Source: Promethearchaeota archaeon (GTDB lineage Archaea; Asgardarchaeota; Lokiarchaeia; Sigyniarchaeales; SOKP01). From it: 64,000 nt of DNA. Positions 1 to 64,000 of this stretch are shown in pieces (the first letter of the stretch is position 1; each line of letters starts with the position of its first letter). Below the pieces are notes generated by a model. The model was given only the letters and a program-made list of their open reading frames with translations. It made no database searches and was not told the origin of the DNA. Location of the stretch: positions 1 through 64,000 of the forward strand of contig JAHPZE010000006.1 of the NCBI GenBank assembly GCA_019058365.1, in the 5' to 3' direction. Position numbers and translations under genes: made by a program.

Positions 1-52
1 TATAAAAAGTCAATGTTCAATAGGATTTAGAGATCTACTTCCTTTGGTACTG

Positions 53-829
53 TTACTTTTCCCAAAAAAATAACGCAAGATCATTAAAATCTTTTGAATG
101 ATCAAAAATCGTCAAATGTCCAGCATCAGGCATGATAATTAACTCTGATTTGGGCAACCATTCATGTATCATTTCACTAGCCCAAACAGGAGTAGTAATA
201 TCTTTTTTACCAACTAATACTAAAACTGGAATGTTTAATGATTTTAAATTTTCACATATATTGAACCCTGCTGACGCTGCAGTGGCTCGAAGACAATCTG
301 TTTTAGTCATGTGATCAGTGACTAATTTAGCTACAAATTTAGCAGTGTTTTCATCAAATGGGCTTAATCCCCTTACACTAATCCCTCTAGCGAAATCTTC
401 AAGTTTACTACTATTAATACGACCTAAAATATCAGTAATAGCCTCTTGACTAATGAAGCAAAAGCTATCTGCTACAATCATCTTTTTCACACATGTTGGA
501 TTCTCTAATCCATACACAAGAGCTATCATACCTCCAAGAGAATGTCCAATTAAATAAAGATTTTCCGTCCAGTTAAGATGAGTGAGTAACATGTGTAAAT
601 CATCAACATAATTCCTAATAGTAAAGCGGTTTTTTGGTCTAGTTGTTCTTCCATGTCCCCGTAAATCATATCTTAATATATTAAATTTAGATCTAAAAAT
701 TTGTAATTGGTTCCTCCAGCAATCACTATTCAAGAATAATCCGTGAATTAATACCATTTTTGGTCCATTATCTACACCACTTATCTCATAGGCTATTTCA
801 AATCCTTTTTCTGGAGAAAATGATTGTAT
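53..829 (-). CDS. alpha/beta hydrolase (3-oxoadipate enol-lactonase-like)
   Basis: LIHG, YDLRGHG, GHSLGG nucleophile elbow, GKKD acid, AGH His. The ORF track starts at ATG 757, but the frame is open to ATA 829, just after GGTGA, and adds the expected N-terminal strands (GFEIAYEISG..GP). Confidence 0.9.
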   Translation of the reverse strand: MQSFSPEKGFEIAYEISGVDNGPKMVLIHGLFLNSDCWRNQLQIFRSKFNILRYDLRGHGRTTRPKNRFTIRNYVDDLHMLLTHLNWTENLYLIGHSLGGMIALVYGLENPTCVKKMIVADSFCFISQEAITDILGRINSSKLEDFARGISVRGLSPFDENTAKFVAKLVTDHMTKTDCLRATAASAGFNICENLKSLNIPVLVLVGKKDITTPVWASEMIHEWLPKSELIIMPDAGHLTIFDHSKDFNDLALFFWEK

Positions 830-1061
830 AACTTACTCACCTTTTGAAAGTTTAAATTCTTCTATATTATTTTCATTGATTAAATTAAATAGTCTAAATA
901 TAAATTATTTTTTAAATTATTCACATTTCATTAGAGATTTAAATAAAATTAATTAAAATGTAAAAATTAGCTATTAAGAAATATTTATATAAATGAGAAA
1001 TAAATACTATCATACAAATTTCTATTTTAAATAAAAATCATACAAATAAGTGAAATTTAAA

Positions 1062-1862
1062 ATGAAAAAATCCAGATATGGCTTAATTGGCGCTGTATTA
1101 ATATTAGCGATGATGTTAGGTCAAATTACATCTGTTAGAGGCACTACATATACTTGTGCGGGTTCAGTTGGTGCGGAAGCAATTTGGAGGGTAAAAACTG
1201 TTCATGAAGGTTCATTAACAGCAATTTTTGGAGCATCGTGGAAAACTTCAATTCAAAATTCTTTTGGACCCGGCTCTCAAGAATTGGGTGCCAGATTGAA
1301 AACAAAAGTAACACATATAAATTCGAGTCAGAATGTAATAGGTTTTGAAACCTGTAATATTACTTCTGATTTATGGACTTGGACTACAAAGTCATTTGGT
1401 CCTACTCCTAATGTAACAGGGGTTCCTACATATATTTTATTACACCCGAAAAATTTAACCTTTTACTGTCAATTCTATTCTGGCTATACAAAGAATGTTT
1501 CTGAGGCATTCGCATATCCTTTTTTAAATGCGCTTCCAATTCCCGCGGCAACATATTTATCTGAGCTTATATGGGATAATGATTATGTAATTTCTGGAAC
1601 AACAGTTACTCATAATCTTGTAGCACCTTATGTTGGTCTTGTACTCTATCTAGTTAATTGTACTGAAACTTGGAGATATTCAAGTTCATATGGAACATTT
1701 TTGGGATATAAACTAGTACACAATAATGGAACGACTGCTTATGAGACAGTATTAGAAACACCTTCTGCTGCAATCCCTGGTTTTGAACTTTCAATAGTAA
1801 TAGGCGCTTCTATGGGGATTGTGATAAGTTTAATTTTCGTCGTCATGAAAAAGAAACGATAA
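1062..1862 (+). CDS. secreted/cell-surface protein with IPGF-TM-basic C-terminal sorting signal (Loki-CTERM/PGF-CTERM-like)
   Basis: N-terminal signal peptide, many N-x-S/T sequons, C-terminus IPGFELSIVIGASMGIVISLIFVVMKKKR. GTGA at 1050 read as the RBS for ATG 1062. Confidence 0.8.
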   Translation: MKKSRYGLIGAVLILAMMLGQITSVRGTTYTCAGSVGAEAIWRVKTVHEGSLTAIFGASWKTSIQNSFGPGSQELGARLKTKVTHINSSQNVIGFETCNITSDLWTWTTKSFGPTPNVTGVPTYILLHPKNLTFYCQFYSGYTKNVSEAFAYPFLNALPIPAATYLSELIWDNDYVISGTTVTHNLVAPYVGLVLYLVNCTETWRYSSSYGTFLGYKLVHNNGTTAYETVLETPSAAIPGFELSIVIGASMGIVISLIFVVMKKKR

Positions 1863-1863
1863 T

Positions 1864-1890
1864 ATAACCTCTAAAATAACCTCTAAAATA
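1864..1890. repeat. 12-bp tandem duplication (ATAACCTCTAAA x2) followed by a T-tract
   Basis: ataacctctaaa-ataacctctaaa-ata directly after the stop codon. Confidence 0.6.
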
Positions 1891-2011
1891 ATTTTTTTTT
1901 ATTTAATCTTCAACTCTTACTCTTACTTTTTAATAAACATTTTTAAGTACAAATTTAATAGTTTTTGTACCTTATCATAACAATACTAAATAGATATTGG
2001 AGTTTTGAAAA

Positions 2012-2530
2012 ATGAGTAGTGGAAATGAAGTTGGTGAAAAAAAATCATTAGGTTTTGAACAAGGAAGCATTAGTCTTAGAATTGCTTTAATAGCTATTAC
2101 CGCAGCATTATATACTGCTTTAGGTTATATTTTCCATCCTATAAGTTTTTTAGTATTTCAATTCCGTGTAGCTGAACTAATAGTAGGGATGTGTATCATT
2201 TTCCCATTTGAAGGATTAGTTGGTAATGTTTTAGGAGTATTTTTTGTTAATTTGACTTCAACTTTAGGTCCCATTGATTTAATTAGTTGTTTTGTAAATA
2301 TACCAGCATTATATTGTATTATCTTTTTTAAGGATAAAGGTTATTTAAAATATTTAGGTGGTCTATTATATGCTATTATTATCTCACTATATGTAGCAAT
2401 AATTTTATATATTGTTTTTAGTTCGCCTATTTGGATAAACTTTCTTTATGTTCTAATTCCAGAGGTAATTTTAGCAACAATTGGGATAACTTTATTTGAG
2501 ATTGTTAAAAGTAGATTTAAAATAGAGTAA
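2012..2530 (+). CDS. QueT-family transporter (queuosine/archaeosine precursor uptake, ECF S-component-like)
   Basis: IALIAITAALYTAL...PISF..FQFRVAE signature, about 5 TM helices. Confidence 0.8.
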   Translation: MSSGNEVGEKKSLGFEQGSISLRIALIAITAALYTALGYIFHPISFLVFQFRVAELIVGMCIIFPFEGLVGNVLGVFFVNLTSTLGPIDLISCFVNIPALYCIIFFKDKGYLKYLGGLLYAIIISLYVAIILYIVFSSPIWINFLYVLIPEVILATIGITLFEIVKSRFKIE

Positions 2531-2633
2531 AATATAATTTTAATTTTTAAGCATAAGTATTTTTTATAAAATTTCCATTTGAATGAGAAAATTGTTATCA
2601 AACTGAAGAGTTCTCAAATGTGATTTAGTGATT

Positions 2634-2759
2634 ATGAAGTATATTTTGATAAAATTATGGAAAAAATTCAATTCGCAATCACGAAAACCCAAGTATATTA
2701 CTGAGAAAGATTTAGAAGATATTATTACTAAGACAATCGGTTCTCAAACTAATAAATAA
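2634..2759 (+). CDS. possible 41-aa small protein
   Basis: ATG..TAA frame MKYILIKLWKKFNSQSRKPKYITEKDLEDIITKTIGSQTNK with GTGA just upstream; not in the ORF track. Confidence 0.35.
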   Translation: MKYILIKLWKKFNSQSRKPKYITEKDLEDIITKTIGSQTNK

Positions 2760-2906
2760 ATTTTAGGGGAGAATCCATAAATAAAATATATTTCTTCACC
2801 AGTTTCTAGAGCAGTAGAAACCTTAGTTTTAAAAATTAGTTCCATTATATTATAGTTAACTAAACTTTCAAATTCTTATTGAATATATCATAGGGGATGG
2901 TTATAT

Positions 2907-5900
2907 ATGAGAAATTTATTAAAAACTAAATCATCATCAATAATTTTATTGATGCTATTGAATGCAATTACTGGTTTATATCTCGTTTATTTAAATAATT
3001 CTGATAAATCGGATGCTGTCAATCTTTCTGAAACAATTGCAATATCTCCTATAGATATTTTGACAGCTGCTCAACCAAATCCCCAAAATCAAATATTTGG
3101 AAGTATTGAAAACCGTAATGGTAAAATTTTTACTAACATCACTCATACTGATCAATTTTGCTACATCAATAGGTACCAACCAAGTTTAGATAATCAGCCA
3201 AATTTATTCCTTCAAAATTGGAATATTACTCATGCTAAAATGGTTTTTGAAAATATAACAGCAGTTAATTATACGCGAAATATTGAGACCGAACCAACAG
3301 AATTTATCATGAGTTATTCTGAAACTGATCCAATCTACGTATACCAGAAATTTGCGATTGAAACGGATCAGTATACCAATAATGTAAGCATCTTTATCCA
3401 AGATGTTATTGATGAGGATTATTATTCAGATGAGAATTCATGGGAGGTATCTATAGTAAATTGTTCAAATGACCCTCTTGGTACACCCAACTCAAATCAA
3501 ACGTTAGGTACACTAAAAAAACCTCACCCTATTGACATGGTTGCACACTGGGAAGTTTTTAACTTTAAAGGATCAGACATTGGGCCAATATTCTTAAATA
3601 AATCGAAAACAAATTGGACAACAGTAGATGGAATTATGAAATATTGGTTTGCAATTAAAATTAAAATACCTCCAAATGATTTGCGAACTGGCGGTGGACC
3701 CAAATTCCTTTATTTAAATCCTGACGGCGGTGTCTCTAATGAAATAGGAGAGGGAGAAACATTTTCTCAATCTCCTCAGTTCATAAATTTAAACCACTTT
3801 ACTGAACATGTAGTAGAAAACTCAACATTGCTAGGTAATCATTTTGATGGAAATATCATTTCTTTCAGATATTTCGATGAAGATAGATTTAGGGTCAATA
3901 GTACATCATATCTTCTAGCACAAAGAATTTATTTAACAGTTAGATTTGAAATTGATAATTTAACAAACCCAGAATACACTTGGGATGATTTGAAGTATAT
4001 AAGAATGACAGAACCATTGGAATGGAAAAATATATTAAATAGTATAGTTTTTAGTATGAATTTCTCAGTCGTTTCAAATATCAGTGATAATAATCTAGTT
4101 GATAAAGCAAGAATATCACTCTATAATCCATTTACTTCTAAATTTGATTCAATTGATCGCTCTCCAATAAATCTTACTCATCAATATGAGATTTTACAAT
4201 ATTATGCTGCTATAGATCCGGAAGAAAAACTGTTTTTTATCCAACATATGAACACATCAGTGAATGGGAATAATTCACTGACATTTAGGTTTGAATATGA
4301 TGGATCTATTCTCCTTACTGATCCATTTAATATTTCAATAAATTTAGCTAATATTGAGATTGGAGAAATAGAGACGATAAAAACGATTCAAAAATATGAT
4401 CCAATCGTTCATGATTTACATTATTGCAATAATGTGACTCTATTGAATAGTACTTTTAATACTCCCAATAATGAGATAATTGAATCTCTTAAGGAAAATG
4501 ATGATAAATTTTTGGAAATTCTGGGAGATTCAGGTTCAAATACTACAATTATAGATTTTAAGTTTAATGTATTAACAAATTTAGATAGCTCATTATGGGA
4601 TGTGGATGATCCGATTGAGTGGATATTTAATTTACCTAATCCCAGAATATATCAAATTGATTTTCGAATTAGCTCTAATGTTAGTATTCAAGATTCCTTA
4701 AATCTAACACATGCGATGTTAGAAATATATAATAGTGGAGATTTTGCTCCATTTAATGGAATTGAATGGATTCAATTTTCTGATAATAAAACTTTTGCTG
4801 ATATTGGCGAAAATACTAAAATCCTTCCTTTTGATTCCTACTATTCTTGGTATATAATGCATTTAATTAATGAAAGTGATGGTAATTCCCTTAGAGTAAG
4901 ACTTCGATTTATAGGAAATGGTACGTTTACCCGAATAAATGTCTCTATTGATGAATTTACTTTAAACTTTCATATTCAGAATGCAATTTCTTCAGATATA
5001 ACCTCCAAAATTGGATTTGGATTAAATAGTAACTCATTAAAACCTTCTGACATTCATTTAAAAAATTTTGGTACATATTTATCTGATAATGGATTATGGG
5101 AAATTGACATACATGATGGGCTTCCTATTCAAGGATTTTATTATTTCAATGTAACGTCTATTTGGCCAGAAGTTATATTTGATGTTAGTGGAATGTATAC
5201 AATAGAAAAGCATCAATATCTTGATTGGGATTATAACTTAGATTTTAATCTTCTAAAAATTCTTTGGAATGTAAGTTCTGACATAACTTATTATGAATTT
5301 TATAGTAATTTAGAAAATAGCCAAGGTTTAAAATTTAATGTCCCTTCAGATTGGGAATTAATGGAAATTTATAATTGTTCAGTCTCACCTCCTAATCCTA
5401 ATGGAGAGTGGTATTCAACGACTCAATCTGTTGATCCTTTTAAAATTATAACTATATATAATATTTCAGACGGAATTTGGAAGATTGGAATGAATTCATC
5501 AAAAATTCCTTTGTTATTTAGTGTTAATTCAACCAATGCATATATTGATAAAATGATTAATATTGATATTGATATTCAAGACATCTACGGAGGAGACATA
5601 TATTTTGAAATTTATAACACAGACTCGGAAATTATATATAGTGAAAGTAACAAACTTAATGAAACCGCTTTTGAAAATTCAGTTTCATACAATTGGGATA
5701 TTTTTTCAACCACAAAAATACCAGGAACATATTATTTAAAAGCCTATTGGATCTTATATAACGAGACTCATGCGTTTCTTGCATTAAATACTACAGAAGT
5801 AATTGTATCTAAATATACTGTAAATCTAGAAATTTTAAATATTGCTGAATTCTCTAGGTCTTATCTCTATGGTAGTGCCATTCTAATTGAAGGAAGACTA

Positions 5901-6920
5901 ACTAATAATGATACTGGAACTGTTATTGAAAGAGAACCGATTATTACCGAAATCTATGATAATAATTTAAATTTAATCGAGACCAAAAGTGATATTACTA
6001 ACAATGAAGGAATAATTCAAATTGAATATACTTTACCGACAGGTTATAGCAAAATTTCAGTTAAATTAGTATATAATGCTTCTGATACATATTATTCTTT
6101 TGGGGAGAGTGAACACACTCTTGAAATTAACCTAATTTCTCAAGCAGAATATTATCTTAATATTTTTCTAAACTTTCTACCATACATTGTAGCAGTTTTG
6201 GTAATATCAATAACTACAATTGTTGTAGTTAAGTATAGAAAAAGTAAATTGAGAAAATTTTGGGCTGGAGAGGCAAAGATTTTGGATGATTTATTAAATA
6301 TTTCTTATATAATGATTATACATAAAGATGTTGGTGTTTCAATTTACAATAAGCAAATATCTTTAGAGGGTATTGATTCTGATCTAATATCTGGGTTTTT
6401 ACAAGCAATTTCCCAGTTTAGAAGTGAGTTTAAAAAAGGTACCAGTGATACTAAAGATAAGGGTTTTGAAATGGATTACGGCGACTTTAAAATTGTAATT
6501 GTAGATGGAGATTATGTTCGGGTAGCTTTAATTTTAGATGGTACTCCTTCTGAAAAATTAAAAGAAAGCCAATGGTTATTCACAGAAGGGTTTGAGAGGA
6601 GGTATAGCACATTATTAACAGATTTTGCAGGTGAAATCACTCCATTTAGAGAAGCAGATGATTTAATTGAGAGACATTTCAATGTTAGTCTAGTCTATCC
6701 ACTTCAACTAGGAAAACATTATGGAGTCATTAAAGTAAAGGGTTTAGAGAAAGCTCTTATAGAAGTTGCTGAACAAATTCAGAAAGAGCGTAATATTTTC
6801 TTTGTTTCAAGTCTTTTAAATTTCGCTTTAGCTGGAAGAAAAGCCACAAGGGATGAAATAATAAGTACCATAATAGAGATGAAAAGAAAAGGGCTTATAA
6901 TTCAAGCAGAAGTAGTATAA
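2907..6920 (+). CDS. large membrane protein: glycosylated ectodomain + TM + cytoplasmic longin-like domain + winged helix
   Basis: N-terminal hydrophobic segment; about 1050-aa sequon-rich beta region; TM (PYIVAVLVISITTIVVV-KYRK); IMIIHKDVGVSIY..DSDLISGFLQAISQF..FKIVIVDGDYVRVALIL longin pattern; C-terminal RDEIISTIIEMKRKGLI. Confidence 0.75.
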   Translation: MRNLLKTKSSSIILLMLLNAITGLYLVYLNNSDKSDAVNLSETIAISPIDILTAAQPNPQNQIFGSIENRNGKIFTNITHTDQFCYINRYQPSLDNQPNLFLQNWNITHAKMVFENITAVNYTRNIETEPTEFIMSYSETDPIYVYQKFAIETDQYTNNVSIFIQDVIDEDYYSDENSWEVSIVNCSNDPLGTPNSNQTLGTLKKPHPIDMVAHWEVFNFKGSDIGPIFLNKSKTNWTTVDGIMKYWFAIKIKIPPNDLRTGGGPKFLYLNPDGGVSNEIGEGETFSQSPQFINLNHFTEHVVENSTLLGNHFDGNIISFRYFDEDRFRVNSTSYLLAQRIYLTVRFEIDNLTNPEYTWDDLKYIRMTEPLEWKNILNSIVFSMNFSVVSNISDNNLVDKARISLYNPFTSKFDSIDRSPINLTHQYEILQYYAAIDPEEKLFFIQHMNTSVNGNNSLTFRFEYDGSILLTDPFNISINLANIEIGEIETIKTIQKYDPIVHDLHYCNNVTLLNSTFNTPNNEIIESLKENDDKFLEILGDSGSNTTIIDFKFNVLTNLDSSLWDVDDPIEWIFNLPNPRIYQIDFRISSNVSIQDSLNLTHAMLEIYNSGDFAPFNGIEWIQFSDNKTFADIGENTKILPFDSYYSWYIMHLINESDGNSLRVRLRFIGNGTFTRINVSIDEFTLNFHIQNAISSDITSKIGFGLNSNSLKPSDIHLKNFGTYLSDNGLWEIDIHDGLPIQGFYYFNVTSIWPEVIFDVSGMYTIEKHQYLDWDYNLDFNLLKILWNVSSDITYYEFYSNLENSQGLKFNVPSDWELMEIYNCSVSPPNPNGEWYSTTQSVDPFKIITIYNISDGIWKIGMNSSKIPLLFSVNSTNAYIDKMINIDIDIQDIYGGDIYFEIYNTDSEIIYSESNKLNETAFENSVSYNWDIFSTTKIPGTYYLKAYWILYNETHAFLALNTTEVIVSKYTVNLEILNIAEFSRSYLYGSAILIEGRLTNNDTGTVIEREPIITEIYDNNLNLIETKSDITNNEGIIQIEYTLPTGYSKISVKLVYNASDTYYSFGESEHTLEINLISQAEYYLNIFLNFLPYIVAVLVISITTIVVVKYRKSKLRKFWAGEAKILDDLLNISYIMIIHKDVGVSIYNKQISLEGIDSDLISGFLQAISQFRSEFKKGTSDTKDKGFEMDYGDFKIVIVDGDYVRVALILDGTPSEKLKESQWLFTEGFERRYSTLLTDFAGEITPFREADDLIERHFNVSLVYPLQLGKHYGVIKVKGLEKALIEVAEQIQKERNIFFVSSLLNFALAGRKATRDEIISTIIEMKRKGLIIQAEVV

Positions 6921-7037
6921 TTTATAAAATAAACATCAATATTTTTTTTTCTTTTTGAATTATACTTTAATAACTTTTATAAAATTTGCAAAAGGGAATT
7001 TTAAATTATAGAGAACGATATTCACACTACTCTCAAA

Positions 7038-8306
7038 TTGATCTCAAGATTTATCAGAAGGGATACCGACATTTTACCCGATCCATTACGTAAAAATATT
7101 ACGGTTATTCATTATTATAATGAGATCATTCGATTTTGGAATAAAATAAATTTTATTATCAAGAAAACTCTTGGGGGCTCTAATTCTCTTGATAGTGTTA
7201 AATTACCCAAATATTTATATGCTACTTATAGAATGTTATGGGAACATGCTTCTGAGAAGAAAATCATTAATGAGTTAAAAGAGATTAATGAAGAATTTTT
7301 GAAAAAAATTAAGATATTTTCATGGAAAAAAGCTCTTATTAATAAAGTGGAAAAAGAAAAGCTTAGTATTTTAGAAGCAATCCCTAGTTTTATGATTGAA
7401 CATCTTCTTCCTGTTATGAGCATTAATTTTCTTAAAAGTAATATTCAATTTATGAATGGTTTACAACGTACAGTTGAAATTACTATACGTATTAACAATC
7501 TTTGTAGTAAAGAAAATTCTGAGAATTTATTCACAAAAATTAAAGAGAATCTTAAAAAGAATGGAATAAATTATCGCAAGGATCTTAACCTTCCAGATCT
7601 ATTTTGGATACCCCGCTCACAAAAGAGTAGAGTCATTAGAAGTTCTTATTACCAAAATGGAAATTTAATTTTGCAAGATAAAGCATCAGCAGCAGTTATC
7701 CAAGCATTAGCACCTAAAAAAGAAGATAAAGTATGTGATATGTGTGCTGCTCCCGGAATAAAAACAAGTTTTATTGCTCAATATATGAATAATAAAGGAC
7801 ATATTATAGCGGGTGAATTTCTTACTGAAAGAGTAAATATGATGGTGTTGTTACTTAAGCAATTAAACGTTTTAAATGTCCACATACTAAATACCGATAG
7901 CATTATTTTTCCCATCCGATTTCAGAATTATTTTGATTGCATTTTATTAGATGCTCCTTGTACGGGATCAGGAGCCCTCTTAGTCAGCCCAGAATTAAAA
8001 TGGCGGCAAAATCAAGGATTTCTACATCAAAATATTATTGTACAAAAGAAATTAATCGAGAATGCGATAAAAATGTTAAGACCTGGCGGGATTTTAGTAT
8101 ATTCTACGTGTAGCCTTTATGCAGAGGAGGGAGAAAACCAAATTTTAGATTTTATAGATAATTTAGAACCTTTAGATTTACCTAATTGGCTTTCTCCTAG
8201 TTATAAAGTCGAGGATAATACAATACCTGGTACAGGGAGATTATTTCCATCACTACATCATACTCAAGGTTTTTTTATAGGAAAGTTCAAAAAAAAGGAA
8301 ATATGA
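7038..8306 (+). CDS. RsmB/NOP2/NSUN-family RNA m5C methyltransferase
   Basis: LQDKASA, DMCAAPGIKT, ILLDAPCTGSG, LVYSTCS, EEGE, QGFFI motifs. Confidence 0.95.
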   Translation: MISRFIRRDTDILPDPLRKNITVIHYYNEIIRFWNKINFIIKKTLGGSNSLDSVKLPKYLYATYRMLWEHASEKKIINELKEINEEFLKKIKIFSWKKALINKVEKEKLSILEAIPSFMIEHLLPVMSINFLKSNIQFMNGLQRTVEITIRINNLCSKENSENLFTKIKENLKKNGINYRKDLNLPDLFWIPRSQKSRVIRSSYYQNGNLILQDKASAAVIQALAPKKEDKVCDMCAAPGIKTSFIAQYMNNKGHIIAGEFLTERVNMMVLLLKQLNVLNVHILNTDSIIFPIRFQNYFDCILLDAPCTGSGALLVSPELKWRQNQGFLHQNIIVQKKLIENAIKMLRPGGILVYSTCSLYAEEGENQILDFIDNLEPLDLPNWLSPSYKVEDNTIPGTGRLFPSLHHTQGFFIGKFKKKEI

Positions 8307-8339
8307 CAATATTCATTCTAATTATTAATAGAATTAGAA

Positions 8340-9167
8340 GTGTTTATGATGGATGATACACCAAGAAAATATATGACAATTGGTGAAATAGATGCAACCG
8401 GGGTAAGGGGTCCTCACGAAAAAGAATTAGCGGATATTAGTAAGGCAAAACATCACTTATTTATTAATTTAGAAATGAATAAGTTAAAAGAGATTGTAGA
8501 GGAAGATATTGGAGGAAAAATAGAAAACATAGGTTTTAATGAAGATTGGACAATAACTATTGAAATGTTTCCAGAAGTAAATATTCACATAGCTTATTCG
8601 TATTTTGGAGATGAATTTGATGATGGAATTGAAGCCGAATTCAAATTTTTCTTTTCAGGCAAGCGAGTTTTTTGGGTACCCGGAGAAGATAGCGCAACTT
8701 TTATCGATATTATTATGGATTTCATCGAAAGAAAAATAAAGGGACAAGAACCTTATGAAAAAAAGTATGAGGAAAAAACAGATTTAATGGAAAAAGTTTT
8801 ACTACAAAGAAGAGAACCATTTAGTTTTCTTAAAGATGTTGATAGAGAGGGTTTAGCTACGTTTCTTGGTGCAAACGTATGGAAAACAGAAAGAGGATGG
8901 AGAATAAAAAAAGAATTTTTCCCAGAAATTTTCTTAGAAATTATTTGGGACGCACAGAATTATTTAGATATCAAATTTTCAGGCACTAACCTCCCAAAAA
9001 ATATAGATAGTTATCATGTGGAATTAGTAGGTATCTTTTTGATCAATCATATACTTAGGTTTATTACCGTAAGTAATATTGATAAAAAGCTTCCTGACAT
9101 TTGCTATATAATGTTCTCACGCTACTATACAAAGAATATTGGAAAATGGAATCATAAAGTAAGATGA
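8340..9167 (+). CDS. tandem DUF3786-like domain protein
   Basis: two internal repeats (WTITIEMFPEVNIHIAY / WRIKKEFFPEIFLEIIW) with GDEF and EDSA motifs. Confidence 0.6.
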   Translation: MFMMDDTPRKYMTIGEIDATGVRGPHEKELADISKAKHHLFINLEMNKLKEIVEEDIGGKIENIGFNEDWTITIEMFPEVNIHIAYSYFGDEFDDGIEAEFKFFFSGKRVFWVPGEDSATFIDIIMDFIERKIKGQEPYEKKYEEKTDLMEKVLLQRREPFSFLKDVDREGLATFLGANVWKTERGWRIKKEFFPEIFLEIIWDAQNYLDIKFSGTNLPKNIDSYHVELVGIFLINHILRFITVSNIDKKLPDICYIMFSRYYTKNIGKWNHKVR

Positions 9168-9198
9168 ATCTAAAAAAAGATATGATTGAAAAAATAAA

Positions 9199-9762
9199 TT
9201 AAATAGCAGTCCAAAGTATTGATCTTCCTTTTTTAGCCGCTCGTTTAATTATTTTAGAATTTTCTAAATCACTCATTACTTTCCAAATTTGTGAATTACT
9301 TAGTTTAAAGTACCTTCTTAATTCCGGCGTCGTCATTTGAGTACCACTCAATAAATTTGGGATTATTCTTATTATTTCTTCAATAGTATCCTCGTCAGAG
9401 TCTACAGTAGTTTTTTCTTCATCATCTTCATCATTTGATTCCATTTCCGTGATTATACGTGAAGCAATTTTATTTAACTGATTAATATTGTTATCCACAT
9501 TCTGAGGCTTCATAAAAAGACAACAAAGTTCTAAATCTCTTGGAAAAGCAACAATATAAAATTCATCATATAGGATTGCTCGTGGTTTTTTAACAGAATT
9601 ATTTCCACCACGAAAAGCTAAATAAAAATTCATAGCAAAATCATTTAAATTTACACTATTATTTATTTTTGAAAATTCTTTTTTCCATTTAAGAAAGGGA
9701 CCATCTATCATATCGAAACCGATTAAGGCGGCTCCAAACATTTCACTTTCGGTAAAATTCAA
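9199..9762 (-). CDS. longin/uDENN-like domain fused to a C-terminal winged-helix HTH
   Basis: N-terminal LIGFDMIDGP (FDxxxGP uDENN-type strand-turn), acidic linker, MTTPELRRYFKLSNSQIWKVMSDLENSKII wHTH; start overlaps the GTPase stop. Confidence 0.6.
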   Translation of the reverse strand: MNFTESEMFGAALIGFDMIDGPFLKWKKEFSKINNSVNLNDFAMNFYLAFRGGNNSVKKPRAILYDEFYIVAFPRDLELCCLFMKPQNVDNNINQLNKIASRIITEMESNDEDDEEKTTVDSDEDTIEEIIRIIPNLLSGTQMTTPELRRYFKLSNSQIWKVMSDLENSKIIKRAAKKGRSILWTAI

Positions 9763-10295
9763 TCTTTTAATCTCCTCCTAATTGCTATTTTATCTAATTC
9801 TTTTTTAATTATATTCATCAATTTAAACCGTTCTGAAGGATTAATAGCAGTTAATCCATAAGTTTTGCAATGAAGTACATCCTCAACACGTTTTACATCC
9901 ATTCGCCCATCATTTTTTACCAGATCTTGCTTATTTGCAATCGCAACAATAGGACAATCCTTTCCTACGAATTTACAAGCATAGTTGATAAGTTCCCTTG
10001 AACTTAAAACATTTCGAGGAGTTGAGTCAGTCACTATGAAAATAATATCTGAACCTAAAAGGTAATCTTTTGAATATGCCCTAAGATAACCGCTTTGACC
10101 TGCCAGATCCCAAACTCTCAAAAAATAATCTTCAAACTTAACTGTTTTGAGATCTAGTCCATGAGTTGGAATGTATAATCGATCTATCGTCTGTTCAGAC
10201 AGTAGTTTTAACATTGTAGTTTTCCCTACAGCTGGAGCTCCAATGAACGTAATTTTTACAAGCCGACTTATTTCAGAACTCAACAAAAAAAACAC
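9759..10295 (-). CDS. small GTPase (Ras superfamily, Arf/Rab-like)
   Basis: G1 GAPAVGKTT, G2 YIPT, G3 WDLAGQ, G4 NKQD, G5 TAI. Confidence 0.93.
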   Translation of the reverse strand: MFFLLSSEISRLVKITFIGAPAVGKTTMLKLLSEQTIDRLYIPTHGLDLKTVKFEDYFLRVWDLAGQSGYLRAYSKDYLLGSDIIFIVTDSTPRNVLSSRELINYACKFVGKDCPIVAIANKQDLVKNDGRMDVKRVEDVLHCKTYGLTAINPSERFKLMNIIKKELDKIAIRRRLKD

Positions 10296-10404
10296 AACAC
10301 AACAAAAAAAATAAGATGATTATTTAAGAAAGAATGAAATGAAAATATGAATCTGGATAATATCTATGTATTATAAAAAAAATATAGTATTTTAAAATGA
10401 GAGG

Positions 10405-11130
10405 TTATTTACTTTTTAAAAGGAGCTTTTTCATCCATTTGGGTAGCAAGAATCCTCCATACCAACAAATCGCACTCAATATTAAGATTAATCTAATAAT
10501 AATTATCGTTGCTTCACTAAAAGGTACAGACGCGTCTAACAATGCTCCAACTGAAAAAGTAATATAAGCGATTATTAATAATTTCCCTTTGAGTTTTACT
10601 TCTGGATCTTCAGATTTTAGAGAAAGATTGGCAAATAAAAATCCTGTAATGACGACAATCAAAAGAAATATTACTAAAAATACCATTATAAAAGACTTAT
10701 AATTTACATCTACAGGACCATTCAAGTTTCCTATTAAACTTTGATTTATAAATAGAAAGGTGAAAAATAGTATCTCAAAGATGGTTCCAATTATGACAAA
10801 CGTTGAAAGAATTATCTTACGTTTCTCAGAATACAAGAATTCTGTGAAAGCTAATAACCAAAAAACTATCGCTAAAGGGATAAAAAGATTTCCTATTAGA
10901 AAATATACCCCTTCAGGAATTCCAACGCCATTAATTAATGCTATCAAAAAGGAGAGGCTAGAGGGCCACCATGGTTCAGATATAAAAATCCAGGTTGCTC
11001 CGACTAATAAATAAATCCTTTCTTTATATTTAAAGAATCTTGAGAGTATTATAAAACCTATTAATAAAGAGATCGCTACAAAGATGAGAGAAAATACTCC
11101 ATTTACAGTATCTAAAAGACTTAATGACAT
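10405..11130 (-). CDS. polytopic (about 7 TM) membrane protein of unknown function
   Basis: 7-8 hydrophobic segments, SEPWWPS motif, no catalytic motif seen. Confidence 0.8.
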   Translation of the reverse strand: MSLSLLDTVNGVFSLIFVAISLLIGFIILSRFFKYKERIYLLVGATWIFISEPWWPSSLSFLIALINGVGIPEGVYFLIGNLFIPLAIVFWLLAFTEFLYSEKRKIILSTFVIIGTIFEILFFTFLFINQSLIGNLNGPVDVNYKSFIMVFLVIFLLIVVITGFLFANLSLKSEDPEVKLKGKLLIIAYITFSVGALLDASVPFSEATIIIIRLILILSAICWYGGFLLPKWMKKLLLKSK

Positions 11131-11225
11131 ATTCTAATTGTGTTTAATTTAATTTGTATAAATAAAAATTAAGTCCTTGGATTATTTAAATTTTAAATTT
11201 TTTAAGAAAAAATGATGCTAATAAA

Positions 11226-13112
11226 TTAGAGAACATATAAAAATATTAAAAATATCAATGATAATAATGTTGGGGCGATTAAACTAATAGTTAATAGACT
11301 CTGAGATACTCTGATACATTCCTTAAGAGTATTGATTATAGCATTGAAATATAAAGGGTCTCCCCAGATCTTAACATTTTCAAACGAGTCCTTATAAAGG
11401 AATTCTACGGGTTCTAAATTGGCCTCAGCCTTTTCGATTAGCACTTCTAACTTTTCGAGAATATAATTTGTATTTATCTTATCTCCAATTGGGGAATAAC
11501 CACGATCTGAAAATTGGCGCGCAACTGTATGCGAATCGGAAGTTGTAATTTCTGCTCTTTCGATACCTCGATTTTGTAGAAAGTTTAAGATATTAGATCT
11601 TATTTCAACATAAGCATTATTTCCATCGAAGTGAATTAACACAGTTTTCTGGTTTGTGATTGTGTTTTTAAATAAATGAAGTACAATTCCTCCAAATCCA
11701 ATCCCATCATCTTCAGAAAAATCCTCTAACTGATCCTTTGCAACGCCATATAACTTTGGAACATTTTGGATTTTTTTTACAGTTTCACTCTCCATATACT
11801 TTTTAACAACATCGATTAAATCATGAGCTTCTATAGTGTTTTTTTTAATTAAGACTTCATCTCCAATTATTGCATTGTGAGAATCTACAACAATTATATC
11901 TCTATAACCTTTAGATTTAGCAATATTTCTTATATCATCCCCAACTTCTGACTCAATATCATCAGAAGGAAGTGGATGTCTTGTTATAAACACAACTGGA
12001 ACATCTCCAACTTCAGTACCAATAAGTTTAGCTGAATTAGAGATTTTCCTTGTGAATCCTCTAATTTCTTTAATCCATTCGATTTCTGTGTTATTTTTAA
12101 TTTCATTTATATCCTGTCTAATTTTTTTTATTATTGCTTCGACATACCCATGAGTTGTTAAATTTTGAGTGTGATCATTTGTAGTATGATAAACTGTAAT
12201 TCCAGGAATATCTTGAAATTCTTTATAAATATATTCTGGTAAATCTGATGAGCCACATGTTTTAAAAGGGCCAAAATGAATATTTGGTATAACTAATAGT
12301 CCTTTTATCTTTTTATTGTTAATACTTCGAATTAGTAAATATTGTATTTTTACCTTAGATTCTATACCTACATCATCAAAATAACGCTCGATCAGATCAT
12401 CATTTCCCTCTGTCATCATAGAAAGAATAAATGCTCTAATAAATGCGTATCCTCTCATTCCTGTTGCTACTTCGTAGATATTGCTTACCTTGAATAATCC
12501 TCTTCTGTAAGGGACTGCAAAAAATAAGGCACAAACTAGGAAAACTATCATAGCTCTTATGAAAAAATCAAGATTAAATTGCCCCGTATATAAACTATAG
12601 GTAATTATTACTGTAAATGGTTGGATCAATGCTAAAATTATATTTCCACTACGTCCAACTGTAGTGAATGAGAAATAAATAACGAAGGCAACAATATAAG
12701 AGATAATAGATCCTAATATCAGGAATACTTCTTGCATTGTAATATTATTTACAAGTATGGCAACAATCTGACCAAGAATAAATGTTATTTCTATTATACC
12801 ATTGAAAAATGCATTCATTTGAATGGACCATCCAGTCGGAGGAGCTTTTAAAAGTGGTGATTTCTTTGAATAAAACCCTATAGAAAATAACGTACCAAAT
12901 CCAGATGTTAAAAGAAAAAGAAATATAAAACGGAAAAAATGAAGAAGATCTAAAAAACTCTTTAGGAAAAAAAAATGCAATAGCATTGATAATAAACCCA
13001 AAGCGATTGGTATGCCAAAAAAGATAGAATAAGCTGACTTTCTTGAAGAAAAAAGCTCCAAATATGTAATAATACCAGGAATTTGACGACTCTTTTTTTC
13101 TTTTACAAGCAT
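11226..13112 (-). CDS. DUF2070 family membrane protein
   Basis: N-terminal TM bundle; HFGPF..GSS, VDSHN, DGNN, TSDSH motifs; C-terminal TM. Confidence 0.85.
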   Translation of the reverse strand: MLVKEKKSRQIPGIITYLELFSSRKSAYSIFFGIPIALGLLSMLLHFFFLKSFLDLLHFFRFIFLFLLTSGFGTLFSIGFYSKKSPLLKAPPTGWSIQMNAFFNGIIEITFILGQIVAILVNNITMQEVFLILGSIISYIVAFVIYFSFTTVGRSGNIILALIQPFTVIITYSLYTGQFNLDFFIRAMIVFLVCALFFAVPYRRGLFKVSNIYEVATGMRGYAFIRAFILSMMTEGNDDLIERYFDDVGIESKVKIQYLLIRSINNKKIKGLLVIPNIHFGPFKTCGSSDLPEYIYKEFQDIPGITVYHTTNDHTQNLTTHGYVEAIIKKIRQDINEIKNNTEIEWIKEIRGFTRKISNSAKLIGTEVGDVPVVFITRHPLPSDDIESEVGDDIRNIAKSKGYRDIIVVDSHNAIIGDEVLIKKNTIEAHDLIDVVKKYMESETVKKIQNVPKLYGVAKDQLEDFSEDDGIGFGGIVLHLFKNTITNQKTVLIHFDGNNAYVEIRSNILNFLQNRGIERAEITTSDSHTVARQFSDRGYSPIGDKINTNYILEKLEVLIEKAEANLEPVEFLYKDSFENVKIWGDPLYFNAIINTLKECIRVSQSLLTISLIAPTLLSLIFLIFLYVL

Positions 13113-13253
13113 AACTAAAGTTATTGAATGAATTTAAATTGATAATACTTAATTGACAAACTTACTTCTAATGTAATGAATAATTAATACAAATTTATCT
13201 TTATGTAACAAATTATAATATAATATAAAACAAAACATTCTTTTATAAGGAAT

Positions 13254-14342
13254 ATGGAAAAAAAATCACAAGAATTGATACATCTTGCGAATAAGCGCTT
13301 TACTGAAATTCTCTCCGATGGATTTAAATTATTTATTAAAACTTACAGAAGTTTGATAATACCATTAGCCCTCTTTCAGATATTACTAATTGCTTTAAAT
13401 GTTTTATTATTAACCGATTTCAATTGGTATATCAATTCATTAAGAGCATCGTTTAATGAGATTATGGATAAATTTCTTGAAAACACACCTCTTACAGAGG
13501 GAGAATTAAATCAATTAGCTAGCTTTCTTTTTATAAACTTAGCTTTATTTTTTCTTCAAAATTTAATTGGAGCAGTAATTATTACTATTGCTATGTGTTC
13601 TGTTAGTAATTATGTTTTTAGAATCTATATGAAGGAAGATATCAGTTTTACAAATGCGTTTAAAACTGCGTTTAATAAAAGGATGTTAATTGTAATATTA
13701 ATTATTGGGATAATTTTACCAATAGGTGGCATTCTATTATTTATTCCCGCTATTATCATATTTGGATTTTACATTTTTTTAATTTTCACTTATAATATGG
13801 GAGAAGTTAAAAATCCAATCTCAGAAGCTCGAGCTATTGCAAAAAAAGCTTTCTGGAAAATAATCGGTATTTTTGTTATCAATGTTCTCTTCATTTCAAT
13901 AATAGACTACATTTTTACATCAATCATCGATTTTTTTCTAATCAATGATTCAACAAGCTCAATTATTAGTAGTTGGTATGATCCTATGACAAGGAATTTT
14001 GGAATGTTAATTTTATATCATATACTATATAGTATTGTGGATATAATTTTTGCGCCATTATTTATCTGTTTATTGACCGCACTATTTTCTTCTTTAAAGG
14101 CAAAAAAAGATTTGAAAATTCAATATCAACAAGGATATTATCCAGAAAGAGAATTATATCAAGAATCTTATAAAATACTTAAGCAAAAACCCATCGATCT
14201 TGTTGAGACAGAAGGAACTACAACTGTTCCAGATATAAGATTTGATAGTAGATTTTACTGTCCTTTTTGCGGAGTTTCAATTGATAGTCCAAGGAAATTT
14301 TGTCCCCGCTGTGGAGAGCCTCTTTCATTTATAAAGGAATAG
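13254..14342 (+). CDS. membrane protein (glycerophosphoryl-diester-PDE membrane-domain-like) with C-terminal zinc ribbon
   Basis: about 6 TMs, Tyr/Gln-rich linker, FYCPFCG..RKFCPRCGE. Confidence 0.8.
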   Translation: MEKKSQELIHLANKRFTEILSDGFKLFIKTYRSLIIPLALFQILLIALNVLLLTDFNWYINSLRASFNEIMDKFLENTPLTEGELNQLASFLFINLALFFLQNLIGAVIITIAMCSVSNYVFRIYMKEDISFTNAFKTAFNKRMLIVILIIGIILPIGGILLFIPAIIIFGFYIFLIFTYNMGEVKNPISEARAIAKKAFWKIIGIFVINVLFISIIDYIFTSIIDFFLINDSTSSIISSWYDPMTRNFGMLILYHILYSIVDIIFAPLFICLLTALFSSLKAKKDLKIQYQQGYYPERELYQESYKILKQKPIDLVETEGTTTVPDIRFDSRFYCPFCGVSIDSPRKFCPRCGEPLSFIKE

Positions 14343-14365
14343 TCTATATAAAAGTTTGATTAAAA

Positions 14366-15157
14366 ATGTATATAAATTTTGAGAAGAAGTTTGAATTAGA
14401 AAAAGAAAACTTAAGAAACCCAATTGTGTTAATAGGATGGCCAGGAATTGCGTTAGTTGCTAAATTAGCAATTACTTCAATACAAGAATCCTTAAATGCA
14501 GAAGAATTTTTAAATATACAATATTTTGATTTCCCTCCTAAGTCTGTTGTAGAAAAAGGATCGTTAGAATTACCCTCTGCAAAAGTATATTACAAACCGA
14601 CAGATAAAGAGGAAGGGAATGATTTCTTTATTTTATCCGCTGATTATCAACCTCAAAACCCTGAAGGTGTTTTTGAATTTTCTAAAACTTTTTGTGAAGA
14701 AATGCATAAGTTAACAGACGGAAAAATACGAATGTATGTAAGTACTGGTGCTATGATTTCTGATGTTGTACACGATACACCCCTAGTATATGTATGTGGG
14801 ACTGACCAAGATTTGGTTCAAACATTTTTAAGAATGGAAAACACCAAATTGTATGAGGGAGGATACATCTCAGGGGCAAATGGTATTCTCCCCGCGTGGG
14901 CAGGAGCAAATAACTATGCTCCGGGAATTTGTTTATTAGCAGAAACTTTGCCATTACCAATGATGACATTAGATCCGCGAAGTTCTAAGGCTTTGGTTAC
15001 ACTATTAAAAGATTATTTTTCTATAGATATGGACTTTAGCAAACTTAATGAAAAAATAAAGGAAATGGAAAGTATATTCGAATCTTTTAAAAAACAGGCA
15101 GACCAGTTTATGAAACCACCTAGCGAGGATAGAGGGTCAGATTCGTACTTTCGTTAA
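14366..15157 (+). CDS. PAC2-family proteasome assembly chaperone
   Basis: LRNPIVLIGWPGIALVAKLA, DYQP, ISGANG, CLLAET, DPRSS; ends SYFR. Confidence 0.9.
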   Translation: MYINFEKKFELEKENLRNPIVLIGWPGIALVAKLAITSIQESLNAEEFLNIQYFDFPPKSVVEKGSLELPSAKVYYKPTDKEEGNDFFILSADYQPQNPEGVFEFSKTFCEEMHKLTDGKIRMYVSTGAMISDVVHDTPLVYVCGTDQDLVQTFLRMENTKLYEGGYISGANGILPAWAGANNYAPGICLLAETLPLPMMTLDPRSSKALVTLLKDYFSIDMDFSKLNEKIKEMESIFESFKKQADQFMKPPSEDRGSDSYFR

Positions 15158-15249
15158 TTATTTGTATAATAAATTCTATTTTAATTATAATTTATAAAAC
15201 GAAGAAAATTACATAATATTTAATTTGAATTCTACTTAATTGATTCATT

Positions 15250-16239
15250 GTGCTAGATACCAGTATTCTTGAGAGTAATAAAGACATCAAAGATAAAATT
15301 TCTAACAAATTAAATGGGATTAAAGAACAATCCCGTAATTTTATAAAGGATATTATTACTCTGATTAATAAAGAGGTGGGGGTTAATAAAGTCTTATCAA
15401 TTTTACTATTTGGGAGTCAAAGAACTAAAAATTCTAAAGATGTAACAATAGTATCTGATTGTGATTTACTGATTATTTTTAAAGATAGAGTATCAAATCA
15501 TCATATTAAAGAAATCGAGAAATACTTTATTGCGTTAGAAATTAAACACAAATTTAAAGAATATGACGACCACTTTTCTAAAAAAGTATTAGGAGTAATT
15601 AACCAAACTACTGGTATATTTAGGAGTCATTTTTTAACTAAAAAGAAATATTGGGAAAGTGTTATCTTTCATAAAATATTTCGCGTAAATAAAGTATTCT
15701 CATCAATCTTTGCTCCTAGAAAAATAGTACTTGGAAATATTTTAATAAATAGTTCAATCCTCTACGGAGATGATTTAAGAGAAGATATTAGACCAACTAT
15801 TCAAATTACTTTCCAAGAAATGTTAAGAAGTACTGTTATGAATCTAATGATCTCCCTATTTGCGATAGCAATATCATTCCTCAGAAATTTAAACCCTACG
15901 AAATATCAATTAGAAGCAATAAAATGGGCTTTAAAAGCATCAAATTATTATTGTTATCGAGATTCAGAAGATCTAAAGACTATTACTAAGCGATTTATTT
16001 TATTTGAGAAAAACAGATCACAAAAAAAAGCAAGAAGATTTTTTTCTGACTTTCTACAATTAAGAATTTCTCCTCATAATGATATGGGTTTTATGATTCG
16101 ATGTCCAATTAGACTCATAAAAATTCACATTAAAGCAATACTATTTAAGAAATTGATTAAAAGAAAGGAAAAATTAAGGCTTCCTTCTAAATATATTGAA
16201 CCAATTATTCCTGATCATTCTTTTCCTTTAAGATTTTAA
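15250..16239 (+). CDS. Pol-beta-superfamily nucleotidyltransferase domain protein
   Basis: ILLFGS...SDCDLLII motif plus a helical, basic C-terminal region. Confidence 0.75.
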   Translation: MLDTSILESNKDIKDKISNKLNGIKEQSRNFIKDIITLINKEVGVNKVLSILLFGSQRTKNSKDVTIVSDCDLLIIFKDRVSNHHIKEIEKYFIALEIKHKFKEYDDHFSKKVLGVINQTTGIFRSHFLTKKKYWESVIFHKIFRVNKVFSSIFAPRKIVLGNILINSSILYGDDLREDIRPTIQITFQEMLRSTVMNLMISLFAIAISFLRNLNPTKYQLEAIKWALKASNYYCYRDSEDLKTITKRFILFEKNRSQKKARRFFSDFLQLRISPHNDMGFMIRCPIRLIKIHIKAILFKKLIKRKEKLRLPSKYIEPIIPDHSFPLRF

Positions 16240-16398
16240 TATTAATCTATTAAATATAAAGATCTGATAAGCGTTTTTTGAAATTTTAAAAATAAAAATA
16301 TAAATATTTGTAAATCTATTTAGAATTGTACTGGAAAAGAAAATTTAAATTACAATAGTTTAATAAAATAATAAGAATTTATTAAAGAGGAGTAAAAT

Positions 16399-16947
16399 AT
16401 GGCAGAAGAAGTTGATATTCGAGAACTGTTCTTTGACATATTAGATATTGTTAAATTTGAATTAAAATTTTATCAATTTAAAAGCAACGTGATGTTCGAA
16501 CGTATTGTAAAGACTCGTGTATTTCAACAGAAGCTCCAAAAATTAAGAGACTTTATTAACAATTATTTTGAGATTATGTATAAAGACGAAGAAAGCCCAA
16601 TTAATCAAGCTGCGCTTCGTTCACAATTAGATAATATAGCAAGACTAACAAATTACTATGATGATCTTTCAGATTTCTATACAGATCATACAATGACAAT
16701 GATTACTAAAGATAAGTTACAAGGATTACTCGAATATTCACACGTGGAAGTGTTATTTCTTATTTTCACTAATATCCTCGATTGGGAACATTACAAAGCT
16801 AGCTTATTATTTCCTACTGATAAATCTAAAGAAAAATTATTGAAAGAATTCCTCGCCAAACTAGCTAGCTCTGAAATTAAAGATGTAGAGGATGTTATTG
16901 ACTTAGAACAAGCTATTGACAATTTTGTGCAAAGCATCGAAACATAA
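16399..16947 (+). CDS. hypothetical alpha-helical protein
   Basis: 182-aa ORF with GAGGAG RBS; no recognised motif. Confidence 0.75.
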   Translation: MAEEVDIRELFFDILDIVKFELKFYQFKSNVMFERIVKTRVFQQKLQKLRDFINNYFEIMYKDEESPINQAALRSQLDNIARLTNYYDDLSDFYTDHTMTMITKDKLQGLLEYSHVEVLFLIFTNILDWEHYKASLLFPTDKSKEKLLKEFLAKLASSEIKDVEDVIDLEQAIDNFVQSIET

Positions 16948-17119
16948 TTATTAGTTTAATCCTCTCTAATTTTAATAACAGCAATTTTTAACCATAACAG
17001 GTAAATTTATATTAATGCTGGCTTGTTGTATTCATAGAAGAATACACTATTTCATTCTCAAACTTCAATTTTTAGAATTTTTAATATAATGAAATATTCA
17101 ACTTTTTGGTACATGTTAT

Positions 17120-17398
17120 ATGACAATCAAAATAAAACTCTACGGAGATTTAAGGGAAAAAGCATCTCGATTTAATATAGGTAATGATGTAACTAGTACT
17201 CTAAATATAGAGATCGATAAAATTAAAACTGTACTAGATATTCTAAATAAATTTAGTATAAAAGAGAAAGAAATTAGTCATGTTTTTGTTAATAATAAAT
17301 ATTCTGGACTAGAAAAAGAAGTAAAAAATGGAGATCGAATTGGAATATTCCCTAAGAGAATGGGATTATTATTTGTGGAAATAAGAGATCCTTTTTAG
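17120..17398 (+). CDS. MoaD/ThiS/SAMP-like beta-grasp protein lacking the C-terminal Gly-Gly
   Basis: IKIKLYGDLRE, TVLDIL, VFVNN, VKNGDRIGIFP, then KRMGLLFVEIRDPF instead of PVxGG. Confidence 0.8.
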   Translation: MTIKIKLYGDLREKASRFNIGNDVTSTLNIEIDKIKTVLDILNKFSIKEKEISHVFVNNKYSGLEKEVKNGDRIGIFPKRMGLLFVEIRDPF

Positions 17399-17470
17399 AA
17401 TAGTAGAACTGTAATATACCTTTTTCTCCTATGAGAAACGAGAAATAAATAGAATTAAATATGGGAGACA

Positions 17471-17497
17471 TTATGTATCTGCTTAAGCAATGCATAA
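17471..17497. promoter_or_regulatory. imperfect inverted repeat, putative operator
   Basis: TTATGTAT-C-TGCTTAAGCA-ATGCATAA with a perfect 10-bp core, about 40 bp upstream of ATG 17540. Confidence 0.35.
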
Positions 17498-17539
17498 ATA
17501 ATAAGAAATGTACTAGAATTAAGAGATTTTATATTCAAA

Positions 17540-17806
17540 ATGGCTGATTGTGTAGACAAAATATTGGAAATCTGTGAGAACAGTGAGATAAAGAGATATC
17601 AAGCTCTAATCAAATTAATGCAAGAACTAGATAAAGACATATCAAATGCAATACGAGTTAGAAATTGTTTGATTTTATTAGTGAATTTATGTTTTAATCC
17701 AGAGGCTCCCGACTATTCGTATAATAAGGGAAAATCTACACATGATCTTTCTGAACATGAAAAGTTCGAAATGAATGAATTATTAAAATGTGAGCTAAAT
17801 AACTAA
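17540..17806 (+). CDS. hypothetical protein
   Basis: 88-aa ORF filling the gap, convergent with the MFS gene. Confidence 0.65.
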   Translation: MADCVDKILEICENSEIKRYQALIKLMQELDKDISNAIRVRNCLILLVNLCFNPEAPDYSYNKGKSTHDLSEHEKFEMNELLKCELNN

Positions 17807-17812
17807 TGGGTT

Positions 17813-20086
17813 TTAAAAAACCTTAAGGTCTACTTCTTTCCATTCTTCATATTGATGAAAAATATGATCAATAGTTTCTAAAGTCTCAATAAGTGCATTT
17901 TTGGTTTCATCCTCCTGTTTAAAGGTATCAACTATTACATCACCAAGATCTACTTTATACTCTTGAGCAAGATCCGAAATTTTTCTTAAATCCTCTCTAT
18001 CGATACCTTTTTCTTCCAATTGATCGATAGCATGTTCAATTTCCTCTTTTAACTTAACTGTGGCATTTAAAGATTTGGAGCATTTATCAAATAATTCCTT
18101 TTCTCTATCAAGTACTAGCGTTTCTTCTTCAGAAAAATCGTGTTTTTCATTTACAACTTCAAGTCTTTCATTTAATAAATATTTCACTCGTTCATAAATC
18201 TTAATTGCCTCTGATATCTTACTTAATCCTTTTATTAAGTCTAATCTCTGGTTTAATCGTGCTTCAACTACTTTTAAGTATGCGTCTTCATAATATGTTT
18301 GGATCTTTCCAAATGTACTTTTTTCCCAATCGTTTATTCTATAATATATTTGCCTTAATTCATTATTTAGGTTAGTTATTTTTTTAGGATTTAAATCTTG
18401 ATCTGTTAACTCTCTAAAAATCTTATCAGTGTCTTGTTTTAACATTAACACTCTTAAATACATAATATGTGCTTTTTTTTCTATGTTTGTTATACTCCTT
18501 GAAGTACCTTCACGCTCACAGAATTTATATATTATTAAAGCATCATCAAGTAATTCATTAAATCTATCTTGATCTTTTCGAATATAATATTTAGAGTCTT
18601 GAACTTTTTGAATTGCCCTATCCATTTGAATTTCTAATTCGAATATATAATCAATTAAACTCACTTGTTTTCTTTCTGACAAAATTCTTGATTTATACGC
18701 CATATCTTCTTCTACTTTCCTGCTTGCTAATAACCAATAAATAGATGCAGGGATCCAAAAAAATATACTAATAAATATCATATTAAATATACTTCCAAAA
18801 ATGGAAATAAGTGTAAATGATACTAATAGTGTCACTCCTTTACTCAATTGTTCTGACAGTTTAAAAAAAGAAGCTGCTGTACCTTTATGTTCTGGCATAT
18901 TAACGTCTATCATTATTGCGCTCTTATTTGCTACAGGACCCGCGCCTAACATTGATGCTATTAAAGCAAAAATAAAGAAAATAATAAATGTGGGATATAC
19001 TACAAATATTTCACCAATAGTACGTAAGATATATAAAAAAAGTTCGTTAGTTGGAATTGGATCAGGGTAAAGGATATCTAATTTACCCGGATTAATAGGT
19101 TGTAATGAAAGTAGCATTATAATAGCAAAAGGTATTGAAAAAATCAGACATAAAGTCGCTAACCTGGCTCGATTTTTTTTATTTCGACGAAATAATGTAT
19201 CTCCTAAACGAGCAAATACACTATTTCCAAGTATATATCCGATACCAACCATACCCGCAAAAATTGTTGCTGTTTGTAATTTTATTTCATCAGGAATTTG
19301 ATAAAAAAATTGAAGCATTAACATCGAAGTCGTAAAATAGACTAATACAGTACCAGGGATAACCGTGAAGAAACCTTGAATTATTAAATAACGATTTGTT
19401 TTTTTCTGAATAATTGTTTTTAAATCCTCTTTCGAAATTCGATAACTATATTCTAAATCCAATTCAATTAGCTCTAACAATTCATCTTCACTAGCTCCGC
19501 GTTGAGGCATTTTAACAAAAAAGAGAATTATCACTACTACAACACTTATTATAGAAAGTAAAATGAAAGGAAATCGCCATGTCAATATTGGTCCAAGAAA
19601 GGAAGATAAACCTTGCCCAGCCCCATTAGATATAGAACTTAAGATTGCTAAAGTTCCAAACCAACCCGATCTCTCTTCTGGAGGTATCGCATCTGAAATT
19701 ATAGAATACCCCACTGGTAATACACATCCTAATCCGGCACCACATGCTACTCTAGAAATTACTAACATAAGATAAGTACTTGAAAAAGCAGTTAACATCA
19801 TCCCAATAGTCCATGAAAAAGCTCCAGACATAATAACTATAGTTCTGTTTATTCGATCAGTATAATACCCCCAAAGTAAAGCAAAAAAAGCACTGATCAA
19901 TACAAAAAAAGCATCAGGGACGGCAATTAATGCTTGTGGAATTTTAAACTCTTTTTGGATCGCAACATAACTAGGAATAAGCATATTAGCGCATGCTGTT
20001 GATATGAAAAGCAACACCATGACTAAGATGATAGGTGCCAGATCTTTGAATTTCACCTTAGTTAGTTGAAATTTTCCAATAAGCAA
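17813..20086 (-). CDS. MFS transporter (spinster-like) fused to an approximately 300-aa soluble helical C-terminal domain
   Basis: motif A WGYYTDRINR, ISRVACGAG, SIISDAIPPEERS, about 12 TMs to aa ~455, then a charged helical tail. Confidence 0.85.
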   Translation of the reverse strand: MLIGKFQLTKVKFKDLAPIILVMVLLFISTACANMLIPSYVAIQKEFKIPQALIAVPDAFFVLISAFFALLWGYYTDRINRTIVIMSGAFSWTIGMMLTAFSSTYLMLVISRVACGAGLGCVLPVGYSIISDAIPPEERSGWFGTLAILSSISNGAGQGLSSFLGPILTWRFPFILLSIISVVVVIILFFVKMPQRGASEDELLELIELDLEYSYRISKEDLKTIIQKKTNRYLIIQGFFTVIPGTVLVYFTTSMLMLQFFYQIPDEIKLQTATIFAGMVGIGYILGNSVFARLGDTLFRRNKKNRARLATLCLIFSIPFAIIMLLSLQPINPGKLDILYPDPIPTNELFLYILRTIGEIFVVYPTFIIFFIFALIASMLGAGPVANKSAIMIDVNMPEHKGTAASFFKLSEQLSKGVTLLVSFTLISIFGSIFNMIFISIFFWIPASIYWLLASRKVEEDMAYKSRILSERKQVSLIDYIFELEIQMDRAIQKVQDSKYYIRKDQDRFNELLDDALIIYKFCEREGTSRSITNIEKKAHIMYLRVLMLKQDTDKIFRELTDQDLNPKKITNLNNELRQIYYRINDWEKSTFGKIQTYYEDAYLKVVEARLNQRLDLIKGLSKISEAIKIYERVKYLLNERLEVVNEKHDFSEEETLVLDREKELFDKCSKSLNATVKLKEEIEHAIDQLEEKGIDREDLRKISDLAQEYKVDLGDVIVDTFKQEDETKNALIETLETIDHIFHQYEEWKEVDLKVF

Positions 20087-20146
20087 TTACCACTATAATG
20101 TGATTATAATAAATAGCATTTGAGCCTTAAAAAAATTTACAATGAT

Positions 20147-20833
20147 TTATTCTAATGATAAGTAATAATCCATAGTTGCATCAACATGAATCTGTAACGT
20201 GTCAAATAATTTAATTTCTGTATCATTTTGAGTTAATATTAACGGTAATTCAGTACACCCTAAAATAGCACCATCTACTTGGTATTCATTGATAATCTGA
20301 AGTAATTTTTTTTTGGATTCTTGCTCAAAGAAACCAATTACTAATTCATCGAATATTATTTTATCTATTACATCTTGCTCATCATTAGAAGGTGTTATAA
20401 CCTCGACACCTATTTTTTTGAAATAATCTTGATAAAAAGTGTTTTGCATCGTAAATTTTATTCCAAGAAGCAATAATTTTTTCATTTTTTCTTTCTTTGC
20501 TTTTTCAGCTGTCGCTTTCACGATACTCAAAATTGGTACTTCCGATAAATTCTCCAAATCATTATATACTGCATGCGGTGAATTTGCTGCCATTACTATA
20601 AAAGTAACTCCTCCGTTTTCTAGTGATTTAATAGCACTCATTAAATATTCAATGTATTTTTCTTTATTTCCCCCAAGTTCATAATCAATAAGTTTCTGGA
20701 AATTCACACTGAAAATTATAACTTCAGGATAATTAAAATCATTGAACTTCTCATAATACTTTTCTAGAAGTAAATCATAATACTTAATTGTAGATTCATA
20801 GGACATACCTCCCAAAATTCCTATTCTATTCAT
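20147..20833 (-). CDS. Asp/Glu racemase family (RacX/YgeA-like)
   Basis: IGILGGMSYEST, MAANSPH, LLGIKFTM, ILGCTELP. Confidence 0.9.
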   Translation of the reverse strand: MNRIGILGGMSYESTIKYYDLLLEKYYEKFNDFNYPEVIIFSVNFQKLIDYELGGNKEKYIEYLMSAIKSLENGGVTFIVMAANSPHAVYNDLENLSEVPILSIVKATAEKAKKEKMKKLLLLGIKFTMQNTFYQDYFKKIGVEVITPSNDEQDVIDKIIFDELVIGFFEQESKKKLLQIINEYQVDGAILGCTELPLILTQNDTEIKLFDTLQIHVDATMDYYLSLE

Positions 20834-20886
20834 TTATATTGATATCACTTCCGTAATCTTCTATTTAAAACTTTTTTTTATATCTA

Positions 20887-21444
20887 TTAATAATAGAATC
20901 TATTGGTAATAACTTTCCCCCTTTCAGAAATCTCTATTCCTTCGAATTCTAACAACATGCGTTTCATTTTTATTCCACCTTGATATCCCCCGAGCTCACC
21001 ATTTGTTTTAATTGCTCGATGACAAGGAATCACGATCGGAAATGGATTTCTGGCAAGTGCGTTTCCAACGACTCTAGCTCCATTAATTATATCGATATGG
21101 GTTGCTATTCGTTTGTAGGTACTAATATACCCTCTAGGTATCCCGTATTCTGCTAAAAGCACTCTTTTTTGCACCTCTAAACACTTATTAAAATCAACTA
21201 GCTCTAAATCAAATTCTACTATTTCACCTCTAAAGAACTGTTGTATTTTCTCACCTAGCAATGTTATCGAAGAAGAAGATTTCGACTTTATGTGCTTGAA
21301 AGATTTCAGAGCCTTAACTTTCGAGTTGAGTTTAGCATCACTAAGAAATATACGTTGCACTTTTAGTTCGGAGCCTGTTCCTTTCCATACAATTGTAAAT
21401 GAATCAAAAGGGGAAGAAAATGTATCATAAAATGGATACTCCAT
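20887..21444 (-). CDS. ogt: methylated-DNA--protein-cysteine methyltransferase
   Basis: IPRG..STY, ARVVGNALARNP, IPCHR active site, GGY.GG..MKRMLL. Confidence 0.95.
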   Translation of the reverse strand: MEYPFYDTFSSPFDSFTIVWKGTGSELKVQRIFLSDAKLNSKVKALKSFKHIKSKSSSSITLLGEKIQQFFRGEIVEFDLELVDFNKCLEVQKRVLLAEYGIPRGYISTYKRIATHIDIINGARVVGNALARNPFPIVIPCHRAIKTNGELGGYQGGIKMKRMLLEFEGIEISERGKVITNRFYY

Positions 21445-21582
21445 GCCTTTTCATCATAATCAATAAAATAAAAGTTTTTTCTATTAATATTCTTCATGAA
21501 ATCATCGTTAAACGTTATTTCATGGTAATATGAAGGATCGCTAAAACTTGACATATTTAATATGTTCTATGTTAAAAAATAT

Positions 21583-22854
21583 CTAGGTTCTCAACAATAA
21601 ATTTGGATCCTTCTTCTTAATTGTCATTATATCTCCAAATTTTATTTCTTTAAAATTTTTGAGATGACAAACCCAGCAAAATTTGTTATTTAGTGAATTT
21701 ATATTGCCACAATTAGAACAGACTTTAAAGTCTTCTGAATGTGTGAAAATATGTTTTACTTTGTAATACCCTTTTAGTTCCCATTCCAAATTTCTTAAAC
21801 TTTTTAAATAATTTATAAAGAAATCAAATAATTTAAGGTTATCTAAGGTTCTTCCTATTTTCTTAAAATTTTTCCCACATAAAATACTTGATAATTGAAT
21901 TATCGCGTTAATTGTAGGTGTGGACAAATTTAAAAACTTAGCTAATGATGCAACTGGTACAAGCCCCGTTGGTACATCTTCTGTAAAGTATCTTGTAATC
22001 AATTTATCAGGAGCATTTATATTTTTGTATGCTTCGACTTTTTGAATAGATTCATAGATCTTATTTGTATTAACACCATAGGATTTTTTTACCCATTTAT
22101 GATATTTTAATTGTTTTAATCCTAACTTCAAAAAAATTTCATTTAGCTCTAATTCAATATTTTCAAGTACTTCACATACTCGTGGAGTAGCTCCCTCTTT
22201 ATAAAACTTGAATTCTTTACCAAAATCCATCATACCCGCATTTAATAAAGATATTGCTGGATGTAATATCATTCCTATATTGTTTAAGGTCACTTCTAGG
22301 TAATTATCAACAGGAATAATTTGAGGAAATATTTCTTTTAATATATCATATACTAAATATGTAAATTCATCAGGAAAAGTTGAAAAAGTAACTTTTTCTT
22401 TAATTGTAATTATATTAACTTCGTTTCCAGCTAATTCTCTTGAAGTAAAAAGGAGCGTTTGAGTCTCACCAATTCTAATAAGATTTTTCCCTTTTATATT
22501 ATCAATAATTCCTTTAACTTCTACTGAGCCAAAGGTTCTTCCTGGATTTAAAATTATGATTTGATTAGAGGATAATATAGGAGCCAATTCTTTTGCAATA
22601 CTTTTATGAGCAGAAGCAGGGATAACGATAAATATTACATCTGCGTCCTTTATTGCCAATTTTAAGTTTTGTGTAATTAATTCAAGAGGAAAAAATCCTT
22701 CTAATACACCCTTTGCTTTAATTCCTCCTTTTCGTATAATGGAACTTATTCTTGAATAAGAACGGTTATATAAGGAGACAGGAAATCCTTTTGAAGAAAT
22801 ATAGGCTGCAAATGCTCTACCACCTGATCCTGCCCCAATAACGCAAAATCTCAC
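21583..22854 (-). CDS. NAD/NADP octopine/nopaline (opine) dehydrogenase family protein with C-terminal zinc ribbon
   Basis: VIGAGSGG Rossmann motif, NPGRTFG, ETQTL, NIGMILHP, FYKEG, RYFTEDVPTGL; tail CSNC..CWVC. Confidence 0.9.
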   Translation of the reverse strand: MRFCVIGAGSGGRAFAAYISSKGFPVSLYNRSYSRISSIIRKGGIKAKGVLEGFFPLELITQNLKLAIKDADVIFIVIPASAHKSIAKELAPILSSNQIIILNPGRTFGSVEVKGIIDNIKGKNLIRIGETQTLLFTSRELAGNEVNIITIKEKVTFSTFPDEFTYLVYDILKEIFPQIIPVDNYLEVTLNNIGMILHPAISLLNAGMMDFGKEFKFYKEGATPRVCEVLENIELELNEIFLKLGLKQLKYHKWVKKSYGVNTNKIYESIQKVEAYKNINAPDKLITRYFTEDVPTGLVPVASLAKFLNLSTPTINAIIQLSSILCGKNFKKIGRTLDNLKLFDFFINYLKSLRNLEWELKGYYKVKHIFTHSEDFKVCSNCGNINSLNNKFCWVCHLKNFKEIKFGDIMTIKKKDPNLLLRT

Positions 22855-24596
22855 TCATTCATCACCTTACTATAAAAAAATTCTTTTTGAAATTTATCTT
22901 CTGATATTGATATATTAGGCTGCTTTTCGATGATATTTTTAATCCTTTCTCTTTCATCAATTATCTTTTGGTCTTTAATGTCCCAAGAATAACATGCACC
23001 ATTAATAATTTTCGTTTTAATTTGACCTAATGCAAATTGATTATTTTTTAACTGAGGAGCATCAAAAATTCCATAATCTACGAGCCTATTTAGAACTTTA
23101 TGGTTTATCCATGGATTTTTTTGTTCCTCATTTGTTTTCACTAAGCAAGGAATCAAATTTATAATCCATTGGGCTTCTCTTATTAAATCTTCTTTTCTTT
23201 TCCTAATTTTCTCATCAATAAAATTTAATTTACTGGTAAACGAAGTATTAATTACTTGATCCACAATATTGCAACTTTCAATAATATCCTCTGGACGAGC
23301 AGCATGACTCGCTTCAGAATAACTAACAACATGAACAATATCAGGTTTTATTGCTAATTGTATTAATGTAGCTACAGCTAACTGTCCTTTAGCTTTATTT
23401 AAATCAATTGGAAAACTTGCCAATCCTGTTCTAACTTGTTTTATTAATGAAAATGAAGGGTCTACTAAGGTAAGAAGAAGTTCATCTTTAGCTAAAATTT
23501 TAGCGAAATCCATGTCAAGCGAGCTTGAAGGTGGAGTATTAAACATATATTGTGCTATAAAATATTTAACACCTAATTTCTTTGCTATAATTCCTGATAA
23601 ATACATATCCGCAACAGCGATTGCATCTGGGGCATCTCTTAGACTCCAATGGTGAGGATCGTTTATCTCTACGGGCACATCATTTTCAGCATACCATTTA
23701 ATTGTATTTAAGTGTTGTTTTATAGATTCTTTTAAGGTTAGAGGTCCTCTCCCATCCATCTGGTTAAACCAGAAAATAGGAATAGCTGCCCAAGCATTTT
23801 TTATTGTGCGTTGATACATTTCAGCAAGCTTTATGAAGTCTCTTGTTCCGGCATATATTCTTAGTAAAGGACGATTTCCCGTTAATCTTGCTTTATGTAA
23901 TTTAAGAAAATCCTCCTCGGTTCTTAAAGGAACACCCCCAGCTCCAGATAACTCTTGAATTTGCTCATCGGGATGAAAATAATTAGCCTGCGTGTTTTGA
24001 TCAGGGGCAATGGAAATCACATCTAAGACTTCAGCTTTCGCAATTATTTGTATTCCTCTTACTGTTTCTTCAAAATTAGATAATCCAAAATGCGCTCTAA
24101 TTATTGGATATGGTTTTTTCCATTCTATTCTTGATATTAAATCCATTGGAATTTCTAAATTCTTTTTAAGAATATCTTTCTCATCTTTTAAAATTGAGAT
24201 TACTCTATGTTTTGATTCGCCTCCTATGAAGTATGCATCAAACTTATTAAAATTTTTCACAATATTGATAACTTCTGAAGTTCCTGCGAAGTATAACTTC
24301 TTAGGTTTGTTTTCTATTTTTTCAAAATTTTTAAAAAAATTCTTAAGTAATGGTTTTACGGTTAATGGGGTAAGACGATAGCTTAATCCAACAATTTCAG
24401 GATTGTACTTTTGAATTTCACTTATCAATTTCCAAATTTGGGTTGCTGGACCTAAAAATTTACATTCATAACCAAGTTGAGTAGCAATGCTCATGAAATT
24501 ATAAGCCCCCGCAACATGTACACATTGACCTATGCATGCAATTAATATCTTTTTGTTTTTTCTACTTTTTGAATGTTGTATTATATTTTTTTTCAA
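22851..24596 (-). CDS. cobalamin-binding domain + large TIM-barrel-like domain protein (uncharacterised B12 enzyme)
   Basis: GQCVHVAG (DxHxxG-like), LGPA, VGLSYRL, FAGT B12-binding pattern; IIRAHFG, DVISIAPDQ, GAGGVP, HHWSLRDA; GGGGTGA RBS before TTG. Confidence 0.85.
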   Translation of the reverse strand: MKKNIIQHSKSRKNKKILIACIGQCVHVAGAYNFMSIATQLGYECKFLGPATQIWKLISEIQKYNPEIVGLSYRLTPLTVKPLLKNFFKNFEKIENKPKKLYFAGTSEVINIVKNFNKFDAYFIGGESKHRVISILKDEKDILKKNLEIPMDLISRIEWKKPYPIIRAHFGLSNFEETVRGIQIIAKAEVLDVISIAPDQNTQANYFHPDEQIQELSGAGGVPLRTEEDFLKLHKARLTGNRPLLRIYAGTRDFIKLAEMYQRTIKNAWAAIPIFWFNQMDGRGPLTLKESIKQHLNTIKWYAENDVPVEINDPHHWSLRDAPDAIAVADMYLSGIIAKKLGVKYFIAQYMFNTPPSSSLDMDFAKILAKDELLLTLVDPSFSLIKQVRTGLASFPIDLNKAKGQLAVATLIQLAIKPDIVHVVSYSEASHAARPEDIIESCNIVDQVINTSFTSKLNFIDEKIRKRKEDLIREAQWIINLIPCLVKTNEEQKNPWINHKVLNRLVDYGIFDAPQLKNNQFALGQIKTKIINGACYSWDIKDQKIIDERERIKNIIEKQPNISISEDKFQKEFFYSKVMNE

Positions 24597-25177
24597 AATA
24601 TCACCCCCTATTTCTTTAGGAGTATAAAAGAGAAGAATTTCAAAACTTATTCATAAAATCGATTTCTGCTAACTACACAATTCGATCTTTTTAAGTTAAG
24701 AATAAACAATTTTTTCACGTTAAGTTGATTTTTCACAAATTTTAAAGCTCAACCTATTTAACTAGTAAAAACTTAGATATTTAAGCATTTCGATTATTTA
24801 AATATGAATTAACCAATTGATTATTTAAATAAATATTCGTTTCAATTAAATCCGTTTGTATATAGATGAAATAATTTAAAAATTAAGATAATTTCAATTA
24901 TGATACTTTTTTTTAGGTTTTACATACAAGTTTGGGATTCATCGGATTTTTTCTTAGGATCTTATTTTTAAGGAAATTTAAAAAAATTTTGACTCATGTA
25001 TTTAATATGAAAATTTAAAGAATATTCATCGTTTCCCGTATTTCTGTATATCTTCATATATTATCCTAGGATCTAACGGAGAGAATATGAACAAAATCTA
25101 AATTTTAGATTCTTCAATAATCATTTAACCTATAGGCAATTTGTCTAATTATTAATAAACCTTAAGGTCAAAAATTA

Positions 25178-25960
25178 ATGAAACCACATCATAAAAATGC
25201 TATAGATAAATTAGTTGAGAAAATTAAAGAAGATGAGAGGTTTTTAGCACTTATAATTGCCGGATCAATCGCAAAAGGTATGGAAAGGGAAGATTCTGAT
25301 ATTGATGTAATTCTTGTTGCAACTGATGAAGAATTTGAAAAAAGAAAAAGGAGAAATAGATATTTATATTATGAAACTCAGTTTTGTGATTATCCTGGAG
25401 GGTATATTGATGGTAAAATTGTTAATTTTCAATTCTTAGAAACTATAGCAGAAAGGGGTAGTGAACCTGCTAGAGATGCATTTAATTCTGCATGGATTGC
25501 TTATTCTAAAATTCCTCAACTTGAAGAGTTATTGAAAAAAATACCCATTTTTCAGAAAGAGGAAAAATTAGAAAAAATTAAGAAATTTTATGCTCAATTT
25601 GAAATTGCTAATTGGTTCGTTAAAGAAGCTGAAAGGAGAAATGATAATTATTTATTAACTCGAGCAGCAACGGATCTTATTTTATTTGGAGGGAGGTTAA
25701 TCCTTGAACATAATGAGATATTGTATCCATTTCACAAATTATTTATGGAAATCTTAGATCAAGCTCCTGACAAACCAGAAAATTTAATGAAACTCATAGA
25801 AAAGCTATTGAACAATAAAAATTCTCAAAATGCACAAGCTCTTTTTAATGCTATTAAAGATTTTAGAAAATGGGAAATTCGAGAATTGTCACCAATTCGT
25901 TTTATGATTGATACTGAATGGGCTTGGTTTGAAGGAAAATCATATGTAGGAGATCTCTAA
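25178..25960 (+). CDS. nucleotidyltransferase domain protein
   Basis: IIAGSIAKG..REDSDIDVILV, YIDGK. Confidence 0.85.
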   Translation: MKPHHKNAIDKLVEKIKEDERFLALIIAGSIAKGMEREDSDIDVILVATDEEFEKRKRRNRYLYYETQFCDYPGGYIDGKIVNFQFLETIAERGSEPARDAFNSAWIAYSKIPQLEELLKKIPIFQKEEKLEKIKKFYAQFEIANWFVKEAERRNDNYLLTRAATDLILFGGRLILEHNEILYPFHKLFMEILDQAPDKPENLMKLIEKLLNNKNSQNAQALFNAIKDFRKWEIRELSPIRFMIDTEWAWFEGKSYVGDL

Positions 25961-26184
25961 TATTAATTTTCAGTAATAGAATTTTAATGTTTTTAATTTT
26001 CGTAATAAAGTAAGTTGATTATTGTTTGATAATTTCTCAAAAATATGATAAAATCAAATTTATAGTAAATAAATAATTTAAATACCTACATCTCAAATAG
26101 AATGAATTTTAAGTAAGAACTTAATTTTCTATCAATACAAATTCCAAAAATACAAATATTCCTTTTAACGCCATTGCTAAAAAA

Positions 26185-27504
26185 ATGTTAAAATCAAATA
26201 ATTCGAAGGAAACTGATTCTAAGATAACTCCTGACTTTATTCCAATGATTAGAATAGTTTTTTGGAATAGTTTAGGGTTCTTCTTTTTTACATTTTTAAT
26301 TCCATATGTTACAGCTCAACTCTTTGAGGCTTCAGGTACCGAAATGGGTCTAACATTCGCAAGTCAAACACTTGGAGGCTTAATAAGCACACCGATTGTA
26401 GGATATCTCACTGATAAAGTATCTAAGAAACTTTTAGTATTAATAGGGAGTTTTGGTAGAGCTGCATGTTATATCCTTATGTATATTGGAATAATTCTTT
26501 CTTCTTTGATAATATTTGCAATAGGGCTCTTTATACTCGGGTTTTTTGTTGGATTTTTTTGGAGTCCTTTAAATGCATTGATTTCAGAGAAATCCCATAA
26601 GACATTTCGTTCCTCCGCATTTGGGAAACAAGGTGGAATGCTTGGTAAAGGAAATTTAGTAGGATCAATTGTTAGTTTTCTTATTTTTGGAGTAGCAAAC
26701 TTTTATGTACCGAGTAATAAATTTATAGTTTATTTTCCCTTAATTTTATTTACAATCTCTAATATCTACGCAGGAATTGTATTTCATAAGAATGTAGACG
26801 AAAATTTAACATATGACATGCATTTCAATCAGGTAAACTTATCAACAGAGAAAATAATTGATAAAATTTCAATTGATGTAAAAAAAGAAACTAATAATAC
26901 TTCTCTAAAATTATCTCTTGGTTTTCTTATAGGTTTTATCATTTTAATAACTGCTTTTATGACAAGTAGTGCAAATCAAACAATAGCTCCACCTTTTTTT
27001 CAAGTTTATTTAATAAATGAGTTAAAAGTAACTGACGCAACATTGGTAATGATTATTTATTTCCCTAGTCAAATAATATCATTGTTACTCGCTCCACGGA
27101 TGGGTAAAATAGCTGATAGAATTAAACCTCAAATAGCTATAATCTTTATAAGTGGATTCGGAGCTCTTGTGACATGGCTTATTGTAAATAGTTCATCTGG
27201 ATTAATGTTTGGGATTATTTTAACATTTGATGTTACATTATCTTGGGCAAGCTCGTTAGTATTACAAAATGTACTAAGTCGCATATCTAAAGGACATCGA
27301 GGTAAAATATTTGGTATGACTCAATGGATGAGTTTCCTTGGAGCTATCTTAGGTCCTATTGTAGGAGGATTAGCATGGGATCACTTAGGACCACAAGCAC
27401 CATTTATAATATCCATATTTATAGAATTGTCTGTGATACCACTATACATTACAGCTATAAAGATATTGAAACCATATATGGCAGAAAAAATAGAAGAATC
27501 TTAA
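26185..27504 (+). CDS. MFS transporter
   Basis: 12 TMs, GYLTDKVSKK and GKIADRIKP motif A copies, GPIVGG. Confidence 0.93.
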   Translation: MLKSNNSKETDSKITPDFIPMIRIVFWNSLGFFFFTFLIPYVTAQLFEASGTEMGLTFASQTLGGLISTPIVGYLTDKVSKKLLVLIGSFGRAACYILMYIGIILSSLIIFAIGLFILGFFVGFFWSPLNALISEKSHKTFRSSAFGKQGGMLGKGNLVGSIVSFLIFGVANFYVPSNKFIVYFPLILFTISNIYAGIVFHKNVDENLTYDMHFNQVNLSTEKIIDKISIDVKKETNNTSLKLSLGFLIGFIILITAFMTSSANQTIAPPFFQVYLINELKVTDATLVMIIYFPSQIISLLLAPRMGKIADRIKPQIAIIFISGFGALVTWLIVNSSSGLMFGIILTFDVTLSWASSLVLQNVLSRISKGHRGKIFGMTQWMSFLGAILGPIVGGLAWDHLGPQAPFIISIFIELSVIPLYITAIKILKPYMAEKIEES

Positions 27505-27639
27505 AAGAAATTTTTAAACAAAATTACAGACCACAATTACATCTTCTCTTATTTGATAAAGAGTATCAGCTAATTGGTTAAATTTAATTTTAAGATTCAA
27601 TTTTATAAAAATTTCCAATTTTTAGTAAAAATTTTGGAA

Positions 27640-27837
27640 TCATCTTTCACATACTCGATTTAATCTCCCAGCTAATCCATTTATAAAGCCAAGTAATATG
27701 CCAAATTGTATCGTTTCATCATCAAACTCCTCGATTTTTCCAAATACACCATTTATTCGATCACAAACATCTTCAATAAATTGTTCTACGGTTTTAATAT
27801 CTTTACCCAAGATGGTTTTTTCTCCATTAATTTTCAT
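27640..27837 (-). CDS. small hypothetical protein
   Basis: 65-aa ATG ORF with protein-like composition. Confidence 0.6.
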   Translation of the reverse strand: MKINGEKTILGKDIKTVEQFIEDVCDRINGVFGKIEEFDDETIQFGILLGFINGLAGRLNRVCER

Positions 27838-28030
27838 AATTTAGATTTTCCATAATTTAATTTTTGTCTAATATTTTTATTGAATCCTTATAAAAGAAAA
27901 AGATTTTAACTTAATGAGTGCTGAATTTTTCTATAACACCAATTATTTTCGAAGAAATATATATTTATTATCTCAAAATAATAAAATTTAATTATTTGGG
28001 AGTGTTTTTTAAAAATATTAGGAACATCAT

Positions 28031-28102
28031 GGGCCAGTGGATTAGTGGAAGATCGTTCGCTTGGCATGCGAAAGGCCACGGGTTCAATTCCCGTCTGGTC
28101 CA
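28031..28102 (+). tRNA. tRNA-Ala(GGC), intronless, CCA not encoded
   Basis: acceptor GGGCCAG/CTGGTCC with G3:U70, anticodon arm TTCGC-TTGGCAT-GCGAA, T arm ACGGG-TTCAATT-CCCGT, discriminator A. Confidence 0.97.
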
Positions 28103-28399
28103 AAACTTTTCCTTAGTTTTGGTTAATTATACGATACTTAATCGACTAAAAGGTCAGTAATTCTTTTCTACCTGAGAAATGAAAGGGTAAAAAGAAAAAG
28201 AAAAAAATATTAGTATTAGTAACTAATGTTCAAACCCAAATTAATGGATTAGAAGCTCAGATTCGGAGTACTTATGGTGTAAATAAAGAAGATCGATGAT
28301 CGAAATCATTGTATAAGGAAATTTAAAATTTAAACCCGTGATACCAATAGCAATATTAATATCTAATGATAAACAGAATGAATCATAGGGAGATAAAAT

Positions 28400-28750
28400 T
28401 TGAAGGTTAAATACGCTACCATAATTGTTGAGAATATGGAAAAGTCCGTTAAATTTTACACCGAAGTTATGGGATTTGATGTAGATAGCCAATTTACCCC
28501 AATGCCTGGAGTAATAATCACGTTATTGAAAAACCAAGGGGATGCTATGATAGAACTCATAAAAAATACAGAAAATGAAATTGGTCTGTTTTCGGTTGGA
28601 ATGGAAGTTACAGATTTAATCGCCACCGTGAAAGAACTCAAATCGAAAGGCGCCAAAATCACCATGGAACCTGTACCAATAAGCGTTGGGAGCCTCGCAT
28701 TCGTAGAAGATCCAAATGGAGCCAAGATAGCGCTAATTCAACACAAATAA
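28400..28750 (+). CDS. VOC/glyoxalase family protein
   Basis: [36 protein letters not shown]. Confidence 0.92.
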
Positions 28751-28796
28751 GTTAGTAATTTAGTGATGTATGAAATTTCCTACAGGAGAACCCTTT

Positions 28797-29234
28797 TTAT
28801 ATTAAAATCTCTTCTACTTGTTTCAGACTTTTTACTTTCTTTTTCAGTGTTGGAGGTAGTTTTTTTATGATTATCTCATCAGCAGTACAGAACAACTTTT
28901 CTAAACCTATACTTAATCCAAGATAGCAAGCATCGTAGATTGATAAATCGTAGTCTATAGCAGCATTAATCATATGTTTACGTATTTCATTTTTTATTGT
29001 GATTACTTTAAATCCATAATTCTCTAAACTTTCTCCCGCATCCTCAAGCTCGCAAGGTTTGAATAGTTGACTGTATTTTAACGCATTCAAGACTTCAAAA
29101 TATAATAATGTTGGAACGTACAATTCAATCTTTCCACCTATAAAGCTATCTCGTAGAAGTAGTGCTTTATCTGAATCAATTTCTTCTATAAACCATTTAA
29201 CTACTACACTTGCATCAATAACAATTTCTTTCAT
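28797..29234 (-). CDS. vapC: VapC PIN-domain toxin
   Basis: IVIDASVVVKWF, EVLNAL, SIYDACY, TAD. Confidence 0.92.
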   Translation of the reverse strand: MKEIVIDASVVVKWFIEEIDSDKALLLRDSFIGGKIELYVPTLLYFEVLNALKYSQLFKPCELEDAGESLENYGFKVITIKNEIRKHMINAAIDYDLSIYDACYLGLSIGLEKLFCTADEIIIKKLPPTLKKKVKSLKQVEEILI

Positions 29235-29255
29235 TTATTATTGCACTCATCTTCT

Positions 29256-29486
29256 TTAATGTCTTTCTTCTCTAAATTTACGAATGACTTCCACACTACT
29301 GAAATTTTCAGGAGCTATTTTGCGGATCTTTTCGTTCAATAAAACAGCTTTCGCTTTATTTATTTCTGTTTCATTCCGTATTTCTGATCTAATCGCCTTT
29401 CGTATGATTTCACTCCAATTAAGATGCTTAAGTGAATCCATCTTCTTTTTAAGTTCTGGATCGATTCTTATACTAAAATTAGCCAT
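29256..29486 (-). CDS. vapB: RHH/CopG-type antitoxin (VapB)
   Basis: MANFSIRIDPELKKKM...NWSEIIRKAI...SSVEVIRKFRE; directly upstream of vapC; ATG at 29486. Confidence 0.88.
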   Translation of the reverse strand: MANFSIRIDPELKKKMDSLKHLNWSEIIRKAIRSEIRNETEINKAKAVLLNEKIRKIAPENFSSVEVIRKFREERH

Positions 29487-29487
29487 A

Positions 29488-29516
29488 TGTATATACAAAT
29501 AATACGTATATATAAA
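29488..29516 (-). promoter_or_regulatory. vapBC promoter/operator
   Basis: TTTATATA TATA box about 25 nt upstream of ATG (leaderless); palindromes TGTATATACA (29488-29497) and ATACGTAT (29502-29509). Confidence 0.6.
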
Positions 29517-29589
29517 TATTATTATCTTCAATTAATTTTGGAAATATTTTTCACAGAGAACATTCCTATAATAAGAATAAATAGGATTA

Positions 29590-29727
29590 GTAAAAATTCG
29601 TTGAATCCAGTTCCTTTATAAAACGTGAGTTGCTTTAGAAGTAGAAAAAAGCCTAGAAGATGACAAGGCTGAGGGATATATACTTAAACCTTTTGACCTT
29701 AGCGATTCTAATTTCTCGATATTTTAG
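29590..29727 (+). pseudogene. response-regulator receiver-domain remnant
   Basis: 29638-29727 translates to EVEKSLEDDKAEGYILKPFDLSD (alpha4-beta5 KPF motif); upstream part broken by stops, no start codon. Confidence 0.6.
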
Positions 29728-29827
29728 ATTCGAGTTAATTGATATTTAATACCAAATTATTATTAGTCGGGATTGCTTTTTTTAAAATAGTTTTTATGGA
29801 AATCAGACGCTGAATTTACCTTTGAAA

Positions 29828-31705
29828 TTATAATAAACCCTCTTTTTTAAGCTTCAATTCAACATCTTTTAAATCCAGCTTTTGTAATATTTCAGAAGTG
29901 GGTACACCTTCATCATTCCACCCCACTGCTGTGTAATATTCGGATTTTAATTTTTCGAATGAATTTTTATCTATTGATTCCCCTTTAAACGGTCCCGATG
30001 GGAGAGGTTCCCAAAATCTAGACGGTAGAGTATCATCGTGCTTTGATCTCCATTCAGCATCTGGTCCTCCAAGCAGTGACACAGTTCTCTGTAATTGTAA
30101 AATTCTTAAACCTTTTTCGCTAAACCAGCTTTCTTTTGGTAATTCCCAACCTGTAACTGCTTGATAGAAACTTGCAATTTGATCAAAATCTAGTGTAAAG
30201 GTGGTAAAGAAACAATATACTCCAGAATCGCTAAGAATTGAGTATAATTCACTTCCATCTCCATCAATAGGAAGAACAGCTGATGATGTATGGTCTCCTG
30301 CTTGAACTGACACACTATATCCAATAGAGGTTTGTGTAACCATATCTTTACCGCTTTTAAGGCCGTGAGCTCCGATTGCCATACCTTTAAGATGAATTGC
30401 GTATTTGAGAACTTCTGTTCCTTTCATCTCTTCAAGCTTTAAAGCTGCCCGATATATACCTTCTGCTAATATATCACCAATACCTTCTCTAAAAGCAATT
30501 TTTCTGGCTAATTCTGCAAACGCATCAACATTTCCCCATTCGAGATTAATTCCTCCTAAATCTTCTTTTGAAAGGATATCTCTTTGGAATAATTCTCCGG
30601 TAAAACCCAAAATTGCACCGCCTTGAATACCACAAAATCCTAATTCTTCTATTACATACGATAGATAAATGTTTTGTTCTGGTGAAAAAATGCCCAAGTT
30701 AGTCCCCAGGAATGCCTCAAGCTCGTAATCGGGATTATCACAGATTGCCCCAGCGTATTTTCCATCTCTTAGCACCGCCAACTTTAGACACGTAACGGGA
30801 CAGCCGTAATCTCCCCAGTACTTTTTTACCCAAAGTTTGTCGAATTCTTCGCCTCTATAACTTTTCTCATTATGCCATTCTTCCTGCCAATTTCTGACTG
30901 GCTCTGAACTTGAATCAGCACCAAACGTATATCCTCCCGAGCCTGTACCCCAACGTCTAAAAAATTCTATCCTAAAACAATTATTTGAAAATTCCTGTGA
31001 TAACTCGAGCATTTTATCCTGATCAACCACATCTGGTAAGGGACCAAAACCTTTTACAACCACAGCTTTCAAGTTTTTAGATCCCATTACGCCACCGTAT
31101 CCTCCGTAACCAGCAGCGTGTGCATATTTTGCTTCTACGGCTGCTACCCTGGATTTATTTTCTCCAGCAGGACCTATGTAAAGAACCGAAGGTTCCTTAA
31201 ACTCCCCATAATTAGGATGAATCTTTTTGATATCGTTAATCGAGTCCTTTACGAGATAACGCATAGATTCTCTGCTAGTTTTTCCCCATATGTGTGAAGC
31301 ATCTTTAATTTCTATGTTATCGTCACAAATAAATACGTAACTCGGTTTTTCAGCCTTTCCCGTAAAAATTATTCCGTCATAACCTGCACATTTCAATTCC
31401 ACACCAAACTCTCCCGCGACAGTTGAACCTATAATTCCATTACCTTGGGGGGATTTTCCAGTTACGCAAATTCTAGCACCAAGAAAATATCCTGTAAAAG
31501 GGCCAGTAAGCATGAGTAAAACATTTTCAGGACCTAAAGGATCAATTATCTCCCACTTATCTCCAAGCCTATCCCACAATATCTTTACGCCTAAACCCCT
31601 CCCTCCAATGTAATCCTGAAGAACTTTGTCTGGAATTGTAATTTTTCCAATTTTCTTATGTGTTAAATCTATTTCCAGAAATTTTCCGGCATAACCCCTC
31701 ACCAT
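29828..31705 (-). CDS. tungsten aldehyde:ferredoxin oxidoreductase family, WOR5-like large subunit
   Basis: YIGGRGLG, LWDRLGDKWEIIDPLGPEN, GKSP, AGYDG, HAAGYGGYGGVMGSKNLKAV, DYGCPVTC, PDYE, SGVYC. Confidence 0.93.
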   Translation of the reverse strand: MVRGYAGKFLEIDLTHKKIGKITIPDKVLQDYIGGRGLGVKILWDRLGDKWEIIDPLGPENVLLMLTGPFTGYFLGARICVTGKSPQGNGIIGSTVAGEFGVELKCAGYDGIIFTGKAEKPSYVFICDDNIEIKDASHIWGKTSRESMRYLVKDSINDIKKIHPNYGEFKEPSVLYIGPAGENKSRVAAVEAKYAHAAGYGGYGGVMGSKNLKAVVVKGFGPLPDVVDQDKMLELSQEFSNNCFRIEFFRRWGTGSGGYTFGADSSSEPVRNWQEEWHNEKSYRGEEFDKLWVKKYWGDYGCPVTCLKLAVLRDGKYAGAICDNPDYELEAFLGTNLGIFSPEQNIYLSYVIEELGFCGIQGGAILGFTGELFQRDILSKEDLGGINLEWGNVDAFAELARKIAFREGIGDILAEGIYRAALKLEEMKGTEVLKYAIHLKGMAIGAHGLKSGKDMVTQTSIGYSVSVQAGDHTSSAVLPIDGDGSELYSILSDSGVYCFFTTFTLDFDQIASFYQAVTGWELPKESWFSEKGLRILQLQRTVSLLGGPDAEWRSKHDDTLPSRFWEPLPSGPFKGESIDKNSFEKLKSEYYTAVGWNDEGVPTSEILQKLDLKDVELKLKKEGLL

Positions 31706-32235
31706 TCGTACACCTCTTCAGTTGCTTTTTCGCCCAATAGTTTTCTTGCAATTTCATATGCAAGTTCCTTAGGAGTTTTTGTGGATGCTTTTTCCGTTTC
31801 CGCGTCTTGACCCTCTAAGAGAATCAAAGTATCCCACTTACCTTCTTGACAAGCCGCTGTACATTTCGGTTTTCCACCACATAAATCGCAAATAACTATA
31901 TAATCGTCTTGAGGATGGAGATGGGGTACACTCCCAGGACAGGCGTTAATACACGTTCCACATGCGGTACATTTCGATTTATCAGTGATTACGGCTCCTG
32001 TACGATCGTCTATTGATAGAGCTTCCTCGGGACACACCTCAATGCACGGATAATCTTTGCATTGAAAACAGAGATGAGGTATTTCAACGCCTGGAACAAA
32101 CATGAAAACTCTAACTCTTGAAGCTTCCGGCCAAATTTTCCCTTCGTGATAGAGAGAACACGCAATCTCACATCTTCTGCATCCGCTGCATTTTTCATAA
32201 ATTCTTTTTATCCACAGATTATTTATATCTTCCAT
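31699..32235 (-). CDS. 4x[4Fe-4S] electron-transfer subunit (WOR5 small-subunit/DmsB-like)
   Basis: CSGCRRCEIAC, CFQC..YPCIEVCP, CTACGTCINACP, CDLCGGKPKCTAAC; overlaps the AOR start. Confidence 0.93.
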   Translation of the reverse strand: MEDINNLWIKRIYEKCSGCRRCEIACSLYHEGKIWPEASRVRVFMFVPGVEIPHLCFQCKDYPCIEVCPEEALSIDDRTGAVITDKSKCTACGTCINACPGSVPHLHPQDDYIVICDLCGGKPKCTAACQEGKWDTLILLEGQDAETEKASTKTPKELAYEIARKLLGEKATEEVYEW

Positions 32236-32663
32236 ATCGATACCTTACTACTTGTAAATGGCCATTTGTTATTAATTCTTTTCTTATTTATAGTTTTTGT
32301 AAACTTATACACGATAATAGAATACACGTCTGATGATTTTTAGAAGTGTATATTTAGCACAAATCATGCTTCAAATTATTTAAATTTGAAGGGAAAGTTA
32401 AGTAGAAATAAAAACCAATTTCTTAAAAGTATTGAACCCGTCATTAAAAACCCAAACATGTGTCAACCTGACTATTTTCGAGGGTTATAAAAATTTCACT
32501 TGCTTAAGAAGAATTCTTGTTAGTTATCCATTATACTTCACTAAAATTTCATTGAAATAAGACTCTGAATTTACTATTATATCCTTGGAAAAAAATCGAA
32601 TATACATAAATTTTAAAATAATTAACATTTAAATATGGTATGATACTTCTAGAATGATTTAAA

Positions 32664-33416
32664 ATGCCTGTCGAACCTAAAATTGCTGCCACTGTCGTAT
32701 TATTACGTGAACGAGTGCCAGATTTAGAATTTGATGATGATTGTGAATTTGAAGTGTTCATGGTCAAGCGACATGAAAAAGCAAGGTTTATGAATGCACA
32801 CCATGTATTCCCGGGTGGTGGCATAGAAGCACAAGATATGACTCTAGACTCAAGAGCAAGACTAATCGGGCCTGATCACGAGATTCTAAGTACTGTTAAA
32901 GAAGTATGTGATGAACCGTCTGGTCTTTGGATAATTGCAATTCGCGAACTATTTGAGGAAACAGGGATTCTAATCGCAACAAAGGATAGGGAACAAGTTA
33001 TTGAAATAAATAGAGAAAATGGCACGAAATTTAAAAATTATCAAGAGGCGCTTCAAAAGGATCGAGAAACTATGACAAGTATTTTAACAAAGGAAAATCT
33101 TTATTATGCTGCGAATTATTTAAAATATTTTGGAAGATTAATCACTCCTAAGTCATCTCCTATTCGATTTGATACCCAATTTTTTCTATGTAAATTTCCT
33201 CAGAATCAGAATATTAATTTGTTTAGAGACGAATTAACAGAAGGATTATGGGGTTCTCCAAGATTTTTTTTGAAATTATTTCGAAAAAAGAAGATTAAAA
33301 TAATTTTCCCTCAATATACAACACTTAATCGACTCAAAAGATTTAAAACAATTCAAAAAGCTTTTTCTAATTCGAGAAATGGGTTCAAAATTGTTCAAGT
33401 GAAGGATTTTAGATAA
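32664..33416 (+). CDS. Nudix hydrolase (NUDT19-like)
   Basis: AATVVLLR, EVFMVKR, HVFPGG, AIRELFEETGI, ITP..PIRFDTQFF. Confidence 0.9.
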   Translation: MPVEPKIAATVVLLRERVPDLEFDDDCEFEVFMVKRHEKARFMNAHHVFPGGGIEAQDMTLDSRARLIGPDHEILSTVKEVCDEPSGLWIIAIRELFEETGILIATKDREQVIEINRENGTKFKNYQEALQKDRETMTSILTKENLYYAANYLKYFGRLITPKSSPIRFDTQFFLCKFPQNQNINLFRDELTEGLWGSPRFFLKLFRKKKIKIIFPQYTTLNRLKRFKTIQKAFSNSRNGFKIVQVKDFR

Positions 33417-33528
33417 CATTCTAATATCATAATATGAAAATATCTTATATTTAATCGAATAAATTTGAATTTCAGTTAAATTTCAACTAAAATATCAACA
33501 TTTTTATTATTTAACTTTAACTTTAATC

Positions 33529-34272
33529 TCACGACGCATAGAAAGGGAGAGTGCTGAGTTTCTTTTGGATTTCGTTAAATGGGTGCAAAACCATTTTTTT
33601 GGTGAGTTCCATTACGTCCTCCATATCAGAGTAAATATTGTACCATTCTACAGACTTTCCAAAAACAATTTTTAACGTTGCCTTCTTATTAAGAAGGACG
33701 TCCTGTGCAACATTCTTTGGTATATTTCCTAGTGTGTCTTTATAGACTTTTTCTATAGCAGTTTTTACCTTCATTTTTGGATTAGCCTGCAATTTTAAAA
33801 CTACATTATCCATATAATCTTTATATTCACTTAAATAGCTAAAAGTTTTTTCAGCATAATCGACAACTTTTTGAGCATCAATTTTATTCACATCAAAACT
33901 TTGAAATGTCTCTTCAATCCTTTCTTTTGCTTTATCTACAAGCCCTACTTTAATTTCCTTAATTAGAACATCTATTGATCCTTGATCAGATAAAACAGCA
34001 TTAGCCATCTGTTCTAATCTTGAGAGTAGGCTTTTATCTATTTCTAATGGTGAAGATTGAGTACTCTCATGGACATTTTGTATTGTATCGTCTTGTTCCA
34101 TATTATGTTTATTCACTATATGATCCTCTGCACTTTCTTTTTGTATTTGATTTTCTTGTTGTTCTCCTGCCATGCATGAAGAACAAATTCCATTATATGT
34201 ATGTACTTCACCTATCCAGGGTTCAGTATTATAAACCTTTTTACATTTCTCACAATGATTATATTTTACCAT
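33529..34272 (-). CDS. hypothetical protein with N-terminal zinc finger
   Basis: CEKC...CSSC, Q/E-rich linker, helical C-terminal domain. Confidence 0.75.
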   Translation of the reverse strand: MVKYNHCEKCKKVYNTEPWIGEVHTYNGICSSCMAGEQQENQIQKESAEDHIVNKHNMEQDDTIQNVHESTQSSPLEIDKSLLSRLEQMANAVLSDQGSIDVLIKEIKVGLVDKAKERIEETFQSFDVNKIDAQKVVDYAEKTFSYLSEYKDYMDNVVLKLQANPKMKVKTAIEKVYKDTLGNIPKNVAQDVLLNKKATLKIVFGKSVEWYNIYSDMEDVMELTKKMVLHPFNEIQKKLSTLPFYAS

Positions 34273-34396
34273 AAATAATTCATATCTTGTTTTTTAAACA
34301 TTTGAAATTTACTTTTTAAGGCGAATATATTGGTTGAATCAAAAATTAATAGAGGTAGCGATAATTTAAAGATAATGTATTTTTTTTAAATCTTTT

Positions 34397-34939
34397 TTAC
34401 AAATTCCTCATTCTTTCTGAAGCGTGTACAATCATGCGATGTGTTAATTCTTTAAAAGAATCTTCAATATTTTCACCTGTTTTAGCAGAGGTCTCAATGT
34501 AAATGCTATCCTTATTTTCTGCGTATTCCTTTACGACCTCAGTATCAATCGAACGGCCAACATCTTCAATTAAGTCTACTTTATTCCCGATAATAATAAA
34601 AGGTACTTTTTCTTTTAATATTGAAAACATCTCTGAAACCCATATTTCAAGCGCTTCATAAGTTTTAATCTGAGTAAGATCAAAGATTACTAAAGCCCCA
34701 TTAGTTCCTTCATAATATTGTTTATGTAGAAATTCAAATTTTTTCTGGCCAGCTATATCCCAAATAACAAGCTTAGCAAAATCTTTTTTTTCCATGTGTA
34801 TTTCTTTTGTTAAATAATTAATACCTATAGTAGTTATATAATCATGAGAGAATTGATTTTTCACAAACCTATATAGAATGCTAGTTTTTCCTACAGCAGC
34901 AGCACCTAGTAAAAGTACTTTAAAGCTATATTTAGTCAT
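34397..34939 (-). CDS. Rab-like small GTPase
   Basis: FKVLLLGAAAVGKTS, YITTIG, WDIAGQ, GNKVDL, ETSAKTG; no C-terminal prenylation Cys. Confidence 0.95.
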   Translation of the reverse strand: MTKYSFKVLLLGAAAVGKTSILYRFVKNQFSHDYITTIGINYLTKEIHMEKKDFAKLVIWDIAGQKKFEFLHKQYYEGTNGALVIFDLTQIKTYEALEIWVSEMFSILKEKVPFIIIGNKVDLIEDVGRSIDTEVVKEYAENKDSIYIETSAKTGENIEDSFKELTHRMIVHASERMRNL

Positions 34940-35054
34940 AAAAATTAAATGATTTTAGAATTTTCCACGTAAGAAGATATAATTCATAATTTGTTAAAAC
35001 ATTTTAGGTAAAATATTTAGGTTTAAATATCTGGTCTTATTTGATAAAACTAAT

Positions 35055-38000
35055 ATGAGGAAAATAAAAAAAAGTATAACTCTATTAATCCCTGCTATCA
35101 TTTTTGTCACATATTTCATTATTCCATTTATAGGGATACAATTAAATAGCTCAGATCCTTACAATCCAAATTCTAATAATACCATTAAAATGGATTTATC
35201 ACCTACTTCTTTTAGTACACAAATTAGTTCAAATGATATCGTTCTAGAGGATTATTCTGAAAAAGAAAATTCTAAGTATGATACTTACCTTGAAGAATTC
35301 TTATTAAATATCACTCTAGCTAAAATTAGTAATCCAAAAGAGATCAAAATAATTGTTCATTTTGAGGAGTCTATACCAAAAGAAGAAAGAGTTGATATCT
35401 TAGATTCTGTTTTTAATGATTACAATTTAGTAACCAATTATGATATTATTTCCGCAATTTATTTAAAAATTAATCCAAATCAGTTAATTGAAAAAGAGAG
35501 TATAATCGAAAGCAATATCGCGATAACCAAAATTTACAAATCGAGAGTATTCCAATATCCCTATATTGAAGATGATAATTTACAGCTCAGTGTGTTAGAT
35601 GAAGATAATTATCCTAATTGGTGGATTTCTGCCATTGGAGCAGAAGATCTACCGTATGATGGATCGGGTGTGAAAGTGGCGGTAATTGATACTGGAATAT
35701 ATGCTCATCCAGATTTAACGATTGTGAATAATCGTAATTTTGTTACTGATGAGCTACCATCAAATTATAATGATGATGTTGGGCATGGCACCCACGTAGC
35801 TGGAATAATTGCAGGTGATGGAGGATCATCATCGGGAAAATACCGTGGTGTCGCTCCTGGTGTACTTTTAATCAACGCAAGAGCCGGAAATGCAAGTGGA
35901 TTGGGCGATGTTGATATAATAAGCGCTATTGAATGGAGTTCTAAACCCACAAATGAAGGAGGTGCTGGAGCTGATATCATTTCGATGAGCTTCGGTGGAG
36001 GCTATCCAATTATTTCAGATTCAATAACGGATGCAATTTCAACAGCAAAAAGGGATTACGGTGTTATTTTTGTAGCATCTGCAGGTAATTCTGGTCCGGA
36101 CTATTTTACAGGATCTACTCCTGCTTCTGGTGTGGATGTAATTGCTGTAGGGGCGACAGATATAGATGATGAATTAGCCTCCTTTAGTAGTTGGGGTCCA
36201 ACATTTAATTATATTGGTTACCCCGATGTCGTTGCTCCTGGTGTTAATATTATTTCTACAGAATCATTTCAGTCTGTTATTTCAGACGAAGAACGTTATA
36301 TAGGAGATTATTTCGATTTTCCCGGAGATGGAGATTATATCCCTCTAAGTGGAACGAGTATGTCCTGTCCTATGGTTACTGGAGCATTAGCAATTTTATT
36401 AGAAGCTTTTCCTAATATTACTCCTGAAACTGCTAGAATTGCTTTATTAGAAGGAGCAAGAAAACTTGAAGATGAAAATAATGATGAGATTCTTAAGTCT
36501 GGAGCGGGATTAATAAATGTGTCTGCTTCTCTTAATTATTTAAACAGTATTTCTCCTGATTATAATAATATAGCAAAATTGTATCCCGATGACCTTCCCG
36601 TTAAACCATATGATTTATTACACTTTCCAGGAGATCATCAAAAATTTAATTTAACAATAATTTCAGGACAGAGTAATACATTTGATATAGAAATTCCAGA
36701 TAATATTCAAGGTGTATCCTTTTCCATAGATAAGTTAAATATAACCTTCTCTGAAGCGGGAATTAGTTTTGTGGAACTTAATATTCAAATAGATAAGGAT
36801 GCTTTTCCGGGAGTAAGGAATTTCCAGATTAATCTTACAGTGGGAGGTCTAGTATACGATACTTCGGAAATTACATTAGAAATTCGATTGCCTGAATATC
36901 GGATATTAATGGAATCCTTTCATGGGTTAAATGATTGGTTTCCAGAACCATTTTATTCATTTTATCAGATAGGTTTTTATGAGGCTATGGAAGATCTCTC
37001 TGAATTAAATATTTCAATTGATTATAGTATGGAATATTGGACTCCTGACTATAATAAGAATTTAAATAATTCAATATTAACAGAAGAAAGGTTAGCGCAA
37101 TATGATCTTGTATTATTACAGGCCCCCATACTCTCATATAGCCCATTGGAAATAAATAATTTAGAAAATTATTTTGATAATGGAGGCAATCTCTTGTTTT
37201 TGGGTACAAGATATCAAGATATGGTTATAGAAAATATTAATTATTTATTCTCGAGATTGGAAGTAGATATTCAAATTAATGAAGAAAATGTAATGAATGA
37301 TGAGTGGTTAGGAATTGGAATAAGCTTAGATTCTCAAAGTGTGAATGAATTTGATAATCCAGAGATTTTTAATGGTGTAAGCCAATTCTATTGGCAATAT
37401 GGTAATAGTTTTAGTGTTTCTACAAATGCAGAGTCAATTGCTACAATTAATAATACAACTGTTGCAGCTATGTTTAATGGAACGCCACAAGGAAAAGGAC
37501 AATTCTTAGCTTTTGGAGATTTACATTGGATATTTGACAAATATGAATTATCATCTTATTCTCAAGATCATTTTACCCTCTTAAAGAACATAATCGAATT
37601 TCTTATACCTAAAGAAGATGTATCTATTAATATTGATCTAAGTAAAGATCGTATTTCAGATCCAGAGATTGGCTTATCCATTTATTTAAAAAATCAAACC
37701 TCAGAATCTCCAATAAATGTTTCTGATTATACATCTTTAGATGTGACTATTTCAAATGATTCTTTTTCTAAACAAATTCTATTAAATACTTCATTTTCAG
37801 ATAAGGGGATTTATTTTAATACTTCATATAATCTTCCATATTCCAGTTATACACCTTATAATATCAAAGTAAATCTAACTATTGGATCAGAAAATTATGT
37901 TAAAACTACGAAAATACTCTTTTTTAAACAAAGCGAAGTTCCCCAGATCATTGATCTAACTAGTGATCTCCCTATTGATGATCTTTCTATTACAAGATCA

Positions 38001-39059
38001 ATTGTAGATTCAACATATTTAATAGCTGAATTGGATGGTTCGTCGTACAACGTAGAGGGGTATTTATCAATCTATTCTTATTCCTTCTACAATACTAAAG
38101 AATCTGTAAATAAAACTTTGGCATTTAATAATTATTCTTTTAATAATTATAGGAATAATTTTAACCCAATTAGTACTGATCCCTCAGGATATGCTATTTA
38201 TTACATTATTCCGTCAAATTCAAATTATACTAACCCAAATTCACCTAGATATTCATTTACAATTATCAATAATAATCCTGAAATATTAAAAGCAACTTCT
38301 ACATTCAATTATGGTGGAAAATCCGACATTAGTTTTGCCGATACGGAATCTGACCAAGGTTCTAATGTCTATTCAGCGACTCAAGGAAATACATTTAATT
38401 TTGAAGTTGCTGTATCAGATATTGAAGAAACTGATAAATCTAATTTAAGAGTGTTTGTAAATTTATTTATTTGCTCAGTAACTAGTGATAATTATATCAT
38501 GTTAATTTATCCAAAAACCATTGAAGTAGCTGAATTGCATTATCAACTACTATTGAATAAATTTGAAGGATCCTTTATCATACCAGATACAATGCAATAT
38601 AGCTCTATTACTGGGACTAAATCAATATCAACTGCCGCTGGTTTTGACACTAATACTAATCGAGGATATCTGGGTATTCTTTATATCACAGTTTATGATA
38701 GCGAGGGAGGATATGATGATTTTATAGTTATTTTGATTATTTCTCAAAGACCAATAGACTATTCTCTTATTATCATAATTGTAGTTTCAATAATTGCTCT
38801 AATAGGAGTTGTGAGTACGATAGTATATTACGCAAGAAGGAAAAAATATCCAAGAGTTACCCGGGTTCAACCTTCATCTCAAGAATATTATTACCGCCCA
38901 TCATATGAACGCCCAGAAGAACAGTCATATGTCACACCCGAGCCATTATCTCAACTAGGACAATTTTATTGTCCTTTCTGTGGACAATTAGTTACAACAC
39001 GAAAAAAATTCTGTCCACATTGTGGGGAATCTCTCATGTTTAATGAACAAGAAGAGTAA
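35055..39059 (+). CDS. membrane-anchored S8 subtilase with site-1-protease-like architecture and cytoplasmic zinc ribbon
   Basis: signal anchor, propeptide, VAVIDTG / HGTHVAG / SAGNSG / SGTSMSCP, Ig-like and GATase-like domains, C-terminal TM, FYCPFCG..KFCPHCGE. Confidence 0.92.
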   Translation: MRKIKKSITLLIPAIIFVTYFIIPFIGIQLNSSDPYNPNSNNTIKMDLSPTSFSTQISSNDIVLEDYSEKENSKYDTYLEEFLLNITLAKISNPKEIKIIVHFEESIPKEERVDILDSVFNDYNLVTNYDIISAIYLKINPNQLIEKESIIESNIAITKIYKSRVFQYPYIEDDNLQLSVLDEDNYPNWWISAIGAEDLPYDGSGVKVAVIDTGIYAHPDLTIVNNRNFVTDELPSNYNDDVGHGTHVAGIIAGDGGSSSGKYRGVAPGVLLINARAGNASGLGDVDIISAIEWSSKPTNEGGAGADIISMSFGGGYPIISDSITDAISTAKRDYGVIFVASAGNSGPDYFTGSTPASGVDVIAVGATDIDDELASFSSWGPTFNYIGYPDVVAPGVNIISTESFQSVISDEERYIGDYFDFPGDGDYIPLSGTSMSCPMVTGALAILLEAFPNITPETARIALLEGARKLEDENNDEILKSGAGLINVSASLNYLNSISPDYNNIAKLYPDDLPVKPYDLLHFPGDHQKFNLTIISGQSNTFDIEIPDNIQGVSFSIDKLNITFSEAGISFVELNIQIDKDAFPGVRNFQINLTVGGLVYDTSEITLEIRLPEYRILMESFHGLNDWFPEPFYSFYQIGFYEAMEDLSELNISIDYSMEYWTPDYNKNLNNSILTEERLAQYDLVLLQAPILSYSPLEINNLENYFDNGGNLLFLGTRYQDMVIENINYLFSRLEVDIQINEENVMNDEWLGIGISLDSQSVNEFDNPEIFNGVSQFYWQYGNSFSVSTNAESIATINNTTVAAMFNGTPQGKGQFLAFGDLHWIFDKYELSSYSQDHFTLLKNIIEFLIPKEDVSINIDLSKDRISDPEIGLSIYLKNQTSESPINVSDYTSLDVTISNDSFSKQILLNTSFSDKGIYFNTSYNLPYSSYTPYNIKVNLTIGSENYVKTTKILFFKQSEVPQIIDLTSDLPIDDLSITRSIVDSTYLIAELDGSSYNVEGYLSIYSYSFYNTKESVNKTLAFNNYSFNNYRNNFNPISTDPSGYAIYYIIPSNSNYTNPNSPRYSFTIINNNPEILKATSTFNYGGKSDISFADTESDQGSNVYSATQGNTFNFEVAVSDIEETDKSNLRVFVNLFICSVTSDNYIMLIYPKTIEVAELHYQLLLNKFEGSFIIPDTMQYSSITGTKSISTAAGFDTNTNRGYLGILYITVYDSEGGYDDFIVILIISQRPIDYSLIIIIVVSIIALIGVVSTIVYYARRKKYPRVTRVQPSSQEYYYRPSYERPEEQSYVTPEPLSQLGQFYCPFCGQLVTTRKKFCPHCGESLMFNEQEE

Positions 39060-39089
39060 AATATTTTTAATAATAGAAGTATATTTTCT

Positions 39090-39800
39090 TTATTTTTTAT
39101 TAAATATTAAAACTTCACCATCACGATTTCCTATGTAAACTTTAGTTGTCATTCCAATAAATAAACCCGTATCTACTACTCCAGGAATAAATAGAACTTT
39201 TTTATCTATCTCCTTAGGATTATTAATTTCGCCAAAATCGACATCTATAATAAAATTTCCATTATCTGTAATTAATGGCCCACTTTTTGACTGAGCCATT
39301 CGAAGTTTAGGATTTCCACCTAAATTTTTTAATTTTTTCATAATTGGAAAATACGCCATAGGAATCACTTCAATAGGAACTCCGCCTTTCCAATTCATTC
39401 CTAATTTTTCAGATTTTTTCCTAAAATCTGCTATGATAATAAGTTTCTTTGAATTTGAAGCGATTATTTTCTCTTGTACCAGACAACCTCCTCCACCTTT
39501 AACTAAATTGAGATCTTTATCTATTTCATCTGCACCATCAATATCAACATCAATTTCTGGATATTGTTCTAAAGAAACTAACTCTAATCCATTCTGTATT
39601 ATTAATTGATAAGATTGAAATGAGCTTGGAATACATTTTACATTTAAGTTCTTTTCTTTGTTCATTTCACCTAATCTTTTTACGGCATATATAATAGTTG
39701 ATCCGCTTCCTATCCCAATGATCATATTCTTTTTAACGTTTTCTTCTACAGCTTTTATAGCAGCATTCTTTTTTCCCAATTCAATTAATTCTTCTGTCAA
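39090..39800 (-). CDS. rpiA: ribose-5-phosphate isomerase A
   Basis: GIGSGST, DGADEID, KGGGGCL..EKI, PIEV, TDNGN, PGVVDTGLF; TTG 39800 after GTGA. Confidence 0.97.
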   Translation of the reverse strand: MTEELIELGKKNAAIKAVEENVKKNMIIGIGSGSTIIYAVKRLGEMNKEKNLNVKCIPSSFQSYQLIIQNGLELVSLEQYPEIDVDIDGADEIDKDLNLVKGGGGCLVQEKIIASNSKKLIIIADFRKKSEKLGMNWKGGVPIEVIPMAYFPIMKKLKNLGGNPKLRMAQSKSGPLITDNGNFIIDVDFGEINNPKEIDKKVLFIPGVVDTGLFIGMTTKVYIGNRDGEVLIFNKK

Positions 39801-39819
39801 AATTATCACTTAAAGTCTA

Positions 39820-40224
39820 TTATTTTAAAAGATCTAAAATCCTAATCGCTAAAAGGGCAGCGTTATCTCCCCTATCAATACCAACACTTGCAACGGGAAC
39901 TCCTGGAGGCATCTGAACTATAGATAACAATGCGTCTAATCCACCTAATTTAGCACTTACAGGAACTCCTATAACTGGCTTATTAGTTTTCGATGCAATT
40001 ACCCCTGGTAAAGCAGCAGAAAGACCAGCAACTGCAATATAGACTAACGAATCACAATTCTTAAGATAAGTATCTAACTTTTCATGATCTCTGTGTGCGG
40101 ATATAACCTTTAACTCATATGAAATATTATTTTCCCTTAAAATCTTTTCTGCTTTCTCGTACACTTGTTTATCAGAAGTACTCCCCGCTATAATTGAAAC
40201 TAAAGTTTTATTAGGAATTGACAT
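39820..40224 (-). CDS. purE: AIR carboxylase / N5-CAIR mutase
   Basis: [42 protein letters not shown]. Confidence 0.95.
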
Positions 40225-40384
40225 AATTAATCTAACTCATCGAATAATAAAAAGTATTTTAATAGGTTCTTAATAGTTGTAATAACTTTGCTATAAAGGA
40301 AAGTTTTATTATTTTTTTTTAATTCTATAAATTAATATTCAAAATTAGAAAATTAATTTAAAAAAAATTCAGAGGGATATTTAA

Positions 40385-41668
40385 ATGGAAATGAAAGAAG
40401 TTTGGTTAATTGATTATGCGAGAACTGCATTCTCTCGTTCAAGACCAAAAGAACCAGAGAGAGATGTTTTTGGTGAGATTCGTGGCGATGAGCTCTTAGC
40501 TACACTGATTATGAAATTTTTTGATGAAAAACTTGCTAACAAAGGAATAAAGAAAGAAGAAATTGATGAATTCACAGTAGGAACCGCTATGGGTGTATAT
40601 GAAGCCTGGACATATGGAGGACGATTACCATTATTTCTAGCAGATTTCCCTGCGCATGTTCCTGCTTTGTTCGTAGATCGTCAATGTGGTTCTGCTGGTT
40701 CTGGAACGCATGTGGGTATTATGGAAATTATGACGGGTCATAGTAAAATTTGTTTAGCAGGAGGCGTAGAACACATGACTAGAATTCCCATGCAGAATGA
40801 TTGGATTCGTCCAAACCTAGCGATGATTAACAAAAAGAGTGACTGGTATAGACCTCAATATGACTTGATGACTACAATTAATATGATTCAAACTGCACAA
40901 AAACTCTATGAGGAAGAAATGCCTGCTTTTACAAAGGAAGATCTGGATAAATTTGGAGTCAGAGCTCATAATCTAACAGTTGAAAATCAAGAAAAGGGCT
41001 GGTTTAAGGGTGAAATCATCCCTATTGAGGGTCATGTTGAAGGGAATGTTGAAGAACCACTAATGGTCGACAAAGATATGGCAGCAAGAAAATCTACTTT
41101 AGACAGGGTTGCTCAGTTACCTAGATTATCAAAACCTTTTTATTTGGAAAAGAATGGGGGAAGACAGGGATACATTGATCGCGAAGGAACAAAAGATGGT
41201 GTAATTACTCCTGGAAATTCTTCACCCCTAAATGCTGGAGCCACTACATGTTTAATGATGGAAGCAGAAGAAGCAAAAAAGAGAGGACTTGAACCATTAG
41301 CTAGAATTGTATCAATTGGTTGGGCCGCTGTAGATCCATCAGTTATGGGAAGAGGTCCAGTTCCTGCCACTCAAAAAGCATTAGAATATGCGGGATTAAC
41401 TGCAGATGATATAGATTATTGGGAAATTAATGAAGCATTCACAATAGTAACTCTTAACTGTATGAAAGCATTCAATATTCCTGAAGAAAAAGTTAATGTA
41501 ATGGGCGGATCTACTGCAATTGGACATCCTTTAGGTGCCACAATGATAAGACTGCCAGGTACTGTTGCTCGCATCTTAAAAGACAAAAAAGCTAAATATG
41601 GTGTTGCAAATGCTTGTTGCGGTGGTGGGCAAGGTGTTGCAACTGTCTTAGAAAATTTAGATGCCTAA
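40385..41668 (+). CDS. thiolase (acetyl-CoA C-acyltransferase)
   Basis: DRQCGS, GGVEHM, TPGNSSPLNAGA, EINEAF, GHPLGAT, CCGGGQG. Confidence 0.96.
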   Translation: MEMKEVWLIDYARTAFSRSRPKEPERDVFGEIRGDELLATLIMKFFDEKLANKGIKKEEIDEFTVGTAMGVYEAWTYGGRLPLFLADFPAHVPALFVDRQCGSAGSGTHVGIMEIMTGHSKICLAGGVEHMTRIPMQNDWIRPNLAMINKKSDWYRPQYDLMTTINMIQTAQKLYEEEMPAFTKEDLDKFGVRAHNLTVENQEKGWFKGEIIPIEGHVEGNVEEPLMVDKDMAARKSTLDRVAQLPRLSKPFYLEKNGGRQGYIDREGTKDGVITPGNSSPLNAGATTCLMMEAEEAKKRGLEPLARIVSIGWAAVDPSVMGRGPVPATQKALEYAGLTADDIDYWEINEAFTIVTLNCMKAFNIPEEKVNVMGGSTAIGHPLGATMIRLPGTVARILKDKKAKYGVANACCGGGQGVATVLENLDA

Positions 41669-41859
41669 AATCTCAAAAATATTAAGCTAAAAAGATTTTT
41701 TTTACTTTTTTTTTGTTTTTTTCTACAATTATTCAATATTGATTTTATTTGGGCTTTAATTAAGAAGTCTTTTCTATTTTTATGTTTTCTGCGAAATATT
41801 TAAATACTAACCTATATCAAATGATCTTACAAGATAATTAAAATGTAAGTGAAATCATT

Positions 41860-42066
41860 ATGACCGTATATAAATCAATTCAACTCGTTGCAACGAGTGA
41901 TAAAAATTGGGCTGATGCTGTAAAAAACGCTTATGATGAAGCCAAGAAATCTCTACGAGGGATTAGGAACATTCAAATTGTTGAATCTGATGTTAAGGTA
42001 AAAGAAGATATTGACAAGCTAATTTACAGAGTTAGAGTCCAAGTAAATTTCCAACTAGAAAGATAA
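41860..42066 (+). CDS. dodecin family flavin-binding protein
   Basis: VYKSIQLVATSDKNWADAVKNA..A.KSLRGI..YRVRVQVNF. Confidence 0.9.
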   Translation: MTVYKSIQLVATSDKNWADAVKNAYDEAKKSLRGIRNIQIVESDVKVKEDIDKLIYRVRVQVNFQLER

Positions 42067-42226
42067 AATTTTCAAATAGTTCTTATTTTTTTCTTTTTCT
42101 TTTTATCTTTATCCAGTTATTTAGACTATTTTTTGTTAGATATACCAGAATTTTATAAATCCTATTGTCAAATTTTAAATATTACGAGTTCTATTTAGAT
42201 TTTAATAAATTAAAGGAAGGGTAATT

Positions 42227-42355
42227 ATGTTTCAGTCAAACATCATTGGGGATTTATTTTCTGATCCTCGTGTATTGCAATATATAATTGGGGGAGTAAT
42301 TTTAATAATAGTCTTTATACTTTGTTATGCTTTACATAGAAAATTAACATCTTAA
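42227..42355 (+). CDS. 42-aa single-pass membrane microprotein
   Basis: MFQSNIIGDLFSDPRVLQYIIGGVILIIVFILCYALHRKLTS; AAGGAAGGG upstream; TM followed by HRK; below the ORF-track cutoff. Confidence 0.7.
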   Translation: MFQSNIIGDLFSDPRVLQYIIGGVILIIVFILCYALHRKLTS

Positions 42356-42379
42356 AATTTAAAAACATTTCGTGTCATT

Positions 42380-42904
42380 TCAATTGATTTTCATTCTTTT
42401 TATCTGATCTAGCTTTTGTCTTATTTGAGATTGTGCAGCTAACGCATAAGAAAAACTAGGATCAATTTCTAAGGCTTTTTCATAATAAATTAAAGCTTCC
42501 TCATACATTTCCGTTGCTTCATATATTAAACCTAAATTATATAAACAATACTTATAATCTGGTTTAATTTTTAATGCGGTTTCGAAAGAATTTTTAGCAT
42601 TTTCTATTTGATTCAGATTGAAATAAGCAATACCTAGGTTATAATGAGCTCTATAATTTTTTGGACTCAGTTCAGTTATCCTCTTAAATGATTCTTTAGC
42701 TTTCTCAAATTCTAGAATATAGGAATCATTGAGATACCCTCCATAATTAAATAAAGTTTCAATTAAAATATTTTTAACTTCTTCAGAATTAGGATTGATT
42801 TTATATAGTTCATCTAAGATTTCTAAAGCTTCTTCATACATCTCTTGACTTTTTAAAATTTTCGCTTTTTCAATAAGATCTTTAGTTTTATTACGTTTTT
42901 CCAT
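42380..42904 (-). CDS. tetratricopeptide repeat protein
   Basis: AHYNLGIAY..A..FETALKIKP, LYNLGLIY..A..YEKALEIDP. Confidence 0.92.
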   Translation of the reverse strand: MEKRNKTKDLIEKAKILKSQEMYEEALEILDELYKINPNSEEVKNILIETLFNYGGYLNDSYILEFEKAKESFKRITELSPKNYRAHYNLGIAYFNLNQIENAKNSFETALKIKPDYKYCLYNLGLIYEATEMYEEALIYYEKALEIDPSFSYALAAQSQIRQKLDQIKRMKIN

Positions 42905-42953
42905 AGGAATATTCACAGTATTTATAATTAATTAGAAGAGATTAATCTTTAAT

Positions 42954-43418
42954 CTAGATCTCATTTTCGTACCAGATATATTTTGATTTCTTTATTCCTA
43001 ATTTTAAAAATAAGCTTCTTAAAGCCCCATCTTCGTCTGGACAAATAAAATGAACTTTATCAATTTTTAAGGATCTCTTAATATATAATTGAAGCTCTCG
43101 CATTATTTTTTCTTCGATTCCTCTCTTGAATGAATCTTCTTTTCTTGTTAAGACTTGATGGATTAAAACTCTATCATTACCTAAATAATCTCGAAATAAT
43201 GTATAGGTTCCAAAACCTATGATTTTCCCATCTTCTTTTGCTATAATCATCGAATTTCTATATTGAAGATCAAGACTCCTCCGATTCAACTCTTCCTCAA
43301 ATTTATTCCAATGTGAGAAGAAATAAGACTTATTTTCAATAAAATCTTTAAAAATTTCCTTCAAAGCCTCTTTATCTACTCTTGGGTCATATCTATCAAT
43401 TATAATCAAATTTTTCAC
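42954..43418 (-). CDS. GNAT-fold-like protein
   Basis: IIAKEDGKIIGFG, IHQVLT..FKRGIEEKIM, LFLKLG. Confidence 0.65.
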   Translation of the reverse strand: MKNLIIIDRYDPRVDKEALKEIFKDFIENKSYFFSHWNKFEEELNRRSLDLQYRNSMIIAKEDGKIIGFGTYTLFRDYLGNDRVLIHQVLTRKEDSFKRGIEEKIMRELQLYIKRSLKIDKVHFICPDEDGALRSLFLKLGIKKSKYIWYENEI

Positions 43419-43501
43419 CGTAGGAAATATTGTAATTATTAATATCTATTCTTTAATAAAAATTATTTTTTAAAACTTAGAATTATTCTCAATGATATAA
43501 T

Positions 43502-44017
43502 ATGAATCAAAAAAATGATGAAAAAATCGTCTCAATTCCTTTAAAAAAGTTGAGAAGGAATACAATTATTCCAAAACCATCAAAACTCGGAGATGCAGGT
43601 GCGGATGCTCGAATTATGGGTTTTAAAAAGATTATTCATGAAAATGATAAAAAAGAATTAATCGAAATTAGTACAGATACTTATACATTAAAACCTCTTG
43701 AAAGAATTGGATGTCCATTAGGATTCTCAACAGCCATACCAGAAGGATATTACTTTAACGTAGTTCCTCGAAGTGGATTAGCCTTATGGGATGGACTGTC
43801 TATTGTAAATTCTCCCGGAATTATCGATTCCGGGTATAGAAATGAGTGGATGGCAATAATAATCAACCTATCTAATAAAGAGGTGACATTGAAAAAAGGA
43901 GAAAGAATTTGCCAAATCATCTTATCGAAAATGTGCAATTATGAATTTTCTGAAACAGATAATCTAACTCAATCAGAACGCGGACAAGGAGGATTTGGGA
44001 GCACAGGAAAAAAGTGA
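43502..44017 (+). CDS. dut: trimeric dUTP diphosphatase
   Basis: DAGAD, PRSGLA, NSPGIIDSGYR, GERICQ, RGQGGFGSTG. Confidence 0.96.
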   Translation: MNQKNDEKIVSIPLKKLRRNTIIPKPSKLGDAGADARIMGFKKIIHENDKKELIEISTDTYTLKPLERIGCPLGFSTAIPEGYYFNVVPRSGLALWDGLSIVNSPGIIDSGYRNEWMAIIINLSNKEVTLKKGERICQIILSKMCNYEFSETDNLTQSERGQGGFGSTGKK

Positions 44018-44056
44018 ATGAAAAATTATTTACATTTTTAAAGGAAAAATTCTATT

Positions 44057-44275
44057 ATGTCTGAATTAACTCGTGATGAAGTATTCATAATTGAGAAATT
44101 AAAAGACAATGGTGGTAAAATGAGTTATAAGGAATTGCAAGCTCTGTGTGAGGAAAAGTTTGAAGATGTCAGACTAATTTTAAAAAAATTGAAGGAGCAA
44201 AAATATGTTGAGTATGAAGGTGTGATACCTGGTTTTTCAGCTGAAATTGAGTTATTGCGAGATAAAGAGATTTAA
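44057..44275 (+). CDS. small winged-helix protein
   Basis: EVFIIEKLKDNGGKMSYKELQ..VRLILKKLKEQKYV. Confidence 0.7.
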   Translation: MSELTRDEVFIIEKLKDNGGKMSYKELQALCEEKFEDVRLILKKLKEQKYVEYEGVIPGFSAEIELLRDKEI

Positions 44276-44347
44276 TAAATTTCTCAATCGTAACCCTTAT
44301 GTTGTTTTTTTAATTTCTTTTAGTACTACTTTAGTTGAAAATAAACT

Positions 44348-45856
44348 ATGAGTGAAAATAATTCAGAATCCATAAAAGATAATTTTATCGAAAAAATTCT
44401 AAACCCTAAGAGTATCTGTGTTTTTGGTGCAAATAATAATCTTATGACAACAATGGGCTCAATGCAACTACGAAATATTATCGCTGGAGGCGGATTCAAT
44501 GGAAATATTTTCCCTGTACATCCAAGATTGGAAAAAGTTCAAGGGATTAAAGCTTATCAATCTATTTTCGATATCCCAATAATACCAGACTTAGCATTTA
44601 TCATATTACCAACTAGAATTGTACCCCAAGTAATGGAAGAATGTGGTCAAAAGGGTGTAAAAAATTTAATAATTACATCAGGTGGTTTTCGAGAGAGTGG
44701 ATCTGATGGAATTGAATTATCTAAACAAATTGATGAAATAGCTAAGAAATATAACATGAGATTTATTGGTCCTAACTGTTTAGGCATATATAATGGGTGG
44801 TATGGTTATCCCGACAAAAAAAATGCTTATTTTAACACTTTTTGGATTTATCTTCCGCATAAACGAGGAAATATCTCAATTATTAGTCAATCTGGTACTG
44901 TGGCGGCTCAAACTGCTTTTCATACCAATGATTTAGGAATTAAAATTGGAAAATCTATTTCTGTTGGAAATGAAAGAAATATAGATTTAGTTGATGTATT
45001 AAAATATTTAAAAAATGATCCTCTTACTGATGTAATCGGACTTTATATCGAAGAAATTAAACAAGGAAGGCAATTTATTAAATTAGTAAAAGAAATAACA
45101 CCTAAGAAACCCATAGTTGCAATTTATGCTGGAGGGACAAAAGCAGCAGCAAGATCTATAATGAGCCATACGGGATCAATTAGTGCTGATAGTAAAATCT
45201 ATGAAGCTGTATTTAAAGAAACGGGTATAATTTCTACTAATTCCATTATGGATTTCTTGTATTATCTTAGAACTTTATCCCAAGCACAGTCATATAACAT
45301 CTTTCCAAGAGGAAATAGAATAGGAATTATAACTGATTCTGGAGGTCCTGGTGCAATGATGACCAAAACTGCTGAATTGTATGGATTGGAAGTACCAGAA
45401 TTTTCACAAGAATTACAATCAGAAATTAAAAAGTATATTCCTAAAACAGCAAGCTCAGTGAATCCTGTTGACATTACTTTTCATGAGAACTTTATGAATA
45501 TGTTTATAAAATTCCCAAAATTATTAATGAAATCTCACGAAATCGATGCAGTTATTGTGTTTGGTGTTTATGATTTTGATGATATAATGAACGTTATTGA
45601 AAAATCTGGGATGAAACTTGATGAAAACATGAAAAATATGAGAGAAGTATTTGAAACTATGGTTCCAAAATCTATAAAAAGCTTAATGAAGAAATATTCA
45701 ATACCGGTGTTTTTTGCAGGTCCATATCCATATAGATATCCTTGGATGCAAAAATTTGTAGAACATGATCTCCCTATTTTTAGCATGTGGGATGATATAA
45801 CTAAATGCTTTAACATTTTATGTCGTTATGCCGAATATCGAAACAAACTTTCGTGA
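44348..45856 (+). CDS. acyl-CoA synthetase (NDP-forming) alpha-subunit family, paralog 1
   Basis: NPKSICVFGA, GGFRE, IGPNCLG, SQSG, GNE, SHTGS phospho-His, DSGGPG, NPVD. Confidence 0.92.
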   Translation: MSENNSESIKDNFIEKILNPKSICVFGANNNLMTTMGSMQLRNIIAGGGFNGNIFPVHPRLEKVQGIKAYQSIFDIPIIPDLAFIILPTRIVPQVMEECGQKGVKNLIITSGGFRESGSDGIELSKQIDEIAKKYNMRFIGPNCLGIYNGWYGYPDKKNAYFNTFWIYLPHKRGNISIISQSGTVAAQTAFHTNDLGIKIGKSISVGNERNIDLVDVLKYLKNDPLTDVIGLYIEEIKQGRQFIKLVKEITPKKPIVAIYAGGTKAAARSIMSHTGSISADSKIYEAVFKETGIISTNSIMDFLYYLRTLSQAQSYNIFPRGNRIGIITDSGGPGAMMTKTAELYGLEVPEFSQELQSEIKKYIPKTASSVNPVDITFHENFMNMFIKFPKLLMKSHEIDAVIVFGVYDFDDIMNVIEKSGMKLDENMKNMREVFETMVPKSIKSLMKKYSIPVFFAGPYPYRYPWMQKFVEHDLPIFSMWDDITKCFNILCRYAEYRNKLS

Positions 45857-45962
45857 TAATTTATTTTATCTAATTTTTCTAATGAATCAATATTAATTAT
45901 TAATTATATTCAAATTTTTATTTTAATTATCTTAAATAATCTATAAAATAAATATGTAGAAT

Positions 45963-47486
45963 TTGACTGAAATCAATAGAAACATTTCAAAGAATCATTT
46001 TCTTCATCGCTTTTTGAATCCAGAGAGTATTGCAGTTTTTGGAGCATCTAATTCCTTTTTAGATAATATGGGTGCTATGATGCTTCGAAACATTATATTT
46101 GGTGGATTTCCAAAAGAAAAAATTTATCCTATACATCCTAAATTGGAAGATATTCAGGGTTTAAAGGCCTATAAATCAATATTAGATCTTTCAGAAACTC
46201 CAGATTTGGCTTTTCTCATTTTAAAACCCAATCATGTTCCAAAAGTATTGGAAGAATGTGGAAAAAAAGGAGTAAAACGAGTAATAATAGTATCAGGAGG
46301 ATTTCGAGAATTTGGTTCTGAAGGGATTCAGCTTTCTAATGAAATTCTCGAGATAACTAGAAAATATGATATTAGATTTATTGGTCCAAACTGTTTAGGA
46401 GTTTATAACGCATTTTATAATTATCCTGAATTTGAAGATAAATGCTTGAATACAATGTGGATATATGAAACTCCTGAACGAGGTAATATTTCCATTATTG
46501 CTCATTCTGGAACAGTTGCATCCCATGTCTTTTGGTATTGTAATAGAATTGGAGTAAAAATAGGAAAATCACTTTCTATTGGCAATGAAGAAAACATAGA
46601 TTTAGTTGATTTTTTGGATTATCTCAAAGATGATCCAGAGACCGATGTTATTGGCTTATATATTGAAGAAGTAAAGAAGGGAAAAGAATTTATAAATATA
46701 GTAAAGAAAATTACCCCTAAAAAACCAATTGTCGCTATTTATGCTGGAGGAACAGAAGCGGCTTCGCGCTCAATCATGGGACATACAGGTTCGATTGCGG
46801 GAGATAATCAAATTTTTGAAGCAGTGTTTAAAGAAACAGGCATCATTTCTACTGATTCAATTAAAGAATTTTTTTATTACTTAAGAGTATTTTCACATAA
46901 TATTATCCCAAAAGGCAATAGGTTAGGAATAATAACAGATTCAGGAGGATGTGGTGCGATGATGGCAAAGGTTGCTGAGAAAATAGGTTTGGTGGTACCT
47001 GAATTTTCAGATGAATTAAAAGGTATATTAAAACAGTATGTTCCACCTGTAGCAAATATTGATAATCCTTTAGATTTAACTTTTCAATTCAATCAATACA
47101 ATCTCTATGTAAAAATTCCAAAAGCCATGATAAATTCTGGTGAAGTTGATGGAATAATTATCTATGCTGCATTTGGTTTTGAAGAAATTTTAGATATAAT
47201 TAAAGCCTCAGGTGGTAAAATTTATGAAGAATTTGAGATATCTAATGAAATGATGAAAGGTCTATATTTAAAACCAATTCAAAGGCTAGTGAAGAAGAAA
47301 GGAGTTCCTGTTTTTTATATTGGTCCACAAGGGTATTCGAATCCATGGGTTAGAGAATTCATTAATTCAAATATTCCTATTTTTGATTTGTGGGATATGC
47401 CTGTGAAATGTTTTTCAGTTCTGGTTGATTATTCTAAATATCGAAAAAAACTCGATTCAAAATTTGAAAATTTAAAATTTAATTAG
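45963..47486 (+). CDS. acyl-CoA synthetase (NDP-forming) alpha-subunit family, paralog 2
   Basis: NPESIAVFGA, GGFRE, IGPNCLG, GHTGS, DSGGCG, NPLD; tandem paralog of 44348..45856. Confidence 0.92.
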   Translation: MTEINRNISKNHFLHRFLNPESIAVFGASNSFLDNMGAMMLRNIIFGGFPKEKIYPIHPKLEDIQGLKAYKSILDLSETPDLAFLILKPNHVPKVLEECGKKGVKRVIIVSGGFREFGSEGIQLSNEILEITRKYDIRFIGPNCLGVYNAFYNYPEFEDKCLNTMWIYETPERGNISIIAHSGTVASHVFWYCNRIGVKIGKSLSIGNEENIDLVDFLDYLKDDPETDVIGLYIEEVKKGKEFINIVKKITPKKPIVAIYAGGTEAASRSIMGHTGSIAGDNQIFEAVFKETGIISTDSIKEFFYYLRVFSHNIIPKGNRLGIITDSGGCGAMMAKVAEKIGLVVPEFSDELKGILKQYVPPVANIDNPLDLTFQFNQYNLYVKIPKAMINSGEVDGIIIYAAFGFEEILDIIKASGGKIYEEFEISNEMMKGLYLKPIQRLVKKKGVPVFYIGPQGYSNPWVREFINSNIPIFDLWDMPVKCFSVLVDYSKYRKKLDSKFENLKFN

Positions 47487-47603
47487 TTAATTCTCTACTC
47501 ATTTCACTAATTATTTATATGTTTTTTATCTATAATTATTAGAATTACTTTAAAAGTTATATCAGATATAAGGAAATTAAATTATAATAAAGCGGTTTTC
47601 TAT

Positions 47604-48602
47604 TTGTCAATCCAATTTTTTAATCCTCCATCAGTGATTTTGGCTTCAGGATCCAAATTGGGTGTTGAATTAGGTGGCAGTAAAACCATTTTAAGTTTTG
47701 ATTCACACCACAATTTATATTCTGAGAGCGTAATTTTTACAGAATTAAGCTGGGGTTCATTTTATCAAGAAGAGGGACTAACTGACCAAATAGATACATT
47801 TACTACAAAAGAGTATGACTCTATTCGAGAAGATCCTGAAGCATTGATTACAACAATTGTAGATACTATTTATAAAATTATTAATAATGAAAAGTTATTC
47901 TATGGAATTGTAGATTTTGAAGTAGATGCTTTTCTTAATCAAAATACCGTAATTCCCGGGTTGAAATTAGACTATGAAATTATAAATAAACTTTTAGAGG
48001 CGCATAAAAGAACTCGAGATAAAGATTTATTTCCTAAAATTCTATCTGATTCAAAAAATATAAAAAAAATTAATATTGAAATTCAAGGTACCAAAAAATA
48101 TAAACTTCATATAATGGGAACTAAGTTGGAAGATCTAGCTGATACTTTGAGAATGGCTAAAGGTTTTGCAACAGGAATCGTCTGTACATCTCGAGGTGCT
48201 GCTAACCTTTACATTTTAAGCGATAACATTGTATATAAGGAAGATGAAATTCCAGAACTATACATTGACCAAGAAAACTTAGCTATTATTGAGATGGGAA
48301 TTCAACGAGAACTTTTATTTCCAATTAGTTGGTTTAGAATTGATCTAGGGCTTAGGTCTTTAGAAACTTTAGAGCTTTGGCATAAGATTAAAGATGATGA
48401 TAGGATAATTAAAGCTTTAGATAGATATGATAAATATATAACAAGCTTAATATACAATAAATATCGAGATATGGCATCCGCAGAAAAAATTGGCACTAAT
48501 TCGGAAGGCGATTTCAATCATATGAAAAGAAAAGAAAGAAGGCAAGCACTTAAAGATATGGCGGAAGCTATAAGAAAATTAACTGAAGAATATAAAAAAT
48601 AG
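47604..48602 (+). CDS. hypothetical protein
   Basis: 332-aa ORF with TTG start; no recognised motif. Confidence 0.75.
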   Translation: MSIQFFNPPSVILASGSKLGVELGGSKTILSFDSHHNLYSESVIFTELSWGSFYQEEGLTDQIDTFTTKEYDSIREDPEALITTIVDTIYKIINNEKLFYGIVDFEVDAFLNQNTVIPGLKLDYEIINKLLEAHKRTRDKDLFPKILSDSKNIKKINIEIQGTKKYKLHIMGTKLEDLADTLRMAKGFATGIVCTSRGAANLYILSDNIVYKEDEIPELYIDQENLAIIEMGIQRELLFPISWFRIDLGLRSLETLELWHKIKDDDRIIKALDRYDKYITSLIYNKYRDMASAEKIGTNSEGDFNHMKRKERRQALKDMAEAIRKLTEEYKK

Positions 48603-48606
48603 ACTC

Positions 48607-48915
48607 TTATTTCTCTTTTAAAATTCTTGGAGCTTTGAAATATCCATCTTTTTTATGTTTTGCATTTTTTAATGCATCTTCAGTAGATAGTGATTCCCAA
48701 GGTATATCTTCTCTAAAAACATTCTTTAAGCCATCTATTGGATGAGTCATAGGTTTAATATTGCTAGTATCTAAATTATCCAATTTTTTAAAGTAATTTA
48801 GGATATCACCTACTTCTTTTGCAAGTTTTACTTTTTCTTCCTCAGATAAATCAAGTAAAGCTAATTTTGCAATATGGTCTATAGTTTCTTTTGATAACTC
48901 TTTGTTCTGATTCAT
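48607..48915 (-). CDS. gatC: Asp-tRNA(Asn)/Glu-tRNA(Gln) amidotransferase subunit C
   Basis: IDHIAKLALLDL, ILNYFKKL, P..NVFRED, ALKNA..DGYFKAPRI. Confidence 0.93.
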   Translation of the reverse strand: MNQNKELSKETIDHIAKLALLDLSEEEKVKLAKEVGDILNYFKKLDNLDTSNIKPMTHPIDGLKNVFREDIPWESLSTEDALKNAKHKKDGYFKAPRILKEK

Positions 48916-49082
48916 AGCTTAGCTCACTAAGTTATAGTCATATATAATAATTAAGCTTGATCCTATTGTTTTTTAAAATTATTGAATTGAAAGTCATACT
49001 TTTTACACATTTAAACTTAGTTTTAAACTGTGATATATAAAAATATCAAATAAAAGGTTTTAAATATTCAATAATCATTATA

Positions 49083-49108
49083 TCAGTTACTGGTAGTCCA
49101 GTCACTGG
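49083..49108 (+). promoter_or_regulatory. tandem palindromic operator, probably bound by the PadR regulator
   Basis: TCAGTTACTGG and CCAGTCACTGG (core CAGTnACTG, 15-bp period) just downstream of a TTTTAAATA TATA box (~49058-49066). Confidence 0.6.
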
Positions 49109-49169
49109 TAATCAGAGAACAATTAGTTATATTTACTATTAAAACGCTATCTATGATTTTGAGTAACCC

Positions 49170-49754
49170 ATGGTTGAAAATTATAATAAAAATTTTGAAA
49201 AGGTAATGAAAAAAAATTTCACTAATATCTTTATACTTTCTATACTTGAAAAAGGGCCTTCTCATGGTTATAAAATAGGGAATGAAATTGAAAAGCGCAC
49301 TATAGGAATGTGGAATCCATCTGCATCGACACTATATTGGATATTAAATAACTTAAGGGAAAAAGGATTCATAAAACTCCTTGAAGAAGATAAAAATAAA
49401 AAAGTGTATGAGATTTCAGATACAGGGAAAGAAGCATTAAGATTAATGAAATTAACTCAACGAAATATAAGAAATACATATCGTCGGTTTTTAGCAGCAT
49501 CAATAGATAATAGTAATACAATTGATTTAGAGGATCTCGAACGCTTTGATGAAATTCCTTCAATCCAAGTGCTACCGACTGCTTTAAGACCAGAAAGGTT
49601 TAAGGGTAATTTAACTCTTAATGAAAGAATTCAACTACTTGAATCTAAAAAAGCAGCATTTATAGAAACTCGAGATCGAATGAATGAATACATCAAGGAC
49701 TTTGATGAAACAATTTTAAAAATTAGAAAGGAATTAGATAAACGAGAAAAATAA
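49170..49754 (+). CDS. PadR-family transcriptional regulator
   Basis: ILSILEKGPSHGYKI..EIEKRT..W.PSASTLY..L..L..KGFI..KKVYEISDTGK. Confidence 0.92.
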   Translation: MVENYNKNFEKVMKKNFTNIFILSILEKGPSHGYKIGNEIEKRTIGMWNPSASTLYWILNNLREKGFIKLLEEDKNKKVYEISDTGKEALRLMKLTQRNIRNTYRRFLAASIDNSNTIDLEDLERFDEIPSIQVLPTALRPERFKGNLTLNERIQLLESKKAAFIETRDRMNEYIKDFDETILKIRKELDKREK

Positions 49755-49816
49755 TCTCTACTAGGAAAGTTTCGAAAAAATAAAAAAATAATGATTAAAA
49801 GAGAATTGAAATAAAA

Positions 49817-50788
49817 ATGAGCTTTGACCAAAATAAAAAAAGAATACCTTTTCTTACTTTTCTTATATCTTATAAATGCACTAATGAATGCAAGCATTGT
49901 GCGCTTCATGGATCTCCAAATCAAGACGATATTTCAATGGAATTAGGGGATATAAAAAGATATTTAGAAGATATTACAACTAATTATATAGTTGATGAAG
50001 TGGGTTTTTTTGGAGGAGAACCTCTACTTAATCTTGATTTACTAGTTAGCTTCATTGAAGAGGTGAAAAGATATGATATTCCAAATATTGGATTACCAAC
50101 GAATGGATATTGGGGAAAAAATGATACAACTGCTAAAAAATATGCCCTAAAGTTAAAAGAAGCAGGTTTAAATACTATTGGTTTTAGTATTGACATGTTT
50201 CATCAAGAATTTATTCCACTCGATGTAGTGAAACGAGCAATGAAAGCTGCATATGAAGTTGGAATTGAACGGATATATTCAATAACTCAAAATCTAGGAC
50301 CTGGTAATATAAATAATTCTTTTAATGAACAGAATAAAAAAATTACAGAAGTGATTTCCAATGAGTTTGAGTTTTGTCAGGTAATAAATAGTGAGTTACA
50401 AGTAAGAGGTCGAGCGGCAAAACAACTCATCAAATATTACTCAATGAATACAATACCCTCAGATAAGTGTCTTATTTTCAAAGTTCCGATGTTTATGATC
50501 GATCCTAATGGATGGGTTTTCCATCAATTATGTCATGGGATTTGTATTGGGAATGCTAAGAAAAATGCTTTATCTAAAATAATAATGAACTTTAACTATA
50601 GAAAACATCCGATAATAGGGAAGTTGGTGGCTAAAGGAGGCACTAATAATCTTCTTGAAATTGCTATTGAAAAAGGATATAAACCTCAAAATGGATATGC
50701 GGATAAATGTCATGTCTGTTCTTTAGCGAGGAATTTTCTCCGTCCTTTTTATCCAAATATACTCGAACCTTCAAATATATATTATTAA
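49817..50788 (+). CDS. radical SAM protein
   Basis: CTNECKHC, FGGEPLL, TNGYW, SIDMFHQ, C-terminal DKCHVC. Confidence 0.92.
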   Translation: MSFDQNKKRIPFLTFLISYKCTNECKHCALHGSPNQDDISMELGDIKRYLEDITTNYIVDEVGFFGGEPLLNLDLLVSFIEEVKRYDIPNIGLPTNGYWGKNDTTAKKYALKLKEAGLNTIGFSIDMFHQEFIPLDVVKRAMKAAYEVGIERIYSITQNLGPGNINNSFNEQNKKITEVISNEFEFCQVINSELQVRGRAAKQLIKYYSMNTIPSDKCLIFKVPMFMIDPNGWVFHQLCHGICIGNAKKNALSKIIMNFNYRKHPIIGKLVAKGGTNNLLEIAIEKGYKPQNGYADKCHVCSLARNFLRPFYPNILEPSNIYY

Positions 50789-50887
50789 ATACTACGAGAA
50801 GAGATAGAACATCCCTTAAAGAAATTTATAGAGAAACTTTAAAAAATAATAATAAGAATTAAGTGATATATCTATTTTATTTTAAAT

Positions 50888-51241
50888 ATGGTAGATGAAG
50901 AAGATTTAAGGGATTTGATCCCTAGCTACGCCTATATCTCGTTAGCGAGACGTGGAATGGAGAAAATCTCTTTAGATCAATGTTTTCTTAAGGATTGCGA
51001 TAACCAAGACCCCAAATTATTAGAACCTTTTAAAAAAGAAGAATATGAAGAGGAAAAGAAAGAAATTAAGAAAATCTATATAAAATGTAAAAAATGCAAT
51101 GGTATTTTCATATTAAAACTTGAGACATTAAAATATGTAGCAAAATCGACTAAAGATGAGGAAGAGGAACCACTATCTATGGGGCTAGTGTACGCTTTAG
51201 ATGAAAATGGCAATTCTCTTGGACATATAGGGTATTTTTAA
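50888..51241 (+). CDS. small putative zinc-binding protein
   Basis: CFLKDC and CKKC pairs; abuts the HAD gene. Confidence 0.75.
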   Translation: MVDEEDLRDLIPSYAYISLARRGMEKISLDQCFLKDCDNQDPKLLEPFKKEEYEEEKKEIKKIYIKCKKCNGIFILKLETLKYVAKSTKDEEEEPLSMGLVYALDENGNSLGHIGYF

Positions 51242-51937
51242 ATGAGATTTGATTTTTATTTATTTGATTTAGATGGAACTTTGCTTCATCTTGGTAATAT
51301 CGGAGCTTATGTGGATCAAATATTAATTGAAACCTTCATCAGATTAGAAGCCAGTAATCCGCCAAAAAAGAATGAAAAGTATAAACTGTGGTCTCCTGAA
51401 GAAGACTTCTTTGATGTTTTAGAAGAATGGGGTGTCAAGAATCCTCAGAATTTTTGGAAGGTTTTTGATGAGATAGATTTTAAGTTACGGAAAAAACTAA
51501 TTGAAAATGAACAGGCTTTCTTATATAAGGATGTTTATAATATATTAGAAAAGATTTACCATCACAAGTATAATAAAAAACTCGCAATAGTCTCAAACAC
51601 GGCATATTATATTGTTGAATTTATCTTGAAAAAATTTGGTATCATAAATTTTTTTCATGAAACTTTTAGTTTAGGTTATTATAATAACGATCAAGAACTA
51701 GCTAAACCGTCTCCAAAAGGCGTTCTCACGATATTGGATAAATTTAAATATGATCCAAAAGAATCAAAAGCTATATTAGTTGGAGATTCTAAATTTGATA
51801 TTATTGCTGCTAAAAAAGCTGATATTTATGCATGTTTAATAAGAAGGGAAATAAATAATCAAAATAAAAATTATAACAAATGGGATATTCAACCAGATTT
51901 CGTCATAAAAGGATTGGATGAACTAGTTCATTTATAA
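51242..51937 (+). CDS. HAD-superfamily hydrolase (phosphoglycolate phosphatase-like)
   Basis: FDLDGTL, IVSN, KPSP, VGDSKFDI. Confidence 0.93.
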   Translation: MRFDFYLFDLDGTLLHLGNIGAYVDQILIETFIRLEASNPPKKNEKYKLWSPEEDFFDVLEEWGVKNPQNFWKVFDEIDFKLRKKLIENEQAFLYKDVYNILEKIYHHKYNKKLAIVSNTAYYIVEFILKKFGIINFFHETFSLGYYNNDQELAKPSPKGVLTILDKFKYDPKESKAILVGDSKFDIIAAKKADIYACLIRREINNQNKNYNKWDIQPDFVIKGLDELVHL

Positions 51938-52065
51938 TAATAGGAAATCTACAAATTCTTAACTTAACCATTCAAAATTAATGAAATAATAGATATTGAA
52001 TGAATAAAATTAAATAATCAAACTGATTTTTATTTAATATTGAAAATCTTAAGAGACTTATCCAA

Positions 52066-53793
52066 ATGTCGACAAAATTAGGAGAGGAAGACGGTTTACG
52101 AAAAAAAGTGTGGAAAATTATAAATTTAATACAAGCGAACCAACTATTTGTACACTATAAAGATTTGAGCATCAAATTCTTAGCTGAAAAGAGTAAAAAA
52201 GTAAATACAAAATTATTACCTGAAATATTATCATTATGCATCCTTAATGCTATAGTCCCCAACTCCGCTATGATATTGATTGGAGGACACGGAGGGGGTA
52301 AAACTACTCTTGTAAAGCTTCTAGGTAGGATGTTCACAGCAAATTCACTTAGTAATATAGAAAATTCAATCATTAGAGGGCATCCTCAGCTAACTGAAGA
52401 GAAATTAATCGGAACCTTAAAATTAGGAAAATTAATGAAAGAAGGAAAAGAAGAGGTAGTATGGAGACAATTCATTACAAATTTTTGGAAAATTATTGAC
52501 GAGGTGAATCGGCTAACTCCATATGCTCAAGACATCTTATTGTCATTGTTAGCTGAGGGAACAGTGAAATATTACGACTCGATAGCAACAATTAATAAAT
52601 TTTGTTTATTTGCAACGATAAATCCTCATGATGTTGGTACTTTTGAACTATCTCAACCATTTTTAGATAGATTTGGAATTTCAGTCCCAATTTCTATGCC
52701 AGGAAGTCATGATTTACAACTCATTTTAACTGGAAAAGATGAGAAATATTCAGGTATGGATGAACTAATTCAAGTTCCTGAGATTCTAACTATTGATGAA
52801 TTAATGGAAATATGGTACTATGTAAATAGAGTATCATTTTCTCCTGAAGTTAATAATTATATTCATGCTATAATAAGAGAATTTACATTGTGTGCAAGAG
52901 TAGACAAGGGTAATACTGAAGATATAAAACCTAGCACAGGACTATGTTCAGGGTGTCATTTCAATACACCTCAAAATATTTGTAATAAAATTGATTCAAT
53001 TCTAAGTGTGAGGGTTGCTAAAGATCTTCTAAGGTATTCTAAAGCTTTAGCTTGGTTATTAGGATTAGATAAGATTGATGTTAATATTGTAAACACTATA
53101 GCACCATACGTAATTTCACATAGAACAATTTATGTAAAAAGGGAAATAGATAAGTCTCCGTATTTTGGAAATAAGTATGAGTTTTCTAATGATATTTTAA
53201 CCACAGTTCAAAAAAGGTTTAAAAATCGTGAATTATGCTATGAAATCGCTGAAAGATTTCGCGAAGGAAATCCTAAAGATACTGATTTATCAGAGTTAAA
53301 AAAATTTGAAAAAAATGATTTGATTATAAAATATGACTTAATTCCATTTGTAAATTCAGTTAATAACAAAGAATATCCTCCAATTGCCCAACAAATACAA
53401 GAAGCAGCAAAAAAAGGAGATATTAATAAGCTAGCTGAAATAAGAAATAATCTTTTAGAGAAAATCAATTTCCCAAATAGAGGAGACCTAATTGAATGGT
53501 GTAATCGAGAACTTTTTAGGCAAACAGTTACCGATTATGTCATTAAATATTCTTATTGGAAAGAAGTCTGGGCAGATATAGCGGCTGAATTCTCTAATTT
53601 AGATCAATCATTGAAGGAAGCATTTAGTCAAAGACAAACTAAACAAATCCGTACAGAGGATATGCTAATTGAAATTAATGTAACAGGAACTAAAGAAGAC
53701 TCGTTAGTAAATATTCAAATTTCTGGCGGCTCTGAAGCTTTAAGATTAAGAACTATTCTAGATAATTTTGAATACATACAAAAGGAAGAATAA
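52066..53793 (+). CDS. MoxR-like AAA+ ATPase with Cys cluster and C-terminal extension
   Basis: Walker A GGHGGGKTT, Walker B IIDEVNR, ATINP, PFLDRF, SVR; C..CSGCH..C insert. Confidence 0.9.
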   Translation: MSTKLGEEDGLRKKVWKIINLIQANQLFVHYKDLSIKFLAEKSKKVNTKLLPEILSLCILNAIVPNSAMILIGGHGGGKTTLVKLLGRMFTANSLSNIENSIIRGHPQLTEEKLIGTLKLGKLMKEGKEEVVWRQFITNFWKIIDEVNRLTPYAQDILLSLLAEGTVKYYDSIATINKFCLFATINPHDVGTFELSQPFLDRFGISVPISMPGSHDLQLILTGKDEKYSGMDELIQVPEILTIDELMEIWYYVNRVSFSPEVNNYIHAIIREFTLCARVDKGNTEDIKPSTGLCSGCHFNTPQNICNKIDSILSVRVAKDLLRYSKALAWLLGLDKIDVNIVNTIAPYVISHRTIYVKREIDKSPYFGNKYEFSNDILTTVQKRFKNRELCYEIAERFREGNPKDTDLSELKKFEKNDLIIKYDLIPFVNSVNNKEYPPIAQQIQEAAKKGDINKLAEIRNNLLEKINFPNRGDLIEWCNRELFRQTVTDYVIKYSYWKEVWADIAAEFSNLDQSLKEAFSQRQTKQIRTEDMLIEINVTGTKEDSLVNIQISGGSEALRLRTILDNFEYIQKEE

Positions 53794-53810
53794 ATAAATT
53801 TAACGGTAAG

Positions 53811-55526
53811 ATGATTCAATCAAGAAGAAAAGGTAAAAAAATAAATAATGAGCGTGCAGAAAAGGAAAAAAGAACAATAGAGTTAGCTAATTTTGCATGG
53901 AACAAGACGTTAAAGGAATTTTATTATCCTCCATTAAACGACCCTAATTATGTATTTGATTACACGCACTTAGAGGGATTTTATATCGATCCTGAACATC
54001 GATGGCAAATTACAATGAATCTAGCTAATACTCCATTATTAAAAGATGATCAAGAATATATAGACTATTTTTACATCATCTCGCTTCATGAAGTATCTCA
54101 TTATCAAATCATTCCTTACGATGGTTTAACTCACGCTAAATTATTAAGAGCTGCTATGACCCATGTGAATCAAAATTATGCTCCTATTGTTGTAAATATT
54201 TTTGCTGATTTAATTATTGATACTAAATTATACCAGAAATATTCTAATCTTATTGAATGGGAAATGGCTGAAACCTATAAACATATCACAAATAAAGGCC
54301 CACTAAGTAATTTTAGTAAATTTTTATTTCGAGCCTATGAGAAAATGTGGGATAAAGATGTTATAGGCGATGAGAAACTTAAGGAGATGGATTCTTTAGC
54401 AGAGGGGGTAACTAAAATAATTCTCAAAAATTTCGAGGATGAGTCAACATGGGAAAAGAAGGTATCTCAAGTTGCAAGAATTATGAAAATATTAATCCAA
54501 GATACATTTGCCTTAATAGGAACTGGAGGTGTTGTAGATAAAAACAATGAAAAGAGAAAAAGTCCTGGAGGAGCATTTTTAGAAGTTCCAAAAGATGTGC
54601 TAGAAGTAATGGATAATCCGTTAGAAAATAAAAATACGGACAAATTAAAAGAAGTGAATGAAGATAATTTACGACAAAAATCAGAAGAATTTGCTAAAGA
54701 TATCCCATATTCTGAATTTGGTGGACCTGCGCGTCAAGCTGGAATTTTGATTGATGGAAATGCTTTAGCTACTTGGTATAGAGGGCTAGCAAAAAATCTA
54801 ATCGAAATAAAAATTTTTGAAGAAAAACCAGGAGGGCAATTACCAGTTTATCCAGAAGTTTGGCGTATTGGAGATAGAATAGAAGATTTAGATATTGTTC
54901 AGAGTTTATTAAATAGTCCCGTAATGATTCCTAATATTACTACAAGAAAATGGGCATATAAAGAAGGACCAGGTCTTTTGGTTGAAAAACAAATCCCTGA
55001 TCTTCTAATTGTTTTAGATTCTTCGGGTTCTATGGGTTGGAACTATACTTCAAGATCAACTCTTGGTAAAGGGCCATATCACACAGCATTAGTAGCGGCA
55101 TTTGCTTCTTTACATTGTGCTGCAAGTAAGGGTGCTAAATTTAGTATAATTAATTTCTCAAATAGAGCAGATATATGCCAATGGACATCCGATTATATTA
55201 AAGCGGAGAACGTGCTGTTGAGGTATCAGGGGGGAGGAACCTTTTTACCAATTAGAGAAATTGCAAATCAATGTGAAAAAGCAGAAAAAAAGACTCTTGT
55301 TTTTATCATCACCGATTTTGGTATCTATAATTGGAGTAAAACAAAAAAAATAATGATTGAGTTAGCTCAAAAAGGGCATAAAATTGTTGGATTTTTCATA
55401 GGTTCTACTAAGATACCTAAAGACAAATTTAAAAACCTTCTAAATAATGTAACTTTTTACGGGATAGGAAATGCTAAAGATTTAATTAGTTTGGTTATAA
55501 CTGAAGTCAAAAAATATTATTTATAG
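53811..55526 (+). CDS. HEXXH metallopeptidase-like domain + vWA domain protein
   Basis: SLHEVSH, NIFADLIID, LLIVLDSSGSM MIDAS, GGGT, IITD. Confidence 0.88.
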   Translation: MIQSRRKGKKINNERAEKEKRTIELANFAWNKTLKEFYYPPLNDPNYVFDYTHLEGFYIDPEHRWQITMNLANTPLLKDDQEYIDYFYIISLHEVSHYQIIPYDGLTHAKLLRAAMTHVNQNYAPIVVNIFADLIIDTKLYQKYSNLIEWEMAETYKHITNKGPLSNFSKFLFRAYEKMWDKDVIGDEKLKEMDSLAEGVTKIILKNFEDESTWEKKVSQVARIMKILIQDTFALIGTGGVVDKNNEKRKSPGGAFLEVPKDVLEVMDNPLENKNTDKLKEVNEDNLRQKSEEFAKDIPYSEFGGPARQAGILIDGNALATWYRGLAKNLIEIKIFEEKPGGQLPVYPEVWRIGDRIEDLDIVQSLLNSPVMIPNITTRKWAYKEGPGLLVEKQIPDLLIVLDSSGSMGWNYTSRSTLGKGPYHTALVAAFASLHCAASKGAKFSIINFSNRADICQWTSDYIKAENVLLRYQGGGTFLPIREIANQCEKAEKKTLVFIITDFGIYNWSKTKKIMIELAQKGHKIVGFFIGSTKIPKDKFKNLLNNVTFYGIGNAKDLISLVITEVKKYYL

Positions 55527-55712
55527 CTCAACTTTTTTACTTAAAGATATTTAATCTATTTCTTTGATTTTTTTTCAGTTCTTTTATGAAGGCTTTAAAC
55601 TAAGTAACTTTATAAATTGGAGGATTAATTTCACCTATAATCTATTGACTGACCGAGAAAAAATTCATTTAAATATGGAGAAAAAAGTTGCAAATGCATA
55701 AGTAGTAATGTA

Positions 55713-56204
55713 TTACCTTAAATCAGGTTTGTTAATTTCCCGTAAATACAATTTCATAAAGTATCTTTGACTTTGACAATACATTAGTTTATCTCTTTGT
55801 GTTAAGTGCTTGCATTTTTGTAAAACTCTCTGGATATCTGTAAGTAGTTTGAAACTATCATATTTTGCCTTTTGGGGGAAATTTTCTACTGTATTTTTTA
55901 TATCATTCTTTATCTTAATTTCATAAAACAAATTCTTAAGATTTAAAACGGGTTCTGAATTTTCTAATCTTAAATCTGTCAATACTTCTATTTCCTCTTC
56001 AGGATTTATTGAATTATCAATAATGGAATTACTAGAATTATATTCAATAAATATATCGCATATTCCTTTATGTCTATATCTACAATCTTGGCAATCATAA
56101 GAACAAGGAGAAGATTTGACTCGACAAATGTTTTGGATTTTTTTAAGAACATTTTCTGTTTCGTGTATATTTGAACTTATCATTTTCATTCCTTTATCAT
56201 TCAA
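55713..56204 (-). CDS. hypothetical Cys-rich protein
   Basis: C..PCSYDCQDC..GIC cluster. Confidence 0.6.
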   Translation of the reverse strand: MNDKGMKMISSNIHETENVLKKIQNICRVKSSPCSYDCQDCRYRHKGICDIFIEYNSSNSIIDNSINPEEEIEVLTDLRLENSEPVLNLKNLFYEIKIKNDIKNTVENFPQKAKYDSFKLLTDIQRVLQKCKHLTQRDKLMYCQSQRYFMKLYLREINKPDLR

Positions 56205-56405
56205 TTTTATGTAATTCTTCCAATATTTTTCTTAGACTTTTCTGGTAATAGCAGAGAGATATCTAGATATATATAAAAAACATATGATTTCTTCTTTTGA
56301 AACTAAGTAATATTTAGGTAATATCTTCACTTGGTTCAGAAAAATAAATTAATAAGGATTTATAAAAATTAAAAAAAAAGATAGAATCTTTTTTGATTTT
56401 AATGA

Positions 56406-56924
56406 TTAAAGTACGGAAAGAAGGTTATCAATATCAAGCCAACCTTTTAAAGCGTGAATAATTGTTCCTTGTTCATCAATAATAAATTGTCCAGGTCCTT
56501 GTTTTTCCCAGCCTTCATATTCTCCGTGCTCAAAACCAAATTTCCTAACTTCTTTAATTTTCAAAGGAATTTGAGAAACTGCTTCTTTTGTCATTAATCC
56601 TAAGCCATAATCTGCATATAATTCATCTTTTGAGCTTAAAATAACAGGAAAGTTAATCTTCTCTTTTTCAATATATTCTTTCGCTACTTTTTCGCCTGAT
56701 TGAGTAATGTACAATATTTTTGCACCTTTTTTCTCAATTTCAGTCTTACGGGTCATCAGTTCCTTAAGATCCACTTGACAAATAGGACACCCAAAATATC
56801 TCGAAAAAATTAGTACAATTTTTTGATCTCCTATCAATTCTGCTAAATCAATTGTGCCAGCATTATATGATTTTAACTTAAATAATATCGCTTTATCTCC
56901 TATCTTTACCTCATTTTTTTCCAT
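56406..56924 (-). CDS. peroxiredoxin-like (AhpC/TSA, PRXL2-type) redoxin
   Basis: IGDKA..FKL, FSRYFGCPIC, LYADYGL, QGPGQFIIDEQG. Confidence 0.88.
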   Translation of the reverse strand: MEKNEVKIGDKAILFKLKSYNAGTIDLAELIGDQKIVLIFSRYFGCPICQVDLKELMTRKTEIEKKGAKILYITQSGEKVAKEYIEKEKINFPVILSSKDELYADYGLGLMTKEAVSQIPLKIKEVRKFGFEHGEYEGWEKQGPGQFIIDEQGTIIHALKGWLDIDNLLSVL

Positions 56925-57058
56925 AATGTTCACTAGATTTAATTATTTTGTATTAGAATGTTTAATTTCATAAAAAAGTTATGGTTCCAGTGAAATTAAG
57001 AGATGATTTTAAATAATTCCTTTATAAGGGTAAACACTTCTTAGAAAAATATAATAAA

Positions 57059-57703
57059 TTAATAATTCTTATTAACCCAATCTTCAAATTTAACTATTCT
57101 TAACTGTTCTGCCCATAAAGCTTTTATATTAGGTATATCAGGAAGTAATTTTTCTTTTTTTAGAAGCTGATATAATTTTTCTATTGATTTTTCAATTAAA
57201 ATTTCATATAAGGGAGTTTTTTCATCAAGATCTTTCAATTTTTCTTGGGCTTGATTTTTTATTTGTTTAATAATAGTAATCCAATTTTCTGTAAATTTCA
57301 CTATGTATTCTTCTAATTTCTCAGAAAATTCTGTTGATAATACTGGAATGGTTAATTGATAATTCTTATTTATCAATCTAATTAAATTATACCATTCTAA
57401 AGTCGTAAGGTGATTTTCAATGGTTTCTCTTGTCCATTGGTAGGAAATTTGGCATTCATATTCTTCTTTAGTTATTAATAATGGGTTGGGAGAAAAGTTA
57501 ACTTTTTCATAGATTTGCTGAAAGGTTTTTGGACCAGTAGCAAGTATTATCAAGATTTCACGCCTTACTTTATTATCTAAAACCCATGGTATTTCAGGAT
57601 CATCCCATGGCTTTGAAGTCGCAAAATCGAACCAAGGTTGAATCTCATCTACATTTATTTTCCCTACAAAACGATAATCATGATATTTTGTATTTTCTTT
57701 CAT
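57059..57703 (-). CDS. winged-helix (ArsR-like) domain protein
   Basis: LDNKVRREILIILATGPKTFQQI..RETIENHLTTLEWYNLI. Confidence 0.7.
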   Translation of the reverse strand: MKENTKYHDYRFVGKINVDEIQPWFDFATSKPWDDPEIPWVLDNKVRREILIILATGPKTFQQIYEKVNFSPNPLLITKEEYECQISYQWTRETIENHLTTLEWYNLIRLINKNYQLTIPVLSTEFSEKLEEYIVKFTENWITIIKQIKNQAQEKLKDLDEKTPLYEILIEKSIEKLYQLLKKEKLLPDIPNIKALWAEQLRIVKFEDWVNKNY

Positions 57704-57748
57704 AATTTTTTCTTCTTTTATTAAATTCTAATTTATTTTTCTCAAATA

Positions 57749-58711
57749 TTATTCTTCTTGAAGCATTGCCTCTATAAGAATTTGAGTAGCCTCTTCCTCA
57801 GTTAAACCCTTAGCTTGTAGTTCATCAAGCCACTTTTGTGGAAACCTACCTAAGGAAGCTTCATGTGAAACACTTGAAGTTGGATCTATGGCTCTGATAA
57901 AAGGACGAGCTCTACATATAGATCCTTTTCCTAATACAATTTCATTACACTCTACATGACCATTACATTGTGGAGCATTTCCTTCCGTAATCCCATACAT
58001 TAGCACTTCTCCACCGTCTTTAGCAGCTGCTTTCATTTTAATTACGCTTCGTGCATTTTCTCCCTCAAGAAAAACAGAATCTCTTATCCTGATCGAATCT
58101 TTTTTGCATTTTCCAAAAGCTCTGATATTTGATTTAATTACACTGTTTTTCATTGCATATATATCTAGCATTATTTTAACTTTACCGGGAGTACCTTTTG
58201 TTAAGTTAAAATTATTTTCAAAAATGCTATTTTCACCGATGTACATATATCCAACTGGAGCAACTAATGCCCCCGAATTTTCACCATGATAATGAGTTTC
58301 ACTATAAGTAAATTTACAATTTTTTCCAATGTAGAAATGTCCAAACATTTTATGAATGAGTCCATTTGCTTTTGGAAAACTGCAATGTGCTTGTACAGTT
58401 ACTTCTGTATTATCTTCAGCAATAATTCTTGGAAAAATTTCTTGAACTCCTGTCTCTTTATTAACACCAAAGCATAAATGAACTGGGTCTTCAATTTTTG
58501 TTCCTTGTTTAATTACAATATCTGCTACAATTCCATTTTCAATCTCTCTACCTTTTAAGATAACACCTTTTACTTGTTCTAATCCGCTAATCTTATTAAA
58601 ATCTAATAAGAGTTTGGCCCCCTTCCCATGTCCCGGTAAAAAATCTCTAATATCAATATTATAATCTTCAAGACTTTCTAATATTTCTTCTGGATATTCT
58701 GTTTTGCTCAT
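57749..58711 (-). CDS. sufB: SufB/SufD-like Fe-S scaffold (SmsB)
   Basis: PVHLCFG, AHCSFP, YSETHYHG, GHVECNEI, VSHEASLG, LQAKGLTEEEA. Confidence 0.9.
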   Translation of the reverse strand: MSKTEYPEEILESLEDYNIDIRDFLPGHGKGAKLLLDFNKISGLEQVKGVILKGREIENGIVADIVIKQGTKIEDPVHLCFGVNKETGVQEIFPRIIAEDNTEVTVQAHCSFPKANGLIHKMFGHFYIGKNCKFTYSETHYHGENSGALVAPVGYMYIGENSIFENNFNLTKGTPGKVKIMLDIYAMKNSVIKSNIRAFGKCKKDSIRIRDSVFLEGENARSVIKMKAAAKDGGEVLMYGITEGNAPQCNGHVECNEIVLGKGSICRARPFIRAIDPTSSVSHEASLGRFPQKWLDELQAKGLTEEEATQILIEAMLQEE

Positions 58712-59505
58712 AATCCTTGTTCCTCCCTAAATATTTTATCGATATAATCCTCATCGAAGCAAGCTTGTTTCCCATTGAATAATTTTCTTTTACAAAATTC
58801 TTTTAATCCAGCTTTAGCGCAATACCTTAGCATAACTTTCGGAAACACATCTGTTAGTATAGCATCACCCCTCCATATAAGAGTTCCATAATCTGCAACC
58901 ATCCCAATATCTTCTCTGTGGGTAATCAATAGGATTGTCATGTTCAATCCCTTGATTTTACCAAAAATATGTAAAAAATCTTCAATAACAATGAAATCTA
59001 ATCCTGAATCTGGTTCATCTAGTATAACCAATCTGGGTCTCATCGCAATGGTTGCTGCTAACTCTACTCTCTTTCTCTCTCCTCCGCTTAAAGATTCATC
59101 AATAGTTCGATTCATATATCTTTCAGGCTCTAAATTTACAATTTGTAAAGCTTCACGGATTATATCTTTACTATTTACTTTATCCTTAATTCCAAGAGAT
59201 ATATATTTTGGAATTGATAATCCATCGATTCTTGCTGGTTCTTGCCATGCTAAAGTTATACCTAATTTTGCACGTTCTGATATACTCATATCAGTAATGT
59301 CAATTCCATCAAAATATATTTTTCCTTCAGAGGGCTTATAATTATTTAACCCCATTATAGTATATGCTAATGTTGATTTTCCTGATCCATTTGGACCAAT
59401 AACAGCATGAATTGAACCTTCTTTAACACCAAATGAGACCTTATTTATTATTACACATTCTTGATCAAATGTAGGTATTGTTAGATCTTTTACTTCTAAT
59501 AGCAT
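58708..59505 (-). CDS. sufC: SufC-like ABC ATPase (SmsC)
   Basis: GPNGSGKST, LAWQEP, LSGGERKR, LDEPDSG, ITH; 3 C-terminal Cys; overlaps the sufB-like gene. Confidence 0.92.
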   Translation of the reverse strand: MLLEVKDLTIPTFDQECVIINKVSFGVKEGSIHAVIGPNGSGKSTLAYTIMGLNNYKPSEGKIYFDGIDITDMSISERAKLGITLAWQEPARIDGLSIPKYISLGIKDKVNSKDIIREALQIVNLEPERYMNRTIDESLSGGERKRVELAATIAMRPRLVILDEPDSGLDFIVIEDFLHIFGKIKGLNMTILLITHREDIGMVADYGTLIWRGDAILTDVFPKVMLRYCAKAGLKEFCKRKLFNGKQACFDEDYIDKIFREEQGL

Positions 59506-59751
59506 TTTAGAACACTAAATATTAAATTATTATAATTTTTAAGAGCTCTCAACTAAGATCTTAAATTCTCGTTTGAATAAAAATTTAAATTTTCTTTTAA
59601 TATCATCAGAAGAAAAATAGAGATTTCAAATCTTTGATTAAATTATAGTAGATAACTTAAAAAAGACCTTTAATATTATATTCTTAGTTTTCATTATAAA
59701 TCTTAAAAATAAAAAATGCATAATACTGTGTAATTTAAAAAAGTGATAATA

Positions 59752-60543
59752 ATGGTAAAAAAAGAGTACATCTGTGAAAAGGGAAAAAGGAGTTCAATCG
59801 TTATAGAAGATGTTTCAATTGAAATTAGGGAAGGAGCCACTCTCATTTTAGGATTTGCGGGAATTGGTCTTATTGGTCCTATTGTTGCTAATACTTTAAT
59901 TGAACAATTACCAGATGTTAAAGAAATTGGTTTTATCACCAGTGAGTATCTTCCCCCAATCTCTGTGTTTTATGCGGGCGTTTTAAAACACCCATTCCGA
60001 CTCCTTTATTCGTCTCAATCAAATCTTATAATAGGCATTTGTGAAGTTCCTTTTCAAATTCCAACAGCATACAATGATTTGAGTAAAACCATATGTAATT
60101 GGGCTTTATCGCAAGATGTTAAAGCAAAAGAGTTAGTAATTTTTCAAGGAATACCTCAAAGAGGTATTATTGATGAATATCCTGTATATTATGCTGCAGA
60201 AGAAGTAATGATTGATCAGCTTGAAAAATTTGGAATCAAAAAAGTTGAAAAAGGAATCATTGTGGGTCCTGAGGCAACTGTATTAAATGAAGCATTAGTA
60301 AATAGATTGAATGCTTATGCTTTATTTACTCCCGTTTTAGAAATCCCTACTCCAGAGGGTGCTGCGAGTATAATAGAAGTTTTAAGTAGAATTTATGATT
60401 TAAAGATTGATACTTCATCTTTAATAGAGCAGGGAAAAGAAATAAAAGCTAGGATGTTAGAGCTAGCACAAAAAGCTCAAGAGTATCAAAAACAACAACA
60501 ATTACCTGGATCTGGAAAAGAGTACACTGGATATTTCCAATAA
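59752..60543 (+). CDS. PAC2-family proteasome assembly chaperone (second paralog)
   Basis: LGFAGIGLIGPI, LPPI..HPFRL, IVGP, PTPEGAA, IDTSSLIEQGKEI; ends GYFQ. Confidence 0.9.
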   Translation: MVKKEYICEKGKRSSIVIEDVSIEIREGATLILGFAGIGLIGPIVANTLIEQLPDVKEIGFITSEYLPPISVFYAGVLKHPFRLLYSSQSNLIIGICEVPFQIPTAYNDLSKTICNWALSQDVKAKELVIFQGIPQRGIIDEYPVYYAAEEVMIDQLEKFGIKKVEKGIIVGPEATVLNEALVNRLNAYALFTPVLEIPTPEGAASIIEVLSRIYDLKIDTSSLIEQGKEIKARMLELAQKAQEYQKQQQLPGSGKEYTGYFQ

Positions 60544-60734
60544 CAAAAATCGTTTTCAAATTCATTTTAAATATTCAATCTTATTTTTTATTAAATGTTC
60601 TCTAATTTTAAGTAAAATATAAGAAATCTATATATCTCTGAAGTTGACTTTTGATAAATTATAAAAATTACGTTTATAATTCACCTTTATTTAGATAGCT
60701 TGAATGAAAATAAGGATTAAATTAAATATAATTT

Positions 60735-61190
60735 TTGAGGCAATTTACTATTAAAGAAAAATTTATACCGGTTCAGATTGATCAGGAGTTGTGTTTAAGA
60801 TGTGAACGTTGTTTACGAGCTTGTAAAGCTAAAGCAATATATTTTGAGCATGGAATAAGAAAAGTCGATTATATTAAATGTAAAGCATGTTTAAACTGTG
60901 TTCAAGTATGTCCAAGAAACGCAATCCAAGTAACTTCTATTACACATGCAGATCAAATTGTAAGCATAAAAATAGATCATGAAAAATGTACAATGTGCGA
61001 AAAATGTCTCGATGAAAATGGAAAATTCTGCCCAAAAAATCTTTTTTATAAAGATATTGTAAAAAAAGTGGGAAGAGAAGAAAAAGGAATAAGATTTAAG
61101 TTTAGAGAGATAGCAAAATGTCAAGGTTGCTTAAAGTGCGAATTATTTTGCCCAGAAGGGGCAATAGAACCAGTGAAATTTGAAGCTTAA
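60735..61190 (+). CDS. polyferredoxin (4 x [4Fe-4S] motifs)
   Basis: CLRCERCLRAC, CKACLNCVQVCP, CTMCEKC..FCP, CQGCLKCELFCP. Confidence 0.92.
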   Translation: MRQFTIKEKFIPVQIDQELCLRCERCLRACKAKAIYFEHGIRKVDYIKCKACLNCVQVCPRNAIQVTSITHADQIVSIKIDHEKCTMCEKCLDENGKFCPKNLFYKDIVKKVGREEKGIRFKFREIAKCQGCLKCELFCPEGAIEPVKFEA

Positions 61191-61206
61191 ATCTATAATG
61201 AAATTT

Positions 61207-61761
61207 TTAGCTTTTCTCCTTAACTTTTTGCAAAATTAGTTTTCTAATATCTTCAAATTTCTTTATTACAACAATCCCTTCCATCTGATTTAATCTTTTT
61301 ATATTTTCAATTTCAACATCTCTAATTTTTAAGATTAAAGGAGAACCGTCAGGTCGAGAAGTAACAATTGGCTCAGTATCTTGATCCGATGGAAAAACAT
61401 AGACTATCTGTCCTCCTTTAATGGCTTGAGCCACACAATTAGTTATTAAAGTATCTGCGATACCATATACAATTTTAGCTACACTATTAGCAGAAACTGG
61501 GCAAGCTATAAATAAATCGTAATTCCCGATTTGCAGAGGTCCAGCATAAAAGGGAATATTTGGCGTTTTTTCGACTTTCACCTTTTTGACAGCTTCAGTG
61601 AGAGCTAACCACTTTTTATACCACTTAACAACAGCACTCCCTTCTTTCGATAAAATAACAGTTAAATCTATATTAAAATTATCTTGTAATTCTTTCATCA
61701 AATCAATGGATTCTTGAAGAACATAACCCGTTCCTGTTATACCCCACATTAATTTAAACAT
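61207..61761 (-). CDS. archaeal flavoprotein (AfpA/DmrX-like, HFCD fold)
   Basis: WGITGTG, LSKEG..VVKWY, GPLQIG.YD, PVSANSVAKIVYGIADTLITN, PSD. Confidence 0.85.
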   Translation of the reverse strand: MFKLMWGITGTGYVLQESIDLMKELQDNFNIDLTVILSKEGSAVVKWYKKWLALTEAVKKVKVEKTPNIPFYAGPLQIGNYDLFIACPVSANSVAKIVYGIADTLITNCVAQAIKGGQIVYVFPSDQDTEPIVTSRPDGSPLILKIRDVEIENIKRLNQMEGIVVIKKFEDIRKLILQKVKEKS

Positions 61762-61873
61762 TTCAAATACTTAGTTTTATTTATTATTATATCTACTAAT
61801 AAGAAGAATTAATAATTTAAGCATAATAAATATTTAATGAGAATAACCTAAAATTATTAGCTATAGATTTAAT

Positions 61874-63106
61874 ATGAATGATTCAAAATATATCTATCTT
61901 GATAATGCTGCGACGACTCCAATGGATCCAAGAGTTATTGAAGAGGTTACTAAACACTTTAGAGAGACTTATGGAAATTCTTCGAGCTTGCACTCAGTTG
62001 GGCAAAAAGCAGGGCAAGTATTGTTAAAATCACGCGAAACTATTGCATCATTAATTAATGCGAATAGAGATGATATCTTTTTCACTTCATCAGGAACAGA
62101 GGCAGATAATATTGCTATTTTTGGTGTTTCTTCAAAAAGTAAAGAAAGAGGAAATCATATAATTACAACTTCAATTGAGCATCATGCAGTAGAAAACCCA
62201 TATAAAGAATTAGAGAAAAAAGGATTTGAAATTAGTTTTTTACCGGTTGATAAATATGGATTAATTGATCTAAAAGATTTAGAGGGTGCAATTAATGATA
62301 AAACTATCCTAATTAGTATAATGTTTGCTAACAACGAAATTGGAACAATTGAACCAATTAAAGAAATTGGCGCAATAGCGAAAAAACATGATGTTATATT
62401 TCATACTGATGCTGTTCAAGCATTCGGAAAAGTTCCAATCGACGTAAATGAGATGAACATTGATTTGTTATCTGCAGCCGCTCATAAACTTTATGGACCT
62501 AAAGGTGTAGGTATGTTATATATTCGTAATCAAGGAGTAAGAGAAGGTTGGGGTAAATATATTGCACCTATAATGTATGGTGGAGGTCATGAAAGGGAGA
62601 TAAGACCAAGTACGGTAAATGTCCCTGGTATTGCTGGTTTTGCAAAAGCCGTAGAAATCGCAAAGGAAGAAATGGAAAAAGAAATGGAGAGACAAATTAG
62701 ATTAAGGGATAGAATTATAAATTTTGCAACTACAAATATCGAAGATTGTTATTTAAGTGGACATCCTACTCAAAGACTGCCAAATAATATAAATTTAGGT
62801 TTTAAATATATAGAAGGAGAATCAATTGTATTAGATTTGGATGTGGAAGGAATTGCAACATCTACAGGTTCTGCATGTTCATCAAAGTCACTAGATCCTA
62901 GTCATGTATTGCTAGCAATAGGCTTAAAACCAGAGGACGCTCATGGTTCATTGAGAGTTTCAATAGGTAGGTTTACAACTGAGGGAGATATTGATTATCT
63001 CCTCGAGAAATTACCCTTTGTAATAGAGAGATTACGAAAAATATCCCCTCTTAAAAAGGGAGTCAAATATATATTTGATGAAACAGCAATAAATCATCAT
63101 CATTAA
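61874..63106 (+). CDS. iscS: cysteine desulfurase (IscS/NifS group I)
   Basis: IYLDNAATT, FTSSGTE, IEHHAV, ANNEIG, HTDAVQ, AHKLYGPKG, GSACSS. Confidence 0.96.
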   Translation: MNDSKYIYLDNAATTPMDPRVIEEVTKHFRETYGNSSSLHSVGQKAGQVLLKSRETIASLINANRDDIFFTSSGTEADNIAIFGVSSKSKERGNHIITTSIEHHAVENPYKELEKKGFEISFLPVDKYGLIDLKDLEGAINDKTILISIMFANNEIGTIEPIKEIGAIAKKHDVIFHTDAVQAFGKVPIDVNEMNIDLLSAAAHKLYGPKGVGMLYIRNQGVREGWGKYIAPIMYGGGHEREIRPSTVNVPGIAGFAKAVEIAKEEMEKEMERQIRLRDRIINFATTNIEDCYLSGHPTQRLPNNINLGFKYIEGESIVLDLDVEGIATSTGSACSSKSLDPSHVLLAIGLKPEDAHGSLRVSIGRFTTEGDIDYLLEKLPFVIERLRKISPLKKGVKYIFDETAINHHH

Positions 63107-63142
63107 CTACTTTTCTCAAAGAATTATTAGAAATTAGGAAAA

Positions 63143-63889
63143 CTAACGATATATTTCATCAGGGGGTTCGGTCTCTATTATTGTATAATTTCCACTACTC
63201 CAAGAATTAATAGTTCCAGACCAATTTGGAAATAAACTAAATCTCGGTCTTAGGTAAATTTTAACCCAATCATGGGGAGCGATCATAACATGCCTTGCTA
63301 ATTCCATTTCCCAAAATTCTGATTTGAAAAGATAATGTTCGACCACTAATATAAATGGTGCATTACCAAACCCTTCCCAAACGGTACTCTCATTAATTTT
63401 AAAATTCGGATGATTACTGGATAAATAATTGACAAAAACTTCTCTCATTGATTCGATTGTGGGTGAAATATTTGATGTCCAGTTTATCACCTGCACTTTT
63501 GCATAATCTTTTTTGGAGATCCTTCCACTGCTAGCTACTGCTTCAACTTCAATTATATTATTGAGATGAGTTATATTAGGATATAAAAATACTTCAACTA
63601 TCTTTTTTAATGGCTCATTTTCCCAAATTTTATATTCTAATTCAATCGATATGTTAGTTTTTATCGATATAGATAAATTAGACATTAATTCATTGCTGTT
63701 GGTTCTTATATCTAAAAGCAACCATGCTGAATGATTTGAATATGATTTCATTTCTTTAGGCATAAATTCAATTTGGAGGTTTTTTTGTCCTGGCGTATTG
63801 AAAATTATAAAAAAAACAATTGGCATTGAAGCTATAATCAACGTAATTCCCACTATAGACGCAATCGTAAACTTTTTATTCCTTTTCAT
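63143..63889 (-). CDS. membrane-anchored/secreted hypothetical protein
   Basis: basic N-terminus + TM, sequons, C-terminal ILVVEHY..W..HVMIAPHDW motif. Confidence 0.8.
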   Translation of the reverse strand: MKRNKKFTIASIVGITLIIASMPIVFFIIFNTPGQKNLQIEFMPKEMKSYSNHSAWLLLDIRTNSNELMSNLSISIKTNISIELEYKIWENEPLKKIVEVFLYPNITHLNNIIEVEAVASSGRISKKDYAKVQVINWTSNISPTIESMREVFVNYLSSNHPNFKINESTVWEGFGNAPFILVVEHYLFKSEFWEMELARHVMIAPHDWVKIYLRPRFSLFPNWSGTINSWSSGNYTIIETEPPDEIYR

Positions 63890-63895
63890 AACAGC

Positions 63896-64000
63896 TCAAC
63901 TAAAAAAAAACGATAATAAGGCTAAATATCCAATAGATAAAATAATATGAATTATAGCAAATGTAGCACCAACTTTCAATAATCTTTTAAAATTTAGATT
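63896..64000 (-). CDS. 3' end of a membrane transporter (SLC13/ArsB-NhaD-like), truncated by the window edge
   Basis: NLNFKRLLKVGATFAIIHIILSIGYLALLSFFFS* resembles the terminal helix of IT-superfamily permeases. Confidence 0.5.
   Translation of the reverse strand, partial: NLNFKRLLKVGATFAIIHIILSIGYLALLSFFFS

Follow-up and report, generated by a model that had tools for sequence, protein, structure and literature searches.

A small GTPase gene that runs into the gene of a putative DNA-binding partner raises the question of whether an archaeon can couple a GTPase cycle directly to transcription, and the locus at 9199..10295 of the window (the whole 64,000-nucleotide stretch of Promethearchaeota archaeon DNA analysed here) poses this question in two short, adjoining genes. 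The original prediction described the locus as a minimal switch in which the nucleotide state of the GTPase controls a transcription factor. We arrive at the reading, to which we assign a probability of about 0.45, that an Arf-like GTPase is encoded in a coupled operon together with its own GP-motif longin regulator or effector, which would carry a DNA-binding winged helix-turn-helix (wHTH).

Organization and conservation of the gene pair

The stretch 9199..10295 is a two-gene, translationally coupled operon on the minus strand. The upstream open reading frame, 9759..10295, encodes a small GTPase of 178 residues when read from the GTG at 10295, as in the list of open reading frames. Because relatives conserve the codon at 10286..10284 (TTG in the window, ATG in 50 of 59 relatives), the alignment indicates that the GTPase is probably 175 rather than 178 residues long and starts with the TTG at 10286. 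The downstream gene, 9199..9762, has a TTG start in the same list and encodes a partner protein of 187 residues. At the junction 9759..9762, which reads tcaa on the plus strand and TTGA on the minus strand, four bases are common to the TTG start of the partner and the TGA stop of the GTPase, so that both the list and the sequence itself contain the 4-bp overlap originally described. The TTG start of the partner is rightly placed, because the homologous codon is ATG or TTG in all 60 relatives (31 and 29, respectively). Among the 60 related loci, 58 have overlapping frames (31 with an overlap of 4 nt, 21 with 11 nt, and 3 each with 14 nt and 1 nt), and in the remaining two a gap of 1–2 nt separates the frames. 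Additionally, a Shine-Dalgarno-like sequence, AGGAGGAG (9772..9779, minus strand), lies 9 nt before the partner start, within the 3' end of the GTPase gene; of the 60 loci, 48 have GGAGG within the 20 nt that precede the partner start, 11 have a 4-mer of GGAGG and one has neither.

Metatranscriptome contigs at 9704-10275 and 9727-10100 (two runs) bridge the junction between GTPase and partner; they come from relatives (85–99% alike), DNA carry-over is possible, and assembled contigs cannot prove one transcript. Contig cover is confined to 9209-10275, with none at 9100-9191 or 10296-10450, an absence that proves nothing. Promoter-like sites occur at chance level (8 found, 7.3 expected) in a scan whose bacterial model is not applicable to archaea, and no terminator-like site was found in the scan.

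The pairing of the two genes, for which synteny had been named as a check, is kept in relatives: on genome contigs, the GTPase lies directly upstream of the partner in 60 of 60 related loci and adjoins it in 9 of 13 distant loci, which come from other families of the class and from three other families of the phylum and in which partner identity goes down to 23–41%. In the four other distant loci (L092-L095), a longin-only homologue stands without an adjacent GTPase. Because the whole neighbourhood is collinear in close relatives, with a DUF3786-like gene in 56 and a DUF2070 gene in 53 of the 60 loci, the 60/60 adjacency overstates selection on the pair. In loci such as L051, L056 and L098-L105, the pair persists without its other neighbours. 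The window's own genome has one copy of the partner. Within its family, 122 of 134 genomes have the partner, as does every one of the 25 genomes scored in six other families of the class, apart from 1/14 in family f3; three complete genomes of related families (G135, G138 and G143) carry the pair as well. The GTPase and partner trees have 29 of 61 splits in common, whereas label shuffling gives 0.19 on average and 2 at most. A search with the partner for longer proteins, which is weak evidence, returned no fused GTPase/partner form among 1052 candidates at E ≤ 0.001, and the corresponding search with the GTPase returned two longin-GTPase fusions that are 35–36% identical to the GTPase and whose longin has no GP motif.

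The GTPase and the longin-like domain of its partner

Judged by its sequence, the GTPase belongs to the Arf-like small GTPases. Specifically, 9759..10295 matches Pfam Arf at 4.6e-17 with 62.5 bits (cut-off 22.3), its closest solved relative is Arl3 (3.6e-14), and its family profile, run against the PDB, meets Arf or Arl names on 58 of the best 60 matches. Its best families are Arf, Roc and Ras; MglA is absent among the matches listed, and Gtr1_RagA reaches 19.6 bits, under its cut-off of 22. The upstream gene had been predicted to encode a small GTPase, and it does encode an intact one, with all motifs from G1 to G5 in place. Across 33 sequences, the P-loop GxPxVGKT, the PT of switch I, DxxG(Q) and NKQD show little or no variation, Q67 is nearly invariant, and the catalytic Gln is kept in most members. 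The available part of the Vargova preprint defines the Arf family by an N-terminal amphipathic helix that is released by the interswitch toggle; counted from the conserved start, the GTPase has ~10 residues before β1, with a helical hydrophobic moment of 0.73 as calculated from the sequence only.

No Pfam family matches the 187-residue partner. It has 494 relatives at E ≤ 1e-3, with lengths of 168–189 residues among the best 120 of the 494, and the source names among the 120 relatives listed say nothing beyond 'hypothetical' or 'uncharacterized'; only 28 representatives of the family appear among 1.84 billion cluster representatives. In the AF2 model of the partner (mean pLDDT 73.4), residues 1 to ~113 (9424..9762, minus strand) are predicted to form an N-terminal longin/roadblock-fold domain in the order β-β-α-β-β-β-α (E8-17, E21-29, H39-51, E61-64, E69-75, E78-84 and H90-113; block-mean pLDDT 59–81), without an N-terminal helix and with a five-stranded sheet in longin order. 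This domain matches longin and roadblock structures with Z 9.2–10.0 over 98–110 residues, namely TRAPPII 7u05_D (Z 10.0), the Loki longin 8yqg_A (Z 9.8), MglB (Z 9.4–9.5), GATOR1 7t3b_C (Z 9.3) and TRAPP 3cue_A (Z 9.2). The strand and helix order of the model and these scores of Z 9–10 thus bear out the longin-like N-domain of the original prediction. The longin/roadblock proteins matched by this domain (MglB, TRAPP, GATOR1 and the Loki longin) are GTPase binders. Membership of the GAP longins by sequence profile was rejected: there is no Pfam longin match in the window protein or in 32 members, and Pfam NPR2, Folliculin and C9orf72-like give no match at E ≤ 10 in the same proteins.

The uDENN-like FDxxxGP signature that had been read from the N-terminus of the partner lies at residues 16–22. 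F16-D17-x3-G21-P22 (9697..9717, minus strand) falls at the end of the β1-β2 loop and the start of β2 in the AF2 model, placed like the published 'GP motif' of the FLCN, SMCR8, C9orf72 and NPRL2 longins. Across 32 aligned partner members, F16, D17, G21 and P22 do not vary, and 140, 142, 144 and 143, respectively, of 145 family sequences have them. In its available text, PMC12290439 (2025) places the GP motif at the β1-β2 loop end or β2 start of the GAP-type longins C9orf72, SMCR8, FLCN and NPRL2, and describes it as present in GAP longins and some Asgard longins and absent from non-GAP longins. In our model, G21 and P22 open strand E21-29, which agrees with this definition. The corresponding domain of Npr2/Npr3 is named u-DENN (longin) in the available part of Zhang 2012, and according to the accessible text of PMC8213707, ARF1 rests on both longins and the C9orf72 substitutions W33G/D34K abolish GAP activity. 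Two peptide words had no occurrence in two supplementary files of PMC12290439, the sequence archive Data S1 lying outside these files.

On the other hand, no arginine or other basic residue is invariant in the partner family (145 sequences). The best arginine-finger candidate is position 61, with R in 132 of the 145 sequences, K in another 6, and L, Q or M in the divergent members P0121, P0125, L104, P0141 and P0146; K59 and R51 are likewise not invariant. Because roadblock, TRAPP and GAP longins tie within 1 Z unit as matches to the N-domain, the assignment of the partner to the GAP type rests on one short motif.

The partner had also been said to share its domain logic with the tail of 2907..6920, so that the two longins might heterodimerize. 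The longin part of this claim stands, since the tail matches synbindin with Z 12.1 and is a genuine longin, but the link between tail and partner is weak: the tail has no GP motif, sequence homology between it and the partner was rejected (BLASTP E 2.3; hhalign profile-profile probability 0.15%), and its proposed wHTH has a pLDDT <50, no Pfam match and no PDB profile match.

The winged helix and the upstream element

Both the acidic linker and the HTH-wing that had been noticed in the partner are recovered in the AF2 model. Residues ~108–123 (9394..9441, minus strand) form a linker that is disordered in the model, with pLDDT <50 at residues 110–123, and acidic, with a median net charge of -6 in 137 members. 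The C-terminal residues 124–187 (9202..9393, minus strand) are modelled as a wHTH in the order helix-strand-helix-helix-strand-strand (H124-138, E142-144, H145-152, H156-168, E172-178 and E181-186), with a block-mean pLDDT of 84–91 across residues 131–187. The wHTH matches PH1932 with Z 10.1 (rmsd 2.3, 62 aligned) and a NolR-DNA complex with Z 10.0, and its structural neighbours also include the winged helices of ESCRT-II, cullin and Rpa2 (Z 8.1–8.8). By sequence, its relatives are prokaryotic and archaeal DNA-binding regulators of the Lrs14-like, Lrp-type, MarR/AdcR and ArsR kinds; the family profile against the PDB finds an Lrs14-like protein at 0.0015, PH0140 at 0.0018 and AdcR at 0.0021. 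Additionally, the divergent orthologues P0128, P0130 and P0133 exceed the Pfam cut-offs of HTH_DeoR, HTH_11, HTH_5 and HTH_24, and the window partner itself gives NCBIfam Sta1 at E 0.008, with 16.2 bits against a cut-off of 80. The wHTH is basic, with a median net charge of +6. Taken together, model and matches support the prediction that the C-domain of the partner is a wHTH of the transcription-factor type. In P0141/P0146, the C-terminus aligns with a PolX HhH region at E 0.39 and with Atlas HhH clusters at 0.76–0.77, which is a lead only.

Upstream of the operon, the intergenic alignment contains a conserved element (10344..10374, minus strand) that consists of an imperfect palindrome at 10357-10374, with the consensus ATAATAY-N4-ATATTAT, and of the box CCAGATTCATATT at 10344-10356. 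Palindrome and box together are the most conserved intergenic block, and we regard the element, on the strength of the alignment, as a candidate operator or promoter element. Across 58 loci (439,546 nt), 48 of 94 palindrome sites with at least 12/14 matches fall 50–110 nt upstream of the GTPase, where 0.76 are expected, the 58 promoters scanned being orthologous and so not independent. A site in this interval occurs in 40 of the 58 loci, and a similar palindrome is found in L098 and L103, which belong to other families. The 4.74-Mb genome has just two matches to the extended motif, one at 10344..10374 and a looser one at C39:5288. The palindrome is AT-rich, the genome has 29.5% GC and 53 sites at ≥13/14 matches, and the conserved element may act as a basal promoter or bind a different factor. 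A second conserved upstream block, TTCTTTCTTAAATAAT (10319..10334, minus strand), has a column identity of 0.8–0.9 in 59 aligned upstream regions and is a possible TATA/BRE region. The recognition helix of the wHTH is nearly invariant across the variants of the upstream motif, and there is therefore no informative covariation between the two.

Proposed mechanism, rival readings and known systems

We propose that the longin domain would serve as a dimeric platform and present its [F]D-x3-GP turn to the GTPase switch regions, where it would read or change the nucleotide state. The acidic linker would tether the basic, transcription-factor-type wHTH, the wHTH would bind DNA, most likely at the palindrome ~70–90 nt upstream of the operon's start codon, and transcription would in this way be linked to the GTPase cycle. 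We expect that GTPase and partner bind each other physically, and we put the predicted DNA binding by the wHTH at even odds. A GAP-like action of the partner, in which no catalytic arginine is secured, is predicted tentatively, and we rate it above a GEF role. That the nucleotide state controls DNA binding by the partner is a doubtful prediction, and the full direct switch, in which the Arf-like GTPase acts via the GP-motif longin to gate a transcription factor on the palindrome of its own promoter and perhaps elsewhere, appears unlikely.

The same genes could encode a pure GTPase-regulator pair without DNA output, the longin acting as GAP, GEF or platform and the wHTH serving dimerization or protein binding, as in a miniature NPRL2-like regulator at the membrane or in a complex. 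This reading deserves attention, although we doubt it. Dimerization or protein binding is the role of the C-terminal wHTH repeats in NPRL2/NPRL3 and of the ESCRT-II winged helices, and the eukaryotic NPRL2/3 wHTH domains are not known to be transcription factors. The ESCRT-II, cullin and Rpa2 neighbours of the wHTH would suit such a role; in addition, longin-plus-wHTH is the Npr2/Npr3 plan (PMC3521125 and PMC3747258, available text), and NPRL2-like longins are reported in Asgard archaea, with such families in most Thor and a few Loki MAGs (bioRxiv 10.1101/2020.10.19.343400, available text). Whole-model Foldseek alignments of the partner to GATOR1-complex chains (363–370 residues) span ~195 columns but reach a TM of 0.34–0.36 with an rmsd of ~16–17, and the top Atlas cluster, 19% of whose members have NPR2, reaches a score of 0.79, no better than chance. 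Against a role confined to proteins stand the kinship of the wHTH with prokaryotic and archaeal DNA-binding regulators, the divergent orthologues that exceed the cut-offs of DNA-binding HTH families, the basic charge of the domain together with a position-specific palindrome upstream of the operon, and the single wHTH of the partner where Npr2/3 have tandem repeats.

Should the partner not be a GAP but an effector, a platform longin or a longin of the GEF type, the direction of regulation would change, but the pairing would not. TRAPP, Mon1-Ccz1 and DENN longins promote nucleotide exchange, and SRX binds the GTP form of SR-β. The variable arginines of the partner family and the presence of TRAPP longins among the top structural ties (Z 9.2–10.0) are compatible with such a role, and GEFs are where most longin domains act (PMC12290439, available text). 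Nevertheless, the TRAPP, adaptin and DENND longins are without the GP motif as far as that text describes them, and most members of the GTPase family keep the catalytic Gln, as expected of a GTPase served by a GAP, so we consider this role improbable. We give still less credit to co-expression without contact, in which the partner would be an ordinary transcription factor that regulates its own gene and has an N-domain responding to something else, such as a small molecule or a different protein, and the GTPase would merely be co-transcribed. The longin-only homologues without a GTPase neighbour in 4 of 13 distant loci agree with it, and longin/roadblock-like folds are also non-GTPase interaction modules (PMC10933270, available text), but against it stand the near-universal frame overlap, a pair that outlasts its other neighbours, an invariant motif at the C9orf72 position that contacts ARF1 (PMC12290439 and PMC8213707, available text) and the longin fusions within the same GTPase clade.

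The preferred reading, an Arf-like GTPase with its own wHTH-bearing longin regulator or effector, has partial counterparts among known systems. C9orf72-SMCR8, the longin-DENN GAP for ARF1 in the CSW complex, resembles the pair in that its client is an Arf-family GTPase, and in the available descriptions C9orf72 W33-D34/G38-P39 has the same spacing as F16-D17/G21-P22 of the partner and likewise lies at the β1-β2 turn, giving [W/F]-D-x3-G-P. Unlike that complex, the partner has neither a DENN/d-DENN part nor WDR41 and has an added wHTH; it matches neither C9orf72 nor Folliculin in Pfam, none of its arginines is secured as the equivalent of SMCR8 R147, and it is probably a homodimer, whereas C9orf72-SMCR8 is a heterodimer. 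NPRL2-NPRL3 (Npr2-Npr3 of GATOR1/SEACIT) has, like the partner, an N-terminal u-DENN/longin followed by wHTH, a likeness of plan and not of family, and NPRL2 is a GP-motif longin as well (PMC12290439, available text). However, the accessible sources give NPRL2/NPRL3 two or three tandem wHTH or an 'NPRL2-specific C-terminal domain', whereas the partner has one transcription-factor-type wHTH in 187 residues; the client of NPRL2/NPRL3 is Rag, whereas the candidate client here is Arf-like, and Pfam NPR2 is unmatched in the partner. Most Asgard ESP genes have no conserved neighbourhood in the available part of bioRxiv 10.1101/2020.10.19.343400, whereas the partner gene overlaps its GTPase gene.

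In MglA-MglB and archaeal GTPase/roadblock pairs, a small GTPase and a regulator of the roadblock/longin superfamily stand side by side, as they do here. The partner differs from MglB in its longin order without the roadblock N-terminal helix and in its wHTH, and the GTPase is Arf-like, not MglA-like. Membership of the MglA-MglB system was rejected, the model having no N-terminal helix and MglA being absent among the GTPase matches listed. The Asgard 'FLCN/SMCR8-type' GP-motif longins (Traffic 2025, PMC12290439, available text) have the motif at the same position as the partner. Those longins, 15 sequences that were compared by description only, are notable in Heimdallarchaeia and are described as having a conserved arginine finger, whereas the partner family is centred on one Lokiarchaeia-like class and has no invariant arginine, a wHTH fusion and an identified neighbour GTPase. 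Literature searches returned no description of an Arf-like GTPase gene overlapping a GP-longin-wHTH gene, which is no proof of absence from print.

Eukaryotic longin GAP complexes (C9orf72-SMCR8, FLCN-FNIP and GATOR1) are large assemblies that are difficult to capture together with the GTPases they serve. The pair described here comprises a 175-residue GTPase and a 187-residue partner, is encoded by overlapping, single-copy genes and is nearly universal in one Asgard family. The available text of PMC12290439 poses as a question which GTPases are the partners of the Asgard GP-motif longins, and the pair offers a small, highly conserved candidate answer. If only the regulator function is true, the locus is a further example of the GTPase-longin pairs already predicted in Asgard archaea. 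With the wHTH and the conserved palindrome, a small GTPase may directly control transcription in an archaeon, which would be unusual if true. If the GTPase-to-DNA switch is true, the 187-residue partner would be the simplest living model of a client-bound longin GAP, and archaeal transcription factors under GTPase control would be the ancestors from which eukaryotic NPRL2/NPRL3 have their longin-plus-wHTH plan.

Gene overlap, transcripts and the GTPase

On the minus strand, the GTPase ORF (9759..10295) encodes 178 aa from a GTG start and its partner ORF (9199..9762) encodes 187 aa from a TTG start. Plus-strand positions 9759-9762 read tcaa, that is, TTGA on the coding strand, so the partner TTG and the GTPase TGA share four bases, confirming both the gene pair and the 4-bp overlap of the original prediction. 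The partner start is not an artefact of ORF calling, because the homologous codon is ATG in 31 and TTG in 29 of the 60 related loci. In 48 of the 60 loci this start is preceded, at no more than 20 nt, by a Shine-Dalgarno-like GGAGG; 11 loci have a 4-mer of GGAGG instead, and one has neither. The window's own copy is AGGAGGAG at 9772-9779. Reading frames overlap in 58/60 loci (4 nt, n = 31; 11 nt, n = 21; 14 nt, n = 3; 1 nt, n = 3) and are separated by a 1-2 nt gap in the other two. GTPase relatives share a start codon at 10286, which is TTG in the window and ATG in 50 of 59 relatives, and the GTPase is therefore probably 175 aa long.

Two metatranscriptome runs contain contigs 85-99% like this stretch, which cover 9211-9654 and 9704-10275 in run X19, and 9209-9400, 9389-9559, 9675-9738 and 9727-10100 in run X20. 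Contigs 9704-10275 and 9727-10100 bridge the junction, extending 55 and 32 nt into the partner, respectively. They are consistent with a bicistronic RNA, although assembled contigs do not prove that one transcript spans both genes, and the cover may come from carried-over DNA.

The GTPase matches Pfam Arf (4.6e-17, 62.5 bits, cut-off 22.3), with Roc and Ras as further GTPase matches and Gtr1_RagA under threshold (19.6 vs a cut-off of 22). Its closest solved relative is Arl3 (3.6e-14), and 58 of the best 60 PDB matches to a profile of 33 orthologues are Arf/Arl by name, the remaining two being a 'GTP-binding protein' (8oun) and Rab6. The family keeps the P-loop, switch-I PT, NKQD and DxxG, the last with a nearly invariant Gln; the switch is intact. 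The stretch before β1, about 10 residues with a helical hydrophobic moment of 0.73, may form an Arf-type amphipathic helix.

Fold and motif of the partner

At E<=1e-3 the partner has 494 relatives, of which the 120 listed span 168-189 aa, are 74-100% identical and carry no source name beyond 'hypothetical' or 'uncharacterized'. A Pfam search of the partner found no family, an NCBIfam search gave weak HTH hints alone (Sta1, E 0.008), and just 28 representatives occur among 1.84 billion cluster representatives. Taken together, the sequences indicate a real, tightly conserved family.

In an AF2 model built on 32 sequences (mean pLDDT 73.4), the N-terminal part comprises strands 8-17, 21-29, 61-64, 69-75 and 78-84 and helices 39-51 and 90-113, residues 110-123 are disordered, and the C-terminal part comprises helices 124-138, 145-152 and 156-168 and strands 142-144, 172-178 and 181-186. 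The N-domain order, β-β-α-β-β-β-α without an N-terminal helix, is that of longins, and its structural matches are longin/roadblock proteins that bind GTPases, namely MglB (Z 9.4, rmsd 3.6, 105 aligned), TRAPP 3cue_A (Z 9.2), TRAPPII 7u05_D (Z 10.0), the Lokiarchaeal longin 8yqg_A (Z 9.8) and GATOR1 7t3b_C (Z 9.3). Foldseek at E<=0.001 returned one match, a Ragulator roadblock chain. Strand order and Z scores of 9.2-10.0 thus bear out the predicted longin-like N-domain; in the model the longin/roadblock fold class is secure and the subfamily is not, the structural matches differing by less than one Z unit.

The C-terminal part models as a winged HTH, resembling PH1932 (Z 10.1, rmsd 2.3, 62 aligned) and the NolR-DNA complex (Z 10.0). 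The family profile matches archaeal and bacterial regulators (Lrs14-like, 0.0015; PH0140, 0.0018; AdcR, 0.0021), and HTH_DeoR, HTH_11, HTH_5 and HTH_24 score above their Pfam cut-offs in three divergent orthologues. The proposed HTH-wing therefore stands, as does the acidic linker: among 137 members, the median net charge is +6 for the wHTH and -6 for the linker. In two homologues from families f28 and f29 of the phylum, P0146 (L101:1343-1933, minus strand) and P0141 (L102:2047-2616, minus strand), the longin domain persists, as does the neighbouring GTPase gene, but the C-terminus is something other than a wHTH. Its weak similarities are to the PolX helix-hairpin-helix region (E 0.39) and to HhH clusters (Atlas 0.76-0.77), and another nucleic-acid-binding module may have replaced the wHTH.

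None of the residues F16, D17, G21 and P22 varies among 32 members, and they occur in 140, 142, 144 and 143 of 145 family sequences, respectively. G21-P22 opens strand β2 in the model, exactly where PMC12290439 defines the 'GP motif', which it describes in C9orf72 (G38-P39, next to the essential W33-D34), SMCR8 (G68-P69), FLCN, NPRL2 and some Asgard longins, with ArfR or Rag GTPases posed as possible partners, and as missing from adaptin, TRAPP and DENND longins. By published residue numbers, the W-D-x3-G-P spacing of C9orf72 equals F-D-x3-G-P of the partner, which makes the earlier 'uDENN-like' reading reasonable. In PMC8213707, ARF1 sits on both longins, the finger residue is SMCR8 R147, and C9orf72 W33G/D34K abolishes GAP activity. 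Pointing against GAP-longin membership, the Pfam NPR2, Folliculin and C9orf72 profiles match none of the 32 members and no arginine is invariant among the 145 sequences; position 61 is R in 132 of them and K in 6, and five divergent members have L, Q or M there.

Conservation of the pairing

In assembled genome contigs, the GTPase lies directly upstream of the partner at 60/60 loci. Collinearity at these loci extends across several genes (DUF3786-like in 56, DUF2070 in 53, RsmB-like in 47), so that synteny among close kin is by itself weak evidence. The window's DUF3786-like neighbour (8340..9167, plus strand; 275 aa, with no more than a weak DUF3786 match at E 0.028), convergent with the partner gene, has a counterpart adjoining the pair in 56/60 loci. 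One locus, L028 (DATKTW010000082.1, 20.9 kb), is labelled Nanopelagicaceae bacterium, yet its archaeal gene order is that of the Promethearchaeota loci; the contig has probably been mis-binned or mislabelled.

The window's own genome holds a single copy of the partner, which matches at E<=0.001 in 180 of 400 scanned genomes of the phylum (among them, families f1, 122/134; f2, 1/1; f3, 13/14; f4, 4/4; f5, 3/3; f6, 2/2; f7, 2/2), although the weakest matches are probably HTH-only, as exemplified by loci L096 and L097. Among 13 distant loci matching the partner N-domain, nine (L091, L098-L105) have the GTPase directly upstream and four (L092-L095) carry a longin-only ORF of 112-150 aa without it. 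The expected synteny across Asgard genomes thus holds at all close and most distant loci and fails at L092-L095. GTPase and partner trees have 29/61 splits in common, whereas shuffled labels give 0.19 on average and never more than 2. Across 64 loci, the identities of the two proteins to their window counterparts correlate at r = 0.92, as would be expected of linked genes.

In two other Asgard families (L091:2391-2732, plus strand; L091:2743-3126, minus strand; L092:994-1317, minus strand), a longin-only homologue of 112-131 aa adjoins a divergently oriented gene for a PF0610-like wHTH plus zinc ribbon, a hint that adjacent genes may have given rise to the longin-wHTH fusion. L091 additionally has a Roadblock/LC7 gene. 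At L093, a second small longin-like ORF (2071-2502, plus strand; weak Intu_longin_1, E 0.13) adjoins the longin-only homologue that lacks a GTPase neighbour. Next to the pair at L102, a 257-aa protein (1116-1889, plus strand) combines a V4R domain (1.7e-08, over the cut-off) with a weak Longin match (E 0.016), a TRAPP-like longin-V4R set.

The proposed link, by common domain logic, between the partner and the tail of 2907..6920 (plus strand) is weak. In this 1337-aa protein a hydrophobic segment at the N-terminus is followed by a long body rich in Asn and Thr, a second hydrophobic segment late in the chain and then a C-terminal domain; it would be a giant protein of the cell surface whose longin tail lies in the cytoplasm. 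A counterpart lies within the 4-kb flanks of the pair at 22/60 loci at least. Its last 225 residues (6243..6917, plus strand) model as a true longin, α-β-β-α-β-β-β-α, matching synbindin (Z 12.1, rmsd 2.9, 122 aligned), Sec22 (Z 11.0) and SRX (Z 9.7). Both domains are thus longin-like, but a sequence relation is rejected (BLASTP E 2.3; hhalign probability 0.15%), the tail longin lacks the GP motif, and the wHTH proposed at tail residues 148-225 has a pLDDT under 50 and no sequence support.

Upstream palindrome and known systems

The most conserved intergenic block upstream of the GTPase is a palindrome, consensus ATAATAY-N4-ATATTAT, matched at 13 of 14 positions in the window (10357-10374) and followed by the box CCAGATTCATATT (10344-10356); a second block, 10319-10334, may be a TATA/BRE region. 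Across 58 loci (439,546 nt), 48 of the 94 sites at >=12 of 14 lie 50-110 nt upstream of the GTPase, in 40/58 loci, against 0.76 expected from density, counts that are not independent because the promoters are orthologous. The operon-encoded, probably dimeric wHTH protein is a natural candidate binder, although the palindrome could instead be used by another factor or by the basal machinery. In the window's own genome (4.74 Mb, 29.5% GC), 53 sites match the palindrome by itself at >=13 of 14; the extended motif occurs here and at a single further, looser site, C39:5288. Similar sites are present at L098 and L103, from other families, and absent from L091 and L101.

The longin-plus-wHTH plan is common to the partner and Npr2/Npr3, as described in PMC3521125 and PMC3747258. 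According to the Asgard survey of Liu et al. (bioRxiv 10.1101/2020.10.19.343400), NPRL2-like families occur in most Thor and a few Loki MAGs, and most ESP genes lie outside conserved neighbourhoods; Tran et al. report that, as a rule, GTPase genes of MK-D1 do not share operons with roadblock or longin genes. Our literature search found no description of an Arf-like GTPase paired with a GP-longin-wHTH protein. Two homologous proteins, P0149 and P0150 (311-312 aa), fuse an N-terminal longin without the GP motif to an Arf-like GTPase 35-36% identical to that of the window.

Taken together, the domain reading of the GTPase and its longin-wHTH partner is supported, and a mechanism in which a GP-motif longin would read the GTPase while tethered to a putatively DNA-binding wHTH is plausible. 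For longin-GAP biology, the two genes are chiefly of interest as a test pair that is minimal, matched and highly conserved, and the pair raises the possibility that a GTPase directly controls archaeal transcription.

Follow-up and report, generated by a model that had tools for sequence, protein, structure and literature searches.

An Asgard archaeal gene pair for a glutamate mutase-like, predicted cobalamin enzyme and an opine dehydrogenase, and its probable role in making a rearranged N-carboxyalkyl amino acid

A pair of adjoining genes in the genome of a Promethearchaeota archaeon (Asgard) probably encodes an uncharacterised adenosylcobalamin (AdoCbl) radical mutase, here called MUT, and an NADPH-dependent opine synthase, here called ODH, whose joint product would be an acidic N-carboxyalkyl amino acid of rearranged structure. 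MUT would be a single-chain base-off/His-on cobalamin enzyme with a barrel distantly homologous to the E subunit of glutamate mutase (GlmE), and the two genes would constitute a bicistronic, translationally coupled two-enzyme module. ORF calling verified both reading frames on the minus strand of the window, the 64,000-nucleotide stretch of DNA that was analysed, with the following features.

22851-24596, minus strand: MUT gene (P0001), 581 aa, TTG start (ORF call and translation)
24177-24563, minus strand: predicted N-terminal cobalamin-binding (Rossmann-like) domain of MUT, about aa 12-140 (PF02310 match below cut-off; profile matches)
24507-24524, minus strand: ligand loop of MUT, C25-V-H27-V-A-G30, a DxHxxG variant with Cys for Asp (translation)
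22935-24155, minus strand: GlmE-like TIM-barrel catalytic domain of MUT, about aa 148-554 (structure comparison, hhalign)
22851-22854, minus strand: GTGA overlap of the MUT stop codon (TGA) and the ODH start codon (GTG) (sequence reading)
21583-22854, minus strand: ODH gene (P0002), opine dehydrogenase, 423 aa, GTG start (PF02317, 1bg6)
21664-21720, minus strand: C-terminal CxxC...CxxC zinc-ribbon-like tail of ODH, C379, C382, C393 and C396 (weak Pfam DZR match)
24623-24629, minus strand: TTTTATA upstream of MUT, a putative signal (sequence reading)
24601-24608, minus strand: GGGGGTGA, a putative upstream signal 5 nt before the MUT TTG (sequence reading)

The junction of the two genes reads ...AAG GTG ATG AAT GAG TGA, and within it GTG-AGA-TTT-TGC (V R F C) opens ODH, so that the stop/start overlap claimed in an earlier, sequence-only reading of this DNA is present and is 4 nt long. 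The end of MUT and the start of ODH coincide likewise in about 20 related Asgard loci whose coordinates were compared. Genome-wide profile searches found one MUT and one ODH as the full complement of the 4.74-Mb genome, and ODH is its sole PF02317 gene. Riboswitch control of the pair was considered and rejected: there is no Rfam element at 20000-26200 of the window, and scans of 11 loci, from Chloroflexota among others, and of 9 more placed none near the pair. Rfam matches in the scanned loci were limited to unrelated SAM riboswitches and PYLIS elements. A complex prediction for MUT with ODH residues 1-350 returned a score of 0.00 and no verdict, and counts neither for nor against contact.

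The 581-residue protein does carry an N-terminal B12-binding-like domain, as in the sequence-only reading. PF02310 scores 25.6 bits (E 1.2e-5) on MUT, below its gathering score of 32.1, and the MUT family profile (alignment A1) matches the solved B12 domains 4jgi (2.4e-8), 2yxb (5e-6), MttC (6e-5) and GlmS (1e-3). Of the DxHxxG...SxL...GG signature, MUT retains His27, Gly30, S72-Y-R-L75 and G105, with Asp changed to Cys; H27, G30, S72, R74, L75 and G105 are near-invariant among the 31 diverse members of A1. The loop reads I-G-Q-C25-V-H27-V-A-G30. It had been described as Gln-Cys in place of Asp-x, a slightly shifted register: Cys-Val replaces Asp-x, and the Gln lies one residue further upstream. 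C[VA]H[VI][AV]G occurs in every one of the 76 Asgard and Chloroflexota sequences whose N-terminus is complete, a degree of conservation that argues for function. A distant sister clade retains the canonical D-x-H-T-x-G, and two family representatives (P0155 and P0173) have no ligand His. Selenocysteine at Cys25 was a candidate that we rejected; several Asgard matches contain one in-frame TGA, and tblastn places it ahead of the genuine start codon, at query position 13 and outside the motif. A PLP-binding Lys had also been suggested, and this idea is unsupported because no Lys is conserved among the invariant and near-invariant columns of residues 1-140 in A1.

The catalytic domain has the fold of the AdoCbl isomerases. 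The AF2 model of MUT has a pLDDT of 90.6 and a pTM of 0.84, and its barrel matches GlmE (1cb7_B) with Z 31.0 and an rmsd of 3.1 Å over 375 aligned residues (VIA-align), followed by KamD (Z 29.4), OraE (Z 26.8) and MCM (Z about 21). AdoCbl isomerases fill the first 28 places among the structural matches, and pterin-binding barrels (DHPS) reach Z about 15; Foldseek of the barrel against GlmE gave E 5.8e-17. The proposed AdoCbl-mutase architecture, a B12 domain plus a TIM barrel, is thus borne out by structural matches to all four enzymes named for comparison, with GlmE first. At the sequence level, hhalign of MUT against canonical GlmE gave a probability of 76% (E 2e-5), PF06368 scored 24.1 bits (22.9 bits in the genome search), below its cut-off of 26.6, and an NCBIfam search of MUT gave no match. 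Residues were mapped with hhalign onto a GlmE alignment, itself assembled from E. coli O157 ECs_0762, because a sequence-profile search of the PDB with the barrel alone gave no GlmE match at E <= 10. Neither a radical-SAM nor an Hcy or pterin domain is recognised by Pfam in MUT, in agreement with the sequence-only reading, and there is no match to PF02574, PF00809 or PF02607 (Hcy-binding, pterin-binding and B12-cap) at E <= 0.01; neither Pfam nor the structure search identifies the large domain as a known methyltransferase.

Glutamate mutase of Clostridium cochlearium (GlmS/GlmE, or MutS/MutE; EC 5.4.99.1; 1cb7, 1ccw, 6h9e) combines a B12 Rossmann domain and a TIM barrel as MUT does, and the motifs of GlmE and MUT are colinear from β3 onward, GT-x-D and (P/Y)-x-E-A among them. 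Within the MUT family, DQxxQ is found in 68 of 68 sequences and RxYxGTxD in 66 of 68. Profile alignment, at a probability of no more than 76%, sets the near-invariant E428 (YSEA) of MUT against PHE330A of GlmE. Glu330 is the residue that binds the adenosyl ribose in GlmE structures, and MUT appears to retain it. In other respects the two enzymes diverge. They share ~15% identity, MUT is a single polypeptide with an N-terminal B12 domain whereas glutamate mutase has separate S and E subunits, the loop is CxHxxG and not DxHxxG, and the partner of MUT is an opine dehydrogenase and not a methylaspartase. The arginine claw of GlmE (R66/R100/R149) is not kept: in the hhalign alignment R100 falls on Q203 and R149 on Y248, R66 matches R167 of MUT by eye only, and Glu171 is not kept either, nothing acidic being aligned there. 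Because these substrate residues are lost, the chemistry of GlmE is not transferable to MUT. In the family alignment the basic residues R156, R167, R283, R320, R389, R467 and K366 are near-invariant. The barrels of KamDE (1xrs, 8t0v) and OraSE (3kow) are nearly as similar to MUT as that of GlmE, and these systems resemble MUT-ODH in their pathway logic, pairing a B12 mutase with a subsequent NAD(P) dehydrogenase for a C-N bond. Their PLP internal-aldimine Lys is in the Rossmann domain, whereas that of MUT has no conserved Lys, and their follow-on amine dehydrogenases belong to a different family from ODH.

The second gene encodes an opine dehydrogenase, as had been supposed. It matches PF02317 (3.4e-40, 137.9 bits against a cut-off of 30), has an N-terminal NAD(P) Rossmann domain with the glycine motif GAGSGG at aa 7-12, and aligns over residues 3-343 (E 2e-70) with CENDH, the N-(1-D-carboxyethyl)-L-norvaline dehydrogenase of Arthrobacter sp. 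1C (1bg6). The catalytic His198 and R288-Y-x-x-E292-D293, both shared with CENDH, are invariant; each of the 20 partners aligned has H198 and R288, which correspond to the HP and RY segments in 1bg6. After β2, where the NADH-dependent CENDH has WDID, all 73 ODH partners have L[YF]NR[ST]. Replacement of the acidic residue by NR[ST] predicts the use of NADPH rather than NADH, and the presence of the motif in every partner suggests that ODH works in the reductive direction. Unlike CENDH, ODH has an extra, invariant Arg106 (Ala in CENDH), an obligate B12-enzyme partner and, in the MUT clade, an 80-aa zinc-ribbon-like tail. The Pfam DZR match to the tail lies at aa 376-396; its four Cys are kept in eight Asgard partners of 423/424 aa, and the tail is missing from partners of ~367 aa. 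Together, Arg106 and the near-invariant Arg/Lys set of MUT would be consistent with an acidic substrate.

Conservation of the pair is strong among anaerobes of both domains, Archaea and Bacteria, and is not due to chance, which answers the gene-neighbourhood question raised with the original reading. ODH adjoins the mutase gene in 75 of 80 related loci identified by tblastn. The five loci without it (L004, L032, L042, L050 and L065) stop within ~300 bp of the mutase gene, and adjacency is 75/75 among loci with room, from Asgard clades and Chloroflexota; it is seen also in clade-B relatives of ~30% identity and in bacterial contigs. MUT homologues of equal length and 65-92% identity occur in Asgard MAGs, and the family is present in 121 of 301 sampled Asgard genomes (about 40%), as well as in Anaerolineae and within glycan loci of bacteria. 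Clustering of ORFs from 81 loci revealed no conserved third gene. The Ogt, Asp/Glu racemase and MFS genes downstream in the window are common only to the closest relative (L001). Ogt apparently has its own TATA-like element after a T-run.

Other neighbours vary with lineage. No ligase adjoins the pair in the window, where the sole nearby amino-acid gene is the Asp/Glu racemase, and MFS transporter genes flank the pair (17813-20086 and 26185-27504); an MFS gene (c13) adjoins it in 11 related loci. These transporters are as compatible with catabolic import as with export. A Ddl-like ATP-grasp gene and an Ala-racemase-like gene lie directly upstream of the pair in 7 Loki-type loci, AsnB-like genes lie near it in 7 loci, and a GCS2 ligase with gamma-glutamyl cyclotransferase and C26 amidase in 7-10 loci. 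Bacterial pairs sit in glycan/envelope biosynthesis loci with glycosyltransferases, Wzx-type flippases and ATP-grasp ligases, and an ATP-grasp fusion occurs in one protein (P0126). In L002 and Heimdall-type loci the pair has a trimethylamine methyltransferase system beside it, and MttB, a corrinoid protein and an Hcy-methyltransferase are found near it in a minority of loci. Fusion to MutL/GlmL (PF13941), the reactivase family of glutamate mutase, is seen in three MUT family members, P0147, P0151 and P0152. The 100%-complete genome has no PF13941 match and no PduO-type adenosyltransferase; it encodes a CobA-type adenosyltransferase and two MCM-family mutases, a candidate AdoCbl supply.

The pair had been put forward as an undescribed system, which it is not, since papers of 2009 had already set out the family and its adjacency as a prediction. 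Zhang, Rodionov, Gelfand & Gladyshev 2009 predicted a B12-dependent family, "always adjacent" to octopine/nopaline dehydrogenase (PF02317), with a distant B12-binding domain at the N-terminus that is related to COG5012 (PMC2667541), and Mavromatis et al. 2009 noted the Hore_09740/Hore_09750 operon (PMC2626281). The 11 carriers in these papers are bacteria of four phyla including Chloroflexi, all anaerobes, with no archaea among them, and several have D-Ala:D-Ala ligase and asparagine synthase genes nearby (PMC2667541, PMC2626281). The N-terminal B12 domain, the PF02317 adjacency, the Ddl and AsnB genes nearby and the occurrence in Chloroflexi all match, and from this architecture, context and sharing of phyla we infer that MUT belongs to the Zhang et al. 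family. The kinship to GlmE, the Cys-for-Asp loop, the MutL fusions and the NADPH-type motif of the partner are absent from the 2009 papers. A literature search joining opine, octopine or nopaline dehydrogenase with cobalamin, mutase or Asgard found only these two papers (PMC2667541, PMC2626281), and no biochemical characterisation of the pair. Many MUT homologues carry the automatic NCBI name 'methionine synthase'.

Mutase followed by amine dehydrogenase is established biochemistry in the fermentation of lysine and ornithine, where KamDE is paired with 3,5-diaminohexanoate dehydrogenase and OraSE with 2,4-diaminopentanoate dehydrogenase. By analogy, MUT could shift a group within an imported opine-like, secondary-amine or amino compound and ODH oxidise its C-N bond. 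The nearness of the barrel to the lysine 5,6- and ornithine 4,5-aminomutases, the MFS genes beside the pair, the anaerobic, fermentative life of the carriers (Asgard, Anaerolineae) and the trimethylamine methyltransferase neighbours all suit such a catabolic module. We nevertheless think it rather unlikely: the NR[ST] of all 73 ODH partners is of NADPH type and not the acidic residue of NADH enzymes, the bacterial pairs lie among biosynthetic genes for glycans and envelope, the Rossmann domain offers no conserved Lys for a PLP link of the KamE/OraE type, and no downstream thiolase, lyase or CoA-transferase gene is conserved.

Two further explanations concern the cofactor. That MUT is a methylcobalamin methyltransferase or corrinoid protein, as its NCBI label implies, would accord with the presence of the corrinoid proteins 4jgi, MttC (7xcn) and 1y80 among the best sequence matches of its B12 domain, with the tie to COG5012 drawn by Zhang et al. 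2009 (PMC2667541) and with the MttB, corrinoid and Hcy-methyltransferase genes near some pairs. Those neighbours are, however, confined to a minority of loci, MUT has no Hcy, pterin or B12-cap domain, the structural ranking runs through 28 isomerases with DHPS at about half the Z of GlmE (about 15 vs 31), and the family includes fusions to a mutase reactivase, all of which makes the label highly improbable. It is also very unlikely that the B12-like domain has lost cobalamin binding and that MUT is a cofactor-independent or otherwise-cofactored barrel enzyme, or a scaffold for ODH. The Asp-to-Cys change, the scores of PF02310 and PF06368 below gathering level, the absence of the His from P0155 and P0173 and of MutL from the genome could be read in that way; against this, His27, Gly30, SxxL and the G-rich loop are near-invariant across the 31 diverse members, the Cys-His loop is strictly kept (76/76), a sister clade has the canonical DxHxxG, and AF2 packs both domains confidently (pTM 0.84).

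The reading that we prefer is biosynthetic. It builds on the observed folds, conserved residues, adjacency and genomic contexts, from which AdoCbl use, the biosynthetic direction, the class of substrate and the sequence of the two steps are inferred; the chemistry of the sequence-only reading, a radical rearrangement of an amino acid or opine joined to reductive condensation, is likewise a hypothesis. With AdoCbl, MUT would most likely start a radical 1,2-rearrangement of a substrate other than free glutamate, and the CENDH-like ODH would condense an amino acid and a 2-oxo acid reductively. ODH may make an opine that MUT then isomerises, or MUT may make an unusual amine or oxo-acid that ODH then condenses; by either order the joint product would most likely be an N-carboxyalkyl amino acid that is rearranged (branched or β-linked) and probably polyacidic. 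A carboxylate-amine ligase would then, in many lineages, couple this product to surface glycans in bacteria, and in Asgard archaea to some acceptor, unless it serves there as a free solute. A bolder and distinctly tentative version would make the mutase the founder of a new class of AdoCbl isomerases that act on a secondary amine, the opine made by ODH. The resulting polycarboxylic amino acid, rearranged and so far undescribed, would serve Asgard archaea and many bacterial anaerobes as solute, metal ligand or building block, and in the MUT clade Cys would stand in for the Asp of the His-Asp pair.

To our knowledge very few reactions of AdoCbl isomerases have been described. The results from the window are mostly confirmatory; they add an archaeal member, the assignment of the barrel to the GlmE/aminomutase group and a remodelled pocket to a family that has been an orphan prediction since 2009. 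Identification of the MUT-ODH reaction would add to B12 radical chemistry and provide a new metabolite, would put right a widespread 'methionine synthase' mislabel, and would account for one cobamide requirement of these sediment anaerobes.

The pair comprises MUT, a single chain with a B12 domain and a TIM barrel, and the opine dehydrogenase ODH. The host is a Promethearchaeota-type Asgard archaeon with a 4.74 Mb genome that is 100% complete and of 29-31% GC.

22851-24596, minus strand: MUT ORF, 581 aa, TTG start
21583-22854, minus strand: ODH ORF, 423 aa, GTG start
21664-21720, minus strand: zinc-ribbon-like CxxC...CxxC of the extra ODH C-terminal tail (about 80 aa), conserved in this clade's ODHs

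Both ORFs were found where the sequence-only reading had placed them, with the MUT stop codon overlapping the ODH GTG as GTGA. The MUT TTG is preceded by GGGGGTGA at 5 nt and by TTTTATA at about 30 nt. Because a T-run lies 3' of the ODH gene and the following gene, Ogt, has a TATA-like element of its own, the transcription unit is probably MUT and ODH alone. Rfam detected no riboswitch near the pair in the window, in 11 Chloroflexota and other loci, or in nine further loci.

The operon had been put forward as a candidate undescribed system. That claim does not survive, because the pair already appears in Zhang et al. 2009 (PMC2667541), as a predicted B12-dependent family always adjacent to octopine/nopaline dehydrogenase, and in Mavromatis et al. 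2009 (PMC2626281), the latter reporting the Halothermothrix operon Hore_09740/09750, present also in other thermophilic anaerobes. Literature searches found no later characterization, and the pair is thus a known, uncharacterized prediction. What had been observed in the sequence stands, and its interpretation stands in part.

The identity of the second gene as an opine dehydrogenase is confirmed by PF02317 (3.4e-40) and by a match to N-(1-D-carboxyethyl)-L-norvaline dehydrogenase (CENDH, PDB 1bg6; 2e-70 across residues 3-343), whose catalytic His and R-Y-x-x-E-D segment are both retained. It is the sole PF02317 gene in the genome. The CxxC...CxxC tail is missing from most partner ODHs, which are about 367 aa. 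After beta-2, all 73 of 73 partner ODHs have L[YF]NR[ST] in place of the WDID of NADH-dependent CENDH, which predicts use of NADPH and hence operation in the reductive, synthetic direction. Arg106, invariant among the partner ODHs and Ala in CENDH, could provide extra carboxylate binding.

The pair is conserved in both archaea and bacteria. Scanning species-representative genomes yielded 127 relatives. The 80 loci retained from these belong to Promethearchaeota, Hermod-, Hod-, Odin- and Heimdallarchaeota and Chloroflexota (Anaerolineae). ODH adjoins the mutase in 75 of these 80, and the remaining five terminate at the mutase gene. In Loki-type and most Chloroflexota loci MUT precedes ODH; Heimdall-type loci have the reverse order, ODH-MUT. 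A PF02317 gene also adjoins clade-B relatives (about 30% identity) and relatives in four further bacterial lineages; none stood beside the one MutL-fused form examined. No third gene is universally conserved across the loci. The mutase is widespread but accessory, being encoded by 121 of 301 Asgard genomes at least 80% complete yet by only 11 of 33 genomes of the window's own genus. In a quick FastTree phylogeny, whose long branches call for cautious reading, Loki-type sequences group in a single well-supported clade, those of Heimdall type are placed elsewhere with two other representatives, and Chloroflexota fall amid bacterial representatives. One in-frame TGA in the mutase match of family f11 genomes (G075, G045, G162, G174 and others; loci L094-L098) was rejected as selenocysteine: it falls shortly before the true initiation codon and is a read-through artefact.

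The AdoCbl-mutase architecture recognized from sequence was supported by the predicted structure. A confident AlphaFold2 model built from the alignment (pLDDT 90.6, pTM 0.84) has a barrel (aa 148-554) that best matches glutamate mutase E (GlmE; Foldseek E 5.8e-17; VIA Z 31.0, rmsd 3.1 Å, 375 residues), followed by lysine 5,6-aminomutase (Z 29.4), ornithine 4,5-aminomutase (26.8) and methylmalonyl-CoA mutases (about 21). Pfam gave a sub-threshold Met_asp_mut_E match (aa 246-480, 24.1 bits) and NCBIfam nothing for MUT. Residues were compared using E. coli O157 GlmE from its annotated genome, with C. cochlearium numbering via alignment to 6h9e_B; a GlmE alignment was then built, and its profile-profile comparison with the MUT family has a probability of 76% (E 2e-5). 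In this alignment, GlmE PHE330A pairs with MUT YSE428A, E330 being the Glu that holds the adenosyl ribose in GlmE. GlmE R100 (DAYTR) falls opposite Q203 (DQNTQ; DQxxQ in 68/68 family sequences), R149-H150 (RHGTPD) opposite Y248-A (IYAGTRD; 66/68), and E171 has no acidic counterpart; R66 possibly corresponds to R167, matched by eye only. The adenosyl-binding Glu thus seems to be kept and the glutamate-binding claw not, which makes free glutamate an unlikely substrate. The MUT family shows a near-invariant set of basic and acidic residues of its own (R156, R167, H169, D281, R283, E310, R320, D324, K366, R389, H422 and R467). A PLP-binding Lys had also been considered; the alignment of 31 homologues contains no conserved Lys in the Rossmann domain, and a KamE/OraE-type PLP link is therefore not supported.

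Two rivals concern the cofactor. A degenerate B12 domain remains one: the Pfam B12-binding match is sub-threshold (aa 16-76, 25.6 bits), and the ligand loop reads C-V-H-V-A-G, with C[VA]H[VI][AV]G in 76/76 complete Asgard and Chloroflexota homologues. The canonical D-x-H-T-x-G is kept in a more distantly related clade of the family (P0171, P0185, P0189 and others), so the Cys is a clade-specific swap for Asp and no argument against B12 binding. His27, Gly30, S72-Y-R-L75 and G105 are near-invariant, and a profile built from 31 diverse homologues hits B12 domains of known structure (4jgi, 2.4e-8; methylmalonyl-CoA mutase small subunit 2yxb, 5e-6; MttC, 6e-5; GlmS, 1e-3). The other rival that remains is a MeCbl methyltransferase. 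NCBI labels homologues 'methionine synthase', probably a domain-level mis-transfer; Pfam finds no Hcy, pterin or cap domain in MUT, in agreement with the earlier report of missing methionine-synthase motifs, and pterin-binding barrels score only about Z 15. MutL/GlmL, the glutamate-mutase reactivase family, is fused to three 50%-identity representatives of the MUT family. The window's genome lacks MutL and a PduO-type adenosyltransferase; it does encode two MCM-family mutases together with a CobA-type adenosyltransferase, from which a supply of AdoCbl can be expected. MUT is most likely an AdoCbl-dependent isomerase.

We propose that an NADPH-dependent opine synthase and an AdoCbl radical mutase would work sequentially on an acidic amino-acid-derived skeleton, giving a rearranged N-carboxyalkyl amino acid that would then be used by ligases; we infer both step order and substrates. 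A catabolic route, analogous to aminomutase and amine dehydrogenase pairs, remains the rival to this scheme, and the predicted NADPH preference of ODH points to synthesis.

Recurrent neighbors of the pair are carboxylate-amine ligases and amino-acid enzymes. Seven Loki-type loci have Ddl-like ATP-grasp and Ala-racemase-like genes directly upstream on the same strand, AsnB-like genes occur near the pair in seven loci and MFS transporters in 11. Among the mutase representatives, one carries a fused GSH-synthetase-type ATP-grasp and another has a weak M15 peptidase domain match. In bacteria, the pair and an ATP-grasp gene occur within glycan/envelope loci (Wzx, GT2/GT4, DegT, LPG_synthase_TM). 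A trio of class-I GATase/peptidase C26, gamma-glutamyl cyclotransferase (GGACT) and GCS2-type carboxylate-amine ligase accompanies the pair in 7-10 loci, downstream on the opposite strand (Loki-, Hermod- and Hod-type; L011, L016, L019-L021, L028, L029, L033, L043), and may reflect linked gamma-glutamyl chemistry or mere synteny.

The same-strand genes near the pair in the window (Ogt, an Asp/Glu racemase and an MFS-coiled-coil protein) are shared with the nearest relative only. The last (17813-20086, minus; 757 aa; 78% identical to its counterpart in locus L001) joins an MFS domain (aa 23-327 match MFS_1) to a highly charged, probably coiled-coil C-terminal region of about 300 aa. Genes for two nucleotidyltransferases (Pol-beta fold) and a PIN-domain protein lie dispersed around the pair (25178-25960, plus; 15250-16239, plus; 28797-29234, minus) and are probably toxin-antitoxin-like or defence genes. 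An aldehyde:ferredoxin oxidoreductase (AFOR_N/AFOR_C) and a 4Fe-4S dicluster subunit (29828-32235, minus) occupy a stretch where GC rises to 40% from the roughly 29% of the background; it may be an island gained by horizontal transfer. In Heimdall-type loci (L072:2854-4311, 7523-8245), the pair is flanked by a trimethylamine-type system comprising MttB, a corrinoid protein with B12-binding and cap domains, and an Hcy S-methyltransferase domain protein; these loci also encode a MetH-activation-domain protein. A close relative of Loki type (L002:10718-13400) has the trimethylamine-type system one gene from the pair. Rfam places the pyrrolysine insertion element PYLIS_3 within the mttB genes, an indication that MttB may contain Pyl in Asgard archaea.

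To judge from what was read of the two 2009 papers, what is new for this family is its archaeal (Asgard) membership, its structural grouping with GlmE and the aminomutases, the apparent loss of the glutamate claw, the Cys-for-Asp loop, the MutL fusions and a partner predicted to be of NADPH type.
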